Below are positions 1-64,000 of a stretch of 64,000 nucleotides of DNA, in pieces; the first letter of the stretch is position 1, and each line of letters begins with the position of its first letter. Location of the stretch: assembly GCA_965224025.1 (NCBI GenBank), contig OZ245033.1:1248001-1312000 (forward strand), given 5' to 3'. The notes under the pieces are model-generated. The model saw only the letters and a list, made by a program, of their open reading frames with translations. It was not told where the DNA came from and did no database searches. Source of the stretch: Candidatus Multivorans sp. (GTDB lineage Bacteria > Acidobacteriota > Thermoanaerobaculia > Multivoradales > Multivoraceae). A program made the translations under genes and the position numbers.

Positions 1-1
1 G

Positions 2-1207
2 GTGGTGAACCTCGGGATCAAGGTGCCGAGCGAGCAGTTGATCCAGGCCGCGCGCAAGCACCGGCCGGACGTCATCGGGCTCTCGGGGCTCCTGGTCAAG
101 AGCGCCCAGCAGATGGTCGCCACCGCCGGGGATTTTGCCGCCGCCGGCATCGATACGGACCTCGTCGTGGGAGGAGCGGCGCTGACGCGGCGGTTCACGC
201 ACGGACGGATCGCGCCGGAGTACGGCGGCGTCTGCACCTACGCCAGCGACGCGATGAGCGGGCTCGACCTGATCGAACGTCTGTGCGACGGAGGTCGAAG
301 GGGGGCTCTGCTGGAGGAAGTCGAGTCGCTGCGCGAGCGCGACGCGGCCGCGTTCCGGGCCCGGTCCAGGAAGAGGGCGGCGCCGCGGGGAGAGCGGCGC
401 AGCTCCACCGTCCGCACGGATATCCCGGCACCAGGGCCGCCAACCCTCGATCGCCGCACCGCTCGCTTCGACCTCGACGACGTGTGGCCGCACCTGAACC
501 TGCAGATGCTCTACGCCAAGCACCTCGGCCTCAAGGGCTCCGTGGAACGGCTTAGCCAGGCCGGCGATCCGAAGCTGCGGAAGCTCGAGGCCGTGGTCGA
601 GGAACTCAAGGACTTAGCTCGCGGCGAGATGGCCGCGCGTGGGGCGTGGCGGTTCTTCCCGGCCGGGGCTGCGGGCAATCGGCTGGTCCTGCTCGAACCG
701 GGCGGCGGCGGCGCCGGGAAGGTCGCGGCCGAGTGGCGCCTGCCCCGCCAGGCACGCGAGGACGGCCTCTGCCTCGCCGACTACGTGCTGCCGGCCGGCG
801 ATCACGTGGCGCTGTTCGTCGTCACCGCCGGCGCCGGCGTGCGTGACGCGGCCGAGCGCTTCAAGGGGGAAGGCGAGTACCTCAGGAGCCACGCCTACGC
901 GGCGCTTGCCCTCGAGACGGCCGAAGCCGCGGCCGAGCTGCTGCACCAGCGACTCCGCTCCGATCTCGGCTTCCCCGACCCGCCGGAGATGACGACCCGC
1001 GAACGTCTGGCCGCGAAGTACCGCGGCAAGCGCTACTCCTTCGGCTACCCCGCCTGCCCCGACCTTGCGGGCCAGCGTCAGCTCTTCGCGGCGCTAGAGC
1101 CCGCCGACATCGGGGTCGAGCTCACCGAGGGCGACATGATGGACCCGGAGGCCACCGTGTCGGCGCTGGTGTTCCACCACCCGGACGCCCGCTACTTCGG
1201 GGTGTGA
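2..1207 (+). CDS. metH: Cobalamin-dependent methionine synthase, C-terminal part (B12-binding and AdoMet activation domains); 5' end outside the window
   Basis: GLSGLLVKS and VGGAALT B12-binding motifs; RYSFGYPACPDL activation-domain motif. Confidence 0.93.
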   Translation: MVNLGIKVPSEQLIQAARKHRPDVIGLSGLLVKSAQQMVATAGDFAAAGIDTDLVVGGAALTRRFTHGRIAPEYGGVCTYASDAMSGLDLIERLCDGGRRGALLEEVESLRERDAAAFRARSRKRAAPRGERRSSTVRTDIPAPGPPTLDRRTARFDLDDVWPHLNLQMLYAKHLGLKGSVERLSQAGDPKLRKLEAVVEELKDLARGEMAARGAWRFFPAGAAGNRLVLLEPGGGGAGKVAAEWRLPRQAREDGLCLADYVLPAGDHVALFVVTAGAGVRDAAERFKGEGEYLRSHAYAALALETAEAAAELLHQRLRSDLGFPDPPEMTTRERLAAKYRGKRYSFGYPACPDLAGQRQLFAALEPADIGVELTEGDMMDPEATVSALVFHHPDARYFGV

Positions 1208-1465
1208 GGTAGCGGCCGCGGCCCCCGGCGGGGCCTAAGGTGCGGGTGAGGCGACTCGCTACCGAGACGCTTCGCCGAGACTGGAACTCCACTACCTAGC
1301 CCGGGGCCTGCGGGCCGTAGCGAGTCGTTACGAAGCGTAGGAGGATCCGGCGTCCGCGTCCGCGTCAAGCGGTTCGCCTCGGACCGGTTCGTCGAGGCAA
1401 CTTGACAAGTTCGCTCGGGAGCCTCCGTGGTCCCAGCTTCCACTACCTAGCTTGGAGGCTAGACC

Positions 1466-2377
1466 ATGCGGGCACTCTCCAAGGGGGGCCGCTTCGCCGC
1501 TGCCGGGCGCGGCCCCATTGTCTCCCTCCCGTACCGTGCTGCGGCGCGGCCTTGGATCCTGGCGCACTGCGGTGCTGCTCCGGCTGTGTTCGGCGGGCTC
1601 GGCTCGTCGGCCGAGGCGCAGAGTTGTACGCCTCCGGCGTTCTGGAATCCGTTCAATCCTGCCGGCGGACGCTGCGAAGTCCACCTGTGCGCCGACGGCT
1701 ACACGCAGAGCGGCAACCTCTGCTACCTGAACGGGACGTTTGCGGCCTATGCGGCCTCGTGTCCGGTTGGTTGGGGGGTCAGGAGTGTCGTGTACAACGG
1801 CAACTACCACAGCATGCGCTGCGTCGATCCATCGGACGCTGAACCGCCATCGCCGCCGCCGACACCAGCGCTCTCCGTGCCGGGCATTCCCAACTTCAGG
1901 CTGCCGTCCGCGGGCGTCGTCAACACGGTGTTTCCCGCCGCGACGGGAGGCACGCCGCCGACGCCCCCGCCGACGACGCCTCCGCCTCCGCCACCCCCGG
2001 TGCCGCGGACTCCCGGCAGAGAGGACCATAGTGGCGTCGACATTCAAGGGAACGACGGCGACCCCGTGTACGCTTGGCGGGGAGGCAGGGTAGGCTTGGT
2101 TTCCAACCCATACTGTGGCAATGGGGTGGACCTACACCACAGCGACGGCACCGAGACTCGCTACTGCCACTTCAACGCTCCGTCTTCGCTCCCTGGGCAC
2201 GACAACCGCGTGCGTGCGGGGTCTCTCATCGGTAACGTAGGCAGATCGGGCAGGGCGACAGGGTTTCATGTACATGTGACCCACACCTTGGCGAGCGGTA
2301 CGAAGATCGAGTATTTCTCGGCTCTTCCAGCCAGTGGACGGCCGACAGCAGAGCAACTCGACGAGAATGGATGCTGA
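1466..2377 (+). CDS. Secreted Cys-rich / Pro-rich protein with C-terminal M23 peptidase domain (polymorphic M23 copy A)
   Basis: GGAGG at 1454-1458 before the ATG; HSGVD...YCH...HVH zinc motifs; segment ALSVPGIPNFRLPSAGVVNTVFPAATGG almost identical to the N-terminus of the protein starting at 31794. Confidence 0.82.
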   Translation: MRALSKGGRFAAAGRGPIVSLPYRAAARPWILAHCGAAPAVFGGLGSSAEAQSCTPPAFWNPFNPAGGRCEVHLCADGYTQSGNLCYLNGTFAAYAASCPVGWGVRSVVYNGNYHSMRCVDPSDAEPPSPPPTPALSVPGIPNFRLPSAGVVNTVFPAATGGTPPTPPPTTPPPPPPPVPRTPGREDHSGVDIQGNDGDPVYAWRGGRVGLVSNPYCGNGVDLHHSDGTETRYCHFNAPSSLPGHDNRVRAGSLIGNVGRSGRATGFHVHVTHTLASGTKIEYFSALPASGRPTAEQLDENGC

Positions 2378-3585
2378 CGATGAGAACCGTAATCTTCGCT
2401 GCTCTTCTGACGCTGACGGCCTGGGCGGCTCGTGCGACCGATGAAGGCGCCTTGCTGCCTCAGGGCAACCTCCTCGGTTTCGGCTGCTGCCTCATCACCG
2501 ACTCGGGACACGCGGTTGTCGGCCTCGACTTTCCTGACGTTCGCGGCCGGATGTCCGTCATGATTTGGAAGGGCGGAGAGCCCCGAACACAGACGCTCGA
2601 TCTTGGAGGAAAATGGCTGGCGCTACTTCCCGATGATCGTGTTCTGATGTACGGCTACAAGCTCGTCGACGGCGTCGATCCCCATGCGGACTCGTACACA
2701 CATGGCGACGCGTTCTTCGTCCATCAGGTCTATCGGATCAGGGGATCGGGGCTCCAGCTCGAGCAGGAGTTCCTCGAGCGTACGGACGTCGAGATGGGTT
2801 ACACCAGAATCGCGGGCGATCTCAAGACCTGGGTGAGAATGGAGAACCTCCACCGGGAAGCTCCGAACGGGCATATGGTCTATGGAAGACACTTCGCCAT
2901 CGGGACGACCAAGTCGGGGAAGACGCGGCGTTCGGAGGCATTGGAACTCTATCCGGCCACTCTACGTGACGACGACATAACGGCCTTCGAGATCGTGGAT
3001 TCGGACGGGCCGATCCTGCTCGCGTCCTACGCGGCCGACCTCTTCCTGATCCGATTTCGCGACTACGGAGTGGATTCGCGGCCGGTCGACCTCTTGCGGC
3101 ATGTCGTACATCCACGCGGCGGCGAGTTGGATGTTGTGTGGCAGTCCGAGGACCGTGTGCTGTGGGCGCGGAAGGGAGACGAGTGGCTGGCCTACGACCT
3201 GTGGAATGTCCGATACGAGCTTGCCGTTCCGGAGGTGCCGTTCCTTCGGCGGTCCGCCCATGGCTCGCCGCACCCGATTCGGGGCTTCGTCGAGATAGAG
3301 AGGGACGGGAGCCGGTTTCGCGTGAGGCACTCGTGGCAAAGTCCGCAGTTTGAGAACTGGCGGGAGGAACATGTTTCGGAACGGCGGAGTGGCCCGCTGC
3401 CGGTAGCGGTGAGCCCTAACGGCCGTCGTGCGTTGGTGCTGGAGCGCCGGAGTACCGAACAAGGCGAAGCCGTCACTTATGCGAGCAGGTTTGGATTGGA
3501 CCTCGCGCCGGTCGTTCCGCCCGTCCCAGCCGCTGCAGGCGAGGCGGACGGGAAGAAGGAAGCGCAACCGCAAGCAGAGCACTGA
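2371..3585 (+). CDS. Secreted ~400-aa partner of M23 copy A (possible beta-propeller; candidate immunity/accessory protein)
   Basis: Overlaps the M23 stop; signal peptide MRTVIFAALLTLTAWAARA; paralog of 28754..29983 (WQSxxxVLWA, AYxLW, VSPNGR, VTY...GLDL.PV.PPV). Confidence 0.75.
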   Translation: MLTMRTVIFAALLTLTAWAARATDEGALLPQGNLLGFGCCLITDSGHAVVGLDFPDVRGRMSVMIWKGGEPRTQTLDLGGKWLALLPDDRVLMYGYKLVDGVDPHADSYTHGDAFFVHQVYRIRGSGLQLEQEFLERTDVEMGYTRIAGDLKTWVRMENLHREAPNGHMVYGRHFAIGTTKSGKTRRSEALELYPATLRDDDITAFEIVDSDGPILLASYAADLFLIRFRDYGVDSRPVDLLRHVVHPRGGELDVVWQSEDRVLWARKGDEWLAYDLWNVRYELAVPEVPFLRRSAHGSPHPIRGFVEIERDGSRFRVRHSWQSPQFENWREEHVSERRSGPLPVAVSPNGRRALVLERRSTEQGEAVTYASRFGLDLAPVVPPVPAAAGEADGKKEAQPQAEH

Positions 3586-3593
3586 ACGCCTGG

Positions 3594-3760
3594 CTATCGC
3601 GACCCAGATAGCGCCGCCGCCTTCTCTTGCCGTTTCTCCCGCTTCGCCCTGACCAGTGCCGCCGCCCGATCCAGGTGATCGTCGCCAAGGCGGCCGAGGT
3701 ACTCGTCGTAGCTGCCGGCGAAGTCGTTGACGCCATCTCTCGAGATCTCGATGATCCGGG
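3594..3760 (-). repeat. Diverged duplicate of the 3' end of the ABC-F gene (4599-4756)
   Basis: Translates RIIEISRDGVNDFAGSYDEYLGRLGDDHLDRAAALVRAKREK vs RIIEISSEGVNDFVGSYDEYLDRLGDDHLDRAAALVRAKREK in the intact gene. Confidence 0.9.
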
Positions 3761-3873
3761 GAGCGTCGGTGCGCCGGAGAGTGGAGCGGAAGGCCGGCCA
3801 CGAACCCAGCCCGTCTTCGTAGGCGCAACGGCCCCAACTTGACAACTTGACATGTTGGCTGCAGAGTCGGTCC

Positions 3874-4113
3874 ATGAGAGCGCTTCCGGTAGCCGAGTTG
3901 AAGGCCGGGTTCTCGCAGATCCTCGCCGACGTGCGCCGGGGCGAGCGCATCGGCGTCCTGTACGGGAGGTCGAAGACGCCGGTCGCCATGATCGTTCCGT
4001 ACGAACCGGCGCCTGCAGGCAAGCGCGAGCTCGGCTTCCTCGACGGCGAGGTCACGATCGAGTTCACCGATGACTTCGAGATGACCGAAGAGGAATTCCT
4101 CGGCGGCGCGTGA
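3874..4113 (+). CDS. Phd/YefM-family antitoxin
   Basis: MRALPVAELKAGFSQILADVRRGERI...PVAMIVP pattern; GTGA overlap with the PIN toxin; tandem AACTTGAC upstream (3836-3851) as possible operator/-35. Confidence 0.85.
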   Translation: MRALPVAELKAGFSQILADVRRGERIGVLYGRSKTPVAMIVPYEPAPAGKRELGFLDGEVTIEFTDDFEMTEEEFLGGA

Positions 4114-4511
4114 CGTACCTGCTGGACACCCATGTCCTGCTGTGGGCCATCGGCAGATCGACCAGGCTGTCCGCTCCCGCTCGCGAGATCATCGAGGACC
4201 CGCGCAACCGGATACTGGTGAGCACCGTGTCCCTGTGGGAGGCATCGCTGAAGTACGGGTTGGGGAAGCTGAAGCTCGATCCGCTGGTTCCGGACGATAT
4301 TCCCGACCACTGCCGCCGGCTCGGTTTCGAGATCCTCCCGCTGGAAAGCGGCGACGCGGCGAGCTACCACGTCCTGCCTCGGGTGGACGCGCATCGCGAT
4401 CCGTTCGACCAAATGCTCGTTCACCAGTGCATTCGAGGCAACCTGATTCTGGTCAGCCGCGATGGGCGGATGAAGAGCTATCGACCACACGGGTTGCGGC
4501 GTGTCTGGTAG
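4110..4511 (+). CDS. vapC: VapC-type PIN-domain toxin
   Basis: YLLDTHVLLW, SLWE, HRDPFD and LVSRD motifs. Confidence 0.92.
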   Translation: MTYLLDTHVLLWAIGRSTRLSAPAREIIEDPRNRILVSTVSLWEASLKYGLGKLKLDPLVPDDIPDHCRRLGFEILPLESGDAASYHVLPRVDAHRDPFDQMLVHQCIRGNLILVSRDGRMKSYRPHGLRRVW

Positions 4512-4598
4512 GGCGTGGCGCGGGGAGGGAGCGCCAGGCTTCGACACGACCCGGTAGTTGGCCGCGGAGCCGGTTCCGTGCTTTGCCGGCTCGGTTGG

Positions 4599-6272
4599 CT
4601 ACCCCCGCGCCGCGGCCTTCTTCTCCTTCTTCTCCCGCTTCGCACGCACGAGGGCAGCGGCCCGATCCAGGTGATCGTCGCCCAGGCGGTCCAGGTACTC
4701 GTCGTAGCTGCCGACGAAATCGTTCACGCCTTCGCTCGAGATCTCGATGATCCGGGTGGCGAGCCGGCTCACGAACCAGCGGTCGTGGGAGACCAGGAGC
4801 AGGGTGCCCGGGTAGTCGAGGAGGCCGTCGATCAGGGCCTGGATGGCCTCCAGGTCGAGGTGGTTGGTCGGCTCGTCCAGGACCAGGACGTTGGGCTTGA
4901 GGACGACATGGCGGCAGAACAGGAGGCGCGCCGCCTCGCCGCCGGAGAGGCTGCCGATTCGCTTGGCCGCCTCGTCCTTGGAGAACAGGACGGCGCCGAG
5001 CTGGCCGCGCACAAAGCCGACCGGCTCGCCCGGGCAGCAGTCCCAGAGCCAGCTCTCGACCGTCTTCCGCTCGGCGCCCTCTCTGTCGAGCAACTGCTGT
5101 CGGTGGTCCTGGGCGAAGTAGCCGGGGTGGGTCTCGTAGCCCCAGTCGATCTCGCCGCGGTCGGCGCCGACCTCGCCGATCGCGATCTTGAGCAGGGTCG
5201 ACTTGCCGATGCCGTTCGGCCCGATGATCGCGATCCGCTCGCCGCGGCCGATCTCGAGCGACACGTCGTCGAGGACCTCGTTGTCGCCGTAGCTCTTGGA
5301 GACGCCTTCGAGCGTCAGCACCCGCTTGCCGGATGGCCGGCGCGACTGGAAGCGGAACAGCGGGTAGCGGCGCGACGTCCGGGGCAGGGGCTCGATCGAG
5401 ATTCGGTTGATCAGCTTCACCCGGCTCTGGGCCTGCCGCGCCTTGCTGGCCTTGTAGCGGAAGCGGTCGACGAACTTCTGGTGGTGGTCGATCTCCTGCT
5501 GCCGCTGCGAGATCTCCGCTTCGCGGCGCGCCCGTTCCTCGACCTTCTTGCGCTCGAAGTTGGAGTACGAGCCCGGGTAGGCGGTGAAGGCTTCGTAGTC
5601 GATGTCGAGAATCTGGGTGCAGACGTTGTCGAGAAACCGGTGGTCATGGGAGACGACGACTACGACGCCCTTGAACTCGGACAGGAACTTCTCGAGCCAG
5701 CGGATCGAGAGGATGTCCAGGTGGTTCGTCGGCTCGTCGAGCAGCAGCGCGTCGGGGTACGCGGCCAGGGTCTGCGCCAGCAGCACGCGGAGCTTGAAGC
5801 CGCCGGAGAGGATCGACAGCGGCTCGCGGTGGACCTCCGTTTCTATCCCCAGCCCCTCCAGGATCTCGGCCGCCCGGGACTCCAGCGAGTAGCCGTCCCA
5901 GCGCATGACGACTTCCTCCAGCGCGGCGTAGCGGTCGCCGTCGAAGTGCTCGTCGGCCCGCTCCAGCAGCCGGTCCTTCTCGACCATCGCCTGCCACAGC
6001 TCGGCGTTGCCCATCATCACGACATCGAGGATCGAATCCTGTTCGTACTCGAAGTGGTCCTGCTTCAGCACCCCCAGCCGGCAGCGCTTCGGTACCGAGA
6101 TGGCGCCTTCGCTGGGCGGCTCGTCGCCTGACAGCATGCGCAGGAGCGTCGACTTTCCAGAGCCGTTGGAGCCGACGAGGCCGTAGCGCTCGCCTTTGGC
6201 GAAACGGATGCTCGCGCCCGCGAACAGGGTCTGTTCGCCGAAGCTCTTGCCGAGGTTGGAGATCGAGATCAT
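4599..6272 (-). CDS. ABC-F family ATPase (YbiT-like)
   Basis: Two ABC domains (GSNGSGKS, LSGG, LLDEPTNHLD; GPNGIGKS, LSGGE, LDEPTNHLD), no TM segments; start at MISISNLGKSF. Confidence 0.92.
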   Translation of the reverse strand: MISISNLGKSFGEQTLFAGASIRFAKGERYGLVGSNGSGKSTLLRMLSGDEPPSEGAISVPKRCRLGVLKQDHFEYEQDSILDVVMMGNAELWQAMVEKDRLLERADEHFDGDRYAALEEVVMRWDGYSLESRAAEILEGLGIETEVHREPLSILSGGFKLRVLLAQTLAAYPDALLLDEPTNHLDILSIRWLEKFLSEFKGVVVVVSHDHRFLDNVCTQILDIDYEAFTAYPGSYSNFERKKVEERARREAEISQRQQEIDHHQKFVDRFRYKASKARQAQSRVKLINRISIEPLPRTSRRYPLFRFQSRRPSGKRVLTLEGVSKSYGDNEVLDDVSLEIGRGERIAIIGPNGIGKSTLLKIAIGEVGADRGEIDWGYETHPGYFAQDHRQQLLDREGAERKTVESWLWDCCPGEPVGFVRGQLGAVLFSKDEAAKRIGSLSGGEAARLLFCRHVVLKPNVLVLDEPTNHLDLEAIQALIDGLLDYPGTLLLVSHDRWFVSRLATRIIEISSEGVNDFVGSYDEYLDRLGDDHLDRAAALVRAKREKKEKKAAARG

Positions 6273-6419
6273 CGGGTGGTCATCGGGTAGTCTGCTCAGC
6301 TGGAATGCGGCGTTTCGTCGGCGGGTTTCACCAGCGCGTGCGAGGCGACGGGTGGGGCCGCATGCGGAGCAGGGATCAGGATAGCAACGGGATGGATCAC
6401 GGACTGATGACGGCGAACC

Positions 6420-7385
6420 ATGCTGGGTAAGGCCCGCAGAAAGACCCGCGCGGCGGCCCCGGGCGACCGCTCCGAGCTGGCGCTGAGCGTGGTGGGATGG
6501 GCCGGCGGCGCCTTTCTGGGCGCGGTGCTGGTGTTCGGCGCCGCGGTCAAGGCGCTCGACCCCCAAGGCTTCGTGAGCCAGATCGAGATCGAGGGTCTGG
6601 ACTTCCTGCTGCCGGCGGCGGTGGTGACCGTGATCGCTCTGGCGCTTGAGGTCGGGCTCGGCGGCGCCCTGATCCTCGGCCTGCGCCGGATCTGGGTGCT
6701 GGGGCCCTCGGCGCTCCTGGTCGCGTTCTTCCTGTTCCTCACCGGCCGTACCTACTTCCGCGATCTGCGCGGTATCGCCGCCCCTGAGGAGGCCGGCTGC
6801 GGCTGCTTCGGCAACCTGGTCGAACGCACGCCGGCGGAGGCGTTCTGGCAGGACCTCGCGCTCATGGTGCCGGCACTGGCGCTGGCCTTCCTGGGCCGGC
6901 GCGCGGCTTCCGGCCTGCCGTGGATCCGGCTCGCCATGGTCGGCACGTTGACCGTGGGCCTGCTGGCCTTCGCCCGCGCGGCGCCCGACCTGCCGCTCGA
7001 CGACCTGGCGACGCGGCTCAAGCCGGGTCTTGCGATCGACCAGATATGCAGCGGCGAGGGCGACAGCCGGCTCTGCCTTTCGACCGTCGTGCCCGAACTC
7101 GAGGAGGGCGAGCAGTGGCTGGTGATCGCCGACCTCGACGAGGACCTCGGCAAGGCCGTCGACGGCCTGAACCAGCACGTCTTCGCGGGCGGCCGGATGT
7201 GGGTACTCAGCTCGGCGACCCCGGACGAGAACCGGACGTTCTTCTGGTCCTACGGCCCGGCCTTCGAGATCCGCGAGGCGCCGCCGACGTTCCTGAGTCC
7301 GCTGTACCGGGCGCTGCCGCGTTCGTTCCGGGTCAAGGATGGGGTGGTGGTCGAGACGGTGTCGGGGTTGCCGCCGGCGCCGTAG
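6420..7385 (+). CDS. MauE/DoxX-family membrane protein
   Basis: Multiple TM helices and GCGCFG motif. Confidence 0.75.
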   Translation: MLGKARRKTRAAAPGDRSELALSVVGWAGGAFLGAVLVFGAAVKALDPQGFVSQIEIEGLDFLLPAAVVTVIALALEVGLGGALILGLRRIWVLGPSALLVAFFLFLTGRTYFRDLRGIAAPEEAGCGCFGNLVERTPAEAFWQDLALMVPALALAFLGRRAASGLPWIRLAMVGTLTVGLLAFARAAPDLPLDDLATRLKPGLAIDQICSGEGDSRLCLSTVVPELEEGEQWLVIADLDEDLGKAVDGLNQHVFAGGRMWVLSSATPDENRTFFWSYGPAFEIREAPPTFLSPLYRALPRSFRVKDGVVVETVSGLPPAP

Positions 7386-7775
7386 TCACGCTGGGCGGGA
7401 GCGCTCCTCCAGATAGACCGCCACCTGCGCCTTTCCCAGGTTGCCGGCGGCGACGCCGAGGACCAGTTCCGCGATTTCGTCTGGCTCTGCCACCACGTCG
7501 AGATCGTTGAGCCACAGGAAAGCGAGACAGGCGGCGAGGGCCGTGCGCTTGTTTCCGTCCAGGAACGGATGGTTGTTGCATAGATGGAAGAGGTAGGCGG
7601 CGGCCATCTCGAAGAGGGTCGAATGGAGGAGCTCGCCGCCGTACGTCGCTGCGGGCATAGCGAGGGCGGACGCAAGGAGTCCGCTGTCGCGTAGGCCTTC
7701 CGTTCCGCCGTAGCACTCGATCTGCTCTGCCTGGATCGCGAGGACTTCATCGAGCGTGAGGAATACCGGCTCCAC
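7386..7775 (-). CDS. doc: Doc/Fic-family toxin (death-on-curing)
   Basis: GLRDSGLLASA and HPFLDGNKRTA Fic motif. Confidence 0.92.
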   Translation of the reverse strand: MEPVFLTLDEVLAIQAEQIECYGGTEGLRDSGLLASALAMPAATYGGELLHSTLFEMAAAYLFHLCNNHPFLDGNKRTALAACLAFLWLNDLDVVAEPDEIAELVLGVAAGNLGKAQVAVYLEERSRPA

Positions 7776-7796
7776 TCGCCCCGAAACGCCTCCGCG

Positions 7797-8024
7797 CTAC
7801 TGCGCCAGCCGCCGGAAGGCCCCGGCGTAGCGCTCGTGCATGCGATTCAGGCCGCGCTTGAGCTTCGATACGCGATCGTCGCTGCGAATCGGACAGATCA
7901 GGATGACGTCGCCGTCCGTCGAGACCTCCAGAAGCGTGTCGCTGTCAATCCCCGTGGCCTTGAGGATTCCCTTGTCCAACACGATCGCTTGGCTATTGCC
8001 GGTCCTGGTCAAGCGCTTCTCCAT
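7797..8024 (-). CDS. AbrB/MazE-type antitoxin
   Basis: KRLTRTGNSQAIVL swapped-hairpin N-terminus; directly upstream of doc. Confidence 0.85.
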   Translation of the reverse strand: MEKRLTRTGNSQAIVLDKGILKATGIDSDTLLEVSTDGDVILICPIRSDDRVSKLKRGLNRMHERYAGAFRRLAQ

Positions 8025-8098
8025 CGTAAGGACACACTAGCACCGTCGTTCGTACAGAGATAGTGCGCGAAACGAAGTTCGTCATTCAACGGTCCGAG

Positions 8099-9265
8099 TT
8101 ACCCAGACGTCTCCGCGAGCTCGGCTGCCAGATCGATGCCGCCGTTGCGCCAGGCAGCATCGGTGGCGTGGAGTTCGCCGGCGGGGGCGAAGCGGGAGAC
8201 GCCGGCTTGTTCGAAGGCGCGGCGGACGGTCGCGGGCGTGTGGCCGGCGACGGCGATGCCTTGGATGCGGCCGTTCCAGTCGTAGAGGGTTGGGAACTCG
8301 GAGACGGAGTGGATGCGGACGGTGCGCAGGCCGGGAGAAGGGTTGATCGTGGCGTCGTTCTCGACGATCACGGTGCCGGCGTCGAGCGCGTCGCCAAACC
8401 AGGCGAGACCGCGGAAATCGGCGTCTTCGCGGGCTAGGCGGACGCCGGCGCGTTCGGCGTGGCTTGCCCGGCCGGGCGGAAGTGCGGCCGCGAGTTCCGA
8501 AAGCGCGTCGGCGAGGGCGAGAGCGAAAGAGTTGGCTGCCGGTTGCTCGACAAGCACGGCCTCGACGGAGAGGCAGCCGCGCTGGTCGAAGAGCGCGATG
8601 TCGAGGGCCATGCCGCGAGCTGCCCGATTCACGTCGGCATCGGGGCCTACCCAGCCGAGGCTCAGCTTGGGGCCGAAGGCGACGAGCTTCCGGGGGCCTG
8701 CGGCCGCGATGGAGGCGATCGTCGACTCGTTTCCATAGGCGGCGACGAGCCGGGCGCGAGCGCACAGGGGAGCTTCGATCGAGGCGTCGCCGCCGGTCCA
8801 CATGGCGGTGGCGTAGGCATTGCGCAGGATGGGGCGCCGGCGACCCAGGGCGGCAAGGAATGCCGGTGCGAAGAAGGGCTCGGCCCGCGATGACTTGAAC
8901 AGGACAGGCGTGCGCGCGGCCAGGGCCGGCAGCAGGGACTGGAGGATCAGGCCCGGCGGGTTTGCCGGCAAGACGACGAGGTTGAAGCCGTCCGCGTGCT
9001 GCTTCGGTGCGCGGCGAAGCGTCGCGGCTGCGGGCTCGCCGGCCATGCCAAGGCCGATGGTCCGGAGGCCGCGGTCGAGGCCGGCGGGGGAGAGGCGGGT
9101 TGCGGCCAGCAGGTCGGGGTCGAGGGCGCGACGTTCGGGGCTCGCGGGGTCCAGGAAGGCGCCGAGGGTGTCGTTCCAGGCGGCGAGGAGATCGTTGGTG
9201 GGGATGGCGCGGAGCGCGGCCGAGGCCGCGGCGAGGCCCAGGACGGTGGCTTCGGGGGTGCTCAT
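8099..9265 (-). CDS. LuxC-like acyl-CoA reductase
   Basis: PANPP, KSS.AEP, AFGPKLS and DQRGCLS motifs; adjacent to a luxE-like gene. Confidence 0.8.
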   Translation of the reverse strand: MSTPEATVLGLAAASAALRAIPTNDLLAAWNDTLGAFLDPASPERRALDPDLLAATRLSPAGLDRGLRTIGLGMAGEPAAATLRRAPKQHADGFNLVVLPANPPGLILQSLLPALAARTPVLFKSSRAEPFFAPAFLAALGRRRPILRNAYATAMWTGGDASIEAPLCARARLVAAYGNESTIASIAAAGPRKLVAFGPKLSLGWVGPDADVNRAARGMALDIALFDQRGCLSVEAVLVEQPAANSFALALADALSELAAALPPGRASHAERAGVRLAREDADFRGLAWFGDALDAGTVIVENDATINPSPGLRTVRIHSVSEFPTLYDWNGRIQGIAVAGHTPATVRRAFEQAGVSRFAPAGELHATDAAWRNGGIDLAAELAETSG

Positions 9266-9368
9266 ACCGGACCGGCGCTTTGCGCCGGATGCGGACCAGA
9301 GGGTCCGCGCACCCAGAGACAGGGCGTCGTGGTGGCGGTGTTCTCTACGGTTCACGATCGGTAGCCTC

Positions 9369-10412
9369 TCACGTCGCACCCAGTTCTTCCGTAGTCAACG
9401 AACAGCCGCGGAGTTCGGCGCCGGTGGCGCGGCCGAGCAGGCGGAAGGCGCCGTCTTCCCGGGCGCCCAGGTCCTCGGTCAGCACGTGGCAGACGGATCC
9501 GACGTTGGCGAGGTCGAAGAAGGAGAGCAGCCCGGTACGCCCGTCCTCGACTTCCTTGAGCGATTCGGGATCGAGGATGCGGAACGGCATCCATGGCGGC
9601 GTGCGCAGCAGCTCGCCGCCGGGTCGGGAGTAGGCCTGACTGGTCAATTCCGTCATGCCGTACTCGCGGACGATCGCTTCCCGGTCCAGGCCGAGCAGGG
9701 TGCGGGCGCGGCGCCGGACATCCTCCGGCGTTGTCTCGAGGCGCTGGCCCTTGAAGCCGCCGGTCTCGAAGACGCGGCTTGCGGCCGGCAGTCGGATCGC
9801 GTGTCCGGTCTCACCCTCCAGGTGGTCGAGCAGGAGAACGAGGGCGAGGGCGGTGGCCAGGATCAGCACCGGCTTGCCCTCGCCGCGTCCCTGCAGCCAG
9901 CGGCGGGCCGGCTCGACGTCGATGCCGCCGGTGGAGACGGCCCAGACGCTGCCGGGCGCGGCGTGGCGCTCGAACACGTGGTCCGCCATGAAGGAGAGGC
10001 TCGAGTCGGGGGCCGCGGCGCGGTCGGGGATGAGCGAGAGGATCGATACCCGCGTGCGGCCAGTCGGCAGGCAGGCGGCGGCGAAGGAGGCGTCGATCAC
10101 GGTCCGGTAGAGATCGGGGTACGGGTGGTAGTGGACGCTCCGTCGCTCCGCGCCGCGGGTGGTGCCGCTGCTGCGGAAGACCTCCCGGGGCTCGGCGGCG
10201 GCGAGGCGTAGCGACTTGAAGGCCGAGGTGGGTACCGGCGGCGCCGCGCGCCAGTCGTCGAGGGCGCCGGGGGCGATCCCGCGCCGTTCGCACAGGCGGC
10301 GGTAGGGCTCGACGCGCTCGTAGCTGAAGCGTGCTGCTGCCGGGGCGAATTCGTCGAAGCTGCCTTCACCGGTGCTGACGAAGCGCTCGATGCGCTGCCG
10401 GAGACCGGTCAT
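9369..10412 (-). CDS. LuxE-like acyl-protein synthetase
   Basis: FRSSGTT, ETGGFKG, EYGMTELTSQAY, DLAN, TEDLG and ELRGCS motifs (C-terminal part of the long track ORF). Confidence 0.85.
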   Translation of the reverse strand: MTGLRQRIERFVSTGEGSFDEFAPAAARFSYERVEPYRRLCERRGIAPGALDDWRAAPPVPTSAFKSLRLAAAEPREVFRSSGTTRGAERRSVHYHPYPDLYRTVIDASFAAACLPTGRTRVSILSLIPDRAAAPDSSLSFMADHVFERHAAPGSVWAVSTGGIDVEPARRWLQGRGEGKPVLILATALALVLLLDHLEGETGHAIRLPAASRVFETGGFKGQRLETTPEDVRRRARTLLGLDREAIVREYGMTELTSQAYSRPGGELLRTPPWMPFRILDPESLKEVEDGRTGLLSFFDLANVGSVCHVLTEDLGAREDGAFRLLGRATGAELRGCSLTTEELGAT

Positions 10413-12853
10413 GCGCCGAAGAAGGCCGCCGCTGTGGTGGCGGGGTGGCCGGCGAGTCCCGCGCTGTCCGAGTCTTCGGATTCCGGCCACCACTCGGCCG
10501 GCAGGTGGCGCCGGTAGGGCTGCTGCAGGAAGCGGCGGTCGAGGAGCGCGATCACGCCCCGGTCGTCGGCGGAGCGGATCAGCCGGCCGGCGGCCTGGAC
10601 CACGCGGGTCATGCCGGGCACGACGAAGGCGTACTCGAAGCCGCGCTCGAAGCGCTCGTCGTAGTAGGCCTGAAGCAGCTTCTGTTCCACGGTCACGGCC
10701 GGCAGGCAGGGGCCGACGACGGCTACCGCGAGCAGCGCATCGCCCGGGTAGTCGACGCCTTCGGAGAACACGCCGCCCGCCACCGCCAAGAGCAGCGTGT
10801 CGCCGGCAAGCGGACTGGTCAGTGCGTCGAGCACCTCCTGACGCCGCGCTTCGCTGGTCGTCTGCTGCTGGACCAGGACGTTGCGGCCGCAGTCGGGCAG
10901 CCGTTCCTCGACCTCGGCGAGGAACCGGTAGCTGGGGAAGATGGCCATCGAGTTCCCGGGCACCGAGCGGGCGAACTCGGCCAGCCGCTCGGCGATCGGG
11001 CCGTAGTTTTCCTCGCGGGTGCGGTAGGTCGTGGCCACGGAGGTGTCGACGACGATGCGGCGGTTCTCGGCGGGGAAGGCGCTCGGCACCTCCAGGGTCG
11101 AGGTCCGCGCCTCGTCGAACCCGAGCAGGTCGTGGTAGAACTCGAACGGCTGGAGGGTCGCGGACAAGCCGATGCAGGAGCGGCAGCGGTTGATCGTCGC
11201 CCCCAGGAAGGCGCTCGCGTCCTTGCACAGGAGGCTGAAGCTGGGTTCGCCGTCGGTGCGCCGGAAGAGGAAACTGAAGGACTCGACGTGCTTGGGCGAG
11301 CAGGCGAGCTGAAGCGTGTTGAGGAACCGGAGCAGCTTGAAATAGAGGTCGACGAAGGCGTCGTTGGCGGCAAATGAGCGGGTGTCGCGGCGGAACTCCA
11401 GGTAGTCCACGAAGCCGCGGTCGAAGGCGGGCCGCAGGCGCCAGAGTTCGTCTTCGGGGGCCGCGCCCTCCGCGACCGCGTTGCGGTCGGGCCGATCGAG
11501 TTGCCCGTCGACGCCGGTCCGAATCAGCTCTTCGAGCGCGGCACAGAGTTCGCGCAGGCGATTGGTGGGTCCGCCCTCGGCGCCGCGGCCCACCCGTCGC
11601 AGGCTCGCCGCGGCCTCCCGGCACCCCTTCGCGGCCAGTTCCGGGCTGTAGTAGCCGCGGCCGCGGTCGATGAGGTTGTGGATCTCGTCGACGATCAGGA
11701 CCGTGCCGGAGAGGTCCGCGTCGCCCTGGAACTCGGTCAGCTTGACGAAGGGGTCGAGGGCGTAGTTGTAGTCGCCGACCACTACCTGGACCTGGCGCCC
11801 GAGTTCGAGACTGATCTCGAACGGGCAGACGCGGGTGCCCTTGGAGGCGGCGTAGATCGCGTCCGGTTCCAGCAGGCTGTGCTCTTCGAGCAGCCGGGGG
11901 ATGAGCCGGCTGCGTTGCAGCTTGACGTAGTAGTCGCGGGCGTACTGGCAGTAGTCCTCGTGGCAGATGATCTCGTCGTTCGCGCACATCCGCGCCTTCG
12001 CTCGCAGATGGAGAGCGTGGAAGGCGCGCTCGCGGTTGAGCAGGTCGATGACCCGGTTCGCCATCGCTGCCTGAGTGTTCTTCGCCGTGAGGACGAACAC
12101 GCGCAGGTCGCGGGCGAGCGCCTCGCGCAGCACCGGGAAGAGGACGGCGGCGGTCTTGCCGAGGCCCGTAGGCGCCTGGACCAGCAGGTGCTCGCGCTGC
12201 CCTATGGCGAGTCCTGCGCGGTGGACGATCTCCTGCTGGCCGGGCCGCGGCTGGTGGAAGGGGAACTCGAGCCGTTCGGCGGCCAGCTCCCGTCGCTGGC
12301 GATGGGCGCGGGCCGCCTGGTAGTCGTGGACGAGGGAGTTGAGCCGCACCCGGATGCCGGTCTCGAGCTCCTCCCAGTCGAACTCGACCTCGAGCCGCTC
12401 GATGTCGGCCGTTCCGATCGCGATCAGGACGAGTTCGGCGCGCACCGGCAGCGGGGCGGCGCCAGACCGGTGCAGGATCCAGCCGTAGATCGCCGCCTGC
12501 TGGCGATAGGTCGCGAGCAGCCCCGGCGAGGACTCGATGTTCGGCCGCACCGACTTGATCTCCTCGATCGCCAGCGAGCCGTCCGCGTCGCGGTAGACGC
12601 CGTCGGCGCGGCCGGTCAGGGTCACCTGCCACCCGCGGTGGTTGAACTCGAGCGACAGCTCGACTTCGCGCCGGTAGCTCGGCTCGCGCTCCATCGCCTG
12701 TTCCTGGTAGCGGCTGTGGATCGCCTGACCGACCCAGAGCCGCTCGAAGCCGCCCCGGTTGGCGAACCCGAGGTGCCTGGCGGAGCGGTGGTCGAGCAGG
12801 TCCGCCACGGACAGCCGGAGTGTCTTCGCGTCGTCGTCGAAGCGCGGCGCCAT
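10409..12853 (-). CDS. DinG/Rad3-like (XPD-family) Fe-S helicase with N-terminal PD-(D/E)XK nuclease-like domain
   Basis: GRADG...IEEIKS nuclease motif; APTGLGKT; Cys residues incl. VCPFE; DEIHN; SEGVD; QAAGRLIR. Confidence 0.88.
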   Translation of the reverse strand: MAPRFDDDAKTLRLSVADLLDHRSARHLGFANRGGFERLWVGQAIHSRYQEQAMEREPSYRREVELSLEFNHRGWQVTLTGRADGVYRDADGSLAIEEIKSVRPNIESSPGLLATYRQQAAIYGWILHRSGAAPLPVRAELVLIAIGTADIERLEVEFDWEELETGIRVRLNSLVHDYQAARAHRQRRELAAERLEFPFHQPRPGQQEIVHRAGLAIGQREHLLVQAPTGLGKTAAVLFPVLREALARDLRVFVLTAKNTQAAMANRVIDLLNRERAFHALHLRAKARMCANDEIICHEDYCQYARDYYVKLQRSRLIPRLLEEHSLLEPDAIYAASKGTRVCPFEISLELGRQVQVVVGDYNYALDPFVKLTEFQGDADLSGTVLIVDEIHNLIDRGRGYYSPELAAKGCREAAASLRRVGRGAEGGPTNRLRELCAALEELIRTGVDGQLDRPDRNAVAEGAAPEDELWRLRPAFDRGFVDYLEFRRDTRSFAANDAFVDLYFKLLRFLNTLQLACSPKHVESFSFLFRRTDGEPSFSLLCKDASAFLGATINRCRSCIGLSATLQPFEFYHDLLGFDEARTSTLEVPSAFPAENRRIVVDTSVATTYRTREENYGPIAERLAEFARSVPGNSMAIFPSYRFLAEVEERLPDCGRNVLVQQQTTSEARRQEVLDALTSPLAGDTLLLAVAGGVFSEGVDYPGDALLAVAVVGPCLPAVTVEQKLLQAYYDERFERGFEYAFVVPGMTRVVQAAGRLIRSADDRGVIALLDRRFLQQPYRRHLPAEWWPESEDSDSAGLAGHPATTAAAFFGA

Positions 12854-12981
12854 GGCGGCGAGACTACCGCCTGGACGCCCTGTCGAAGGCGGCGACGGGG
12901 CGCCTGTTTCTCTGCCGCGGCCGGACGCTTCGGCGCTTCACGGGTTGTTATTCGAGTGGCGATGGCATAGCCTCGATTCCC

Positions 12982-14019
12982 ATGTCGGACAATTTCCCCG
13001 GCGGCGAGAGCCCGCTCGATCTAGGCAACTTGGCGAAGGTTCTTCGCGAACGGCTCGGCGGCCTGAAGATCGTCGCGCTGGTCGTGGTGGTTGGACTTCT
13101 CCTCCTGTCCAGCGTCTACACGGTGCAGCCCGAGGAGGTCGGAGTGATCCTCCGCCTCGGAAAGTACTCCAGCACCACCGAACCGGGCCTGCGGTTCAAG
13201 ATCCCGTTGATCGACGACCTGACCAAGGTGCCGGTGAGACGCCAGTTGAAGGAGGAGTTCGGCTTCCGGAGCGAGAGCGTGGCGGTACGGAGTTCCTTTG
13301 TGGACAACGCGGAGGAAGCGAAGATGCTGACCGGCGACCTGAACGCGGCGGTGGTCGAGTGGGTCGTGCAGTACCGCGTCGTCGACCCTTACCAGTACCT
13401 GTTCCGGGTCCGCAACCTGGATGACACCTTCCGCGACATGAGCGAGGCGGTGATGCGCAAGGTGGTCGGCGACCGCACCGTGAATGAGGTCCTGACCGTG
13501 GGCCGGGCCGAGATCGAGGGCACGGTCAAGGTTGAACTGCAGGAACTGTGCGACCAGTACGAGACGGGGATTCGCATCGACCAGGTGGTGCTGCAGAGCA
13601 ACAATCCGCCCGAGCCGGTCAAGCCGTCCTTCAACGCGGTCAACCAGGCCGAGCAGGAGCTCGAGCGGCTTGTAAACGAGGCCGAGGCGGAGTACAACCG
13701 GGTCATCCCCCGCGCCGAAGGCCGGGCGGGGCAAACGATTCAGCAGGCGGAGGGCTACGCGCTCGATCGGGTCAACCGTGCGCAGGGCGACGCGACGCGC
13801 TTCAACGCCCTCTACGAGGAATTCCGCAGGGCGCCCGAGGTAACGCGCAAGCGGATGTTCATCGAGACGATGGAGCGGGTACTGCCGAATGTGGGCCGAA
13901 AGATCGTCGTCGATGAGGACGTAGAGGGGCTCACGCCGATCTTGACCTTCGAGGGAGTCAGCGCGGCGCGGGCGTCGCGGCAGGTGGCGGCTCAGCAGGC
14001 CGGGGAGGGATCGCCATGA
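12982..14019 (+). CDS. hflK: FtsH modulator HflK
   Basis: SPFH domain, MLTGD.N, PPEPVKPSFNAV, APEVTRKRMFIETM. Confidence 0.92.
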   Translation: MSDNFPGGESPLDLGNLAKVLRERLGGLKIVALVVVVGLLLLSSVYTVQPEEVGVILRLGKYSSTTEPGLRFKIPLIDDLTKVPVRRQLKEEFGFRSESVAVRSSFVDNAEEAKMLTGDLNAAVVEWVVQYRVVDPYQYLFRVRNLDDTFRDMSEAVMRKVVGDRTVNEVLTVGRAEIEGTVKVELQELCDQYETGIRIDQVVLQSNNPPEPVKPSFNAVNQAEQELERLVNEAEAEYNRVIPRAEGRAGQTIQQAEGYALDRVNRAQGDATRFNALYEEFRRAPEVTRKRMFIETMERVLPNVGRKIVVDEDVEGLTPILTFEGVSAARASRQVAAQQAGEGSP

Positions 14020-14948
14020 AGATCGCGATGGTTGTCCTGGTTCTGGCGCTGCTGTTGACGGCGAGCAACGCGCTGTTCGTGGTTCCCGAAGACCGCCAGG
14101 CGATCAAGATCCAGTTGGGCGCGCCGGTAGGCGACGCCATAGACACTCCCGGTCTCAAGTTCAAGCTACCCTTCATCCAGAGAGCGCAGTACTTCGACCG
14201 CCGCTTCCTGGAGTGGCAGGGCTCCGCGGAGGAACTGCCCACCCGCGACAAGGTGTTCATCTTCGTCGACACTTACGCCCGCTGGCGGATCTCGGACCCC
14301 TTGCTGTTCTTTCAGCGGCTGAACGACGAGCGCGGCGCGCAGTCCCGGCTCGACGACATCCTGGACGGGGAGACCCGCAACGCGATCGCGAACCACGACC
14401 TGATCGAGGTGATTCGCAGTTCCAACCGCGAGGCGGCGGCGGACGAGTCGTACCCGGACGCCGGCGGCGGACTCGAAACGATCGTCACCGGCCGCGACAA
14501 GATCCGCCAGGACATCCTGGCCGCGGCGCGGGCGCGTACGGAGGACCTCGGCATCGAGGTGCTGGACGTGCAGTTCCGGCGCATCAACTACGGCGAGCAG
14601 GTCGAGCCCGACGTGTTCAACCGGATGATCTCCGAGCGCCAGCGCATAGCCGACCGCTTCCGTTCCCAAGGTCAGGGCCAGGCGTCGGAGATTCTCGGCA
14701 ACATGGACCGCGACCTGAAGCGGATCGAGTCCGAGGCCTACCGTCAGGCGACCGAGATTCGGGGCCGGGCCGACGCGGAGGCCACCGAGATATACGCCTC
14801 GGCCTACAACCAGTCCGCGCAGTCACGGAGCTTCTACGAGTTCCTGCGCACGATGGAAGCCTTCGAGCAGACGATCGACTCGGACACCTGGCTGGTGCTC
14901 TCGACCGGCAGCGACTACTACAGTTTCCTGAAGGAAAGCGGACCGTAG
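14016..14948 (+). CDS. hflC: FtsH modulator HflC
   Basis: PGLKFKLPFIQ, WRISDPLLF, RMISERQRIA, FYEFLRTMEA; overlaps hflK. Confidence 0.93.
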   Translation: MKIAMVVLVLALLLTASNALFVVPEDRQAIKIQLGAPVGDAIDTPGLKFKLPFIQRAQYFDRRFLEWQGSAEELPTRDKVFIFVDTYARWRISDPLLFFQRLNDERGAQSRLDDILDGETRNAIANHDLIEVIRSSNREAAADESYPDAGGGLETIVTGRDKIRQDILAAARARTEDLGIEVLDVQFRRINYGEQVEPDVFNRMISERQRIADRFRSQGQGQASEILGNMDRDLKRIESEAYRQATEIRGRADAEATEIYASAYNQSAQSRSFYEFLRTMEAFEQTIDSDTWLVLSTGSDYYSFLKESGP

Positions 14949-14970
14949 CCACTCGGCGGTCAGTCGCTAG

Positions 14971-16170
14971 ATGACCGGCCTGATCGGACTCCTCGTCATC
15001 CCGGGCATCGCCTGGCTGCTTTCGACGAATCGCTTCAAGGTCCGTTGGCGGACCGTGGTCACGGGCATGGCGATCCAGTTCGTCCTTGCCCTGCTGATCC
15101 TGAAAACGGCACCGGGGGAGGCGTTCTTCGAGGTCGCCACGGATGTCGTGACCACCTTCCTGGCTTTCGCCGACGACGGCTCGCGCTTCGTCTTCGGCGA
15201 GGGGTTCGACCACGTCCCGTTCGCCTTCCGGGTGCTGCCGACGATCATCTTCTTCTCGAGCGTGGTCGCGGTGCTGTACCACCTCGGCGTCATTCAGCGG
15301 GTGGTCAAGGTGTTCGCCATCGTCATGACGAAGGTGATGGGCACCTCCGGCCCCGAGTCACTGTCGGCTTCGGCCAACATCTTCGTGGGCCAGACCGAGG
15401 CGCCGCTGCTGATCCGCTCCTACGTGGGCAAGATGACCCGCTCGGAGCTGATGGCGGTGATGACCGGAGGCTTCGCCACCGTCGCCGGGGGCGTGCTGGC
15501 GGCTTACGTGGGCATGGGCATCGAGGCCGGTCACCTGATCGCGGCCAGCGTCATGTCGGCGCCGGCCGCTCTGGTCATGGCCAAGCTGATGATCCCCGAG
15601 ACTGAAACGGATCGGGTTTCGGCGGACACCGACTTCAAGGTCAAGACGCCGTGGGCGAACATGATCGACGCCGCCGCCCAGGGCGCCGGCGACGGCATGA
15701 AGCTGGCGATCAACGTCGGCGCCATGCTGCTTGCCTTCATCGCCCTGGTGGCGCTGGTCAACGGCCTGCTCGGGCCGGTGGGGGGCTGGATCGGGCTGCC
15801 CGGCCTGAATCTGGAGATGATCCTCGGCTTCCTGTTCCGGCCCCTGGCCTGGGTCATGGGGGTGCCGTGGGCCGAAGCGGACGCGGTGGGAACCCTCCTC
15901 GGGCTCAAGACCGCGGCCAACGAGTTCGTCGCCTACTCCCGCTTCGAGGACATCTCGGCCGAGACCGGGTTGTCGGAGCGCTCGCGGGTCATCGCCACCT
16001 ACGCCCTCTGCGGCTTCTCGAACTTCTCGTCGATCGCCATCCAGATCGGCGGCATCGGCGGCATCGCCCCGGAGCGCAAGAGCGAACTGGCGAGCCTCGG
16101 CCTGCGCGCGATGATCGCCGGCACCCTTGCCTGCCTGCAGACGGCGACGATCGCCGGCCTGCTGATCTGA
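14971..16170 (+). CDS. nupC: Concentrative nucleoside transporter (CNT/NupC family)
   Basis: NIFVGQTEAPL, GFATVAG, NEFVAY and CGFSNFSS motifs. Confidence 0.93.
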   Translation: MTGLIGLLVIPGIAWLLSTNRFKVRWRTVVTGMAIQFVLALLILKTAPGEAFFEVATDVVTTFLAFADDGSRFVFGEGFDHVPFAFRVLPTIIFFSSVVAVLYHLGVIQRVVKVFAIVMTKVMGTSGPESLSASANIFVGQTEAPLLIRSYVGKMTRSELMAVMTGGFATVAGGVLAAYVGMGIEAGHLIAASVMSAPAALVMAKLMIPETETDRVSADTDFKVKTPWANMIDAAAQGAGDGMKLAINVGAMLLAFIALVALVNGLLGPVGGWIGLPGLNLEMILGFLFRPLAWVMGVPWAEADAVGTLLGLKTAANEFVAYSRFEDISAETGLSERSRVIATYALCGFSNFSSIAIQIGGIGGIAPERKSELASLGLRAMIAGTLACLQTATIAGLLI

Positions 16171-16215
16171 GTCGGTCGCGTAGCGCCTCCGCGGCGCTAG
16201 GATGGCGGTTGGTCC

Positions 16216-18414
16216 ATGCGCCGCGCCATCCTCAAGGAGAGGGCCTCTCCACGGGAGCCGAAGGACGGCCTTGGCCACTGGCGCCCGATAGCGCATGTGT
16301 TCGGTCTGTGGGCGTTCGCCGTAGCGCAACCCGTCCTCGACCTGATCGGCGGAGAGCCGGGGTTTCTGGTGGCTCACCGGCTGACGGGGGTTCCTCTCGC
16401 CGCCCTGACAATAGGCCTTGCAGTCGGCATCCCGGCGTTCCTGGCGGCGCCGTTCGCTTTCCCCGCCGTCAGCGGGAGCCGTGTCGGGCGTCTGTGGATG
16501 GACGGCATTCGAGCGTTGCTGGCGGGGGCGTTCCTGCTCCAACTGACCCATCGGCTGCCGGTCGCCGCGGCCCTGGCTCTGGCCGTTGCCGGAGGCGCCG
16601 GTGCCGTCCTCTGCCTGCGCCGCTATCGCGCGTTCTCGAGCCTTGTCAGCGTGACCGCTGCCGCGGCGGTCATTGCGCCGCTTGTCTTTCTTCTCCGGCC
16701 GAGCGTTCGCGATCTGCTCTTGACGGGACCCGCGGTCGACCCCGGGGCCCAGGTCGCTGAGGCGCCTGCAATCTGGTCGGATACGCCGATCGTGTTCGTG
16801 GTGTTCGACGAGCTGCCCGTGAGTTCGATTCAACTGCCGGACGGTTCGATCGATCGCCGCCGGTATCCGTCCTTCGCCGCCCTGGCGGCCGGCGCCGACT
16901 GGTATCCCCGGGCCTTGACCACGTCCAGCCAGACGGAGAAGGCGATTCCCACCCTGCTGACAGGCAGGTTGCCGCTGCCCGATGCGAGCGCGCACTACAG
17001 CGCCCACCCGGAGAACCTCTTCTCCTGGTTGGGCCAGGGCGGCTACCGGGTCGTCGCCTACGAAGCGTTCTCCCTCCTTTGTCCACCGGAAGTCTGCGAC
17101 GCGCCGCCGCTAGCCGCCCCCGGCGAACGCCTTGCCGCCGTGGCTGACGACCTCGGCGTCGTGTACGGGCACCTGTTGCTGCCGCCGGCGCTCCGGACCG
17201 GTCTGCCCGAAGTCGACCAGACCTGGTCCGGGTTCCGTGACCGGCGCCGACCTGGCCAGGGAGCGGAAGACACGGGCGGCCGGGGGCTCCACCAGGATGT
17301 CCCGCGCGTCGTCGACAGCTTTCTCCTTGAGTTTGAACGCCACCGGAACCGCCCGCCGGCGCTGTACTACCTGCACCTGAACCTGCCCCATGTTCCGTTC
17401 CGCTACCTTCCTTCCGGCCGGGAGTACGTTCCCATCGGCGCGCCGGTGATTCCGCCGGGCCTCGACGATCCGCAGGTGCTCGAGGACGAGTGGCAGTACA
17501 TCCAGGGTCTGCAGCGGCACATACTTCAGGTCGGCTATGTCGATCGCGTGCTGGGCCAGGTCGTCGACCGTCTTCGAGGTATCGGCCTCTACGATCGAGC
17601 CCTGGTCGTCGTCACGGCGGATCATGGCTTCCGCGCCGGAGCGCTGCGCCGGGCGGTCACGGAAGCGGACTTCGAGGAACTCCTGGAGGTGCCGCTGTTC
17701 GTCAAACGGCCCGGCCAGGAGGAGGGGCGGGTCGTCGAGCACGTGGTACAGACGATCGACATCCTGCCGACGATCGGTGCGGCGCTTGCCGCCGAGCCGC
17801 CGTGGGAAGTCGACGGCAGGCTCCTCAGCGACGCGTCGGCACGGAAGGTCACCGTGTGCTGCTACGCCCCCCCCACACCATCGACGCTGAACGTTCGGAC
17901 GGATCCGGCCAGGCGTCAGAGAACGTTGGATCGGCTTCACCGGTTGTTCGGCGCCGATGCCGCGTCGCCGCCTAGTTCCGGGGACCCGTTCGAGGGTGTC
18001 TTCGCGGCCGGGCCGAGACCGGATCTCCTGGGCCGCCCGGCCGCCGACTTCATCCGGGAACTCACGGACGGTGAGAGTTCCAGCGACGTACGCGCCATCC
18101 TCACCGCGCGACACAGCTACGAGAACGTGAGCCCCGAAAGCGGCTTCGTGCCGAGTCTGGTCGGCGGTCGGATCGAACCCGGTGTCGTCGACGGAACGGA
18201 GCTGGCGGTGGCGGTGGACGGCATCGTGCGGGCTACGACCGAGACCTTCACGCACGGTGGCGCCAGCCGTTTCTCGGCGCTGGTTCACGAGCGGTGGTTG
18301 CCGGCCGGCAGTCGTCGAGTCGAGATCTACGCGATCGAGGATGGCGCCGGGGAGCCCCAGGGTGCTGACGGTACCGCGTTGCGGCCGTTGCCGGACGCCG
18401 AGTCGTCGCGCTGA
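16216..18414 (+). CDS. Membrane-anchored sulfatase/alkaline-phosphatase-superfamily protein
   Basis: N-terminal TM helices; VVFDEL, HLNLPHVP, VTADHG, VPLFVK and TIDILPT motifs; no CxPxR. Confidence 0.75.
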   Translation: MRRAILKERASPREPKDGLGHWRPIAHVFGLWAFAVAQPVLDLIGGEPGFLVAHRLTGVPLAALTIGLAVGIPAFLAAPFAFPAVSGSRVGRLWMDGIRALLAGAFLLQLTHRLPVAAALALAVAGGAGAVLCLRRYRAFSSLVSVTAAAAVIAPLVFLLRPSVRDLLLTGPAVDPGAQVAEAPAIWSDTPIVFVVFDELPVSSIQLPDGSIDRRRYPSFAALAAGADWYPRALTTSSQTEKAIPTLLTGRLPLPDASAHYSAHPENLFSWLGQGGYRVVAYEAFSLLCPPEVCDAPPLAAPGERLAAVADDLGVVYGHLLLPPALRTGLPEVDQTWSGFRDRRRPGQGAEDTGGRGLHQDVPRVVDSFLLEFERHRNRPPALYYLHLNLPHVPFRYLPSGREYVPIGAPVIPPGLDDPQVLEDEWQYIQGLQRHILQVGYVDRVLGQVVDRLRGIGLYDRALVVVTADHGFRAGALRRAVTEADFEELLEVPLFVKRPGQEEGRVVEHVVQTIDILPTIGAALAAEPPWEVDGRLLSDASARKVTVCCYAPPTPSTLNVRTDPARRQRTLDRLHRLFGADAASPPSSGDPFEGVFAAGPRPDLLGRPAADFIRELTDGESSSDVRAILTARHSYENVSPESGFVPSLVGGRIEPGVVDGTELAVAVDGIVRATTETFTHGGASRFSALVHERWLPAGSRRVEIYAIEDGAGEPQGADGTALRPLPDAESSR

Positions 18415-18734
18415 GGCCAAGAGGCTGCGGGTTGGCGGCTCTAGACTCCTTGAACGAGCGTGGTCTTTACAGTTGAGGCAAGTTTCAGCCAGAGCCATGC
18501 ATCGATACGTCGGCTCGCGTAGCCCGCAAGGACATGCTCGTCGGTCTGAGGCGAAGCCTCGCTAGTTCTAGCGTCCCGCCGGCTCAAGGCTGGCCGCGCG
18601 GCCTCGCGATCGCCGGTCTGCGGTATGGCTACCGCCGGGCCGGAGCACCCCACGCTACCAAACAGCGTCACCTCGTTCACGAAGTTGAAGTGGGGGGCAC
18701 TACGCCGGGTTGAAGCGGCCACGTTCGACCAGGG

Positions 18735-19049
18735 AGAAGTCGGACAGCGCTCTCGCGGAGCGGGTGCGGGCGATCCACGAACGCAGCCGCGGGACCTATG
18801 GGGCGCCGAGGATGCGGGCGCCGCTACACGAAGGCCGACATCGGTCTGCTGGGCGAGGTCGACGAGGCGCTGGGCCAGCTTTGCGGGCGCGCCACGCGCG
18901 CTGTGATGCGGCGGATGCACGAGGAGTACGGCGACGAGCGTTTCGGGCGTCTGGCCGGGATCTCGAACGGCCAGTTCGCCCTGAACCGACTGCGATCGAA
19001 GCCTCCCTACAGACCCCGCTCCACGCTCATTTCTCTATTGGAAAAGACT
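18735..19049 (+). mobile_element. Chimeric IS remnant: IS3-family orfB fragment joined to an integrase-core (ISNCY-like) transposase fragment and probable right end
   Basis: ALAERVRAIHERSRGTYGAPRM (IS3 HTH_21-like), then RRYTKADIGLLGEVDE...DERFGRLAGISNG in another frame; ends GCTCATTTCTCTATTGGAAAAGACT. Confidence 0.65.
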
Positions 19050-19082
19050 ATCGCTAGCTGGTGGAACCTGACAATCGCGGCT

Positions 19083-20285
19083 TCAGCAACGTCGCCGCAA
19101 CTGGACCACCGTCTCCAGGTGGGCGGTCTGCGGGAAAATGTCGAAGAACGTGATCGACTCCAGGTCGAAGTCACGGGTCAGCTCGCCCAGATCTCGCGCC
19201 AGCGTTGCGGGATCGCAGGACACGTAGGTCAAACTGGCCGGCGCGGCCCGCAGCAGGGCCCGGCGGACGTTCCACGACAGACCGACGCGGGGCGGATCGA
19301 CCAGCACGCGATCGAGTCCCGGCTCCAGGCCCTGGCCGCCTGCCTTGCCGTCGACCCAACTCTCGACTGCGGCCCGCTCGACCCGGCAGTGGCGCAGGCC
19401 GTTCAGACGCAGGTTGTTCCTGGCGTAGCGGGCGGCGACCGATTCGCCTTCGACCGCCGTCACCGAACCGTAGCGGCCGGCGAGACCGACCGTGAAGAAG
19501 CCGACCCCTGCGTACAGGTCGACCGCCGTCTCGCCCTCGAAGCGGCCCACCGCCGATCGCGCCAGCGTCTCCAGCAATCCCCCGTGGGCCTGGAAGAAGC
19601 AGCGGGCGTCGAAGGTCACGCGGCGTCCCAGCAGTTCGACCTCCAGTTCGCCGCCCGGCAGCCCGGCCAAGGGGGGCGCCGCAACCACCGCGCTGTCTTC
19701 GTCGAAACCGTCCGTGGCCAGACTGAGGCGGCCCGGCGGGACCTGCCCGGCCTGCGCCTGGCCGTCCAGCAACCGCGGCAGTTCGGCCAACCGCGCTTCG
19801 AGCACCGGCGCCAGCACCGGGCACCGGTCGACCTGGACCAGCTCATGGCTGCGGCGACGGCGGAAACCGACGCCGGTCGCCCCGTCCGCGTCCTGTTCGA
19901 CATGGACCTGGGCCCGAAGGCGATAGCTCCACTGACGGTCTGCGACCGGCTCTTCGACGTGGCAACTCGCGAGCTGAGCCGGATCGATGCCGCCCAGCCG
20001 GCGCAGCGTCTCCATCGCCGCGGCGACCTTGAGGCCGAGCTGCGCATCGTCCTCGATGTGCTGAAGTTGGCAGCCGCCGCAGCGAGCGTAGAAGGGACAG
20101 GGAGCGTCCCGCCGAAGGGGGCCGGCTGAGATGACCCGTTCGATCTCGGCGCGAGCGTAGCTCGGCCGGCGTTCGGTGATCCGGGCGTCAACCAGATCGC
20201 CCGGCGCCGCCCGCGGCACGAAGATCGGCAGATCGCGCCAGCGCGCCAGACCGTCGCCGCCCAGCACGACCTTCTCGATGGTCAA
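19083..20285 (-). CDS. rlmD: TRAM-domain 23S rRNA m5U methyltransferase (RlmD/RumA family); start uncertain
   Basis: TRAM N-terminus, CPFYARCGGCQLQH Fe-S motif, FFQ, DLYAGVG, DPPR, YVSC, FPQTAHLE. Confidence 0.9.
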   Translation of the reverse strand: MTIEKVVLGGDGLARWRDLPIFVPRAAPGDLVDARITERRPSYARAEIERVISAGPLRRDAPCPFYARCGGCQLQHIEDDAQLGLKVAAAMETLRRLGGIDPAQLASCHVEEPVADRQWSYRLRAQVHVEQDADGATGVGFRRRRSHELVQVDRCPVLAPVLEARLAELPRLLDGQAQAGQVPPGRLSLATDGFDEDSAVVAAPPLAGLPGGELEVELLGRRVTFDARCFFQAHGGLLETLARSAVGRFEGETAVDLYAGVGFFTVGLAGRYGSVTAVEGESVAARYARNNLRLNGLRHCRVERAAVESWVDGKAGGQGLEPGLDRVLVDPPRVGLSWNVRRALLRAAPASLTYVSCDPATLARDLGELTRDFDLESITFFDIFPQTAHLETVVQLRRRC

Positions 20286-20479
20286 CTCGAGGCGGCCGAT
20301 TCCGGCCAGCGCGGCGAGGGTTTCCAGCCGTTCAGCCGAGAGAGGCTGTTTCCGCGGTTTCAGGGGATCGACCTCGCCCCAGAATCCCTCGGCAACGCCT
20401 CGACATTCTGGCCCAACTCATCCTCGCCAGGAGGCTGCGCGCTTGAGCTCACTTCGTTGCGTTCCGCTCGCGCAGCCTT

Positions 20480-20716
20480 CTAGCCATCCTGGCCGCCGCT
20501 ATGGCGCCGGCCGTGCGCCCAGGTCGGATCCCGGCTCGCGAACTCGTCCAGTTCGCTCGGCACCTCCACGAGTGTGCGGCTCAACTCCGGGTCGCACACG
20601 TCGTTCTCGCACTCGTAGACGTACACGTTCCAGTCGTCCCGGCGGCGGTAGGCGCACAGTGTCTGGTAGCTGTCGCAGTGGCCGCACTTGATCGAGAGGT
20701 TGCGGATGTTGATCAC
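20480..20716 (-). CDS. Small Cys-containing hypothetical protein (possible zinc ribbon)
   Basis: CGHC...CENDVC; co-oriented within the nrdJ-tlpA-rlmD run. Confidence 0.6.
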   Translation of the reverse strand: MINIRNLSIKCGHCDSYQTLCAYRRRDDWNVYVYECENDVCDPELSRTLVEVPSELDEFASRDPTWAHGRRHSGGQDG

Positions 20717-20768
20717 GGCGCGAACGGACCTCCTGCGACGCGGGAACCGGGCTGCCGGGCCTCCGGCC

Positions 20769-21293
20769 TCAGCCCGGTTCGACCGAGCGCGCTTCCTCGA
20801 TCGCGCGCCTCACCACGCTCGCCCCGACCAGACCCACGGAAATGTAGGACACCTCACCGAGCGGGTTCAGTACCAGGAGCGTGGGCAAAGCGTAGAGCTC
20901 CGCGCCGCGCATCACTTCTTCCTCGGGATCGAGCAGCACTGGATAGCCGAACGGTTTCTCGTCGACGTGCTTCTGAACCGTTTCCAGATCTTCGCCCGTG
21001 TTCAGGGCCAGGAATGTAACGCCCTGATCGGCGTACTCCGCGTGCAGCCTCCCCAGGATCTCCGCCTGAACGTCGCACGGCTTGCACCAGCTCGCCCAAA
21101 GGTCTACCACCACGACATCGCCGCGCAGGTCCGGCGGGCCCAGGCGCGATCCATCCAACGTGTCGAGCTGGAAACTCGTCAGGATCGGATCGAATTCCGA
21201 GACCTCCGGCACGCTGAGCCCGACGAAGACGACGAACGCTGCCCCCGTCACGCCCAAGCCCACCAGCAGCCCGATTGCAAGACCCCTTGTCAT
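20769..21293 (-). CDS. TlpA/ResA-family thiol-disulfide oxidoreductase
   Basis: N-terminal TM anchor, WASWCKPC, ALPT. Confidence 0.88.
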   Translation of the reverse strand: MTRGLAIGLLVGLGVTGAAFVVFVGLSVPEVSEFDPILTSFQLDTLDGSRLGPPDLRGDVVVVDLWASWCKPCDVQAEILGRLHAEYADQGVTFLALNTGEDLETVQKHVDEKPFGYPVLLDPEEEVMRGAELYALPTLLVLNPLGEVSYISVGLVGASVVRRAIEEARSVEPG

Positions 21294-21363
21294 CCGGGGC
21301 AGCCTAGCAGCCCGTGGCAGCCGCGGCAGCGCTGACCGCTGCCGGGCGGACCGACTTCGAGCC

Positions 21364-24225
21364 TCAACTGCAGCCGCTGGTGGCGCCGCAGTTCATGCAC
21401 TTGTAGCAACTGCCGTTGCGCACCATGATCGATCCGCACTCGTGGCAGGATGGCGCGTCCTGTTGCAACAGGAACGTGACCGGGGCCAGTTGGCCGGCGT
21501 CCCTTCCTGTTGCGGGCTCTTCAGCAGCCGTGCCGTTCGTCTTCCCGGCTTGCTTGGCCTCCGCTCGCGTGTCCGCGCGATGGATCACTCCCGCAATCTC
21601 CTGCGCCTCGGGCGACAGGAACTTGGACGCCAGCCACCTGAAGATGTAGTCCATGACCGACTTCGCCATCGGTATCTCGGGGTTCTTCGTGAAACCCGAG
21701 GGCTCGAAGCGGCTGTGCGTGAACTTGTCCACCAGGATCTGGAGCGGGACGCCGTATTGGAGGGCCACCGACACCGCCTGGGCGAAGGAGTCCATCAGGC
21801 CGGAGATCGTCGACCCTTCCTTCGCCATGAGCAGGAAGATCTCACCGGGCTGACCGTCCTCGTACAGACCGACGGTGACGAATCCCTCATGGCCGTTGAT
21901 CGAGAACTTGTGGGTCAGCGCGCGCCGCTCGTCGGGCAGGCGCCGGCGGGTGATGCCGGCCGCGATGCGGGCGTCCACGGCTGCCTGCAGATCGTCGCCC
22001 TTGGCCGACGCGTCGCTCGACGTCGACAGGGGCTGCGAGCGCTTGCAGCCGTCCCGGTAGATCGCCACGGCCTTCAGACCCAGCTTCCAGCCCTCGATGT
22101 AGGCGTCCTGGATCTCCTCGACCGTCGACTCTTCGGGCATGTTGATCGTCTTGCTGATCGCTCCGGAGATGAACGGCTGCGCCGCCGCCAGCATCCGCAG
22201 GTGTCCGAGATGATGAATGGACCGCGAGCCGTTGGCCGGTTTGAAGGCGCAATCGAACACCGACAGGTGCTCGTCAACGAGATGGGGCGCGCCCTCGATC
22301 GTGTCGTGGTCGTCGATGTACTCGACGATCTGCTGGACCTCGGACTTCTCGTAACCCAACCGCTCCAGCGCCAGAGGCACGGTGCGGTTGACGATCTTGA
22401 TCATGCCGCCGCCGACCAGCTTCTTGTACTTGACGAGCGCGATGTCGGGCTCGACCCCGGTCGTGTCGCAGTCCATCATGAAGGCGATCGTGCCGGTGGG
22501 CGCCAGCACCGAGATTTGGCTGTTGCGGATGCCGTTCCGCTCGTCCAGTTCGACCACGCCGTCCCACGATTTCTTGGCCGCGTTCAGGAGCTCGAGCGGC
22601 ACGTGCGCCGGGTTGACCTCCCGCAGCGCGGCGCGGTGGTTGTCCATCACTCGCAGCATCGGCGCCCGGTTCTTCTCGAAGGCCTCGAACGGACCCTTGA
22701 CCGCCGCAATCCGCGTGGACTGGAGGTAGGACGCGCCCGACATCAGGGCCGTGATGGCGCCGGCGTAGTCGCGGCCCGCCTCCGAGTCGTAGGGGAGGCC
22801 GCGGGCCATCAGCAGGGCGCCCAGGTTCGCGTAGCCGATGCCGAGCGGCCGGTAGGCGTGCGAGTTCTCCTCGATCCTCGGCGTCGGGTAGCTCGCGTTG
22901 TCGACGATGATCTCCTGCGCCGTGATCACGATCTCGCAGGCGTGCCGGAACGACGCCGTGTCGAAGCCGGAACCCGGATCATAGAACCGCATCAGGTTGA
23001 GCGACGCCAGGTTGCAGGCGGTGTCGTCCAGGAACATGTACTCGCTGCACGGATTGCTGGCGTTGATCCGGTCCGTGTTCGGGCAGGTGTGCCAGTGGTT
23101 GATCGTCGAGTCGAACTGCATTCCCGGATCGCCGCAGACCCAGGTCGACTCGGCGATCATGTGCAGCAGTTCCGCAGCTCGATGGCTGTCCATGGGCCGG
23201 CCGTCGGTCACCGCCGTCGTCGTCCACTCCGCGTCGTCCACCACCGCCCGCATGAACTCGTCCGTGGCGCGCACCGAGTGGTTCGCGTTCTGGTAGAAGA
23301 TCGAGTCGTAGGCGCCGCCGGGGACGTTGAAGCCCGCGTCGTAGCCGGCCTCGATCAGGGCCCAGGCCTTGCGCTCCTCGACCTCCTTGCAGCGGATGAA
23401 CTCCACGATGTCCGGGTGGTCGGCATCCAGGATGACCATCTTCGCGGCGCGCCGCGTCTTGCCGCCGCTCTTGATCACGCCGGCGAACGCGTCGAAGCCG
23501 CGCATGAACGACACCGGACCCGATGCCGTTCCGCCGCCGGCCAGCGTCTCGGCGGAGGAACGAAGCGCCGACAGGTTGCTGCCGGTCCCCGAACCGAACT
23601 TGAACAGCATGCCCTCGGTCTTGGCCAAGCCGAGGATCGACTGCATCGTGTCCTCCACGGAGTTGATGAAGCACGCCGAACACTGCGGGCGCTCCTCGAT
23701 CCCGACGTTGAACCACACCGGCGAGTTGAAGCACGCGTACTGGTGGAGAAGGATGTGGGTCAGTTCCGCGTGGAAGGACTCGGCGTCCGCCTCCGACGAG
23801 AAGTAGCCGCCCTCGCGCCCCCATGCCGCGATCCTGTCCGCCACCCGGGAGATCAACTGGCGCACGCTCGACTCGCGCTGGGCTGACCCCAACTGGCCGC
23901 GAAAGTACTTCGAGGCGACCACGTTCGTCGCGGTCTGCGACCAAGCCTTCGGCGCCTCGACGCCGAGTTGCTCGAACACGGACTCGCCCTTCTCGTTGGC
24001 AATCAGGGCATCGCGGATGTCCCACTCGACGCGGTCGAAGGGGTGGACGCCGGGCTCGGTGTACCGCCGCTTGATGGTCAGACCGGTAGGGCTCGAGGCT
24101 GGCGCCGGTGCGCTGGCGGCTTGCGCCGACCGCGCGGCGCCGGCCGCGGCGGGCGCGGCCAGTACCTCGCGATCCGTACCTCGCGTGACTCCTGCACCGT
24201 TCCAGTTGCCGCCACCATCCGCCAT
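21364..24225 (-). CDS. nrdJ: Class II (B12-dependent) ribonucleotide reductase with C-terminal TSCPD-like domain
   Basis: FNSPVWFN, SACFI, TRRAAKM, NPCSEY, APTGTI, YRDGCK; C-terminal CHEC...CMNCG. Confidence 0.96.
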   Translation of the reverse strand: MADGGGNWNGAGVTRGTDREVLAAPAAAGAARSAQAASAPAPASSPTGLTIKRRYTEPGVHPFDRVEWDIRDALIANEKGESVFEQLGVEAPKAWSQTATNVVASKYFRGQLGSAQRESSVRQLISRVADRIAAWGREGGYFSSEADAESFHAELTHILLHQYACFNSPVWFNVGIEERPQCSACFINSVEDTMQSILGLAKTEGMLFKFGSGTGSNLSALRSSAETLAGGGTASGPVSFMRGFDAFAGVIKSGGKTRRAAKMVILDADHPDIVEFIRCKEVEERKAWALIEAGYDAGFNVPGGAYDSIFYQNANHSVRATDEFMRAVVDDAEWTTTAVTDGRPMDSHRAAELLHMIAESTWVCGDPGMQFDSTINHWHTCPNTDRINASNPCSEYMFLDDTACNLASLNLMRFYDPGSGFDTASFRHACEIVITAQEIIVDNASYPTPRIEENSHAYRPLGIGYANLGALLMARGLPYDSEAGRDYAGAITALMSGASYLQSTRIAAVKGPFEAFEKNRAPMLRVMDNHRAALREVNPAHVPLELLNAAKKSWDGVVELDERNGIRNSQISVLAPTGTIAFMMDCDTTGVEPDIALVKYKKLVGGGMIKIVNRTVPLALERLGYEKSEVQQIVEYIDDHDTIEGAPHLVDEHLSVFDCAFKPANGSRSIHHLGHLRMLAAAQPFISGAISKTINMPEESTVEEIQDAYIEGWKLGLKAVAIYRDGCKRSQPLSTSSDASAKGDDLQAAVDARIAAGITRRRLPDERRALTHKFSINGHEGFVTVGLYEDGQPGEIFLLMAKEGSTISGLMDSFAQAVSVALQYGVPLQILVDKFTHSRFEPSGFTKNPEIPMAKSVMDYIFRWLASKFLSPEAQEIAGVIHRADTRAEAKQAGKTNGTAAEEPATGRDAGQLAPVTFLLQQDAPSCHECGSIMVRNGSCYKCMNCGATSGCS

Positions 24226-24371
24226 GGTCCTCTCCCTTCCTTTTTCTCAAGCCCGGTGTCGACGCACACCGACCCGGCGCGGCCTGCTCCGCGCCCTTCG
24301 TGAGCGTAGTGCCGTGCTTGGGGGGGGTGCGAGCTTGCATTGAAGCCAGAGGTTGAGTCTATCGGTACCTA

Positions 24372-24419
24372 GTCCAATATGTAGTGGTTGTCAAGGGGTG
24401 AAGGTACGAGATATGGCGA
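24372..24419. promoter_or_regulatory. Tandem NrdR boxes upstream of nrdJ
   Basis: gtcCAATATGTAGtgg (24372-24387) and gtaCGAGATATGGcga (24404-24419) match acaCwAtATaTwGtgt and are 32 bp apart. Confidence 0.8.
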
Positions 24420-24548
24420 TTCATGGAGGCATGCGGACTCATGGATGAGACGGAGAAGTTGCGGAGACGCCGGTTGTTTCCTGCGGATTCGAGCCTCCGG
24501 CAACCACTCTCCAGGCCAGGATTCGAGGCGGCGATAAGCTCCTTTGCC

Positions 24549-26117
<1,569 letters not shown>

Positions 26118-26139
26118 GCCACCGCCCCGAGGACCAGCG

Positions 26140-26415
26140 GTGAAGTCAGCCTACGAGAGAGCTCTCGAGAAGCTGGAGAGCAGCGGCATCGCCGCGCCCC
26201 AGCGGGATGCGCTGGACGAAGACCAGCGCCGGCGCATCGAGGACGAACGGACCCGCCACCAGGCGAAGGTCGCCGAACTCGAGATCCTGCACCAGAAGAA
26301 CCTGTCCCCCGATCCGGCCAAGCGGCACCAGGAAGAAGAGAACTACCGCGCCGAGAAGCGACGGCTCGCCGAGCGACTCGAGTCGAAGGTCGAACGCATT
26401 CGCCGCGGCGACTGA
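26140..26415 (+). CDS. Small coiled-coil hypothetical protein
   Basis: VKSAYERALEKL...AKVAELEIL; follows the mutase gene. Confidence 0.6.
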   Translation: MKSAYERALEKLESSGIAAPQRDALDEDQRRRIEDERTRHQAKVAELEILHQKNLSPDPAKRHQEEENYRAEKRRLAERLESKVERIRRGD

Positions 26416-26464
26416 GCCAGGCAGCCGGCGATCAATGTGTACGTCCAGAATCTCGTTCTTTGCT

Positions 26465-26719
26465 TCATCTTCCTGGCGGCTCGCCTGGCTCCTCAGGCGG
26501 CGCTACGGCTCCGGCCTTCTCCTGGTCTGGTTTGGAAGACCTCTCTGATCCATCCGTCGCAGCCCGTGGCTCCTCCCGTCCTCCCTTCGGCCCAACCTTC
26601 AGCCACGGCATGACCGCTTGATCCGCAGCGATCTCCGCTTCCAGACCAGGCTCGATCAGAGGCATCGGCGGAACGAGCGTCAGCGCGACGAGCTCCGCAT
26701 AGGTCCGGCTCTCCCCTTC
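26465..26719 (-). pseudogene. Remnant C-terminus of a third M23-partner paralog
   Basis: In frame behind the TAG at 26720: EGESRTYAELVALTLVPPMPLIEP resembles QGEAVTYASRFGLDLAPVVPPVP and DSESVTYLRRSGLDLVPVRPPVE. Confidence 0.5.
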
Positions 26720-28551
26720 CTAGCGAAGCAGCAGACTCTCGCCGAACCGCACGCCGATTGGCAGTCCCTGGCTGTCTCTGACGACCTCGGCGATCGTGCC
26801 GTGGTCGTCGCTCGCTTCGTCGAACCGGGCAGCAAAGAGCGCCGGGTCAACGCAACCGCCGGGCCGAGTCCGCAACCCATGGTGTTCGAGCTCGTCTCCC
26901 ACGCTCCCCCGGTCGCATGCGTCGAGCGGAAACCTCCGGTACGCCTCGGTCCGGGATCCTCCCCGGTCGTCCGAAATCCGAAGGCCCTCGGAGCTGATGA
27001 CGGTCGTCACCGTCATCGTCTGGCCGAGAACCTCGGTGAATTCACGCGACGCGAACTTCCCGTTGAGTTCGAGCTGGCGACTACTGTCGCGCCAGATCGT
27101 GTAGTGCATGTGATCTCCGCGCGAGTTTCCGCTGTTATTGGCGGTCCCAATCTGCTGGAAGGCCGCGACCGTATCTTCGACCTCAACACCGACGGTGTGC
27201 AGGTGGAGAAAGACGTGTTCCCTTCCAGCGGAGTCCACGATCCGCACGAAGTTCCCGTTAGGCGGGTATGTAGTCGCGAACGTTCGAGTATCCGGGTCCC
27301 AAGCGTTCGTGCCGTGGCCGCTCCCGGTCTCCGTCACACGTCCAGAAACTGGCGCCATCACAGCATCGCCCCGAGATGCACGAACATCGATGCCGCGATG
27401 AGACGGCCTTGCCGTGTTGCGACCTCCGTGGTCCGAACCGAGTGCGCGGTTGTCTTCCAGAGGGTTAGAAGAGACCCTCTCCGAGTTGACAAGTGAACTG
27501 GCATAGCAGGCGTCTATGGCGTCATCAGCCGGGTCGGTTCCGCCGTCGCGGTCATCATCGCCGCCACCGCCGCCGCCACCACCACCATCACCGCCGTCGC
27601 CGCCGTACCCATCACCCTGCCCACCAAGAGGAATGACGACCTCGATGCAAGAGCCTTCGATGACGATCCCGTCCTCCTCCTCGCACAAGAGCACTACGAT
27701 GCGTGGAGGACCACCCGCCAGCGGCGTCGCGACGTAGGTCACGGTCTCCGTAGCCGTCACGGTCAGGGAGTAGTCCCCGGGGCCGGGGTCGTACGGGTAC
27801 ACCACGACGCTGTGATTCCCCGCCGCCAGGTCGTCGCTCCAGGAGTCGTCCAGCGTGCCCCAGCGGTTCGTGCAGCGGCTGCTGCCTACACGGCAGTCGA
27901 AGTCGATCGTCAGGCCCGTCAGGGCGACCTCCACTTCGGCGGTCCCGGAGAGCGTGAAGCCGTGGGTCTGACCGGTCGAGACGCCCGTTCTGCTCACGTC
28001 GACCAGGGTCGTAACCCTGGTTTCGGTTCCGGTGCTGCCGCCGGTGCTCGGCGCCTGCACACCGATGGTGAGCGTGTAGTTCCCCGAGCCGCCGCCGTAC
28101 GGATACACCACGATCTTGTGATCGCCAGCATCGAGCGTGCCGCTCCATGAATCGTCCGCCGTGCCGCCATGGTTCGTGCAGAGATTGCCCGAAACCGGGC
28201 AGTCGAAGTCGGTCGTCATTCCGGTCAACTCTATCGACACCTCGGCGCGGTGGGACAGCGTGAGCGGATACGTCCTTGAACTCGACACGTTCACGCCCGT
28301 CTTCACGATCGGGCCGGTTGTCGGCGGCGGCGGCGGCGGTGGAGGTGGAGGCGGCGGCGGCGGTGGCGGCGGCACCGGGGCCGCGACGACCATAGTGAAC
28401 GTGACTGAATCGGTCGCGCCTGCGCTGTCCGAGACGCTGTACGTGATCGTGTAGGTGGTGTCGATCAGGACCGTCGGCAGCGCTCCCTTGGCCCGCCGCG
28501 TTGACGACGCGAACGCGGTCCCCGGAGGAAGGCCGGCCAGACTATAGGTCG
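26720..28551 (-). pseudogene. 5'-truncated orphan cassette of the polymorphic M23 protein (copy C)
   Basis: Homology to copy B starts abruptly at TYSLAGLPPG (~28551); no signal peptide; first ATG at 28393; HRGID...FLH...HMH M23 motifs. Confidence 0.78.
27723..28348. repeat. ~626-bp direct repeat (copy 1), encoding two PPC-like domains
   Basis: Matches 30752-31377 at offset 3029; only one mismatch noticed by eye (28208 G vs 31237 A). Confidence 0.92.
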
Positions 28552-28753
28552 GTATCGTCGAATCGGAACTCGATCCTGAGTCAATCGTCCGTGTAGTGCA
28601 CCAGGGAACGCAACTCAGTAGCCTCGGTTCCGGCCGCTCGGACCGTTCGCCACACGGGGCCCTCGCCCATCTCTCCGGCCCGTGCTGCCGCGAATGATGA
28701 CGTCTCGCCGTGGCTCCGCCGACCAGCTAGCCGGACATGCCAACAGCCAAACC

Positions 28754-29983
28754 TCATTCTTGCACCTTACTTCCGGGCGCCTGCTCTTCCTGTTCCCCGG
28801 CAGACGCGGCCTCTACCGGTGGACGGACCGGAACAAGATCCAAGCCGGACCGGCGGAGGTAGGTCACGCTCTCACTGTCTGCAGAGCGGCCGTTCTCGAG
28901 AACCGCCGAATGACGCCCGTTGGGACTCACCAACACGTCAATCCCGATCCCGCCACTAGGCGGCGAACCCGGAGTCCAGGCCGAAGCGTGGCGCTCCTCA
29001 AAGAGAGTCCACGGTTCACGCCACAAGTGCTCGATGCGGTAGCCGTCCTTCCCGTGCAGGACCCTGGCTGCCCCACGTTCGGCATGAGGCCTCCAACCAT
29101 CCTTGGTATCCAGTTCCCAGAACGGAGCGTTGGGGAACTCAGACAGGCCCAGGTCCCAGAGATGGTACGCGCGAAGCCTGCGACCGTCCTCGGCCCAGAG
29201 CACTTGTTCCTGGCTCTGCCAAGTGAAGTTCCATCGTGTCGACCCTTGAAGCACTGGCACTACATGCGGAGACGCTCCTTGGCTGAAATGCACGATGAAG
29301 CCGCCGCCACTCCACGGGACAAGCACCACAGGGCCACTCGTATCGAGGAACCAAAAATGACCCCACATCGGCAGCTCGCCCTTGTCCGAGTTTGGGAAAT
29401 CCACCAGTTCGACGCGTCCTGATGCCCCCGGCTTCCGAGCCGTCCTACCAAACGCGAACGTCACTCTGGCGCTTGTTTCATCCACTCTGCCGGCGTAGCC
29501 CCACATTCTGCCATCGCGAGAGACGATGGGAGCCACGCACTCTCTGCATTCCGGATCGTCCTCCCGGCTGTTCCAGCCCCATCGGAGTCGCACTGCGTCG
29601 CCCCGAACTTCAACTATGTCAAGCGTTCTTGCCGTGCGACCACCGATCGTCGGCCCACGCCACCCCGAAAGCAGAAGACGGCCGTCGCCTAGGAAGGTCG
29701 CCTGGTTGGTTCCCGAGTACGCTTCTCCAAGAGGGATTGCCTGAACCCGCTTCCGGCTCAAGCGAACCAGCGCCAAACGCCGTCCGGAGGACGCGAGCGA
29801 AGAGGCTCCAGCCTCTCCTACGGCATCGCCGTCAAGCGCCATTACTAGTTCTGTGCGACCGCTATCGTCCACAAGACCGCCAGCGTACCAGCTGCCCAAG
29901 GGAAGAGGCGTCACATCCGACGGCGACGCGGCAACGACCGTGGCGTAAACGGACCAACAGGCGACAGCAAAACCCAATGACAT
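28754..29983 (-). CDS. Secreted ~410-aa partner of M23 copy B (candidate immunity/accessory protein)
   Basis: AAGGAG RBS just after the M23 stop; signal-like MSLGFAVACWSVYATVVAA; paralog of 2371..3585. Confidence 0.75.
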   Translation of the reverse strand: MSLGFAVACWSVYATVVAASPSDVTPLPLGSWYAGGLVDDSGRTELVMALDGDAVGEAGASSLASSGRRLALVRLSRKRVQAIPLGEAYSGTNQATFLGDGRLLLSGWRGPTIGGRTARTLDIVEVRGDAVRLRWGWNSREDDPECRECVAPIVSRDGRMWGYAGRVDETSARVTFAFGRTARKPGASGRVELVDFPNSDKGELPMWGHFWFLDTSGPVVLVPWSGGGFIVHFSQGASPHVVPVLQGSTRWNFTWQSQEQVLWAEDGRRLRAYHLWDLGLSEFPNAPFWELDTKDGWRPHAERGAARVLHGKDGYRIEHLWREPWTLFEERHASAWTPGSPPSGGIGIDVLVSPNGRHSAVLENGRSADSESVTYLRRSGLDLVPVRPPVEAASAGEQEEQAPGSKVQE

Positions 29984-29996
29984 AGTGCTTCTCCTT

Positions 29997-31794
29997 CTAT
30001 TCTTCGCAACTGCCGGGATCGTTCTCATCGAAGGTGAAGTTCTCGTGAGGCAGAACGTCCAGCGGATTGCGACGTACTCCGTTGCTATCGCGGTGTCCCA
30101 GGTGCAAGTGGAATCCACCTGAGCTCCCGGGTTGCGTAAAGCCCCCAGCAGCATCGTTCGTCAAGCCGTAACCGTCGTAGCCGACGATCGCCCCTGCCTC
30201 TACTTGGCCCGTAACTTGGTGATCGGGCAGATTCGACACGTGGCAGAATACAAAGTAACTCCCGTCGTCCAGCGTGAGTTGCACGTAAGGCCGCCCGCAT
30301 GAACGCTCTTGGCCCGCGACTGACGGCCTTGTCACAGTGCCCGCCGCCGGGGCACGGAACGCGCTCCGTCCGTTCGTCTGGATATCAACTCCGCTGTGAG
30401 GGTACGTAGTTCCATCGCTCCCCGTCCTCGTTGCTCCATAGCGGTCGCCAGCGTCGAGGTTCCAGCCGCGGCAGTCTATCTCGTCTGCGAGTGTTCCCAG
30501 GGCACCGTGGGTCGGTGTCGGCCCGGGAGTACCACCACCACCGCCACCTCCATCACCTCCATCGCCGCCGTCCCCAGGCCCCGGAGTCCCTCACCGGGCC
30601 AGCACCGGGCGGCGGGCCCGGGTCGTCGCCCGGATCGTCGCCCGTCACGGTGGTCACATCGACGTAGATGCCCTGACAGGTGTCTTCGATGGCGTTCCCT
30701 TCCTCGTCGGCATCGCAGATGCGGCCGACGAGTGTTGGGCCGCCAGCCAGGGGCGTCGCGACGTAGGTCACGGTCTCCGTAGCCGTCACGGTCAGGGAGT
30801 AGTCCCCGGGGCCGGGGTCGTACGGGTACACCACGACGCTGTGATTCCCCGCCGCCAGGTCGTCGCTCCAGGAGTCGTCCAGCGTGCCCCAGCGGTTCGT
30901 GCAGCGGCTGCTGCCTACACGGCAGTCGAAGTCGATCGTCAGGCCCGTCAGGGCGACCTCCACTTCGGCGGTCCCGGAGAGCGTGAAGCCGTGGGTCTGA
31001 CCGGTCGAGACGCCCGTTCTGCTCACGTCGACCAGGGTCGTAACCCTGGTTTCGGTTCCGGTGCTGCCGCCGGTGCTCGGCGCCTGCACACCGATGGTGA
31101 GCGTGTAGTTCCCCGAGCCGCCGCCGTACGGATACACCACGATCTTGTGATCGCCAGCATCGAGCGTGCCGCTCCATGAATCGTCCGCCGTGCCGCCATG
31201 GTTCGTGCAGAGATTGCCCGAAACCGGGCAGTCGAAATCGGTCGTCATTCCGGTCAACTCTATCGACACCTCGGCGCGGTGGGACAGCGTGAGCGGATAC
31301 GTCCTTGAACTCGACACGTTCACGCCCGTCTTCACGATCGGGCCGGTTGTCGGCGGCGGCGGCGGCGGTGGAGGTGGCGGCGGCGGAGGTGGCGGCGGGG
31401 GTGGCGGCGGCGGAGGTGGCGGAGGTGGCGGAGAAGCCGGGGGCCTCACGGTAGCGGTGAACGTGACTGAATCGGTCGCGCCTGCGCTGTCCGAGACGGT
31501 GTAGACGATCGTGTACGCGGTGTCGATCCAGACCGTCGGCAGAGTGCCGCTCGCAACGCGCGTCGAGGGCGAGAACGTGATCCCGGGCGGCAGCCCGGAC
31601 AGGCTGTACGTGTAAGGCGTCCTCCCGCCCGTTGCGGCGGGGAACACCGTGTTGACGACGCCCGCCGACGGCAGCCGGAAGTTGGGGATTCCCGGCAGGG
31701 ACAACGCCGTCCGGTCGGACGTTCGCGCCGAGAGAGGCGCTGTCGCGGCCAGAAGGGAAAAGAGCGACATTAGTGCGATGCCAAGGCGCTTCAC
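29997..31794 (-). CDS. Full-length polymorphic M23 protein (copy B): signal peptide, He_PIG/Ig-like domain, poly-Pro, 2x PPC-like, Gly linker, M23; frameshift near 30590
   Basis: GGAGGT RBS and GTG start at 31794; first frame stops at 30553; another frame from ~30590 gives GDGGDGGGGGGG...HSGVDIQ...FCH...HLH to the stop at 29997. Confidence 0.8.
30752..31377. repeat. ~626-bp direct repeat (copy 2)
   Basis: Near-identical to 27723-28348. Confidence 0.92.
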
Positions 31795-31820
31795 GGGTCT
31801 CACCTCCCGAGGTGAATCAC

Positions 31821-32051
31821 GAAGTAATGACGAATATCTGCACCTGTGCGGGGCAGAAATCGGCCAAAACGGCACGATTCGACCCGTGAAGAGACTCCGG
31901 GCTCGGTGGCAGCGCACGTTTCCGGCCCAGTACGGCCTCAGCTCGACCCAAAACGGCCCTCAGAACCCCCGCTCGCGTCGCGCCGCAGGCCGCCGACACC
32001 GATTCAAGGGGTTGACAAGTGCCGCTTCTCGGAAATAATCGTCATTATATG
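31821..32051. promoter_or_regulatory. Candidate invertible promoter segment bounded by inverted loxP-like recombination sites
   Basis: GTAA-tgacga-ATAT (31824-31837) and ATAA-tcgtca-TTAT (32035-32048) have reverse-complementary spacers; TTGACA (32012-32017)-16 bp-AATAAT (32034-32039) lies inside. Confidence 0.65.
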
Positions 32052-32121
32052 CTTTGTCAAGTCCAATGCCCCACTGCCTTCCGGAGCGAGCACACCTTCC
32101 GGATCAAGCGCCTGCAGGCCG

Positions 32122-33053
32122 ATGAGAAAGCTGCTCCGAAGGGCACTCACGGCAGCTAGGTTGAAGTCGCTCAAGGCAGCGTTCTCGGACTCCTACTCAC
32201 CGAACACTCACAAGGCCTACGGCCGGGCGGTCGAGCGCTTCGCCGCGTTCCTGAAGGGCCGCGCGGCAGACGACGATTCCATCGCGGCCTTTCTGAAGGC
32301 TGAGGCGGAGCGCGGTCTGGCGCCGGCGTCGCTCTCGATCCTGGCCGCCGCGATCGGCGCCGCTGCGAGCTCAGCAGGGGTCAAGGACCCGCGCGGCCCC
32401 ATCACCCGCCGAACGCTCAGGAAGCTGAAACGAAACACGCCGCCCGGGGCCGCGGTCAGGTCGAGGGCCTGAGGCGGGAAACCGTGGTCGCCGCCGCCAG
32501 CCTCGCAGCGGACGAGGGCACCGCCCTTGGCCTGCGCGACGCCGCGCTGCTGCGCCTGGGCAGCGACGGACTTCTGAGGATCAGCGAGCTGGTCGCCGTA
32601 CAGGTGGACGATCTCGGTCCGAGGGAAGACGGGAGCGGCGTCCTGGCTCTGCCCAGAAGCAAGACCGACCAGGAAGGCGACGGCTCCACCCTCTACGTCT
32701 GCCGGGAGACGATGGCGGCCGTCGCCGCGTGGCTGAAGGTCTCCGGGATCACGGCCGGTTCGCTTTTCCGCCGCGTTCTCCGGAACGGGGTCGGAGGCGA
32801 CGCACCCTTGAGCGGGTCCGCCGTGCGAGCGATCATCCAGCGGCGGGCCAGGGCCGCCGGCGCCACCGGACGCGTGAGCGGACACTCTCTGCGCGTCGGC
32901 AGCGCCCAGTCCCTGGTCGCCGCCGGCGCCTCCACCGCGGAGCTCATGCAGGCCGGAAGATGGACCGACGCCGCGATCGCGACCCGCTATGCCGCGAACG
33001 AACTGGCGGGGCGAGGCGCCGTCGCCCGCTACTTCGAGGACGACGATCCTTAG
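32122..33053 (+). CDS. Cre-like tyrosine recombinase, frameshifted at ~32433-32435
   Basis: N-terminal SPNTHKAY; second frame RGRGQ...RDAALL...LLRISE, RSKTDQ, GHSLRVG, GRW, TRY gives the R-K-H-R-W-Y set; one base is missing in an AAA run. Confidence 0.88.
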
Positions 33054-33068
33054 CCGCTTGGGCTACGA

Positions 33069-36308
<3,240 letters not shown>

Positions 36309-36601
36309 GAGCGCGCGGAGTGTACATGCAAGCTGGCCTTCCTCCGACGGAGAAGAATCTGCACAGATGTCACCGGCCGGGTAAACACTTTGGCCTCGAG
36401 TACCGTATAGTTCTCATAGAGGCGGCACCGAGTCGCCGGCGTCAAGCCCCGACTCCCGTGTCGTCACCTACCGGGTTGCGACTGGACCGCGTTCGCGGCC
36501 AGAGGAACTGCAGCCCACCCTCCGGACCGCGTCCGGACCTGCCTCAAACCTTCAACCTCCGCGTCGGCGGGTTCAACCCGACGGCGCGCGATTCACACCA
36601 G

Positions 36602-36629
36602 GGAGGGGTTGCTTTATAGCAACCCCTCC
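36602..36629. terminator. Strong hairpin (possible terminator or part of a structured RNA)
   Basis: GGAGGGGTTGCT-TTAT-AGCAACCCCTCC, 12-bp perfect stem just past the stop of the lolC/E-like gene; no clear U-tract. Confidence 0.5.
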
Positions 36630-36645
36630 TCCCAATTCAGATGAG

Positions 36646-37899
36646 CTACTCCCAGCGGAGGGCCCGCGCCGGTTCAGCCGACGCCCCCAGCCTCGCCGGC
36701 CACCAGCAGGCGAGCCCCGTCACCAGCAGGCTGAAGCCGGCCACCGCCAGCAGATCCAGGGCCCGCACGTCGAACGGAACGCTGCTGATGAAGTAGATCT
36801 CCGCCACTCCCGGATCGAACCGCACGAGTTCGTAGCGGGTGATGACCACGCTGACCAGGGCGCCGAGGCCGAGGCCGAGGGCCGTCCCAACCGCCCCCAG
36901 GCTCATCCCGCCGAGCAGAAACACGCGTTGCACGCGCCGCGGACCGAGGCCGAGCGCGGCGAGCACCGCGGTGTCCCTCCCCCGCTCCCGGACCAGGACC
37001 ACCAGCGCCGACGCAATATTGAACGTCGACACGAGCACGATCAGGCCCAGAATCAGGAACAGACCCCACTTCTGAAGCCGGAAGGCGGCGAAGGTCCCAC
37101 GGTTGCTGAGACGCCAGTCGATCACCACTGCATCGGCGCCCAGGAGTTCCTCGATGTTCTCCTGCACGTCGGACACGGAGGCGCCGGGGGTCGCGGTCAC
37201 TTCGAGCACCACCCGGCCTCCGCCGACGGCAACCGCCGTGTCCCGGTGGACGACGGCATAGCTCCGGTCGTACTCGGAGAAGCCGGTCTCGAAGGCGCCG
37301 GCGATCCGGAGCGTGCGGTAGGAGAATCGAGGTCCGGAAGAACCCGAGGCCATGATCGCCGTCAGCCGCACCAGGTCTCCTTCCGACACCCCGAGGGTGC
37401 GTTGAAGCTCACGGCCCACGACGATCGCCTCGACCCCCGCATCGCCACGGGCGAGTTGGTCCTCGGTCGCGCCGAACGACGAGGCGCCGGGCACGACACC
37501 GCGCGTCCAGACATCGACGCCCGCCGGATTGCCGCTGCTGGCGAGCGACCCCTGGCCGGCCACTGTCACGGCGACCGTCCCGGCGCCCGGCACGGCCCGC
37601 AGACGCTCAGCGATCCGGCCCGCGGCCCCCGGGTCCACGGCGGCGTCACCGAACGGCGAGACGATCAGCGGGCCCGCCTCGAGCAGCCGGCTCTGGACGC
37701 TGCCGCTGTAGCCGCTCATCAGCGCCATGGAGATGACCATGGAGGCCACGCCCAGAGCGGTCGATCCGAGAGCCGAGCGCGCCGTGCCGCTCAGCAGCCG
37801 GCTGCGCGCGCCGAGCAGATACCGCGCCGCGATCCACCAGACCACACCGTCCGCGCCGCGACCCGCCGGCGCCGCGCCCTGCCGGTCCGGGTCAGCCAC
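36646..37899 (-). CDS. LolC/LolE-family (FtsX-like) ABC permease
   Basis: IAARYL, GFSEYD, FNIASAL..LV.E; C-terminal PARALRWE. Confidence 0.85.
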
Positions 37900-38962
37900 A
37901 GATCTCCAGGAACTCTCCGAACAGCCGCGCCGCGTCGTGCGGTCCCGGCGCCGCCTCCGGGTGGTACTGGACCGAGAAGATCGGTCTCCCGACCGCCTTG
38001 AACGCCTCGACCGTGCCGTCGTTCAGATTGACCGCCGCCACCTTGCAGTCCCCGGGAAGGCTGTCCGCGCTGAGCGCGAAGCCATGGTTCTGGCTCGTGA
38101 TCGAGACCTGGCCGGTCTCCTCGTCCCGCACCGGCTGGTTGCCGCCGTGGTGGCCGAACTTCAATTTGAAGGTCTTGCCGCCCAGAGCCAGACCAAGCAG
38201 TTGGTGCCCCAGGCAGATGCCGAAGGTGGGCACCCTGGCCTCGACCAGTTCGCGCACCTCGCGGACGATCTCGCGTAGCGGCGCCGGATCGCCCGGGCCG
38301 TTCGACAGCACCACGCCGTCGACGCCCCTCGCCAGGCACTCGCTGGCCGGCGTGCGGGCAGGCAGCACCGTGACCCGAGCGCCGTGCCGGACCAGCGAAC
38401 GCAGGATGTTCCGCTTGACCCCGAAGTCGTAGACCGCGAGCCGGTACTTCTCCTCGCCTTCCGCCTCCATCTCGTAGGGCGCCTCGCAGGTGACTTCATC
38501 GACGAGCGCCCGCCCTTCCATCGTCGGCTGCCGCCGCACTTCCTCGATCAGCTCCGCATCCGGACGTTCGCAGCTCGTGATCATGCCCCGCATGGCGCCG
38601 AACTCGCGGAGCCGGCGCACGGCGGCACGGGCGTCGATGCCCGCCAGTGTCGGAACGCCGTTCGTCCGCAGGTAGGCGCCGAGGTCCGTGTCCCCCAGAC
38701 CGGAGCGGCGGCTCGTGAACTCGCGGGCGACGAATCCCTCGACCCAGACCCGGTGCGACTCCTCTGCGGCGTCGTAGGCGCCGTAGTTGCCGATGTGGGG
38801 CTGGGTCATGATCACGATCTGCCCGCGGTACGAGGGATCGGTCAGGATCTCCTGGTAGCCCGTCATCGAGGTGTTGAAGACGATCTCCGCGAAGCGACTG
38901 CCCTCGACCAGCGCCTCCCCGTGAAAGACGGCGCCGTCCTCGAGAATCAGACGGCCGCTCAC
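37892..38962 (-). CDS. carA: Carbamoyl-phosphate synthase small subunit
   Basis: [41 protein letters not shown]. Confidence 0.98.
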
Positions 38963-39028
38963 GACGCCGGCTCAGCAGCGCGCGACCGGCCGACGCCGGC
39001 GGCCTGTGTCAAGCAAGGAAGCACCAAC

Positions 39029-39439
39029 TCACGGCCGCGGCAGCGCCGGCTCCGAGAGCTCGACCAGGACGCCGCCGGCGCTCTTCGGATGGACGAACTG
39101 AACGGTTGCGCCCATGGCACCCGGCCCGGGCCGCTCGCGCAGGAGTTCCACACCGTCCCCGCGCAGGCATCCGTCGTCCGCGTCGATGTCGTCGCTCTTC
39201 AGGCACACGTGGTGAATGCCCGGACCCCGGCGATCCAGGAACCGGGCGACCGGCGAGTCGCTCGACAGCGGCTCCAGGAGTTCGATCCGGCTGCCGCCGC
39301 AGGGAATCATCGCGACCCGCACGCCTTCGTGCTCGACCTCCTCGATTCCGGCGACCGACAGGCCCAGGTTCTCGTAGAACATCCTCGCCTCTTCAATCGA
39401 CGGTACGGCGATCGCGATGTGGTCCAGAGCGGTGATCAT
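39029..39439 (-). CDS. mce: Methylmalonyl-CoA epimerase
   Basis: DHIAIAV, IELLEP, GIHHVC, FVHPKSAGGVLVEL. Confidence 0.92.
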   Translation of the reverse strand: MITALDHIAIAVPSIEEARMFYENLGLSVAGIEEVEHEGVRVAMIPCGGSRIELLEPLSSDSPVARFLDRRGPGIHHVCLKSDDIDADDGCLRGDGVELLRERPGPGAMGATVQFVHPKSAGGVLVELSEPALPRP

Positions 39440-40482
39440 GAACGTTGTCCTCCGTGTCGCCGGAGTCCGCCGACGAACTCGGCGACCAGCCGGTCCGCAA
39501 GGTCGTAGGGATCCACACTACGCGGTCCGGTGTTTCCGGGCGCCCGATTCTGCTGCGATTCCGGCGCCCCGTCCAGAGCGGCCGGCCGGTCCGGATCCTC
39601 CGCTGCCGGGGCGAAGCTGCCGGCTTCGACGGCGTCCATGGCGAGCCGCAGCACGGAGTACCGGTACAGGTCGAGCACCCGGCGGCGGAAACGGGCCGAT
39701 CGGCGGGCGGCGATCTCACCGCCGGCCTTCAGCCCATCGAAGCACGCGGAGACCGCATCAAGCAGTTCCTCCGCCCCTTCACCTGCTCGCGCCACCGTCG
39801 AAACCACAGGCGGCCGCTCGCCCCCAACGCCGCGCTCCGGCCCGACGGCGTCCTCGATCGCGCGGCGCGCGGCGCCGGCGCCCGCCAGGTCGCTCTTGTT
39901 GACCACGAAGACATCCGCGATCTCCATCGTGCCGCTCTTGATCGCCTGGACGCTATCGCCCAGACCGGGTGCTGTCACCAGCACCACCAGGTCGGAGTTG
40001 CGGCGGACCGCGGTCTGGGCCTGCCCCGCGCCCACCGTCTCCACCAGAATCCACGGGAAACCCGCCGCGTCGAGCAGGTCGACGGCGGCGGCGGCGGCCC
40101 GCGCCAGGCCGCCGGAAGCGCCGCGCGAGGCCATCGATCGGATGAACACGCCCGGGTCCGTCTCCAGGCCGGACATGCGAACCCGGTCGCCGAGCACCGC
40201 GCCGCCGGTCAGCGGGCTGGTGGGATCGAACGCCAGCACCGCCACCGGTTCGCCTCGATTCCGGAGCTCCCGGGCCAACGCGGCCGTCAGCGTGCTTTTG
40301 CCGACTCCGGGCGGGCCCGTCAAACCAACGATCATCGCGTGGCCTGTACGCCGGAACGCGACCCTTGCCCAGGCGGCCTCGGCCCCGCTCTCGATCGCGG
40401 TCAGTGCCCGGGCGAGACGCCGGGTCCGACGCCAGGGCCGCGGTCCATCCAGCCAGGCTGCTCGTTCGCCGTCCGCGGTCAC
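39436..40482 (-). CDS. meaB: MeaB/ArgK GTPase chaperone of methylmalonyl-CoA mutase
   Basis: GPPGVGKST, DPTSP.TGGAVLGDRVRM, ETVGAGQ, NKSD. Confidence 0.92.
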   Translation of the reverse strand: MTADGERAAWLDGPRPWRRTRRLARALTAIESGAEAAWARVAFRRTGHAMIVGLTGPPGVGKSTLTAALARELRNRGEPVAVLAFDPTSPLTGGAVLGDRVRMSGLETDPGVFIRSMASRGASGGLARAAAAAVDLLDAAGFPWILVETVGAGQAQTAVRRNSDLVVLVTAPGLGDSVQAIKSGTMEIADVFVVNKSDLAGAGAARRAIEDAVGPERGVGGERPPVVSTVARAGEGAEELLDAVSACFDGLKAGGEIAARRSARFRRRVLDLYRYSVLRLAMDAVEAGSFAPAAEDPDRPAALDGAPESQQNRAPGNTGPRSVDPYDLADRLVAEFVGGLRRHGGQRS

Positions 40483-42287
40483 GATCCAAAGCGACCGATG
40501 TCGACCGCTCCGTAGTAGTGCCAGAGAATCTCGCGGTAGCTCAGACCCCGCTGCGCCATGAGGTAGGCGCCGATCTGGCACATACCGACGCCGTGTCCAC
40601 GTCCCGCGCCCTCGAACCGCCAACCCGCGACATCGCCGGCGCCGATCTCGGCCGCCATCCGGACCAGGTTCTCCGGTACGTCGAGGAGCCAGCGGATGGC
40701 GAGACCCCGAACCGCGACCGAGCGCCGTTCGCCGATCAGGTCGAGCCTTGCTATCCGGCCTGAAACGCCCCTCTCGAGCACCCTCAACGAAACCAACCCC
40801 AGGCCGGGAAAGCGCTTCTCGACCGCCTCCCGCAGCGAGCCGTGAGACCGCCACACGGACCAGGGCACAGCCATGGGTTGGCCTCCCACGGCAGGCGTCT
40901 CGTGGACCACGAGGGCTGCACGGCCGCCGACGACATAGGCCCGAACCCGGTCCCCGGGCGCCATGGAGAGCGACGCGACCGGGACGCCCAGGTCCACGGG
41001 CGTTGCGCCGGGCGGCGCTTCGGTGGTCAACAGGGCGGCCTCTGGCGCCAGGGGCACCAATCGCCGCACGCCATCCCTGCGCAGTTGCAGCCAACGGCCG
41101 TCGATCCGCTCCAGATTCCCGGCCACGACCTTGAGCGCGCCCCTGGATCGGGCCCGATTCAGGCGTTCCCTGCGCCGGCGCTCGCGCACTCCGGCCAGGC
41201 CAAGCGCCTTGAGCAGGTGCTGCTCCGGCGTTCCTCCTGCTTCCCCGACCAGCGGCACGGCGCCGCCTTCGACGCACGCGGCGCCAGTCGGCCCTCCTCC
41301 AGCCAGACGCGGGAAGACATTGTCCACCAATTCAGTGCTGCCGCCGCAACTCGCCGTGAAGAGTGCCTCTATCGGCTCGCCGGCGGCGACCAGAATCTCC
41401 TCCCGCGTTGCCGCCACCGCCGCGTCCGAGCGCGGATGCTCCGCCTCGATTCCGCCATAGACCTGGCACAGGGCCGTAGCGCAGATGTCGTAGCCCTCGT
41501 CGACGAATTCGCCGCGATGCCGCACCGCGTAGGTGCGCGCGGCGACCGCCTGCGCCTTCGTCGCTTCGGGTTCCGGGTACAGGTCCGGGCCCAGCTCGAC
41601 CGGCACCACGGCGCGCACATAGTCCTCGAGCGGAGCGGCGTTCACGACGTTGAGGCCCGCGCGATCGTTCACGAACAGTTCGAGAGCACCCCGGTAGCGG
41701 AGGCCGAGAATGCGAACGACGTCCCCGAGCGACTCGAGCCGGAGCCGCCTGCCCGCAATCCAACCGATGCCCTCGACTTCGAAGGCGGGATCCTCCAGCA
41801 CGGCGCCCTCGATCGCGATCCAAACGTCGTCGAACCCTTCGACCCGAAGCCGGCCCCGGGCCTCCTCCGCCTGGCCCCGGCCGCCGTAGCGCCCCACACG
41901 AACGCGGTACAGGCCGGTCGCGGCGTCGAGGACCGAGTCCGCCTCGTGGTCGAGCAACTCGGCGAGACGGACGGCGAGCTTCTCCGACTGCCACCGATCC
42001 CGGAGGGCCGCTACCTGGAGCCGATGGTCGCCCGGGCTCGCCCTGCCCGGCGCCGGCCGCACGCTGAAACGCCCGTCGACCTCGTGCCGTTCGCCGTCCT
42101 CGGCCACCAGCCAGGAGCGAGTCTCGCAGCAGGCAACTTCCAGACGGTCCAGGTCCGTCGCGAGTCCCACCCGGATCTCTTCCGGCAGCGCGATCGGCGG
42201 AGGCGACGTCGTCGGGCCCGGCACCGCGGCCAGCAGCAGACAGGCCGCAACGGCAAGACTGACGTTGGTCACCCGCCGCTTGATCAT
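40479..42287 (-). CDS. SpoIID/LytB-domain protein with SPOR-like domain
   Basis: Signal peptide, YRVRVGRY, KAQAVAARTY, DICATALCQVY, GRGHGVGMCQ, ILWHYY. Confidence 0.88.
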   Translation of the reverse strand: MIKRRVTNVSLAVAACLLLAAVPGPTTSPPPIALPEEIRVGLATDLDRLEVACCETRSWLVAEDGERHEVDGRFSVRPAPGRASPGDHRLQVAALRDRWQSEKLAVRLAELLDHEADSVLDAATGLYRVRVGRYGGRGQAEEARGRLRVEGFDDVWIAIEGAVLEDPAFEVEGIGWIAGRRLRLESLGDVVRILGLRYRGALELFVNDRAGLNVVNAAPLEDYVRAVVPVELGPDLYPEPEATKAQAVAARTYAVRHRGEFVDEGYDICATALCQVYGGIEAEHPRSDAAVAATREEILVAAGEPIEALFTASCGGSTELVDNVFPRLAGGGPTGAACVEGGAVPLVGEAGGTPEQHLLKALGLAGVRERRRRERLNRARSRGALKVVAGNLERIDGRWLQLRRDGVRRLVPLAPEAALLTTEAPPGATPVDLGVPVASLSMAPGDRVRAYVVGGRAALVVHETPAVGGQPMAVPWSVWRSHGSLREAVEKRFPGLGLVSLRVLERGVSGRIARLDLIGERRSVAVRGLAIRWLLDVPENLVRMAAEIGAGDVAGWRFEGAGRGHGVGMCQIGAYLMAQRGLSYREILWHYYGAVDIGRFGS

Positions 42288-42404
42288 CTGTGACCCGCTC
42301 ACTCCCATCGGTCCGCTATATACGTTATTGGAAATACGCCAAGACGGCGCTCCTCCGTTCCGGATGGGGGCCAGACCCGGGACAGCCGTGGCCGCGGTGC
42401 CGGG

Positions 42405-42638
42405 TCACTCGAAGAAGGGAGCCGAGCGCCGCGGCCGCTCGAGCACCCACGGGAAGTTGGTGTAGCCCTCCACCCGTTCTCCGGGATTGAAGACGAGGCC
42501 GTGGCCCTCCACCAGGTTGCGCGCGTGGCGGAAGCTGATGAACGCGTCGTCGCGCAGGAACCAGGCCGCCGACGCCAGCCAGGCCAGCACCACCAGCCAG
42601 GGCAGGTTGCCACCGAGAAGAGCCAGTCTCCGCGCCAT
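42405..42638 (-). pseudogene. N-terminal fragment of a GT-C-type membrane glycosyltransferase (AftB-like N-terminus)
   Basis: DDAFISFRHARNLVEGHGLVFNPGERVEGYTNF motif, then truncation after ~78 codons. Confidence 0.65.
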
Positions 42639-42979
42639 GGGGCGCATCCTAGTCGGCGGCGTCACGAGGCGACAGACGATGCTCCGGTCGCCTCCCCCGA
42701 CCCTGATCCGGGCTCGCACGAGATCGTCGGTGTAGTCGACACGGAACTGGTGGTTTCGACTCCTGCCGCCATTGGCATGGACGATGCGCCAGACGTCCGA
42801 AGTCGTCTCGAGGGGCACGAGCGCGTAGGCCCGCCACTGAATCCCCCTCGGCACGGCAAACGCCGCCCGCAGAGCGGGCCCAACTTTTGGGTCTCTTCGA
42901 GGGTCGAATCGTGCCGTTTGGCCTGCATAGAATCGGCACGGTGCGCGGCGATCCGACTCAAGCCGTCGGCAAAGAGGCG

Positions 42980-43264
42980 ATGAAGGAACCGGATCGACGA
43001 GCACTCACCGCGGCGCTGCCGCGGTCGCTTCGGACCGAGTTCAGCGACACCTACACGCCGAACACGCACAAGGCCTACGACCGGGCGGAAGAGGCCCTCC
43101 GCGTGGGCGCCGCTCAGTCCCTGGTCGCCGTCGGCGCCTCCACCGTGGAGCTCATGCAGGCCGGAAGATGGACCGACGCCGCGACCGCGACCCGCTATGG
43201 CGCGAACGAACTGGCGGGGCGAGGCGCCGTCGCACGGTACTTCAAGGACGAGGAACGCGAGTAG
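42980..43264 (+). pseudogene. Internally deleted paralog of the 32122-33053 tyrosine recombinase
   Basis: RRALTAA...FSDTYTPNTHKAYDRA fused in frame to LRVGAAQSLVAVGASTVELMQAGRWTDAATATRYGANELAGRGAVARYF. Confidence 0.88.
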
Positions 43265-43273
43265 CCGGCCGCC

Positions 43274-44023
43274 CTACCGGTGCTGGTGGGCCTGGAGTTC
43301 GTGCCGGTAGTCGCCGACGGCGTCGATGGGGATCGGTTTCGCCATCTGGTGGAGACGGCTGACCAGGCTTGCCGGGACGCGGCCGGCGAGCATCCGGTCG
43401 GCAGGGATGTCCTCCACGTCTCCTCCGGCGGTCAGGTAGTAGTTGCTGGTGAAGAGGGTCGGCCGCCTGGCCATGTAGCGGCGGTTGATCAGCAGGTAGA
43501 GAGTGTCCGAGACGAAGGGAGTCGGCCGCCTCGCGCCGAGCTCGTCGACCACTACTACATCCGCCTCCTGCAGCGGTCGCAGCAGGTCCGCCTGGCTCAG
43601 ATCGGCGCCCTGCTGGAACGTGGCCTGAATGTCCGCGACCAGGCTCGTGAAGTCGACGAAACGGCCCCGGACGCCGTACTGCTCGGCGAGTTCGATCAGC
43701 ACCGCCACGGCGAGGTGCGTCTTGCCCCGCCCGCTCGGGCCCACGAACACCAGGCCCGTCTCGCGCGGGGAGCCGTCGAGTTCCAGGAAGTCCTCGATGT
43801 ACAGCTCGCAACTGCGGCGCGCGGCCCGCAGTTGGTCGTTCGCGTCGCCGGCGAGGCGGAAGTTGCTGAGCCGGCAGCCCTGGTACTTCGGCGGAATCCC
43901 CAACTCATCGAGCCGGCGACCGCGAAGCCGCGCCCGGTAGCAACTGCAACGCCGCGCGCGGTTGGTCACTACGTCGACGATCCAGCCACGCCCCCGGCAG
44001 AACTCGCAATCCGTCTCGTTCAA
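43274..44023 (-). CDS. DnaC/IstB-like AAA+ ATPase
   Basis: CEFC...CSC zinc motif, GPSGRGKTHLA, VVVVDELG, TSNY, SRL. Confidence 0.85.
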   Translation of the reverse strand: MNETDCEFCRGRGWIVDVVTNRARRCSCYRARLRGRRLDELGIPPKYQGCRLSNFRLAGDANDQLRAARRSCELYIEDFLELDGSPRETGLVFVGPSGRGKTHLAVAVLIELAEQYGVRGRFVDFTSLVADIQATFQQGADLSQADLLRPLQEADVVVVDELGARRPTPFVSDTLYLLINRRYMARRPTLFTSNYYLTAGGDVEDIPADRMLAGRVPASLVSRLHQMAKPIPIDAVGDYRHELQAHQHR

Positions 44024-44451
44024 TCCTCTTCCTCGACCTTGACCAGGGCGCCGCTGCGCACCCAGACCAGCGCGTACCGCCGCCGTACTCCGCGGCGCCG
44101 GTCCGACACGTCGCGTTCCACGATCTCGAGCAGGCGGTCCCGCTCCGCCTCCAGCCGCGCCAGCCGCTCCTGGAGGGTCAGAATGACCTCGACGCCCGCG
44201 AGGTTGACGCCCATGTCGCGGGTCAGGGTCAGGATCGACTCCAGGCGGCGAAGGGAGTCCTCGTCGTAGAGCCGCGTGTTGCCGCCGCTTCGTTGCGGCT
44301 GGAGCAATCCCTCTCGCTCGTAGAGACGAAGGGTCTGCGGATGAATGTCGTAGCGCTCCGCCACCTTGCTGATCATCACGTAGCGACGGCCCCCCACTCG
44401 CCGGCGGCGGGACGGGGGGCGGCGCTGCCGCGACGACCGGGACTGAACCAT
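44020..44451 (-). CDS. hspR: HspR-like MerR-family heat-shock repressor
   Basis: ISKVAERYDIHPQTLRLYEREGLL.P.RS.GNTRLY, GVNLAGVE; downstream of dnaK. Confidence 0.88.
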   Translation of the reverse strand: MVQSRSSRQRRPPSRRRRVGGRRYVMISKVAERYDIHPQTLRLYEREGLLQPQRSGGNTRLYDEDSLRRLESILTLTRDMGVNLAGVEVILTLQERLARLEAERDRLLEIVERDVSDRRRGVRRRYALVWVRSGALVKVEEED

Positions 44452-44578
44452 GGCGGCGCTAGGACGCTGCGCCGCAGAACGACACGGAGTGAGTTGTGCG
44501 GTGCAGCGTCATAGTGAGGTGGGGGCTGGGGCCACGTCAATCGAGAATCTTGGCGAGTCTTCGACGGGTTTGGCGGCT

Positions 44579-46513
<1,935 letters not shown>

Positions 46514-46629
46514 GTGCTCGTCTCCTGATCGTCCGCGCCAACTGCGCGAACGGGTCCGTTTCGTTTCTTGGTCGCCGCGGAGCCGAATTCGGTGTTCTCC
46601 GGTCCAGCTACGGCTGTGGCACGATGAAG

Positions 46630-46658
46630 ACCCTAAGACCTAAGCGTTTCAATGTCAA
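46630..46658 (-). promoter_or_regulatory. Sigma70-type promoter of dnaK
   Basis: TTGACA (46658-46653), 17-bp spacer, TAGGGT (46635-46630); the -35 overlaps a weak HAIR-like CTTGAcA-N7-gCTtAgG. Confidence 0.6.
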
Positions 46659-46764
46659 GTCCCGAGCAGCAATAATCTGCCATTAGCACACTCACGTTCG
46701 GGCGACTGCCTCTCCGGCCACCCCCAGAGAGAGCCCGGTGAGCGCGACGCGACCTCCTACGTCG

Positions 46765-47256
46765 TCAGTTCCGGCTCTTCTCGACGTACCGCATGCGGAG
46801 CTGAGCGAGGAGGTCCTCGACCACCGCACTCTCCTCCGTGCTGACGTTCCCTCGCGTCTTCTCCTGCAGCACGGCCAGCAGGTCGATCCGCAGACGCGCC
46901 CGGGGAAGATCCTGCGCGCTCTGGCCATCCGGAAGCTGCGCGTCGCCCAGCAGGAAGGCGATCGGCTCGGCGAGCATCGCGACCAGGTCCATGAAGCCGG
47001 CCGCCGGGCGCCCGGCCGCGGCCGGCGACGATTCGTACCCGTCGACCGAGGGATCGGCGGCCGCGCCGCGGCCCGGCGAGGGCCCGGCGACGCGCGGCCC
47101 CGGCGCTGCGACGGCCGGCGTGTCCGGCGCGCTCCCGCCGCCCGGATCCGGCGCGGGCGCGGCGGGCCCTGCGGTCGCCTTGTGCTGCTCGAGGAACCGG
47201 TACTCTTCGCGCAGTTCGCCGTCGTCCGTGAACATCCTTTTGTCGGTGACCTTCAC
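46765..47256 (-). CDS. DUF1844-like protein
   Basis: VKVTDKR N-terminus; ARLRIDLLAVLQEKTRGN...LRMRYV C-terminus; start uncertain. Confidence 0.75.
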   Translation of the reverse strand: MKVTDKRMFTDDGELREEYRFLEQHKATAGPAAPAPDPGGGSAPDTPAVAAPGPRVAGPSPGRGAAADPSVDGYESSPAAAGRPAAGFMDLVAMLAEPIAFLLGDAQLPDGQSAQDLPRARLRIDLLAVLQEKTRGNVSTEESAVVEDLLAQLRMRYVEKSRN

Positions 47257-47277
47257 ATCCGACCTCCCCGCCCAAGA

Positions 47278-48084
47278 ATGAACGATACCAGTTCGCTGGC
47301 CCCGATCGCGGCGCTGATCGACCGGCTTCGCGTCGACTGCCCCTGGGACCGGGAGCTGTCCCTCAAGGACCTGCGCGCCTACCTGATCGAGGAGGCGCAC
47401 GAACTGGCCGCCGCGATCGACGAGCGTGACACCGCGGCGATCAACGAAGAGCTGGGCGACCTGCTGTTCGAGGCGGTCTACGTCGCTCGGCTCGCCAGCG
47501 CCGAGTTGTCGGACGTTCCCGTCGGCGAGGCCATCCGGACGGTGATCGAGAAGATGGTTGCCCGTCACCCGCACGTCTTCGGCAACGAGGAGGATCGGGG
47601 TCAGGCCGCGTCCGCGGCCGAGGTCGCGGCGCTCTGGGAGCAACGCAAGCAACGCTCTGCCGGGCGTTCCGTGCTGGACGGCGTACCCAGCTCCCTGCCG
47701 GCTCTGGTCGGGGCCTACCGGCTCGGGCAGAAGGCGGCCGGCATCGGCTTCGACTGGGACGCGCCCGCGGCCGTGCGCGCCAAGGTGTCCGAGGAGCTTG
47801 CGGAACTCGACCGGGAAACGGCAATCAGCACGGCGGCAGACGGGCCGCAAGCGACCACGAAGGTGGAGGAAGAGCTGGGCGACGTCCTCTTCGCGGTCGC
47901 CAACCTCGCCCGCCACCTCGAGGTGGATCCCGAGCGCGCCCTGGCGGCGGCGAACCGGAAGTTCCGCCGTCGCTTCGCCGTCGTGGAGGCGGAACTCGAA
48001 GCGGGAACGGACGGCGAAACGGACAGCAGCCGGATGGAGCGGATGGGACGGCTGTGGGAGCGCGCCAAGCAGCGTGAGGAGTAG
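47278..48084 (+). CDS. mazG: Nucleoside triphosphate pyrophosphohydrolase MazG
   Basis: CPWD, EEAHE, EELGDLL, RHPHVF, GFDW, EELGDVLF, KFRRRF. Confidence 0.93.
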   Translation: MNDTSSLAPIAALIDRLRVDCPWDRELSLKDLRAYLIEEAHELAAAIDERDTAAINEELGDLLFEAVYVARLASAELSDVPVGEAIRTVIEKMVARHPHVFGNEEDRGQAASAAEVAALWEQRKQRSAGRSVLDGVPSSLPALVGAYRLGQKAAGIGFDWDAPAAVRAKVSEELAELDRETAISTAADGPQATTKVEEELGDVLFAVANLARHLEVDPERALAAANRKFRRRFAVVEAELEAGTDGETDSSRMERMGRLWERAKQREE

Positions 48085-48126
48085 CGGCGGTTACTGCGGT
48101 CGCCGCTTCGCGGCGTTGTTTCCCGC

Positions 48127-48180
48127 GGGTCAGAAGACCCGCGGCTACTGGGTCAGAAGACCCGCGGCTACTGGATCAGA
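48127..48180. repeat. 23-bp tandem repeat (2 full copies plus a partial one) between convergent genes
   Basis: GGGTCAGAAGACCCGCGGCTACT at 48127-48149 and 48150-48172; each contains a GGGTC-AGAA-GACCC hairpin. Confidence 0.8.
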
Positions 48181-49352
48181 TCGATCGCGCCTTCGAGAAC
48201 GGGATCCGACCCGTCCTCCGGCTCGGCGAAGAAGAGGGCGCCGAGTCGGTGGGCCTGCTCAACGCGGATCCTGCTGTTGAGCCGCTCGCCGTCCGGACCG
48301 GTGTAGAAGGCCGAGGTCAACTCCAGCACGCCACCGTCGTTCGGCAGTTCGATCTGCTCCACCTCTCCCGCGTAGCCGAAGGTCGGTTCACCGTACAGCT
48401 CGGCGTCTTTCGCCTTTTGCAGCACGGCGGTGAGGACTTCGGCGGCGCCTTGAGAACTCCGGTCGACCAGCACCGCGATGTCGCCCGCGAACAAGCCGCC
48501 GGCGCCGTCGAAGCTCCGGAGCTCGCGGTCCTCGCGGTCCAGCAGGCCGCCCAGGTCGCCCTGCGCGAACCGGCCTGCAACGGCGTACGCATCCGCCACC
48601 GACCCTCCGGCAACACCGCGCAGATCGATCAGCAGCGAGGCGCCCTCGTACCCGGCCAGCGCGGCATCGACCTGGGCTTCCGTGTCGGCGCCGAAGCTCG
48701 GGATCGTCAGCACGCCGACGCCGCGAACCTCCTTGAACTCCGGCGGCGGAAGGTCGTACTCCGCAACGACGAGGCTCGTATCGATGCTCTCGCCGCGCCG
48801 CACCAGTTCGAGCCGCAACTCGGAACCGGCGGGCGCCGCGAGCTGCCGGCGCAGGTCCCAAAGCGGCATCTCACGAGACGAACGGCCATTGATGCCGGCA
48901 ACGATGTCGCCTAGTTGGAACCCTTCCAGGTCCGCCGGACTGCCGCGGTCCACCGCGGCGACGTAGGCCGTCCCGCGCTCCTTCAGCACCAGGAGACCGC
49001 TGTGACGGCGTCCGATCTCCCGCGCGGCCCGGTAGGACTCCACCTCGCTCGCCGGCACATAGACCGAGAACGGATCCAGGGCGTCGGTCACCCCGTCAAG
49101 CGCGCCCGCCATCAGGCCGCGACCGTCGACTTCCTCGACGTACGAGCCGCGGATCAGCCGCAGGACCTCCTCCCACAGCGTGATGTACTTGTAGATCGAG
49201 TCGGTACCCGGCTCGTCGTCGCTGGCGCCCAGCCACGCGCCGCTTGCAAGGCCCAGGACGAGGAGCAGCGAGACACCGACGAACAGCAGCCTGCCGCCAA
49301 AGGTACCCGCTCGGCGGTCCACCGGCGGATGCTCCTGCCCGTCTGCGATCAT
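48168..49352 (-). CDS. S41/CtpA-like PDZ protein, catalytic residues apparently substituted
   Basis: YVEEVD, LDPFSVY, GSPA PDZ, IDLR..GG; SQGAAE replaces SASASE and TFGYA replaces TFGKG. Confidence 0.8.
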   Translation of the reverse strand: MIADGQEHPPVDRRAGTFGGRLLFVGVSLLLVLGLASGAWLGASDDEPGTDSIYKYITLWEEVLRLIRGSYVEEVDGRGLMAGALDGVTDALDPFSVYVPASEVESYRAAREIGRRHSGLLVLKERGTAYVAAVDRGSPADLEGFQLGDIVAGINGRSSREMPLWDLRRQLAAPAGSELRLELVRRGESIDTSLVVAEYDLPPPEFKEVRGVGVLTIPSFGADTEAQVDAALAGYEGASLLIDLRGVAGGSVADAYAVAGRFAQGDLGGLLDREDRELRSFDGAGGLFAGDIAVLVDRSSQGAAEVLTAVLQKAKDAELYGEPTFGYAGEVEQIELPNDGGVLELTSAFYTGPDGERLNSRIRVEQAHRLGALFFAEPEDGSDPVLEGAIDLIQ

Positions 49353-49359
49353 CCGTCCG

Positions 49360-49698
49360 TCAGGAGAGCGACGCGACCGCCTCGTCCTCGTCCTTCATGA
49401 TGTCGAGCACCGTGACCAACTGGGTGATCTGCAGCACGCCGAGCACCCGGCGCGGCAGAGAGAACAGACCCAGCTTGCCGCCGCGGTTGGTCACCGTGGT
49501 GTAGGCGGCGATCAACTCGCCGACGCCGGAAGAGTCGATCGTCCGCACCCGGCCCATGTTGAGCAGAATGTTCACAGCGCCGGCGCCGACCGCTTCGTGA
49601 ACGGCCTCCCTCAGAGCAACGTCTCCCTCGCCTATGGTGATCTTGCCCTGGAGATCGAGAATCGTCGCTCCATCCCGTTGGCGCTTGTCAATCTTCAT
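49360..49698 (-). CDS. STAS-domain anti-sigma factor antagonist (RsbV/SpoIIAA-like)
   Basis: IDSSGVGEL motif. Confidence 0.9.
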   Translation of the reverse strand: MKIDKRQRDGATILDLQGKITIGEGDVALREAVHEAVGAGAVNILLNMGRVRTIDSSGVGELIAAYTTVTNRGGKLGLFSLPRRVLGVLQITQLVTVLDIMKDEDEAVASLS

Positions 49699-50162
49699 TC
49701 CGCTCCTCCCTGGTCTCCTGCGGCGCCGGCGCACGGAGCGCCGAACTTCTTGTGAAGCCGGACCTTCGTGCCGCCTCCGGCACCAAAATCGTACTCGATC
49801 TTATCCATGAACTTCCTCATATAAAAGATCCCCCGGCCTTCGGTCTTCAGCAGGTTGTCCGGGGCCAGCGGATCCTCCACCGCGGCCGGGTCGAACCCGC
49901 TGCCCTCATCCTCCACCGTAATCATGATCTCGTCCGCGCCCACCTCCAAGGCGACCTCGACCTTCTTTTCGGCGTCCAGCGCGTTGCCATGCTTGATCGC
50001 GTTGGTCAGAGCCTCCCGCAGCGCGATGCCCATCCAGTAGCTGCTCTCCTCGTCGACCTCCAGCGGTTCGAGCGCTTCGTCCAGAACCGCCCGCACCAGT
50101 TCGATGTTCTCGTACCGGCTGCCTATCCTGAGCCGGATGGTCTGCCGAACAGGTGCGGACAC
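49695..50162 (-). CDS. RsbW-like anti-sigma factor Ser/Thr kinase
   Basis: EALTNAIKHGN, DEGSGFD, GRGIF. Confidence 0.9.
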   Translation of the reverse strand: MSAPVRQTIRLRIGSRYENIELVRAVLDEALEPLEVDEESSYWMGIALREALTNAIKHGNALDAEKKVEVALEVGADEIMITVEDEGSGFDPAAVEDPLAPDNLLKTEGRGIFYMRKFMDKIEYDFGAGGGTKVRLHKKFGAPCAGAAGDQGGAE

Positions 50163-50177
50163 AGTCGCCGGCCCCGT

Positions 50178-50666
50178 TCAGCTCCGGGCTCGCGTCGCGC
50201 CGCGTTGATGCTGATACTTGCTCCCCGCGCCCGGTTCGCCGTAGGCCACCTCAGGTTCCGACTCCATCGCGATGAAGATCAACTGGGCGATCCGGCGACC
50301 GGCATCGAGCACGAACGGCACCGGCCCCAGGTTCTGCAACTCGAGCGTGATGTTGCCTTCAAAGCCCGGGTCGCACCAGCCGGCCAGGGAGTGGTTGATC
50401 CACAGCCGGCCCAGGGTCGACTTGAGCTTCAGGTCGCAGGCCACCGACCGGGGGATGCGCACGAACTCGAGAGTCGTGGCGAGCAGGACCTCGTTCGGAA
50501 ACAGCTTCACGTTGTCGCCCCGGAACTCCTCCGGGTCGCGGGTCGGACAGATCCAGTGGGCGCCCACCCGGACGTCGTAGCTCGCCGCGTTCACCTGGCC
50601 AGGTTCGAACGGCGTCACGCCGCCGCCCTCGCCCCAGGCGCGAATCCAGTGGTCCGGCTTGATCAC
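50178..50666 (-). CDS. dcd: dCTP deaminase
   Basis: ASYDVR, KSTLGR, DPGFEGNITLE, RIAQL, KYQ.Q. Confidence 0.92.
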   Translation of the reverse strand: MIKPDHWIRAWGEGGGVTPFEPGQVNAASYDVRVGAHWICPTRDPEEFRGDNVKLFPNEVLLATTLEFVRIPRSVACDLKLKSTLGRLWINHSLAGWCDPGFEGNITLELQNLGPVPFVLDAGRRIAQLIFIAMESEPEVAYGEPGAGSKYQHQRGATRARS

Positions 50667-50715
50667 GCCGGCGCCTCCGCTCGGTCCCGCACCTGTTCCC
50701 GCACCGGCCGTCTCC

Positions 50716-51690
50716 TCAGTAGAAGACGACGGGGCCGCCGTCGTCGCCGCGGCGAATCGTCTCGACGAACCGGATCACGCCGTCGGCAAGCGACATGACC
50801 AGCGTCGACGTGCGGTACCCGTCGCCCTCGAACCGGACGCCGCGGAGCAGGTCGCCGCCGGTGACGCCGGTGCAGCAGAACACGATGTCGTCGCCCGGCG
50901 CCAGCTCGTCGGTGGTGTAGATCCGGTCCCGGTCCTCGATCCCGACCTCCTCGAGCCGGCGTTCCTGCTCTTCGGAGAGGGCGGACAGCCGGCCCTGGAT
51001 CTCGCCGCCCAGGCAGCGCATCGCCGCCGCCGTGATCACCCCCTCAGGCGCGCCGCCGGTGCCGATCACCGCGTGGACTCCGGTGCCGCGCACGGCCGCG
51101 GCGATCGCCGTCGAGAGGTCGCCGTCGCCGATCAGCTTGATCCGGGCGCCGGCGCCGCGGATGTCCTCGATCAGACCGCGGTGGCGCTCCCGGTCGAGCA
51201 CCACGACCGTCAGGGCGCTCGCCGCGCAGTTGAAGGCGCCGGCGATGGCGTTCAGGTTGTCCTCCACCGGCGCATCCAGGTCGACCTTGCCGCGGGCGGT
51301 CGGACCGACCACGATCTTGTCCATGTAGATGTCGGGGGCGTGCAGCAGCCCCCCGCGCTCGGACGCGGCGAGCACCGCCATCGCGTCCGCGGCGCCGGTG
51401 GCGCAGAGGTTCGTTCCCTCCAGCGGATCGACGGCGAAGTCCACCGGCAGATCGCCGGGAGCGCCGCGGCCGACCCGCTCGCCGACGTAGAGCATCGGCG
51501 CCTTGTCCCGCTCCCCCTCGCCGATCACGACGCGGCCGTCGATCGCCATCACAGCCAGCGACTCGCGCATCGCCTCCACCGAAACGTGGTCCGAGTGGCG
51601 ACGGTCGCCGTAACCCATGGTCTGCGCCGCGGCCACCGCGGCCGCCTCGGTGACGGCGACGAAGTCGTGCTCGCGCAGGCCGCCGGCCAT
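50716..51690 (-). CDS. glpX: Fructose-1,6-bisphosphatase class II
   Basis: [33 protein letters not shown]. Confidence 0.95.
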
Positions 51691-52934
51691 CAGTTTCCCC
51701 CCGACGCCACCGCGGCCAGTTCGGGGCGGGCCTCGGCCTCCCGCGCCTGCGTCCGCGTCATCGGCGGGTTGAAGGAGGGGATACCGGTCACCGCGGCGCC
51801 GATCACCAAGCCGTGGATGTCGTGCGTGCCCTCATAGGTGTAGACCGACTCGATGTTCAACATGTGGCGGACCACCGGATACTCGTCGGAGATGCCGTTC
51901 GCGCCCAGGATCTCGCGCGCCAGCTTGGCGCATTCGCGCGCCACCCAGACGTTGTTCCGCTTGCACATCGAGACGTGCTGGGGCGCCATCGTCCCGGCCG
52001 TCTTGAGCCCGGCCAACTGGTAGGCGAGGAACTGGCCCTTGGTGATCTCGGTGATCATCCACGCCAGCTTCTCCTGGACCAGTTGGTGACTGGCAATCGG
52101 CTGGCCGGCGAACTGCACCCTCTGGCGGGCGTACTCGAGCGCCGTGTGGTAGCACTCCATCGCCGATCCGAGCCCGCCCCAGCAGATGCCGTAGCGGGCC
52201 TGGTTCAGTGTCTGGAGCGCGCTGCCGACGCCGCGGGCGCCGGCCAGGATGTTGCCTTTCGGAATCCGGCAGTTCTGGAACGAGAGTTCGCCCGTGACCG
52301 ACGCCCGCAACGAGAACTTGCCGTGCTGCTCCGCGCTCACGAAGCCCTCGGCGCCCTTCTCGACCAGGAACCCTCTGATCCCCTCGTCCGTGCGCGCCCA
52401 CACGACGGCGACATCGGCGACGCTGCCGTTGGTGATCCACTGCTTGGCGCCGTTCAGCACCCAGCAGTCCCCGTCGCGGCGCGCCCGCGTGCGCATCGCC
52501 GACGGGTTGGAGCCGAAGTCCGGCTCGGTGAGGCCGAAGCAGCCGATCATCCGGCCGCTGGCCAGACCCGGGATGAAGCGGTCCTTCTGCTCCTTCGAGC
52601 CGAAGGTCAGGATCGGATACATGACCAGGGAACTCTGCACCGAGACCATGCTGCGGATGCCGGAATCGCCGCGCTCCAGCTCCTGCATCACGAGCCCGTA
52701 GGCAACATCCCCCAGGCCGGGAAGTCCGTACTCCGTGAAGTTCGCTCCGAACAGGTTCAGATCGCCGATCTCGGGCGCGAGCTCCATCGGCGCGCTCGCC
52801 TCACGGTGGCAACGTTCGATAATAGGCTTCACGCGCTCGTCGACGAACTGACGAACGGTACTTCTGATCAATCGTTCCTCGCCGCTGAGCAGCGAGTCGA
52901 AGTTCATGAAGTCAACGCCGGGGAATCGCTCCAA
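51690..52934 (-). CDS. Acyl-CoA dehydrogenase (glutaryl-CoA dehydrogenase-like)
   Basis: [45 protein letters not shown]. Confidence 0.9.
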
Positions 52935-52980
52935 AGCACCCTCCTGGATGGTCTGCGACAGCGCCGAACCCTAGCAGCCC

Positions 52981-53817
52981 GTGACCCTGATCCGATTCTT
53001 CCTGCCCCTGCTTGCCGGCGCCGCCTGCGCCTGGTGGATCGACCGGTCGACCGCGGCGAGCGGACTGTTGCCACCAGGTTTCGCGGCCGCCACGCCCGGA
53101 GGCCTTGGCCGGCGTGTCGCCGCCATGGCGCTGCTGGGCCTGGTGCTCTGGGTCGGCGTGTTCGCGGCCGTCGGCCAGATCGGCCTGCCGTCGCGCGTCG
53201 ACGAGATCGACTTCGAGAACCTGTCATCCCTGAACCTGTTCCTGATGCACGCCGTGCTGGTCACAACACTGGCCCTATGGTTGATGCTCGGCTACTGGCG
53301 GTGCGGGCACCGCGCCGGCTCCGTGATCTGGAGCCAGCTCGGTCTTCGAACCCGCGCCGGCCAGAGCCTGCCGCGGGAAGTCGGCGTCGGGATCGGAGCA
53401 GGCATCGTTCTCTGGGCCGCGGTCCTCGCCGTTGTGGTGGTCGCGGCCCTCGCGGTCGGCCTCGCGGGAGGCTTCGAGAACCTGCCCAGCGAGGCGCCGA
53501 AGATGGTGCTCTGGATGGGAAGCCTCCCTATCCTCCTGCGGATCATGCTCAGTCTCTCCGCCGGCGTCGTCGAGGAACTCTTCTTCCGCGGCTTTCTGAT
53601 GCCCCGGGTCGGCTTCGGGCTGTCCAACGTGCTGTTCGTGCTCGCGCACCTGAGCTACGACCAGCCCTTTCTCCTCCTTGGCGTCGCCCTGCTCTCGGTG
53701 GCGTTCAGCCTGCTCGTGCGCTGGCGAGGGAACATCTGGCCCGCCATCGTCGCGCACGCCCTCTTCGACGCGATTCAACTGCTGATCATAGTGCCGTCTG
53801 CAGCCGACGCGCTATAG
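52981..53817 (+). CDS. CPBP (Abi/CAAX) intramembrane metalloprotease
   Basis: EELFFRG, F.LAH and H..FD motifs; multiple TMs. Confidence 0.88.
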   Translation: MTLIRFFLPLLAGAACAWWIDRSTAASGLLPPGFAAATPGGLGRRVAAMALLGLVLWVGVFAAVGQIGLPSRVDEIDFENLSSLNLFLMHAVLVTTLALWLMLGYWRCGHRAGSVIWSQLGLRTRAGQSLPREVGVGIGAGIVLWAAVLAVVVVAALAVGLAGGFENLPSEAPKMVLWMGSLPILLRIMLSLSAGVVEELFFRGFLMPRVGFGLSNVLFVLAHLSYDQPFLLLGVALLSVAFSLLVRWRGNIWPAIVAHALFDAIQLLIIVPSAADAL

Positions 53818-53929
53818 CCTCTGTTTCGTCTCCGACGACCTCTCGTCAACGGGAGCCGGCTGGCGAGCGGCCCCTGGACTCCTGAACGCCGTGAGACGCA
53901 TCGCTCCCGTAGACGCTGATCTCCGGATC

Positions 53930-54137
53930 GGCGACTGCCCCCGCTGGCAGACCAAGACGGCAGACCGTTTCCCGCACCGTCTTGGAAGACCGGCAGACCG
54001 GTTTCCCACAGCTACCGCAGCCGCGGCGGCTACTGACTCAAGGAGACCGACGAGAGCAAACTCGCCTGCACTCGAACACGGCCGAGGTGGCTCACTTTCC
54101 GATCGCTGATCGGCTCACTTTCCGAGCGTTGCCAACA
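53930..54137 (+). mobile_element. Probable IS21-like right-end remnant
   Basis: GGCTCACTTTCCGA repeated at 54089 and 54112, ending in ...GCCAACA; abuts the IS3 remnant. Confidence 0.5.
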
Positions 54138-54449
54138 GATAGGTCCGATGCTCCGGATACGGCCTGCTCGTCCGCGGCGCCCGGTAGATCGCCTGAACGC
54201 CCATCAGACGCATCAGCCGCCGCACCCGGTGACGACCGACACGAATGCCCTCGCGCCCAAGTGGTGGACCATCTGCCGAGAGCCGTGGCGCGCCGCGATC
54301 GCTGAGATCGGCTTCTCCTCGCGCAGAGCCTCCAGCGCCACCTTCGACTTGAAGGCCGCCGTGAACTTCCGACGCTTCCTCATTCTCATGTCCTCCTCTG
54401 GTCGAGGAGTACACCTTAGCCACCTGTCCAGTCTTCCGGGACCACCTCA
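54138..54449 (-). mobile_element. Deleted IS3-family element (left IR, orfA start, orfB fragment)
   Basis: TGAGGTGGTCCCGG left end; MRKRRKFTAAFKSKVALEALRE; RVRRLMRLMGVQAIYRAPRTS. Confidence 0.8.
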
Positions 54450-54458
54450 GTCGGAAGG

Positions 54459-54947
54459 CTACAGGCTGCACCGGTAGCTTGCGCTTTGCCCCTGGGTCTC
54501 GGACACCGTGACCGCCACGACCTCTACCCGGTCTCGAAGGTGCGTCCACTGATTTCGGAGACGCAACCAGAGCAGCCGCGCGAGCGCCTCGACCGTGACA
54601 TTGGCCACGGGCAACAGGACGACCTCGGACGACGGGAACTCGTAGCGCCGCGATGCGAACACCACCGTCACCGCTTCGCCGTCCCCGGCGAGTTCGAGCT
54701 GAGGACAGTCCGCCGGCAGCAGGACTTTCTCGTCCAGGACGGCGCACTGGGCGCGAATCTCCCGTTTCGCCGTGGCGGCGGGAACCAGGAAGTCCAGGTC
54801 GTCGAGTTCGGATCCGCTCAACTCCACCGTGATCCGGTAGTTGTGACCGTGCAGCGGCTCCGCTTCGCCGTCGCCGAAGACGGTGAAATGCGCGGCGGAG
54901 AACTTGAAGTCCTCCTTGCCGAGGCGGAGCGAGAACGTGCCGGTCAC
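54459..54947 (-). CDS. queD: 6-pyruvoyl-tetrahydropterin synthase / QueD family
   Basis: FSAAHF, LHGHNY, TVEALA, V.ET; near folE. Confidence 0.82.
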   Translation of the reverse strand: MTGTFSLRLGKEDFKFSAAHFTVFGDGEAEPLHGHNYRITVELSGSELDDLDFLVPAATAKREIRAQCAVLDEKVLLPADCPQLELAGDGEAVTVVFASRRYEFPSSEVVLLPVANVTVEALARLLWLRLRNQWTHLRDRVEVVAVTVSETQGQSASYRCSL

Positions 54948-55025
54948 GGGCCGATCGTAACGTTCGGCTCGGGTCCGCGACCCTGCCGGCCGGGATCCTG
55001 CCGCCTGGCGGCCGCTCGTCCGGCG

Positions 55026-55628
55026 CTACCGCCAAGGGCGGCGCGACGGCTCCCTGATCCGGCGGATCATCCGGCGCCGGCGATTGGCCGGGTCGCTCGG
55101 GTCGTTGGAGAACAGCCGCATCACATCGCCGTCGCGCGCGAACCGGTAGCGGCGCGCCGGCTTCTTGCCGTTCAGTCCCTTGGCCGCGCCCTTCGGGTAC
55201 GTCCACAGTTCGATGTCCGGATCATCGATGTCGCGGTGCTCCTCCCATTCCGTCTTGTCCGGGTCGCCGAACAGGACGTAGACCATGCCGCGATCCGTTC
55301 GCCGGCCTAGCAGACCCGATTCCGAGTACCGCTTGTCGGCCTCGGCAGCCCGCAGCTCGAACTGCCGCTTCAGCGCGCCATCTCTTCGGCTCCAGAATTG
55401 CTCGACGAAGGCTGCCGCCTCCTCGTTCGAGTCGAGCAACAGGAAGAGGGTCCGCTCTTCCTCGTCGGCGAGCTGACCGACCGGCCCTACCAACCAGCGC
55501 GTATGGGTGGGCCCCAGGAAGGGGTTGATCAGGTCGTCCGGATGAAGCCGCTCGAGGCTGTCGGCAGCCACCGCCGCCGAGGTCGCGCCCAGAACCAGGG
55601 CCAGGAACAGGGCCGCCGGGCGCCGCAC
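55026..55628 (-). CDS. Secreted GWxTD-domain-like protein
   Basis: Signal peptide, FVEQFWSRRD, GRRTDRGMVYVLFG.P, ELWTY. Confidence 0.75.
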   Translation of the reverse strand: MRRPAALFLALVLGATSAAVAADSLERLHPDDLINPFLGPTHTRWLVGPVGQLADEEERTLFLLLDSNEEAAAFVEQFWSRRDGALKRQFELRAAEADKRYSESGLLGRRTDRGMVYVLFGDPDKTEWEEHRDIDDPDIELWTYPKGAAKGLNGKKPARRYRFARDGDVMRLFSNDPSDPANRRRRMIRRIREPSRRPWR

Positions 55629-55630
55629 CG

Positions 55631-56245
55631 TCAACGACCCTTCAGGAGATCCAGGAACTCCTCCCGGATCGGCCGTTCGTGGAAGATGCCCCGGAGCGCG
55701 GACGTGACCGTCATGGCGCCGGACTTTTTGACGCCGCGCATCTCGACACAGAGGTGACGGGCCTCGATCACGACCATCGCGCCGCGCGGTCGGAGTTCCT
55801 CTTCCAGAAAGCTGACCACCTGCTCGGTGAGCCGCTCCTGGAGCTGGGGCCGCTTGGCGTAGAACTCGAGAATGCGCGCGAACTTGGACAGCCCAAGGAT
55901 CTTGTCGCCCGGAACGTAGGCGATGTGCGCGTGGCCGTAGAAGGGCACGAGGTGGTGCGAACACATGGAGTAGAAGGGGATGTCCTTCTCCATGACCATG
56001 GCGCGGTAGTTCTCGTCGTTCGGGAAGGTCGTGATCCTCGGTTGCGATCCTTGGTCGAGACCGCGGAACATCTCCAGGTACATGCTGGCCACCCGCTCGT
56101 GGGTGGTGCGCAAATTCGGGTCGTCCAGATCGAGGCCGAGTTCGACGAGCACGGCGCGGACGCGCTCCGCGAGGCGCTCCACCCGCTCGGCGTCCGGGAT
56201 CGCCGCCGCAAGCTCCTGCTGCCTCCGCTCGCGTGCCGCATTCAT
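55631..56245 (-). CDS. folE: GTP cyclohydrolase I
   Basis: SMCSHHLVPF, GLSK.AR, QLQERLT, HLCVEMRG. Confidence 0.95.
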   Translation of the reverse strand: MNAARERRQQELAAAIPDAERVERLAERVRAVLVELGLDLDDPNLRTTHERVASMYLEMFRGLDQGSQPRITTFPNDENYRAMVMEKDIPFYSMCSHHLVPFYGHAHIAYVPGDKILGLSKFARILEFYAKRPQLQERLTEQVVSFLEEELRPRGAMVVIEARHLCVEMRGVKKSGAMTVTSALRGIFHERPIREEFLDLLKGR

Positions 56246-56320
56246 CCCGACAGGCTCCAGAACACGCACTGGCGCATGCTACCGTAGGCCGCCCCAGACA
56301 ACTACGGAGCTGAGCTTCAA

Positions 56321-56548
56321 ATGAGCCGAGTCACGATCGAATACTGCGTGATGTGAAACTACCGCCCCCGAGCCGCCGGTCTGGCGGCTCAGTTGAAGGA
56401 GCGGTTCAACCTCGATTCGGAGCTGGTCGACGGCAGCGGTGGCGTCTTCGAAGTCGCCCTCGACGCCCGACCAGTGTTCTCCAAGAAGCAACTCGGCCGC
56501 TTCCCCGACAACGGCGAGGTCGAGACCGCGGTCGCGGACCTGCTGTAG
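56321..56548 (+). CDS. SelW/SelT/SelH (Rdx-family) selenoprotein with in-frame UGA
   Basis: MSRVTIEYCVM-U-NYRPRAA...GSGGVFEV...FSKKQLGRFP; TGA at 56354-56356 in a CxxU motif. Confidence 0.9.
56370..56390 (+). promoter_or_regulatory. Bacterial SECIS-like hairpin
   Basis: GAGCCGCC-GGTCT-GGCGGCTC stem starting 13 nt after the UGA, with G in the loop. Confidence 0.7.
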
Positions 56549-56808
56549 GTCCCCAGGTTCCTCGGCGCGCCGGGAGGCCTCTTTTGCCCGACGCCGTCCA
56601 GCCCGCCCCGGGCTCTGGGGGGAGGGGTCCCACAGGTGGCTCGGAGCGAGCGACGCCCGACGACATCGCGGCAAGCAACGCCTGACCGAAGCGAGTGAAG
56701 TGAAGTGAGCGGTCATGAGGTACTTTGGCGGGAAGTGAGCCCGCCGCGGCTCCCGCGGGGCCTGCAAGAATCAGGGGACCGAGCCACGGAACTTGGAGGG
56801 AACACGCC

Positions 56809-57840
56809 ATGAGGACAGGCCTGATATGCGCCATGCTGCTGCTGAGCATGGGCCGCCCGGCCGGAGCCGAGACGCTCTACAACAAGGACGGCGTGCGGCT
56901 GTCGGCGACGGCGCAGGCCATCGACCCCGGCGCCGCGGTCTGCCGCGTCCGGGAGGAGCGCCACTCCGCGGAGGAGTACGCGAGGCTCAAGCCGAACGAC
57001 GGCCAGCCCCTCGACGTCTGGCGGATCGACGTCCTGGTCGCCAACTTCTCCGGTAAGGTGCTGGACTACCTAAGCGCCAGCGTCAACGTGGACTCGGACT
57101 GGCCGCCGTGCGACCACTGGGACGGGCCGGAAGCCAGCTACGGCGAGCCGGTCACGACCGAGCCTTTGATGTCGATCCAGAGGGCGGCGGGCGTAAAGCC
57201 GGGCGAGGAGGTGCGGGAGACGGCCTTCGTGTTGGCGTACCACGACCAGGAGCCATCGATAGGCCGCTGGGACATCGACTACGACTTAGCGCCCGGGGCC
57301 GCAACCGCGACGACCGCCCCGGGCGCCGAGCGGCCCGCCGCCGCTGGCGACGCTCCGGACCCGGGAACACCCGGTCAGGGCGCGCCGGACCCGACCTGCG
57401 CCGGCAAGGAGGTCGGGGCCGAGTGTTGGATGGAAACGGAGAACCAGTCGGGGTGCTACCTCTGGAATCCGAACTTGCAGAGGGGAGAGACCGTGACCTG
57501 GACCGGTAACTGCGCCGACGGGCTGGCCAACGGCGCCGGCGAGGGGATCTGGAACTACAAGGCCGCGAAGAGAGTGGATGAAGGGCCGTACGTGGACGGC
57601 AAGAAGAACGGCCACTGGACCATCCGATGGCCCAGCAACTGGAGTGCGGAAGGGCCGTACGTGGACGGCAAGAGGAACGGCCGCTGGACCCAGCGAACGG
57701 GCGACGGGAGCGTGGAAGAAGGGCCATACGTGGACGGCGAGAAGAACGGCCGCTGGACCCAGCGAACGGGCGACGGTCTCTTGTGTACCAAGTCTTGGGT
57801 CAATGGCGAGTATCAAAGCACCAACTGCAGTGAGCGATAG
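56809..57840 (+). CDS. Secreted protein with C-terminal MORN-like repeats
   Basis: GGAGG RBS, signal peptide; WTGNCADGLANG; three 23-aa EGPYVDGxxNGxWT repeats (69-bp period). Confidence 0.8.
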   Translation: MRTGLICAMLLLSMGRPAGAETLYNKDGVRLSATAQAIDPGAAVCRVREERHSAEEYARLKPNDGQPLDVWRIDVLVANFSGKVLDYLSASVNVDSDWPPCDHWDGPEASYGEPVTTEPLMSIQRAAGVKPGEEVRETAFVLAYHDQEPSIGRWDIDYDLAPGAATATTAPGAERPAAAGDAPDPGTPGQGAPDPTCAGKEVGAECWMETENQSGCYLWNPNLQRGETVTWTGNCADGLANGAGEGIWNYKAAKRVDEGPYVDGKKNGHWTIRWPSNWSAEGPYVDGKRNGRWTQRTGDGSVEEGPYVDGEKNGRWTQRTGDGLLCTKSWVNGEYQSTNCSER

Positions 57841-58356
57841 GCCGCGCCTGTCGGGTATAGACGGGGGTGGCCGGGCACAGCTTGCCGGGGGAGGCTCGGC
57901 GCAGTCGCAGAGCGGGTCGGTGGAGTAACCTGGGCTCGAGCGGCAGTGGCGATCGCCCGGCGCAGGAACAACCCCGGCGCGGTGGTGCGCCACGCGAAGG
58001 GCCTCCCGCCTGAGGACGCCCACGGCCCGATCCGACCGAAGCCGAGAGGCAGATCAAGCAGGCCAGCCAGACCGGAACGGCAGCTCAACCCAGGCATTGG
58101 AGCAGCTCGCCGCGCAGTACGTGCCGGGAGCAGGGCGGCTCGACGCTTAGTTCGCGCTGACTGAGCGCGCAGGTCGAGACCTGTCCTGCGACTATCGCCA
58201 GCTCGCTACGGAGTACAAGCAGCTCACCGAGGACTACGGCCGCATCGTGACATCGAATCGGCGTCTGGATAGGTAGCCGGCCCGGTAGTCGACTGTGCGG
58301 GAGCTGTGCGGGAGCACGTCTCGGCGACGGACTGACACAGGCTGTGCTAAGGTTCG

Positions 58357-58548
58357 TTGAGTCTACAAACCAGCGCTGAAGCCAGCGTGCTCGTACTAGC
58401 TGGACTGGCTCTTGTTGTCGGCATTGTTGCCCTGCCAACCGACGCCTTTGCCTGCACCTGCGTGAACGACACCTACAGCCCTTGGTTCAGCATCAAGTGT
58501 GGAAGCGGTGGGGAAGTGTGGTGTCAGATCTGCACTTTCTGCTATTAG
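58357..58548 (+). CDS. Small secreted Cys-rich peptide (start uncertain)
   Basis: Hydrophobic signal ending AFA, then CTCVNDTYSPWFSIKCGSGGEVWCQICTFCY (6 Cys). Confidence 0.55.
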   Translation: MSLQTSAEASVLVLAGLALVVGIVALPTDAFACTCVNDTYSPWFSIKCGSGGEVWCQICTFCY

Positions 58549-60178
58549 AGTGACGCGCGCCGCCATGAAAGCGGGGGCCGCGTCGTACCGGTCGTGCTCT
58601 ACGCCGCGTTGGTCGCCGACGCGGCGGCTGTGGGGGGCAGTGCTGTTTGTACTCCTGCCGTTTGCCACAGATCCCCTGGCCGCATCGACCTGCCGCCAGG
58701 TCAACACCTCGGATCTTCCCCGTCACGGTGGGCTTGACGGTGCTTGGCTGAGTTCCTCCCGGGTCGCTCTGACGGACGTCAGGGAGCACCGGTTTCTAGT
58801 TTACGAGTTCAACCGCGACACCGTTCGAGGTGTCGAGCCGAGGACGGAAGGTCACGATCCGCAACAGGTCCTGGGTCTGACTGCTGTACGTGACGGATTC
58901 GTGATGTCTGGCCTGCACCGGGATCGGTCCCGATACCGCGAGGGAGCTTCTATCCTGCGGCTCGACCCGAACCTGCAACCGGTGACCACGTACTCTTGGC
59001 CTCAAGAGTGGGGCGACAATACTCACTTCCACGGCAGAGGCTCCGGCCGACCCACAATGGCCCAGGAAGTTGAAGGCACCCAAGACGGCTTCGTTGCTTG
59101 GCTCTTCTTTACGAATCGCGACGGCATCATGCGGTTCACGTTGCCCGCCGGAGATGCGGATGCTGTAGTGACCCCAACCGGCTTTTGGCCCCAGATGCCG
59201 ACCGAGGCTCACGCAAAGGTACCGCTCTTTTCCGCCTCTTTCGAGTTGCGAGTGGGTAGGGCGCGGGCGAGTGCAGATGCTGAGGGGGTCTTGGGATAGC
59301 GGCCTCCGCCGCCGTAGCCGCCGCCGTCGGGCTGTGGAATCTGCGGAAGACCGGTAGCGGCGAGGGCGCAAGCTGTCCGGTGGGGAGGGCGTTCGCGGCG
59401 ATTTCGGGTGGCGGCTGTAGTCGCGGGCGATCGGAATGAGCAAGACTCGTCTCTCCTGTTCCGACTGAAGGAGGACGAGAGATGCAGAGGGAATTGTTCG
59501 CGAGAGCGCTGGGCGTGTCGGCGCCGTGGTTCGTTGACGGCGTGGACTTCTGTGAGAGGGAGCGTCGGTTGACGATACGGATCGACTTCAGGAAGGGCAG
59601 CCGATTCGCCCACGAGGGGGACGGCGGTTCTCATCCGGTGCACGACACGCAGATCAAGCGCTATCGGCACCTCAACTTCTTCCAGCACGAGTGCCTGCTC
59701 GAGGCGCGAGTGCCCCGTGTGCGACTCCCCGACCAGCGGGTGGCGTTGGTGACTCCGCCCTGGTCGGGCAGATTGTCCGGCTTCACGCTGCTGTTCGAAG
59801 CCTTGATTCTGGCCATGTGCCGAGACATGACCTTCGCTGCGGTGGCCCGGTTGACCGGGGTGTCGTGGCATCGGGTGCACGCGATCTGCAAGCGCTACGT
59901 CGAGCTGGCGGTCGACCGGGACGACCTCTCCGAACTGCGCCACGTGGCCATTGACGAGACTTCCCGCGCCAAGGGGCACGACTACGTGACCGCGGTCGCC
60001 GACAGCGAGCGCCGGCGCGTGGTGTTCCTCGCCGAGGGACGCAAGTCCGGCACGATCGAGGAGTTCGCCGACGATCTGCAAAGGCGCGGCGGCGATCCCG
60101 CCGCGATCAGCCGGGCGTCCATCGACATGTCGGCCGCCTTCCTCAAGGGGATTATATCCGTAGGTTGACAGAAACCGA

Positions 60179-60313
60179 TCACGCCTCGGCCTTCTTGGTG
60201 GCCTTGACCGGCTTCGCCCGGTCCTTCATCAGCAGCCAGTGCGCCACCTGCTTCGGAGTCGCGCCGTTGTAGTTGGCCTTCAATCCCTTGCGGCGAGGCT
60301 TCTTGATCTTCAT
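60179..60313 (-). CDS. Small basic ORF at the end of the IS1595 element
   Basis: MKIKKPRRKGLKANYNGATPKQVAHWLL..., 44 aa, ending next to the IR. Confidence 0.4.
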   Translation of the reverse strand: MKIKKPRRKGLKANYNGATPKQVAHWLLMKDRAKPVKATKKAEA

Positions 60314-60356
60314 AACAGCGCCGCTCACCTAGGCCCGCCGTAGATGGAATGCTCCC

Positions 60357-61943
60357 TCAGAACAGTTCCTGCTGCGCCATCGGCTTGCCGCTGTACGGAT
60401 CGTTCATCGTCGGCAAGCGTGGCAGTCTCCCGTCGAAGTACTCGCTGATCGGCCATAGCTGCATTCTCCTGTAGGGCTGACCGGACACGCTGATCGTGCC
60501 AGCCTCTGCCGCTTCCGCCCGCGCTGCACGCGAGCCGACTGGTTCCAGTGTGACGAAGCAGCCGAGAGCCGCTTCGTCGCGGTCTGTGACATGGCGGAAG
60601 TCCCGCAACGCTCCGAGATGGAATCCACCGCCCTTGATCTGCGCCAGCGCGAGACGGGAATCGTAGTCGTCCGGCTGAGCGGCGATCACGGCGCGACCGT
60701 CCACGCCGCCGTCCGCAACCTGCTTCATGTTCGGCGCGAAACCGGGGAGCCGCGTCACCGCCCACGATTCAAAGCTGAACGGCTGCTCGGTTGCCAGCTT
60801 GCGCGCCGATGCGAGATCGACCGGGATCCCCTTCGTCGGGATCGTCCGGTTCTTCAGCCGCTTCTCACGGATCAGGTCGATAGCGAATGACGAAATGTCG
60901 ATCCCGGCCCACTGTCGGCCGAGACGCTGCGCCGCTTCAATGGTCGTACCGCAACCGCAGAACGGATCGAGAATCAGGTCGTCAGGGTTACTGCTCGCTT
61001 CGATGATCCGCTCCAGCAACGCGCGGGGCTTCTGGGTCGGGTAACCCATCCGTTCCTTCGCCTGGGCGCCGATCGGCCCTATGTCCGTCCATAGGTCCTG
61101 CAACGGCCGGCCCTTGGCCTCGTCCAAATAGCGCTTGTAGGCCGGGACGCGGCCCGGCGCTGTTTGTACAACCCGTCCTTCGTCGATCATCCGCTGCATC
61201 CGCTCGCGGGAGTAGGCCCAATAGCGCGTTACGCCCAGTACCTCGTACTGCGGGTTGCCCTTCGCTGCACCGCCGCGCCCAGTCATATCGCTGAGTCGAT
61301 AGCGCCGTCCAGTGTCTTCTTCGACATAGCGGTAGAAACCGTCGACGTATTGGTCATCGTATGGCGTGTACAGCGGATTCCAAGCCCAACCGTCGCCCCT
61401 CGAGTAGTAGAGGACGCGATCCAGTACACGTCCAAATTGTCGTCTTCCCTGCGCGCCGTCGTTGTGGCTGCTGGTTCGCTTCCATCCGATTTCGGATCGG
61501 AAATTCGGCACACCGAAGATCGCGTCCATGACGATTTTGAGATAGTGGCTCGCGGTCGGGTCACAGTGCAAGTAGATCGAACCTGTTGGCTTGAGGAGCC
61601 GGTGCATGTGCTCCAAGCGCTCCGCCATGTAGGTCAGGTAGGCGAGCATCCCGGACGGGCCGATGGCGTGCCGTAGGCCCACTATCGCGTCGTGGGCGCG
61701 TCGTGCGGGCGCACCCTCGTAGGCCGCGTAGCGGTCCGCCGCGGCTTCGTCCCACGCCCATGTGTCGCTGAACGCCCGGTACTGCGCGTCAGCGCCGCCG
61801 CGAGCCGAGTAGAGGATGTTGTAGTCGGCCTTCGAGTTGAATGGCGGATCGAGGTAAATCAGGTCTACGGACTGATCGTCCCATCGCTGCATCCAGTCGA
61901 GGCAGTCACCGTAGTACAGCGTGCCCGCGTCCGGTGGGTTCAT
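60357..61943 (-). CDS. Beta-class amino DNA methyltransferase with C-terminal Mrr-like endonuclease domain
   Basis: YLDPPFNS, YPTQKP..LLERII, DPFCGCGTT; C-terminal FESWA...DGGVDG...AQIK. Confidence 0.88.
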   Translation of the reverse strand: MNPPDAGTLYYGDCLDWMQRWDDQSVDLIYLDPPFNSKADYNILYSARGGADAQYRAFSDTWAWDEAAADRYAAYEGAPARRAHDAIVGLRHAIGPSGMLAYLTYMAERLEHMHRLLKPTGSIYLHCDPTASHYLKIVMDAIFGVPNFRSEIGWKRTSSHNDGAQGRRQFGRVLDRVLYYSRGDGWAWNPLYTPYDDQYVDGFYRYVEEDTGRRYRLSDMTGRGGAAKGNPQYEVLGVTRYWAYSRERMQRMIDEGRVVQTAPGRVPAYKRYLDEAKGRPLQDLWTDIGPIGAQAKERMGYPTQKPRALLERIIEASSNPDDLILDPFCGCGTTIEAAQRLGRQWAGIDISSFAIDLIREKRLKNRTIPTKGIPVDLASARKLATEQPFSFESWAVTRLPGFAPNMKQVADGGVDGRAVIAAQPDDYDSRLALAQIKGGGFHLGALRDFRHVTDRDEAALGCFVTLEPVGSRAARAEAAEAGTISVSGQPYRRMQLWPISEYFDGRLPRLPTMNDPYSGKPMAQQELF

Positions 61944-62926
61944 GCCGAGCGAGCGCCGGACGGCAGGCCGTTGTCGGCGATCAGGTCACGGTACTGGAGC
62001 CGCTTGCCCGCCAGCCCCTCGGTGACGGACGCCATTTGCGCCAGCGTGTCGAGATCGCGGAAGTTGTGACGGCCCGCGAACTGGTTGACGTAGCGCTGTA
62101 GATGCTTCGGTGAGAGCTTGTGGTACACGCCCTTGTGGGCGCGCTTGAGCATCGACCAGAAGCTCTCGATCGAGTTCGTGTGAACCTTGCCCGCAACGTA
62201 CTCGCCGACCGAGTGCTTGACGGTGCCGCGCTCGTACTCGGTCAAACCGCTGTACGCCCCCGTATCGTCCGTGTAGACCGTTGCGCCGGGTTCGACGTGC
62301 TCACGGACGAACGCTTGCAGGGTCTCGCCGTCGGTCGAACGGACGACACGCGCCGCCACCATGCCGGTCTCGCGGTCCTTGACGCCCACCACCGCTGTCT
62401 TGCCGACAGAGCCACGGCCTTCGAGGGTCTTGCGCTTCTTCGCGTGCATATTCTTCCGCAGACCGCCGAAGTACGCCTCATCGGCTTCTGCCGGTCCCTC
62501 GAAGCGCACGGTCGGCCCCGAGTCGCTGAACTCGCGGATGCGCTGGAGCATGAACCACGCGGTCTTCTGAGTGACGCCCAGGTCACGGTGGATCTTCATC
62601 GACGACACGCCCTTGAGGCTCGTTGTGTCGAGGTAGATCGCGTACAGCCACTTGAGCAGAGGCAGCTTCGACCGCGCCATCACGGTGCCGGTCTTCACCG
62701 AGAAGTACCGCTTGCAGTCGCGGCAGCGGTACGGCATCTTCGCGTGGCTGCACTCGTGGTTGTTGTCGGTGCCGCAGTGCGGGCAGTAGCGCTCGCCGTC
62801 CGGCCAGACGATCGCCTCGAACCACTGCCGCGCCGCTTCCTCATCGGGGAACATCCGCTGCAAGTCGAACAGCGTGATGCCCTTCCGGTGAGCCTTGCCG
62901 GGTGCCTTGAGTTCTGTGTCGTTCAT
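61940..62926 (-). CDS. IS1595-family DDE transposase
   Basis: CPHCG...CRDC zinc ribbon, KTAWFM..RIRE, EADEAY.GG, YTDD, HTNSIESFWS.LKR. Confidence 0.95.
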   Translation of the reverse strand: MNDTELKAPGKAHRKGITLFDLQRMFPDEEAARQWFEAIVWPDGERYCPHCGTDNNHECSHAKMPYRCRDCKRYFSVKTGTVMARSKLPLLKWLYAIYLDTTSLKGVSSMKIHRDLGVTQKTAWFMLQRIREFSDSGPTVRFEGPAEADEAYFGGLRKNMHAKKRKTLEGRGSVGKTAVVGVKDRETGMVAARVVRSTDGETLQAFVREHVEPGATVYTDDTGAYSGLTEYERGTVKHSVGEYVAGKVHTNSIESFWSMLKRAHKGVYHKLSPKHLQRYVNQFAGRHNFRDLDTLAQMASVTEGLAGKRLQYRDLIADNGLPSGARSA

Positions 62927-64000
62927 CGCTTCTCCCTCCGTCAACCGTGAGGTATACCCTACCGGACGGAGAGCCAGTTTGTCAACCTAGAGATATAATC
63001 CCCTTCCTCAAGGGCGTCGCCGAGAATCTCCCCAACGCCGAGGTGACCCTCGACAAGTTCCACGTCATGGCCCTGGCCTCGAAGGCGGTGGACGAGACCC
63101 GGCGCCTCGAACAGCGCCTCGATCCGTCGCTGAAGGGCCTGCGCTGGACGCTGCTCAAGAACCGCGACTCCCTGACGCCGGCCCAACGGGCCGACCTCGA
63201 CCGCTTCGTCAAGAGGGTCGCCAGCCGACGCACCGCACGCGCCTGGCTCTATCGGGAGCAACTCCGCGAAATTCTCAACCGCAAGCAGATCAACGTCGTG
63301 CTGCGAATGCTCCATCAGTGGTGCACCAACGTGAACCGCTCCAAGGTCGAACCCATGAAGGCCGTCGCCCGCACCATCCGAAAGCACCTGCAAGCGATCG
63401 CTGCCTGGGCGCGAACCCGGCAGACCAACGGCTTCCTCGAAGCCCTCAACGGACTCTTCCAGTCCGCCAAACGCAAGGCCAGAGGCTACAAGCGATTCGA
63501 CACCATACGCATCGCCTTCTTCCTCATCGCCGGCAAACTCGACTTCCACACGCTCAACCCGCACACCGCTTGACCCACTCGCAATTCAAAAGATCCTCTT
63601 TTCCTCGTGCTTGGCGGCGATGGTCGGCGAGAATGCGGCCGCCTACGCATTGCGCGTGGATGAAGGGCCCTTCATCCAGCGTCTAGTGGGCCGTGGCGAA
63701 CGCCTGAAGGTCTTTCCCGACTGGCCCGGGCCCCTGCCGGACCTTCCCCCTGTAAGTGAGATGGAACACTACCCTGCATGGTGGAAGGCAGTTGAGAACG
63801 CGAGCTTCCCGGCCAGTCTCTATGCTGAGGGGCCGCACCTCTACCTGATGATGCGGTTGGCAGCGACGGACGGATCGGAATGGGAACTACACGCTATCGA
63901 CCCGGTGGCGGAGTCTTTGCTGCATAGCGTTCGGCTACCAACGCGGGCCGCGAACGTATCCCTCGTGCCCGGGCCCAAGTACTGGGCGCTCCTCGAAGGG

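Follow-up and report, generated by a model that had tools for sequence, protein, structure and literature searches.

The window (the whole stretch of 64,000 nucleotides analysed here) carries a 6.7-kb unit inserted at the 3' end of carB, in which effector and partner genes lie on one strand and a recombinase gene on the other. The features are as follows.

26429..33103, no strand: inserted island, between a small conserved gene (downstream of methylmalonyl-CoA mutase) and the carB 3' end
26501..26719, minus: C-terminal remnant of a partner-A gene, P0018-like tail
26720..28726, minus: copy 2, an orphan cassette, with diverged He_PIG, 17 prolines, PPC1, PPC2, hairpin, Gly linker and M23 type C
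28545..28670, minus: partner-C gene fragment with stops inside, 90% identical by tblastn to residues 360-401 of partner C from relative G016
28754..29983, minus: partner A, 409 aa, with Sec signal peptide and predicted beta-propeller; the array's only intact gene
29997..30590, minus: copy 1 M23 domain (type A), in a 198-codon open frame that has no start of its own
30591..30601, minus: zone of the frameshift, within the conserved motif PPPGxGPGEGxPGPG of the linker; a net loss of 2 bases relative to G016
30553..31794, minus: copy 1 scaffold ORF, with signal peptide, He_PIG, 27 prolines, PPC1, PPC2, TPLAGGP junction, Cys hairpin and linker start
30751..31350, minus: near-identical recombination tract in common with 27722-28321, 598/600 bases
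32122..33053, plus: Cre-like tyrosine recombinase with a frameshift at ~32433; SAM-like N part to 32472, catalytic part 32484-33053
1466..3585, plus: second, intact pair of the same family: secreted M23 protein (303 aa, type B) with partner A (404 aa)

Copy 1 likely starts at the GTG at 31794, preceded by GGGAGGTG. Its He_PIG domain is recognised by Pfam (E 1e-08), and its hairpin (Cys-x12-Cys) is followed by a Gly-rich linker and an M23 domain that scores 31.7 bits in Pfam (cut-off 28.7) with the HxxxD and HxH motifs intact. The sequence-only reading had taken this gene for a full-length secreted protein. The domain order, signal peptide included, stands, but copy 1 is not one ORF: the scaffold frame closes at an out-of-frame stop at 30553, and the M23 domain lies in another frame. 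DNA alignment to the intact G016 effector placed the 2-base loss. The same reading had described a secreted partner of ~410 aa behind copy 1, then a 5'-truncated second copy with a different M23 domain and a remnant of another partner, and these descriptions hold. The partner A gene has a ribosome-binding site, GAAGGAG, upstream. Copy 2 is homologous to intact effectors over 27062-28636, lacks a signal peptide and any start codon before 28393, and ends in a type C domain (59.5 bits in Pfam) unlike that of copy 1. The remnant is 74% identical over 73 residues to the C-terminal tail of the partner homologue P0018. Two further lesions had gone unnoticed. The 3' end of copy 2 is cut at ~27062, 9 residues short of the normal end, and replaced after WRDSSRQ. 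The fragment at 28545-28670 belongs to a third partner family, partner C, the one behind the aspzincin cassette in G016.

Copies 1 and 2 (31350-30751 and 28321-27722) are near-identical across both PPC domains and agree without a mismatch for up to 485 nt. Directly past YVATPLAGGP, where the identity had been said to stop, only 29/50 bases agree. The first interpretation would fall if the repeat were an assembly artefact. We consider it very unlikely that the duplication or the frameshift arose in assembly or sequencing: although the frameshift sits in G-runs and the genome, in 3 contigs, is presumably a long-read build, an independent 2375-nt read-level contig from X1 and X2, two runs of a single sample that may be the one the assembly was made from, spans 28407-30781 with 0 differences and 0 gaps, and is thus identical to the window across the copy 1 frameshift. 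Moreover, read depth over the repeat rises about twofold (19.5 to 42.2 in X1, 51.7 to 105.8 in X2), and the large housekeeping genes beside the island are intact.

Partner A has no Pfam family and was found in a single genus, where it occurs in 27 of 42 genomes with 1-12 copies each. A phylum-wide sample of 401 genomes (227 genera) contains it in 6, all of one genus; 22 matches were found among 5.8 billion proteins, and 78 representative clusters among 1.84 billion. Of the 25 partner-A copies whose N-terminus is present and whose upstream sequence reaches 450 nt or more, 18 lie no more than 200 nt downstream of an M23 domain. The other 7 have no M23 upstream and are mostly tandem partner arrays, with one locus interrupted by insertion sequences. 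Other enzymes have other partners: partner B follows M23 type C in G015 and at two places in G016, partner C follows the aspzincin orphan cassette of G016, and in L014 a partner-B gene lies behind an M23 fragment. In hhalign comparisons, partner A showed no relationship to B or to C (probability 0.4%). The partner families A, B and C track the enzyme type, each with predicted Sec export and with no detectable relationship of B or C to A.

The same scaffold carries different enzymes in relatives: M23 types A, B and C, aspzincin (M35) and other HExxH domains. Among 66 scaffold homologues, 30 have PF01551, 8 have PF14521 and 28 have neither; 14 tails were read in this last group, and 8 of them have HExxH domains. 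The homologues do not all carry one conserved M23 domain; such uniformity would have spoken against the original proposal. Effector 2 of G016 combines the hairpin and linker of copy 1 with a type C M23. Since copies 1 and 2 have 598/600 bases in common upstream of M23 domains of types A and C, and this G016 effector is mixed, the scaffold is decoupled from the toxin. Orphan arrays also occur elsewhere (L014, L017, G016). The M23 catalytic residues H15, D19, H111 and H113 are invariant in 14/14 aligned domains, and the PDB matches of the domain are of the LytM/lysostaphin/zoocin A type. M23 and partner-A divergence are tightly correlated (Mantel r 0.916, 12 pairs, a value reached by 0/9999 permutations), although co-divergence of adjacent genes is expected from linkage alone and is not proof of binding. 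Within one genus, identities fall as low as 24-26%, against 84-92% for MCM. The sequence-only reading had proposed a polymorphic layout (conserved N-terminus, variable C-terminal enzyme, cognate gene, orphan cassettes) and had suggested a search for C-termini that vary together with their partners. Both kinds of variation were found, and the case for this layout is now stronger than when it was made.

We read the locus, whose architecture, pairing, co-divergence, insertion polymorphism and gene breaks are established by this analysis, as a 6.7-kb island with a Cre-like integrase that forms part of a genus-restricted polymorphic effector system, in which a metallopeptidase toxin is paired with an immunity partner (probability about 0.6). 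With regard to toxicity, target, inhibition by the partner, outer-membrane route and the role of the integrase, we infer the following. The effector would be exported by its Sec signal peptide on a conserved scaffold of He_PIG, a poly-Pro stretch, two PPC domains, Cys hairpin and linker, the PPPGxGPGEGxPGPG or Gly-rich linker leading into an exchangeable C-terminal metallopeptidase. After export, the peptidase may cut peptidoglycan or another envelope target of competing bacteria. The partner would bind and block its cognate peptidase in the periplasm of the producer, acting as an immunity protein, and it probably protects the producer from its own enzyme. Downstream cassettes, lacking promoter and signal peptide, could replace the active C-terminus and its partner by homologous recombination over the near-identical PPC tract.

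One point counts against a weapon: a Sec signal peptide takes the enzyme no further than the periplasm. The genome has a secretin-like gene, with GspD below its cut-off, and a search for GspL found none; moreover, the peptidoglycan of diderm competitors is not readily accessible to an M23 enzyme outside the cell. The path to another cell's peptidoglycan is hence without explanation, which would suit a secreted degradative or host-matrix peptidase. In that reading an external substrate would be bound by the He_PIG, FN3 and PPC modules and proteins would be digested by the M23, M35 or HExxH domain, the periplasmic inhibitor merely preventing self-damage in transit. LasA-type M23 enzymes cut elastin, and the weaker PDB matches include LasA and an elastinolytic M23 enzyme. 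Every C-terminal domain seen is a metallopeptidase, and none is a nuclease or other cytoplasmic toxin; the scaffold modules also occur in non-enzymatic surface-type proteins of the same genome, such as a PPC/He_PIG protein of 536 aa (C1:2226618-2228228). We nevertheless regard this alternative as unlikely: orphan cassettes, tandem partner-only arrays, a patchy multi-copy distribution inside one genus and very fast co-divergence of enzyme and partner typify conflict systems and not nutrition, and the best PDB matches are peptidoglycan hydrolases.

Strict adjacency and co-divergence would fit any specific binder, and beta-propellers are generic interaction scaffolds. The partner might then be a helper of the enzyme (a cognate periplasmic chaperone, secretion adaptor or activator) instead of its inhibitor, which seems to us quite unlikely. 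Partner genes persist and multiply without an enzyme, both in the tandem arrays of L054, L055 and L015 and here, where an intact partner stands by a broken effector, and orphan cassettes keep their partner genes. Such persistence fits protection and not a helper without client. That partner A alone has remained intact matches what is expected of a retained immunity gene, as in our preferred reading of an effector with its immunity protein.

The recombinase was correctly called Cre-like, its sole PDB matches being Cre/Tre chains (E ~1e-19). Its division into two frames at ~32433 had been missed: Pfam finds Phage_int_SAM_1 and Phage_integrase in different frames, and the intact 388-aa homologue of G016 aligns as residues 26-182 in one and 183-387 in the other. 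The island it borders has a G+C of 0.61-0.63, against 0.67-0.70 outside. The empty site of G010 aligns to window positions 26097-26428 and 33104-33462 with ~6 nt in between. At carB, the site is empty and the island genes are absent in 5/5 relatives fetched, while in 4 others (G015, G016, L018, L022) it is filled, recombinase included. A search of the two island ends gave no clear att repeat, and the longest word they share exactly has 10 nt.

The sequence-only reading had proposed that the system uses this recombinase to swap its own cassettes, a role that has no direct support here and that we think unlikely. Several observations favour it: five genomes, those of the window and of the four relatives with a filled site, have the recombinase together with effector arrays at carB; it also lies near cassettes in L019, L023 and L052, and is divergent from the lead effector; G016 contains two inverted islands separated by a carB 3' fragment, each with its recombinase, and recombinase remnants elsewhere in the genome adjoin scaffold fragments (C1:2368303-2368554). 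However, the two copies are direct repeats, and general homologous recombination can act on a near-identical direct-repeat tract of 600 nt. Around the cassettes no short recombination sites, inverted or direct, were found, and neither the pair at 1466-3585 nor those in L021 and L027 come with a recombinase. The gene is located at the outermost edge of the insertion, where an integrase usually lies. As the carB site is empty in five relatives and filled in four, the recombinase is more likely an island integrase than a cassette shuffler.

The island fits the definition of polymorphic toxin loci with orphan modules that PMC4436062 gives. As described by Zhang et al. 2012 (PMC3482391) and Jamet & Nassif 2015 (PMC4436062), such systems likewise combine a conserved exported N-terminus with exchangeable C-termini, a conserved junction, a cognate gene immediately downstream, strain-to-strain variation, and downstream cassettes without N-terminus that share a homology tract. 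The He_PIG, PPC and Cys-hairpin scaffold and all three partner families are uncatalogued there. M23, LytM, PPC, aspzincin and integrase do not occur in the first 300,000 of ~358,000 characters of PMC3482391, and that paper says that no beta-propellers had been found among immunity proteins. Unlike polymorphic toxins generally, the presumed toxins of the island system are all extracytoplasmic metallopeptidases. The MafB/MafI system of Neisseria, as described in PMC4436062, is similar in several ways: it relies on a Sec signal peptide and not on a specialised secretion domain, its immunity gene immediately follows the toxin gene, orphan CT cassettes are numerous, and the loci sit on maf genomic islands whose chromosomal positions are conserved. 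Predicted RNases and a deaminase are among the MafB toxins, where the island system has peptidases; domain searches found no DUF1020, a MafB domain, in the island effectors, and the Cre-like integrase and the acidobacterial host genus differ as well. In T6SS peptidoglycan-hydrolase effectors (A. baumannii Tpe4/Tse4 and others, PMC6833914; WHIX effectors such as Awe1, PMC12135965), M23 likewise serves as a periplasm-acting antibacterial toxin domain with adjoining immunity genes, but these proteins lack a signal peptide and depend on the T6SS for delivery, via VgrG or WHIX. Island effectors have a Sec signal peptide and, in domain searches, no VgrG or WHIX domains, and their partner families differ from the T6SS M23 immunity families. 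Class III bacteriocins or bacteriolysins such as lysostaphin and zoocin A, both among the PDB matches of the island M23 domain, are also secreted M23 endopeptidases that lyse competitors. Their producers protect themselves by FemABX-like wall modification (lif/epr, zif) and are not known to use a binding protein for this, and these enzymes have SH3b-type or other wall-targeting domains and Gram-positive hosts. The class is not known to have orphan cassettes.

In this genome the system is decaying: frameshifts disrupt the copy 1 linker and the integrase, copy 2 has lost both ends, and of two partner genes only fragments survive. With lead gene and recombinase both frameshifted, the island copy is probably inactive, and the locus may have no present function in this organism. 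Elsewhere in the window, the intact M23 and partner pair at 1466-3585 had been overlooked; its M23 protein shares the stretch 'PGIPNFRLPSAGVVNTVFPAATGG' with the island effector family.

The minus strand at 26429-33103 carries a decayed effector array. The methylmalonyl-CoA mutase (MCM) gene and a small conserved gene border it at one end, carB at the other. The parts of the array are listed here; G and L numbers denote genomes of relatives and their loci, G000 the window's own genome with contig C1, and P0018 a partner-A homologue.

Features of the effector array
31794, minus strand: probable start codon (GTG) of effector copy 1, behind GGGAGGTG
Minus strand, copy 1 in order: signal peptide, He_PIG domain (Pfam E 1e-08), 27 prolines, two PPC-like domains
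Minus strand, copy 1 after the PPC-like domains: junction YVATPLAGGP, Cys-x12-Cys hairpin, Pro/Gly-rich linker
Directly downstream of copy 1: partner A, 409 aa, with a Sec signal peptide and a GAAGGAG ribosome-binding site before the gene
28545-28670, minus strand: partner-C fragment, 90% identical to part of the G016 partner C
26720-27061: unassigned stretch of 343 nt, from the cut end of copy 2 to the partner-A remnant
26501-26719, minus strand: partner-A remnant (C-terminal tail), 74% identical to the P0018 tail

The sequence-only reading took copy 1 for a full-length secreted lead gene. Its modules are as described, but the gene is broken, and on this point a real observation had been over-read. 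The scaffold frame meets a stop at 30553, while the M23 domain is open over 30590-29997 in a different frame. Alignment with the intact G016 homologue shows that the window lacks two bases within 30591-30601, inside the linker motif PPPGxGPGEGxPGPG, which recurs in many homologues. The secreted partner of about 410 aa is partner A, and the supposed remnant of another partner is the partner-A tail at 26501-26719. Copy 2 is truncated at its 5' end as claimed, lacking a signal peptide and any start codon ahead of 28393, and its middle is nearly identical to that of copy 1 (598 of 600 bases, 31350-30751 against 28321-27722). Upstream of this tract, identity ranges from 11 to 45 positions per 50-nt block, the lowest block reflecting a poly-Pro length difference with 33 gap columns. 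Immediately downstream of YVATPLAGGP, where identity had been said to stop, it is 29/50. The M23 domains of the two copies are not linked by tblastn at 1e-4, and the last nine codons of copy 2 have been swapped for unrelated sequence.

Duplication and frameshift could both have been made by the assembler. However, a separately built contig of 2375 nt, spanning 28407-30781, matches the window with zero differences and zero gaps; it derives from two runs of one sample, possibly the assembly's own source. This contig terminates at the start of the repeat, where read depth is about twofold. Because of the gapless identity and the doubled depth, we consider both features to be present in the data, and the repeat not to be an assembly artefact. 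In sequencing run X3, from a relative in another study, 147 other letters replace 190 between 30546 and 30737; the difference of 43 is a multiple of three plus one and would alter the frame. Frameshifts in effector or partner genes were also seen in independent genomes (L020:4159-5989, L022:5557-5971, L015:5989-7251 and L027:5926-7100). The one in L020, inferred from its contig name (NODE_..._cov_...) to be a short-read assembly, lies in the same linker region. Such recurrence reflects either common decay of these loci or a slippage-prone linker.

The enzyme domains belong to the M23 family by both score and motif. The PF01551 cut-off of 28.7 bits is exceeded with scores of 31.7 (copy 1, type A), 59.5 (copy 2, type C) and 61.7, and the zinc and catalytic residues H15, D19, H111 and H113 (HxxxD, HxH) are invariant in 14/14 aligned domains. 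Three cysteines are invariant or nearly so among these 14 domains, as expected of exported enzymes. The nearest solved structures are peptidoglycan hydrolases of the LytM, lysostaphin and zoocin A type.

Comparison with relatives indicates that the C-terminus is truly exchangeable and that the partner moves along with it. Among 66 database proteins homologous to the scaffold, 30 carry M23, eight carry aspzincin and 28 neither Pfam family. The tails (last 260 residues) of 14 of these 28 comprise an HEMLH domain in five and an HEGLH domain in three (HExxH in 8/14), one deletion fusion into a partner-B signal peptide, one unknown domain and, in the remaining four, scaffold or FN3-like sequence alone. 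At the same chromosomal site, G015 encodes an intact 658-aa effector with a copy 2-type M23; the 450-aa secreted partner B comes next, and an intact recombinase of 387 aa flanks the effector. In G016 two units of this kind are inverted relative to each other. An orphan cassette there runs from the PPC2 end through a TPLGGGP junction, hairpin and Gly linker into aspzincin (PF14521, 30.8 bits, cut-off 30) rather than M23; the 456-aa secreted partner C follows. Exchange takes place at two or more junctions: the window copies differ from TPLAGGP onward, and effector 2 of G016 joins the hairpin and linker of copy 1 to a copy 2-type M23. Truncated cassettes without the N-terminus also stand behind a full-length first gene in L017 and L014; like window copy 2 and the G016 aspzincin orphan, these modules share a homology tract with the full gene.

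Some cassettes have mobile-element genes as neighbours: a relaxase-like ORF, judged by eye, adjoins one at L016:6053-7111, and others lie beside such genes in L023 and L039, with transposase-like repeats parting the M23 gene from its partner in L023. He_PIG/PPC/FN3-like proteins without a recognisable enzyme domain are encoded at G000:C1:1212894-1215465, some 33 kb ahead of the window, and at C1:2226618-2228228, where a 536-aa ORF exemplifies the build. The scaffold modules thus make up a broader surface-type protein family in the window's genome.

Partners follow the enzyme type: partner B goes with M23 type C, and partner C with aspzincin. Eighteen of 25 partner-A copies lie at most 200 nt downstream of an M23 domain; the count took in those copies of readable loci whose N-terminus is complete and whose upstream sequence is long enough, with an M23 profile built from the same loci and confirmed by Pfam in the proteins scanned. 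Most of the seven exceptions are either the second member of a tandem partner array or belong to one locus broken by insertion sequences. In 12 M23/partner-A pairs, enzyme and partner identities correlate strongly (Mantel r 0.916, reached by 0/9999 permutations). Pair identities go down to 24-26% within the genus, where MCM stays at 84-92%. Linkage alone predicts part of this correlation; it shows that enzyme and partner travel and diverge together, and the two need not bind each other. The expectation that C-termini vary across relatives and co-vary with their partners was therefore borne out.

Partner A is confined to few genomes. A word search found it in 22 proteins among 5.8 billion, and a profile search in 78 representative clusters among 1.84 billion. 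Within the window's genus 27/42 genomes have it, each with at most 12 copies, and the survey of this genus gave 89 partner-A places. Of 401 genomes sampled across the phylum six have it, all from that genus (one of 227 genera). The relatives' MAGs are labelled Candidatus Multivorans/Multivoraceae, Thermoanaerobaculia or Vicinamibacteraceae. Partners A, B and C and eight distant partner-A relatives have no Pfam or NCBIfam match, and hhalign finds no relationship of partner A to B or to C. The model of partner A (pLDDT 79.9, pTM 0.78) predicts with confidence an all-beta protein of 27 strands, whose Foldseek neighbours are all beta-propellers at modest TM (0.3-0.46). Partner B also has beta-propeller neighbours (TM about 0.5) in an Atlas model of low confidence (pLDDT 0.55), so a fold shared among partner families may be a lead to follow. 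Complex prediction for partner A residues 22-390 with M23 type A or B scored 0.01-0.02 against a mark of 0.32 and bears neither way. We also considered partner A as a lipoprotein; a strict lipobox is present in only 7/23 sequences and the hydrophobic stretch runs beyond the Cys, so we rejected this and favour an ordinary Sec signal peptide.

The divergent gene beside carB encodes a Cre-like tyrosine recombinase, as the sequence-only reading had it, although the window copy is frameshifted, lying in two frames split near 32433. Its catalytic domain matches PF00589 with 49.2 bits (cut-off 27.1), its translation contains LRISE, HSLR, GRW and TRY, which supply the R..HxxR..W..Y residues, and all 17 PDB matches of an intact homologue are Cre or Tre. 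In five complete or near-complete relatives, effector, partner and recombinase are all absent from the carB 3' end. MCM, the small gene and carB stand side by side in G010, G003, G001 and G014, the island flanks being about 6 nt apart in G010; in G011 the flank is rearranged and the site likewise empty. The site is occupied, with the recombinase adjoining carB, in the window, G015, G016, L018 and L022. In the window carB has lost its native stop and reads seven codons into the island, and in G016 a piece of the carB 3' end remains between the two units.

Because this pattern of filled and empty sites is that of a small integrative element, we read the recombinase as the integrase of a mobile island. 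The idea that it serves cassette swapping is probably wrong; it may play some part in exchange, for which nothing speaks directly. General homologous recombination can act on a near-identical tract of 600 nt. The two island ends have no exact word longer than 10 nt in common, and the imperfect GCC(C)GGCGA at both ends is too short for att repeats; short repeats bounding the cassettes were not found either. An integron is unlikely, since the recombinase is not of IntI type: NCBIfam Xer and integron-integrase models reach 30-46 bits against cut-offs of 220-335. Recombinase remnants occur elsewhere in the genome. About 10 kb from the island, at 42887-43264 on the plus strand, a 125-aa ORF joins the N- and C-terminal ends of the recombinase across an internal deletion (87% identity to residues 334-387 of the G016 recombinase). 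Others lie at C1:1461152-1461427 and C1:2368303-2368491, the latter beside a scaffold fragment.

A conserved N-terminal scaffold with alternative C-terminal domains, a cognate downstream gene that varies with toxin type, and orphan modules with a shared homology tract, all found here, together form the layout of polymorphic toxin loci, as defined in the part of PMC4436062 consulted. The earlier interpretation is broadly right on architecture and unproven on function. The closest likeness is to the Sec-dependent islands of MafB. However, Pfam does not list DUF1020 (PF06255) in the window effectors and five relatives, toxins and partners are others, and here an integrase sits on the island. CDI (CdiA with its partner CdiB) and Rhs differ in their TPS/haemagglutinin repeats, RHS/YD repeats and core domain, absent from Pfam scans of the same proteins, and the island holds no transporter gene. 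M23 is already described as an antibacterial domain of T6SS effectors (PMC6833914 and PMC12135965, in the parts consulted). In contrast to those effectors, which have no signal peptide, an N-terminal one is visible here, and Pfam finds no VgrG, PAAR, MIX or WHIX-type delivery domain in the window effectors and five relatives. The main text of the 2012 polymorphic toxin catalogue (PMC3482391), supplements aside, makes no mention of M23, LytM, PPC or aspzincin, and states that beta-propellers were unseen among immunity proteins. Our literature search, supplementary domain lists aside, returned no description of this effector/partner family.

We propose that the exported peptidase would attack the envelope of competitor bacteria, that the periplasmic partner would block its own enzyme inside the producer, and that orphan cassettes could replace the active C-terminus along with its partner. 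A T2SS check of the genome gave a secretin-like match scoring too low for GspD, and no GspL. A bolder reading, to which we give a rough probability of two in five, is that one acidobacterial genus has evolved a polymorphic toxin system that a Cre-like integrase mobilises. All its warheads would be extracytoplasmic metallopeptidases (several M23 types, aspzincin/M35 and another HExxH type), its immunity proteins would be hyper-diverged Sec-exported beta-propellers, and the Cys hairpin with the PPPGxGPGEGxPGPG linker would be both recombination junction and release site. If so, both the immunity-protein class and the toxin repertoire would be uncatalogued for polymorphic toxins. Should the partners be immunity proteins, the system would extend the polymorphic toxin repertoire by a new scaffold, peptidase-only warheads and three unannotated immunity families (at least one a beta-propeller), in a phylum whose interbacterial weapons are little studied. 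The partners would also be inhibitory proteins with specificity for M23 and M35 peptidases; for M23 enzymes no such protein is known to us. The interest lies chiefly in partner families that lack annotation and in a repertoire made up of peptidases alone, and, because the window copy is broken, in the family rather than this locus. The system also illustrates how a small integrase-borne island may spread and then decay to orphan immunity genes.

Partner-A genes stand two to four in a row at L054 (G048:C2) and L055 (G007:C10), in both of which no M23 domain was found, and, judged by coordinates alone, at G046:C1:225346-231146 and G003:C1:3649250-3654636. In the window's genome, an isolated C-terminal fragment of partner A (45-53% identity, one internal TGA) lies at G000:C1:3943607-3943927, far from any effector.

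Follow-up and report, generated by a model that had tools for sequence, protein, structure and literature searches.

Between a gene for a secreted peptidase and a divergently oriented gene for a tyrosine recombinase, the genome of Candidatus Multivorans sp. has a 328-bp intergenic region (31794 to 32122), and the pair of short inverted sites within it raises the question of whether a promoter can be turned there from one gene to the other. The region belongs to the window, i.e. the whole stretch of 64,000 nucleotides that was analysed (assembly GCA_965224025.1, contig OZ245033.1, positions 1,248,001 to 1,312,000), and the positions given below are those of the window unless a locus or contig is named. 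The host genome comprises 5.14 Mb in 3 contigs with a GC content of 67.6%. The MAG records of its close relatives bear the titles Candidatus Multivorans, Thermoanaerobaculia or Acidobacteria, and sponge metagenomes are among the sequencing runs containing the stretch. The initial annotation, made from the letters of the window, described the region as a loxP-like invertible promoter switch assembled with the effector OFF. An Rfam search of 31400-32400 gave no match.

The left, effector-proximal core site (31821-31840) is composed of the outer arm GAAGTAA, the spacer TGACGA and the inner arm ATATCTG, and the right, recombinase-proximal core site (32032-32051) of the inner arm GAAATAA, the spacer TCGTCA and the outer arm TTATATG. 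Both are 20 bp long (arm 7, spacer 6, arm 7) and mutually inverted, with 191 bp between them and about 211 bp from centre to centre. The spacers are exact reverse complements, and the letters agree fully with the two arm-spacer-arm sites of the initial annotation. Besides the sequence and the inverted repeat, the left site is defined by its conserved position and covarying spacer in relatives, and the right site by relatives and by a mosaic breakpoint at the homologous site (locus L023 compared with L034). The label “loxP-like” has to be dropped, since lox-type sites have dimensions of 13-8-13, whereas here the half-site similarity ends after about 7 bp, the spacer has 6 bp, and the matched core of the sites amounts to 6 bp (8 at most, with the invariant A/T flanks included).

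Judged alone, the inverted repeat is modest. Repeat detection returned inverted arms at 31825-31837 and 32035-32047 (13 nt, 92% complementary), and among 300 dinucleotide shuffles of the intergenic region a 12-of-13 repeat appeared in 7 and an exact 9-mer inverted repeat in 60. The motif TAATGACGA has two copies in the window, both at the two sites (0.08 expected; none of 100 shuffles reached two), and four copies in the 5.14-Mb genome. As the repeat alone is only modestly above chance, the case for real sites depends on conservation and covariation in relatives. The shuffling counts are the one point in favour of a chance likeness of two AT-rich promoter-like stretches in a GC-rich genome; this explanation is extremely improbable, given that the position is conserved, that the spacers covary in 21 distinct pairs and that the left site has no accompanying -35 box.

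Two minor observations concern the sites themselves. The left outer arm ends with A at position 31827 in the window and with G in the strain of run X14, which is about 94% identical. The substitution is a mismatch in a column that hardly varies otherwise, and the strain keeps the right site as it is here. The outer arm and spacer of the left site recur as an exact 14-nt copy 1.26 Mb away (G000 C1:2544345-2544358), apparently within a coding region, and could be a chance match or a pseudo-site.

For the comparison, loci were gathered from genomes of the genus (MAGs titled Candidatus Multivorans or Thermoanaerobaculia), from named genome records and from metagenome contigs. The C-terminal part of the recombinase has relatives in 32 of the 36 other genus genomes searched, often in several copies, many of which are truncated. 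Wherever the upstream region is intact, the same order is found: effector start, left site, segment, TTGACA, a gap of 14-15 nt, right site, leader and recombinase ATG. The segment measures 149-212 bp in intact relatives and 54 bp in the decayed locus L046, and the leader has roughly 45-110 nt. This layout was found by script in 34 locus records, representing 21 distinct site pairs. In another 8 records (5 distinct loci) the right site is still there, and a deletion reaching into the effector gene has removed the left one.

The sites agree with the general design of tyrosine recombinase core sites, as all four arms resemble nRRRYAA and the spacers are asymmetric. Twelve spacer variants occur among the right sites, and the left spacer equals the right one at all six positions in 18 of the 21 pairs; the remaining three agree at 5/6 (L002 and L034) or 4/6 (the decayed L046). 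For example, L049 has TCACCC in both sites, and its close relative L032 has TCCCCC in both. The mean left-right identity is 5.81 of 6 for the spacers and 3.86 and 4.81 of 7 for the arms. When the spacer partners were shuffled, the mean was 3.55 and the maximum 4.62, and none of 20000 shuffles reached 5.81, although this count, like the other covariation figures, comes from loci related by descent and so is not a probability. In an alignment of 20 loci, the first 20 columns compared with the last 20 gave a covariation score of 0.383 against 0.163 after shuffling (0/500), and 0.04-0.13 with the partner slid. Between columns 8-12 and columns 264-268 all cells pair, counting as paired one G-U that is a DNA mismatch, and there are 35 double changes; up to 13 of the 20 cells are unpaired in the arm columns.

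Matching so sharply confined to the site centre fits strand exchange by a tyrosine recombinase and not the requirements of an operator. In the operator explanation, the recombinase or another protein binds the sites to repress the recombinase promoter and the effector; the segment of about 200 bp may be looped in the process, and productive strand exchange does not take place. It would account for the overlap of the right site with the -10 box and start region of the recombinase promoter, for the single orientation in all assemblies and for a recombinase gene devoid of a Shine-Dalgarno sequence, which suggests tightly limited expression. However, it predicts conserved arms and a free spacer, and the reverse is seen: the arms of the left and right site differ, and the five variable central positions match within each locus and vary from locus to locus. 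Matching spacers are a requirement of strand exchange according to an excerpt of PMC10250229, and all catalytic residues are invariant in the orthologues, so the operator explanation appears quite unlikely. The conserved layout and the covarying spacers of 21 distinct pairs support the view, already expressed in the initial annotation, that the two sites behave as a recombination pair of the neighbouring tyrosine recombinase.

The layout is absent from a second recombinase subfamily of the genus (20 regions, 35-61% identity, other contexts), where only GC-rich chance matches of 11-13/14 were obtained. In the distant homologues L054-L100 and L107-L180 (29-43% identity), a similar pair of AT-rich inverted sites was seen at one Poribacteria locus only. 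This homologue, 38% identical, has an AT-rich 13/14 inverted repeat upstream of the recombinase with a distance of 308 bp (L055:1963-2295). The repeat surrounds, as judged by eye, an apparent small minus-strand ORF, and the divergent neighbour is helicase-like by its motifs; this gene context is unlike the Multivorans module.

The recombinase gene itself belongs to the Cre type. Its N-terminal part, containing a SAM-like domain (PF02899, E 5.6e-5; PF13495), is encoded at 32122-32472 on the forward strand, and the C-terminal catalytic part (PF00589, E 6.9e-13) at 32433-33053 on the same strand in another frame, open from 32304. One nucleotide is missing near 32432, and the frameshift leads to a premature stop, so that the halves lie in different frames; both halves of the orthologues are in one frame. 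In the strain of run X14, an additional base behind 32432 puts the recombinase back in frame. Separate contigs of runs X11 and X12 equal the window base for base over 31469-32700, which indicates that the frameshift is present in the reads, although these runs may be the source sample. A profile of 9 intact orthologues matches Cre over residues 23-309 (E 6e-25), and when solved structures were searched with it, the 17 sequences obtained were all Cre or Tre, a Cre derivative. The assignment to the Cre type is based on this full-length similarity together with the Phage_integrase and SAM-like core-binding domains. Residues R153, K181, H255, R258, W281 and Y290 are invariant in the alignment of the 9 orthologues and, by our reading of the motifs, would correspond to R173, K201, H289, R292, W315 and Y324, the catalytic residues of Cre listed in an excerpt of PMC10250229. 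No intact paralogue was found in this genome: the recombinase paralogues are three fragments, either 3' pieces or internally deleted, and a 50%-identical copy on contig 2 that has no N-terminal domain. The leader (32052-32121, forward strand) contains no Shine-Dalgarno-like sequence before the ATG and has no significant RNA fold (z-score 0.28).

The segment between the sites (31841-32031, 191 bp), outlined by alignment and by a block search in the genus, is the candidate invertible element; it holds the -35 box of a promoter and conserved blocks such as AACGGCACGATTCGACC at 31868-31884. The promoter is sigma-70-like, TTGACA-16-AATAAT (32012-32039, forward strand), matches the consensus at 11 of 12 positions and faces the recombinase. 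A consensus scan thereby agrees with the initial annotation, which had placed a promoter just inside the right site and aimed it at the recombinase. The same scan found this to be the sole promoter-like site on both strands of 31600-32300 and none for the effector in the assembled orientation, a result that does not cover other acidobacterial promoter types and that is in line with the annotated OFF state. The -10 box consists of the end of the inner arm and the first spacer base of the right site. Of 20 aligned loci, 19 have the full TTGACA and L049 has a gap of 2 bases in it, but all 20 retain GACA. At the first spacer base, with which the -10 box AYAAT is complete, 20 of the 21 distinct right sites have T and L034 has G. 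Since the -10 box is formed from this base and the end of the inner arm, the promoter would survive a crossover within the spacer. If the flipped segment is read from the sequence, AATAAT would end 26 nt before GGAGGTG of the effector ribosome-binding site (GGGAGGTGA, 31800-31808), close to the distance of about 25 nt given in the initial annotation. The region has the architecture of invertons, with inverted repeats bounding a short promoter-bearing segment and a recombinase nearby. In addition, a 16-nt inverted repeat (31784-31799 and 31881-31896, 88% complementary) represents a copy of the effector start region (GACCCGTGAAG) within the segment on the other strand; the copy is present in the nearest relatives L101 and L103 and not in L002.

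The gene that the flipped promoter would serve encodes, on the reverse strand, an effector whose N-terminal part (30553-31794, GTG start at 31794) includes a signal peptide, He_PIG, a proline tract and PPC-like modules. Three-frame translation revealed its M23 peptidase domain in a different frame at 29997-30590, also on the reverse strand (Peptidase_M23, E 1.1e-7). The orthologue in L021 is a single open frame of at least 778 aa; unlike it, the effector gene of the window is frameshifted, with the frameshift located between 30556 and 30590, within a GGN repeat. Downstream on the same strand lies a gene for a protein of 409 aa from its likely start (28754-29983), which has no Pfam hit. A protein-atlas search with this sequence returned, as a lead only, clusters of PD40-like beta-propellers from Acidobacteriota (0.93, 173 shared features). 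The protein is possibly a PD40-like beta-propeller, and it could be a partner or immunity protein.

A second PPC/M23 paralogue follows at 26720-28393, again on the reverse strand. The tandem PPC/M23 genes share a duplication of about 930 bp with 89% identity (27655-28549 and 30684-31611), and the homology reaches upstream of the annotated start of the ORF at 26720-28393, which suggests that the paralogue may be 5'-truncated. Long (GGN)n/(CCN)n tracts at 31300-31420 and 28290-28400 correspond to poly-proline linkers of 25-35 residues; Logan contigs break at these tracts, and their copy number in the assembly may therefore be uncertain.

Across the modules of the genus, the effectors have a common He_PIG/PPC N-terminal part and different C-terminal enzymes. 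Peptidase_M23 ends are found in the effectors of L025, L044 and L052 and in the genes of the window. The effector of L024 ends in an Aspzincin_M35-like HExxH domain with an E-value of 1.1e-6, just below the curated cut-off, and an M35-like HExxH motif was recognised by eye in the effectors of L034 and L049. With their swapped M35-like or M23 ends, the effectors resemble a polymorphic secreted-enzyme family.

Taken across the family, a real promoter-inversion switch is the probable explanation. The genus-wide module would comprise a Cre-type recombinase gene and a divergent operon for a secreted peptidase (He_PIG/PPC with an M23 or M35-like end), with a segment of about 150-210 bp between them, bounded by two inverted 20-bp (7-6-7) core sites and carrying the only promoter. 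The recombinase most likely binds four half-sites (approximately AGAYAA), and strand exchange within the matching spacers would invert the segment. Inverted sites with matching asymmetric spacers at a distance of about 200 bp imply that an active enzyme would do so. The promoter would thereby leave the recombinase gene and come to lie about 25 nt upstream of the ribosome-binding site of the effector, and switching ON would also strip the recombinase of its own promoter.

In Cre-type systems, as an excerpt of PMC10250229 states, the target sites are usually sought at most 1 kb away from the recombinase gene; an asymmetric spacer separates their palindromic half-sites, the spacers of two partners have to match, and the orientation of the spacers decides between inversion and excision. 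Cre/loxP, Vika and Dre share the enzyme family with the module. In contrast to it, sites of the loxP type are 13-8-13, single, and employed in the resolution or circularisation of phages and plasmids, while the module is chromosomal and multi-copy and has two inverted sites of about 7-6-7 around a promoter, their spacer consisting of 5 variable bases and one invariant T.

Parallels in architecture are provided by promoter switches. In E. coli, fimS with FimB and FimE is an invertible promoter element for the operon of an exported product. This element and the mrp element of Proteus mirabilis with MrpI resemble the module in having a short sigma-70 promoter element, short inverted repeats, an adjoining recombinase gene and an exported product. 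The differences are that the enzyme here is of the Cre type and not of the FimB/MrpI type, that a single promoter would alternate between the recombinase gene and the effector, and that the -10 box lies inside the crossover site. Furthermore, the cargo is a secreted peptidase and not fimbriae, the host is an uncultured sponge-associated acidobacterium, and the inversion is predicted. RecV of Clostridioides difficile and Mpi and Tsr of Bacteroides are tyrosine recombinases that flip promoter segments, acting on several switches in trans and generating population heterogeneity. Here, by contrast, every module brings a recombinase and a spacer variant of its own, an arrangement that would insulate the modules from each other.

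Integrons (IntI, attI, Pc) are similar in that a tyrosine recombinase diverges from the cargo, that a site and a promoter lie between them and that the cargo occurs in arrays. The structure search returned only Cre/Tre, however, and there are two inverted core sites instead of one attI and a recombinase in every module; on these matches and this architecture, the module is not an integron with IntI, attI and attC cassettes. The feature would be placed, with partial support from the comparisons, among promoter invertons with an adjacent tyrosine recombinase, as a variant of that known type. A literature search, not aimed at Acidobacteriota invertons or sponge symbionts, yielded nothing on this genus, on Cre-type promoter invertons or on such a module.

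If the switch works, a Cre-type enzyme and a new architecture, with the -10 box in the crossover site and the promoter shared with the cargo, would be added to the known promoter invertons, and uncultured sponge symbionts would gain heritable production of secreted peptidoglycan or protein hydrolases in part of the population. With its short half-sites and its 12 or more natural spacer variants, the family is also of interest for studies of recombinase specificity.

The copy in the window is a different matter. According to an excerpt of PMC7444556, mrpI recombinase mutants of P. mirabilis are locked ON or OFF, and by analogy the frameshifted copy would be locked too. The recombinase is one nucleotide short, the effector is frameshifted and the genome has no intact paralogue, which indicates that the copy is most likely a relic, locked with the promoter facing the recombinase and the effector OFF. 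Present-day phase variation in this genome, as implied by the initial annotation, is for the same reasons unlikely. With both genes broken, the decayed copy is best annotated as a module relic.

The flipped state was searched for in genomes, metagenome contigs and run contigs. On a scan of both strands, TTGACA stood on the recombinase side in all 27 rows with AT-rich site pairs, and two more rows were GC-rich chance matches. A flipped-junction pattern (the promoter and, behind it, a site with the left outer arm at its end), covering the TCGTCA and TCCCCC site types only, had 0 matches in 42 genus genomes, compared with 20 standard matches in 15 genomes; the backward controls gave 0. A scan for related loci in metagenomes kept 80 loci, including 6 close relatives (at least 67% identity), 4 of which had upstream sequence; all 4 were in the standard orientation, and a more specific flipped-junction pattern had 0 matches in metagenome contigs. 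Logan contigs of four runs (X11, X12, X13 and X14), which are consensus contigs that drop rare variants, contained no flipped joints, and in both X11 and X12 a single contig of 1468 nt covers the switch with no change; because of the dropped variants, this result is not weighed against inversion. The proposal of a phase-variable promoter inversion stands as regards the matched inverted sites around a promoter, and the flipped form that it predicts was not seen in any of the three sources.

A single hint of a flipped state was found elsewhere in the window. At 42889-42923, a 35-nt segment block, 97% identical to positions 978-943 of L002, is inverted relative to the recombinase remnant next to it and is followed at once by the leader of that remnant. 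The remnant is that of a decayed paralogous recombinase (42981-43264, forward strand) in which residues 1-38 are joined to residues 148-201. Six of the seven copies of the block in the genus are oriented as their recombinase, and only this one is opposite; its alignment score was 108.5 as reverse complement and 55.5 forward, the highest null score being 69. The block is bordered by a deletion junction on either side. The block is possibly a relic of the flipped state, and it is taken as a hint only. A colinear inversion extending across a second block at this locus was considered and rejected, as the gapped alignment was unconvincing past 35 nt.

An unregulated Cre-like reaction between inverted sites is expected to give about equal orientations. 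Set against this expectation, the one-sided orientation means that inversion needs extra assumptions: that the recombinase represses itself, that the ON state is costly or that one direction is favoured. A low OFF-to-ON rate together with a costly ON state would be needed for the uniform orientation, and the rate could be limited by autorepression, the right site covering the -10 box, and by a recombinase gene with no Shine-Dalgarno sequence. The short arms (about 7 bp), the 3 mismatched pairs among 21, the decayed state of the only inverted block and the breakage of both local genes also weigh against inversion.

The modules are multi-copy, the recombinase C-terminal part matching up to 13 times in one relative and often in truncated form, and this raises an alternative in which the sites are attachment or exchange sites that move whole recombinase-plus-effector modules, ON/OFF inversion being incidental or absent. 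The routes would be excision of a circle between right sites in direct orientation, tandem integration or cassette exchange. In one genome, three modules (L022, L023 and L034) stand in tandem on one strand with a spacing of about 6.6 kb, the first without a left site. L023 and L034 are 96-99% identical through the 5' end of the effector, the left site and the segment; past the right-site spacer, identity drops to 54% for the leader and to 67-76% for the recombinase. This change comes behind CCCCCTTAT, at the very core of the right site, and L023 compared with L024, which comes from a different genome, has the reverse pattern of identity. In this one clear case the right site has served as a crossover point, which fits module exchange as well as inversion. 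The genome of the window, moreover, is rich in deleted and fused remnants, including four recombinase fragments of its own, and the locus at 42889-43264 is a mosaic of two module types.

Mobility, on the other hand, needs one site per module, and it leaves the second site, inverted, spacer-matched and present in all intact modules 12-24 nt from the effector ribosome-binding site, unexplained. Other mosaic boundaries lie off the sites (that of L001 and L002 is near the recombinase start), most truncation junctions are inside gene bodies and point to illegitimate deletions, and a circular junction was not seen. As a replacement for promoter inversion, module movement is therefore unlikely. A combined reading, doubtful but conceivable, is that of a mobile self-limiting effector cassette, in which one 20-bp site is both the attachment point for module exchange and tandem stacking and one half of a one-promoter toggle, the other half being an inverted partner with a spacer specific to the module, and the -10 box lying within the crossover site. 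If it is true, a flip would hand the sole promoter to the secreted peptidase and shut off the enzyme able to flip it back, and a minority of cells would be committed to effector production.

Two more 3' fragments of the recombinase, 92-94% identical, were noted at G000 C1:1461152-1461427 and C1:2368297-2368491, the latter joined directly to an inverted piece of a PPC-domain gene. Both look like relics of decayed modules.
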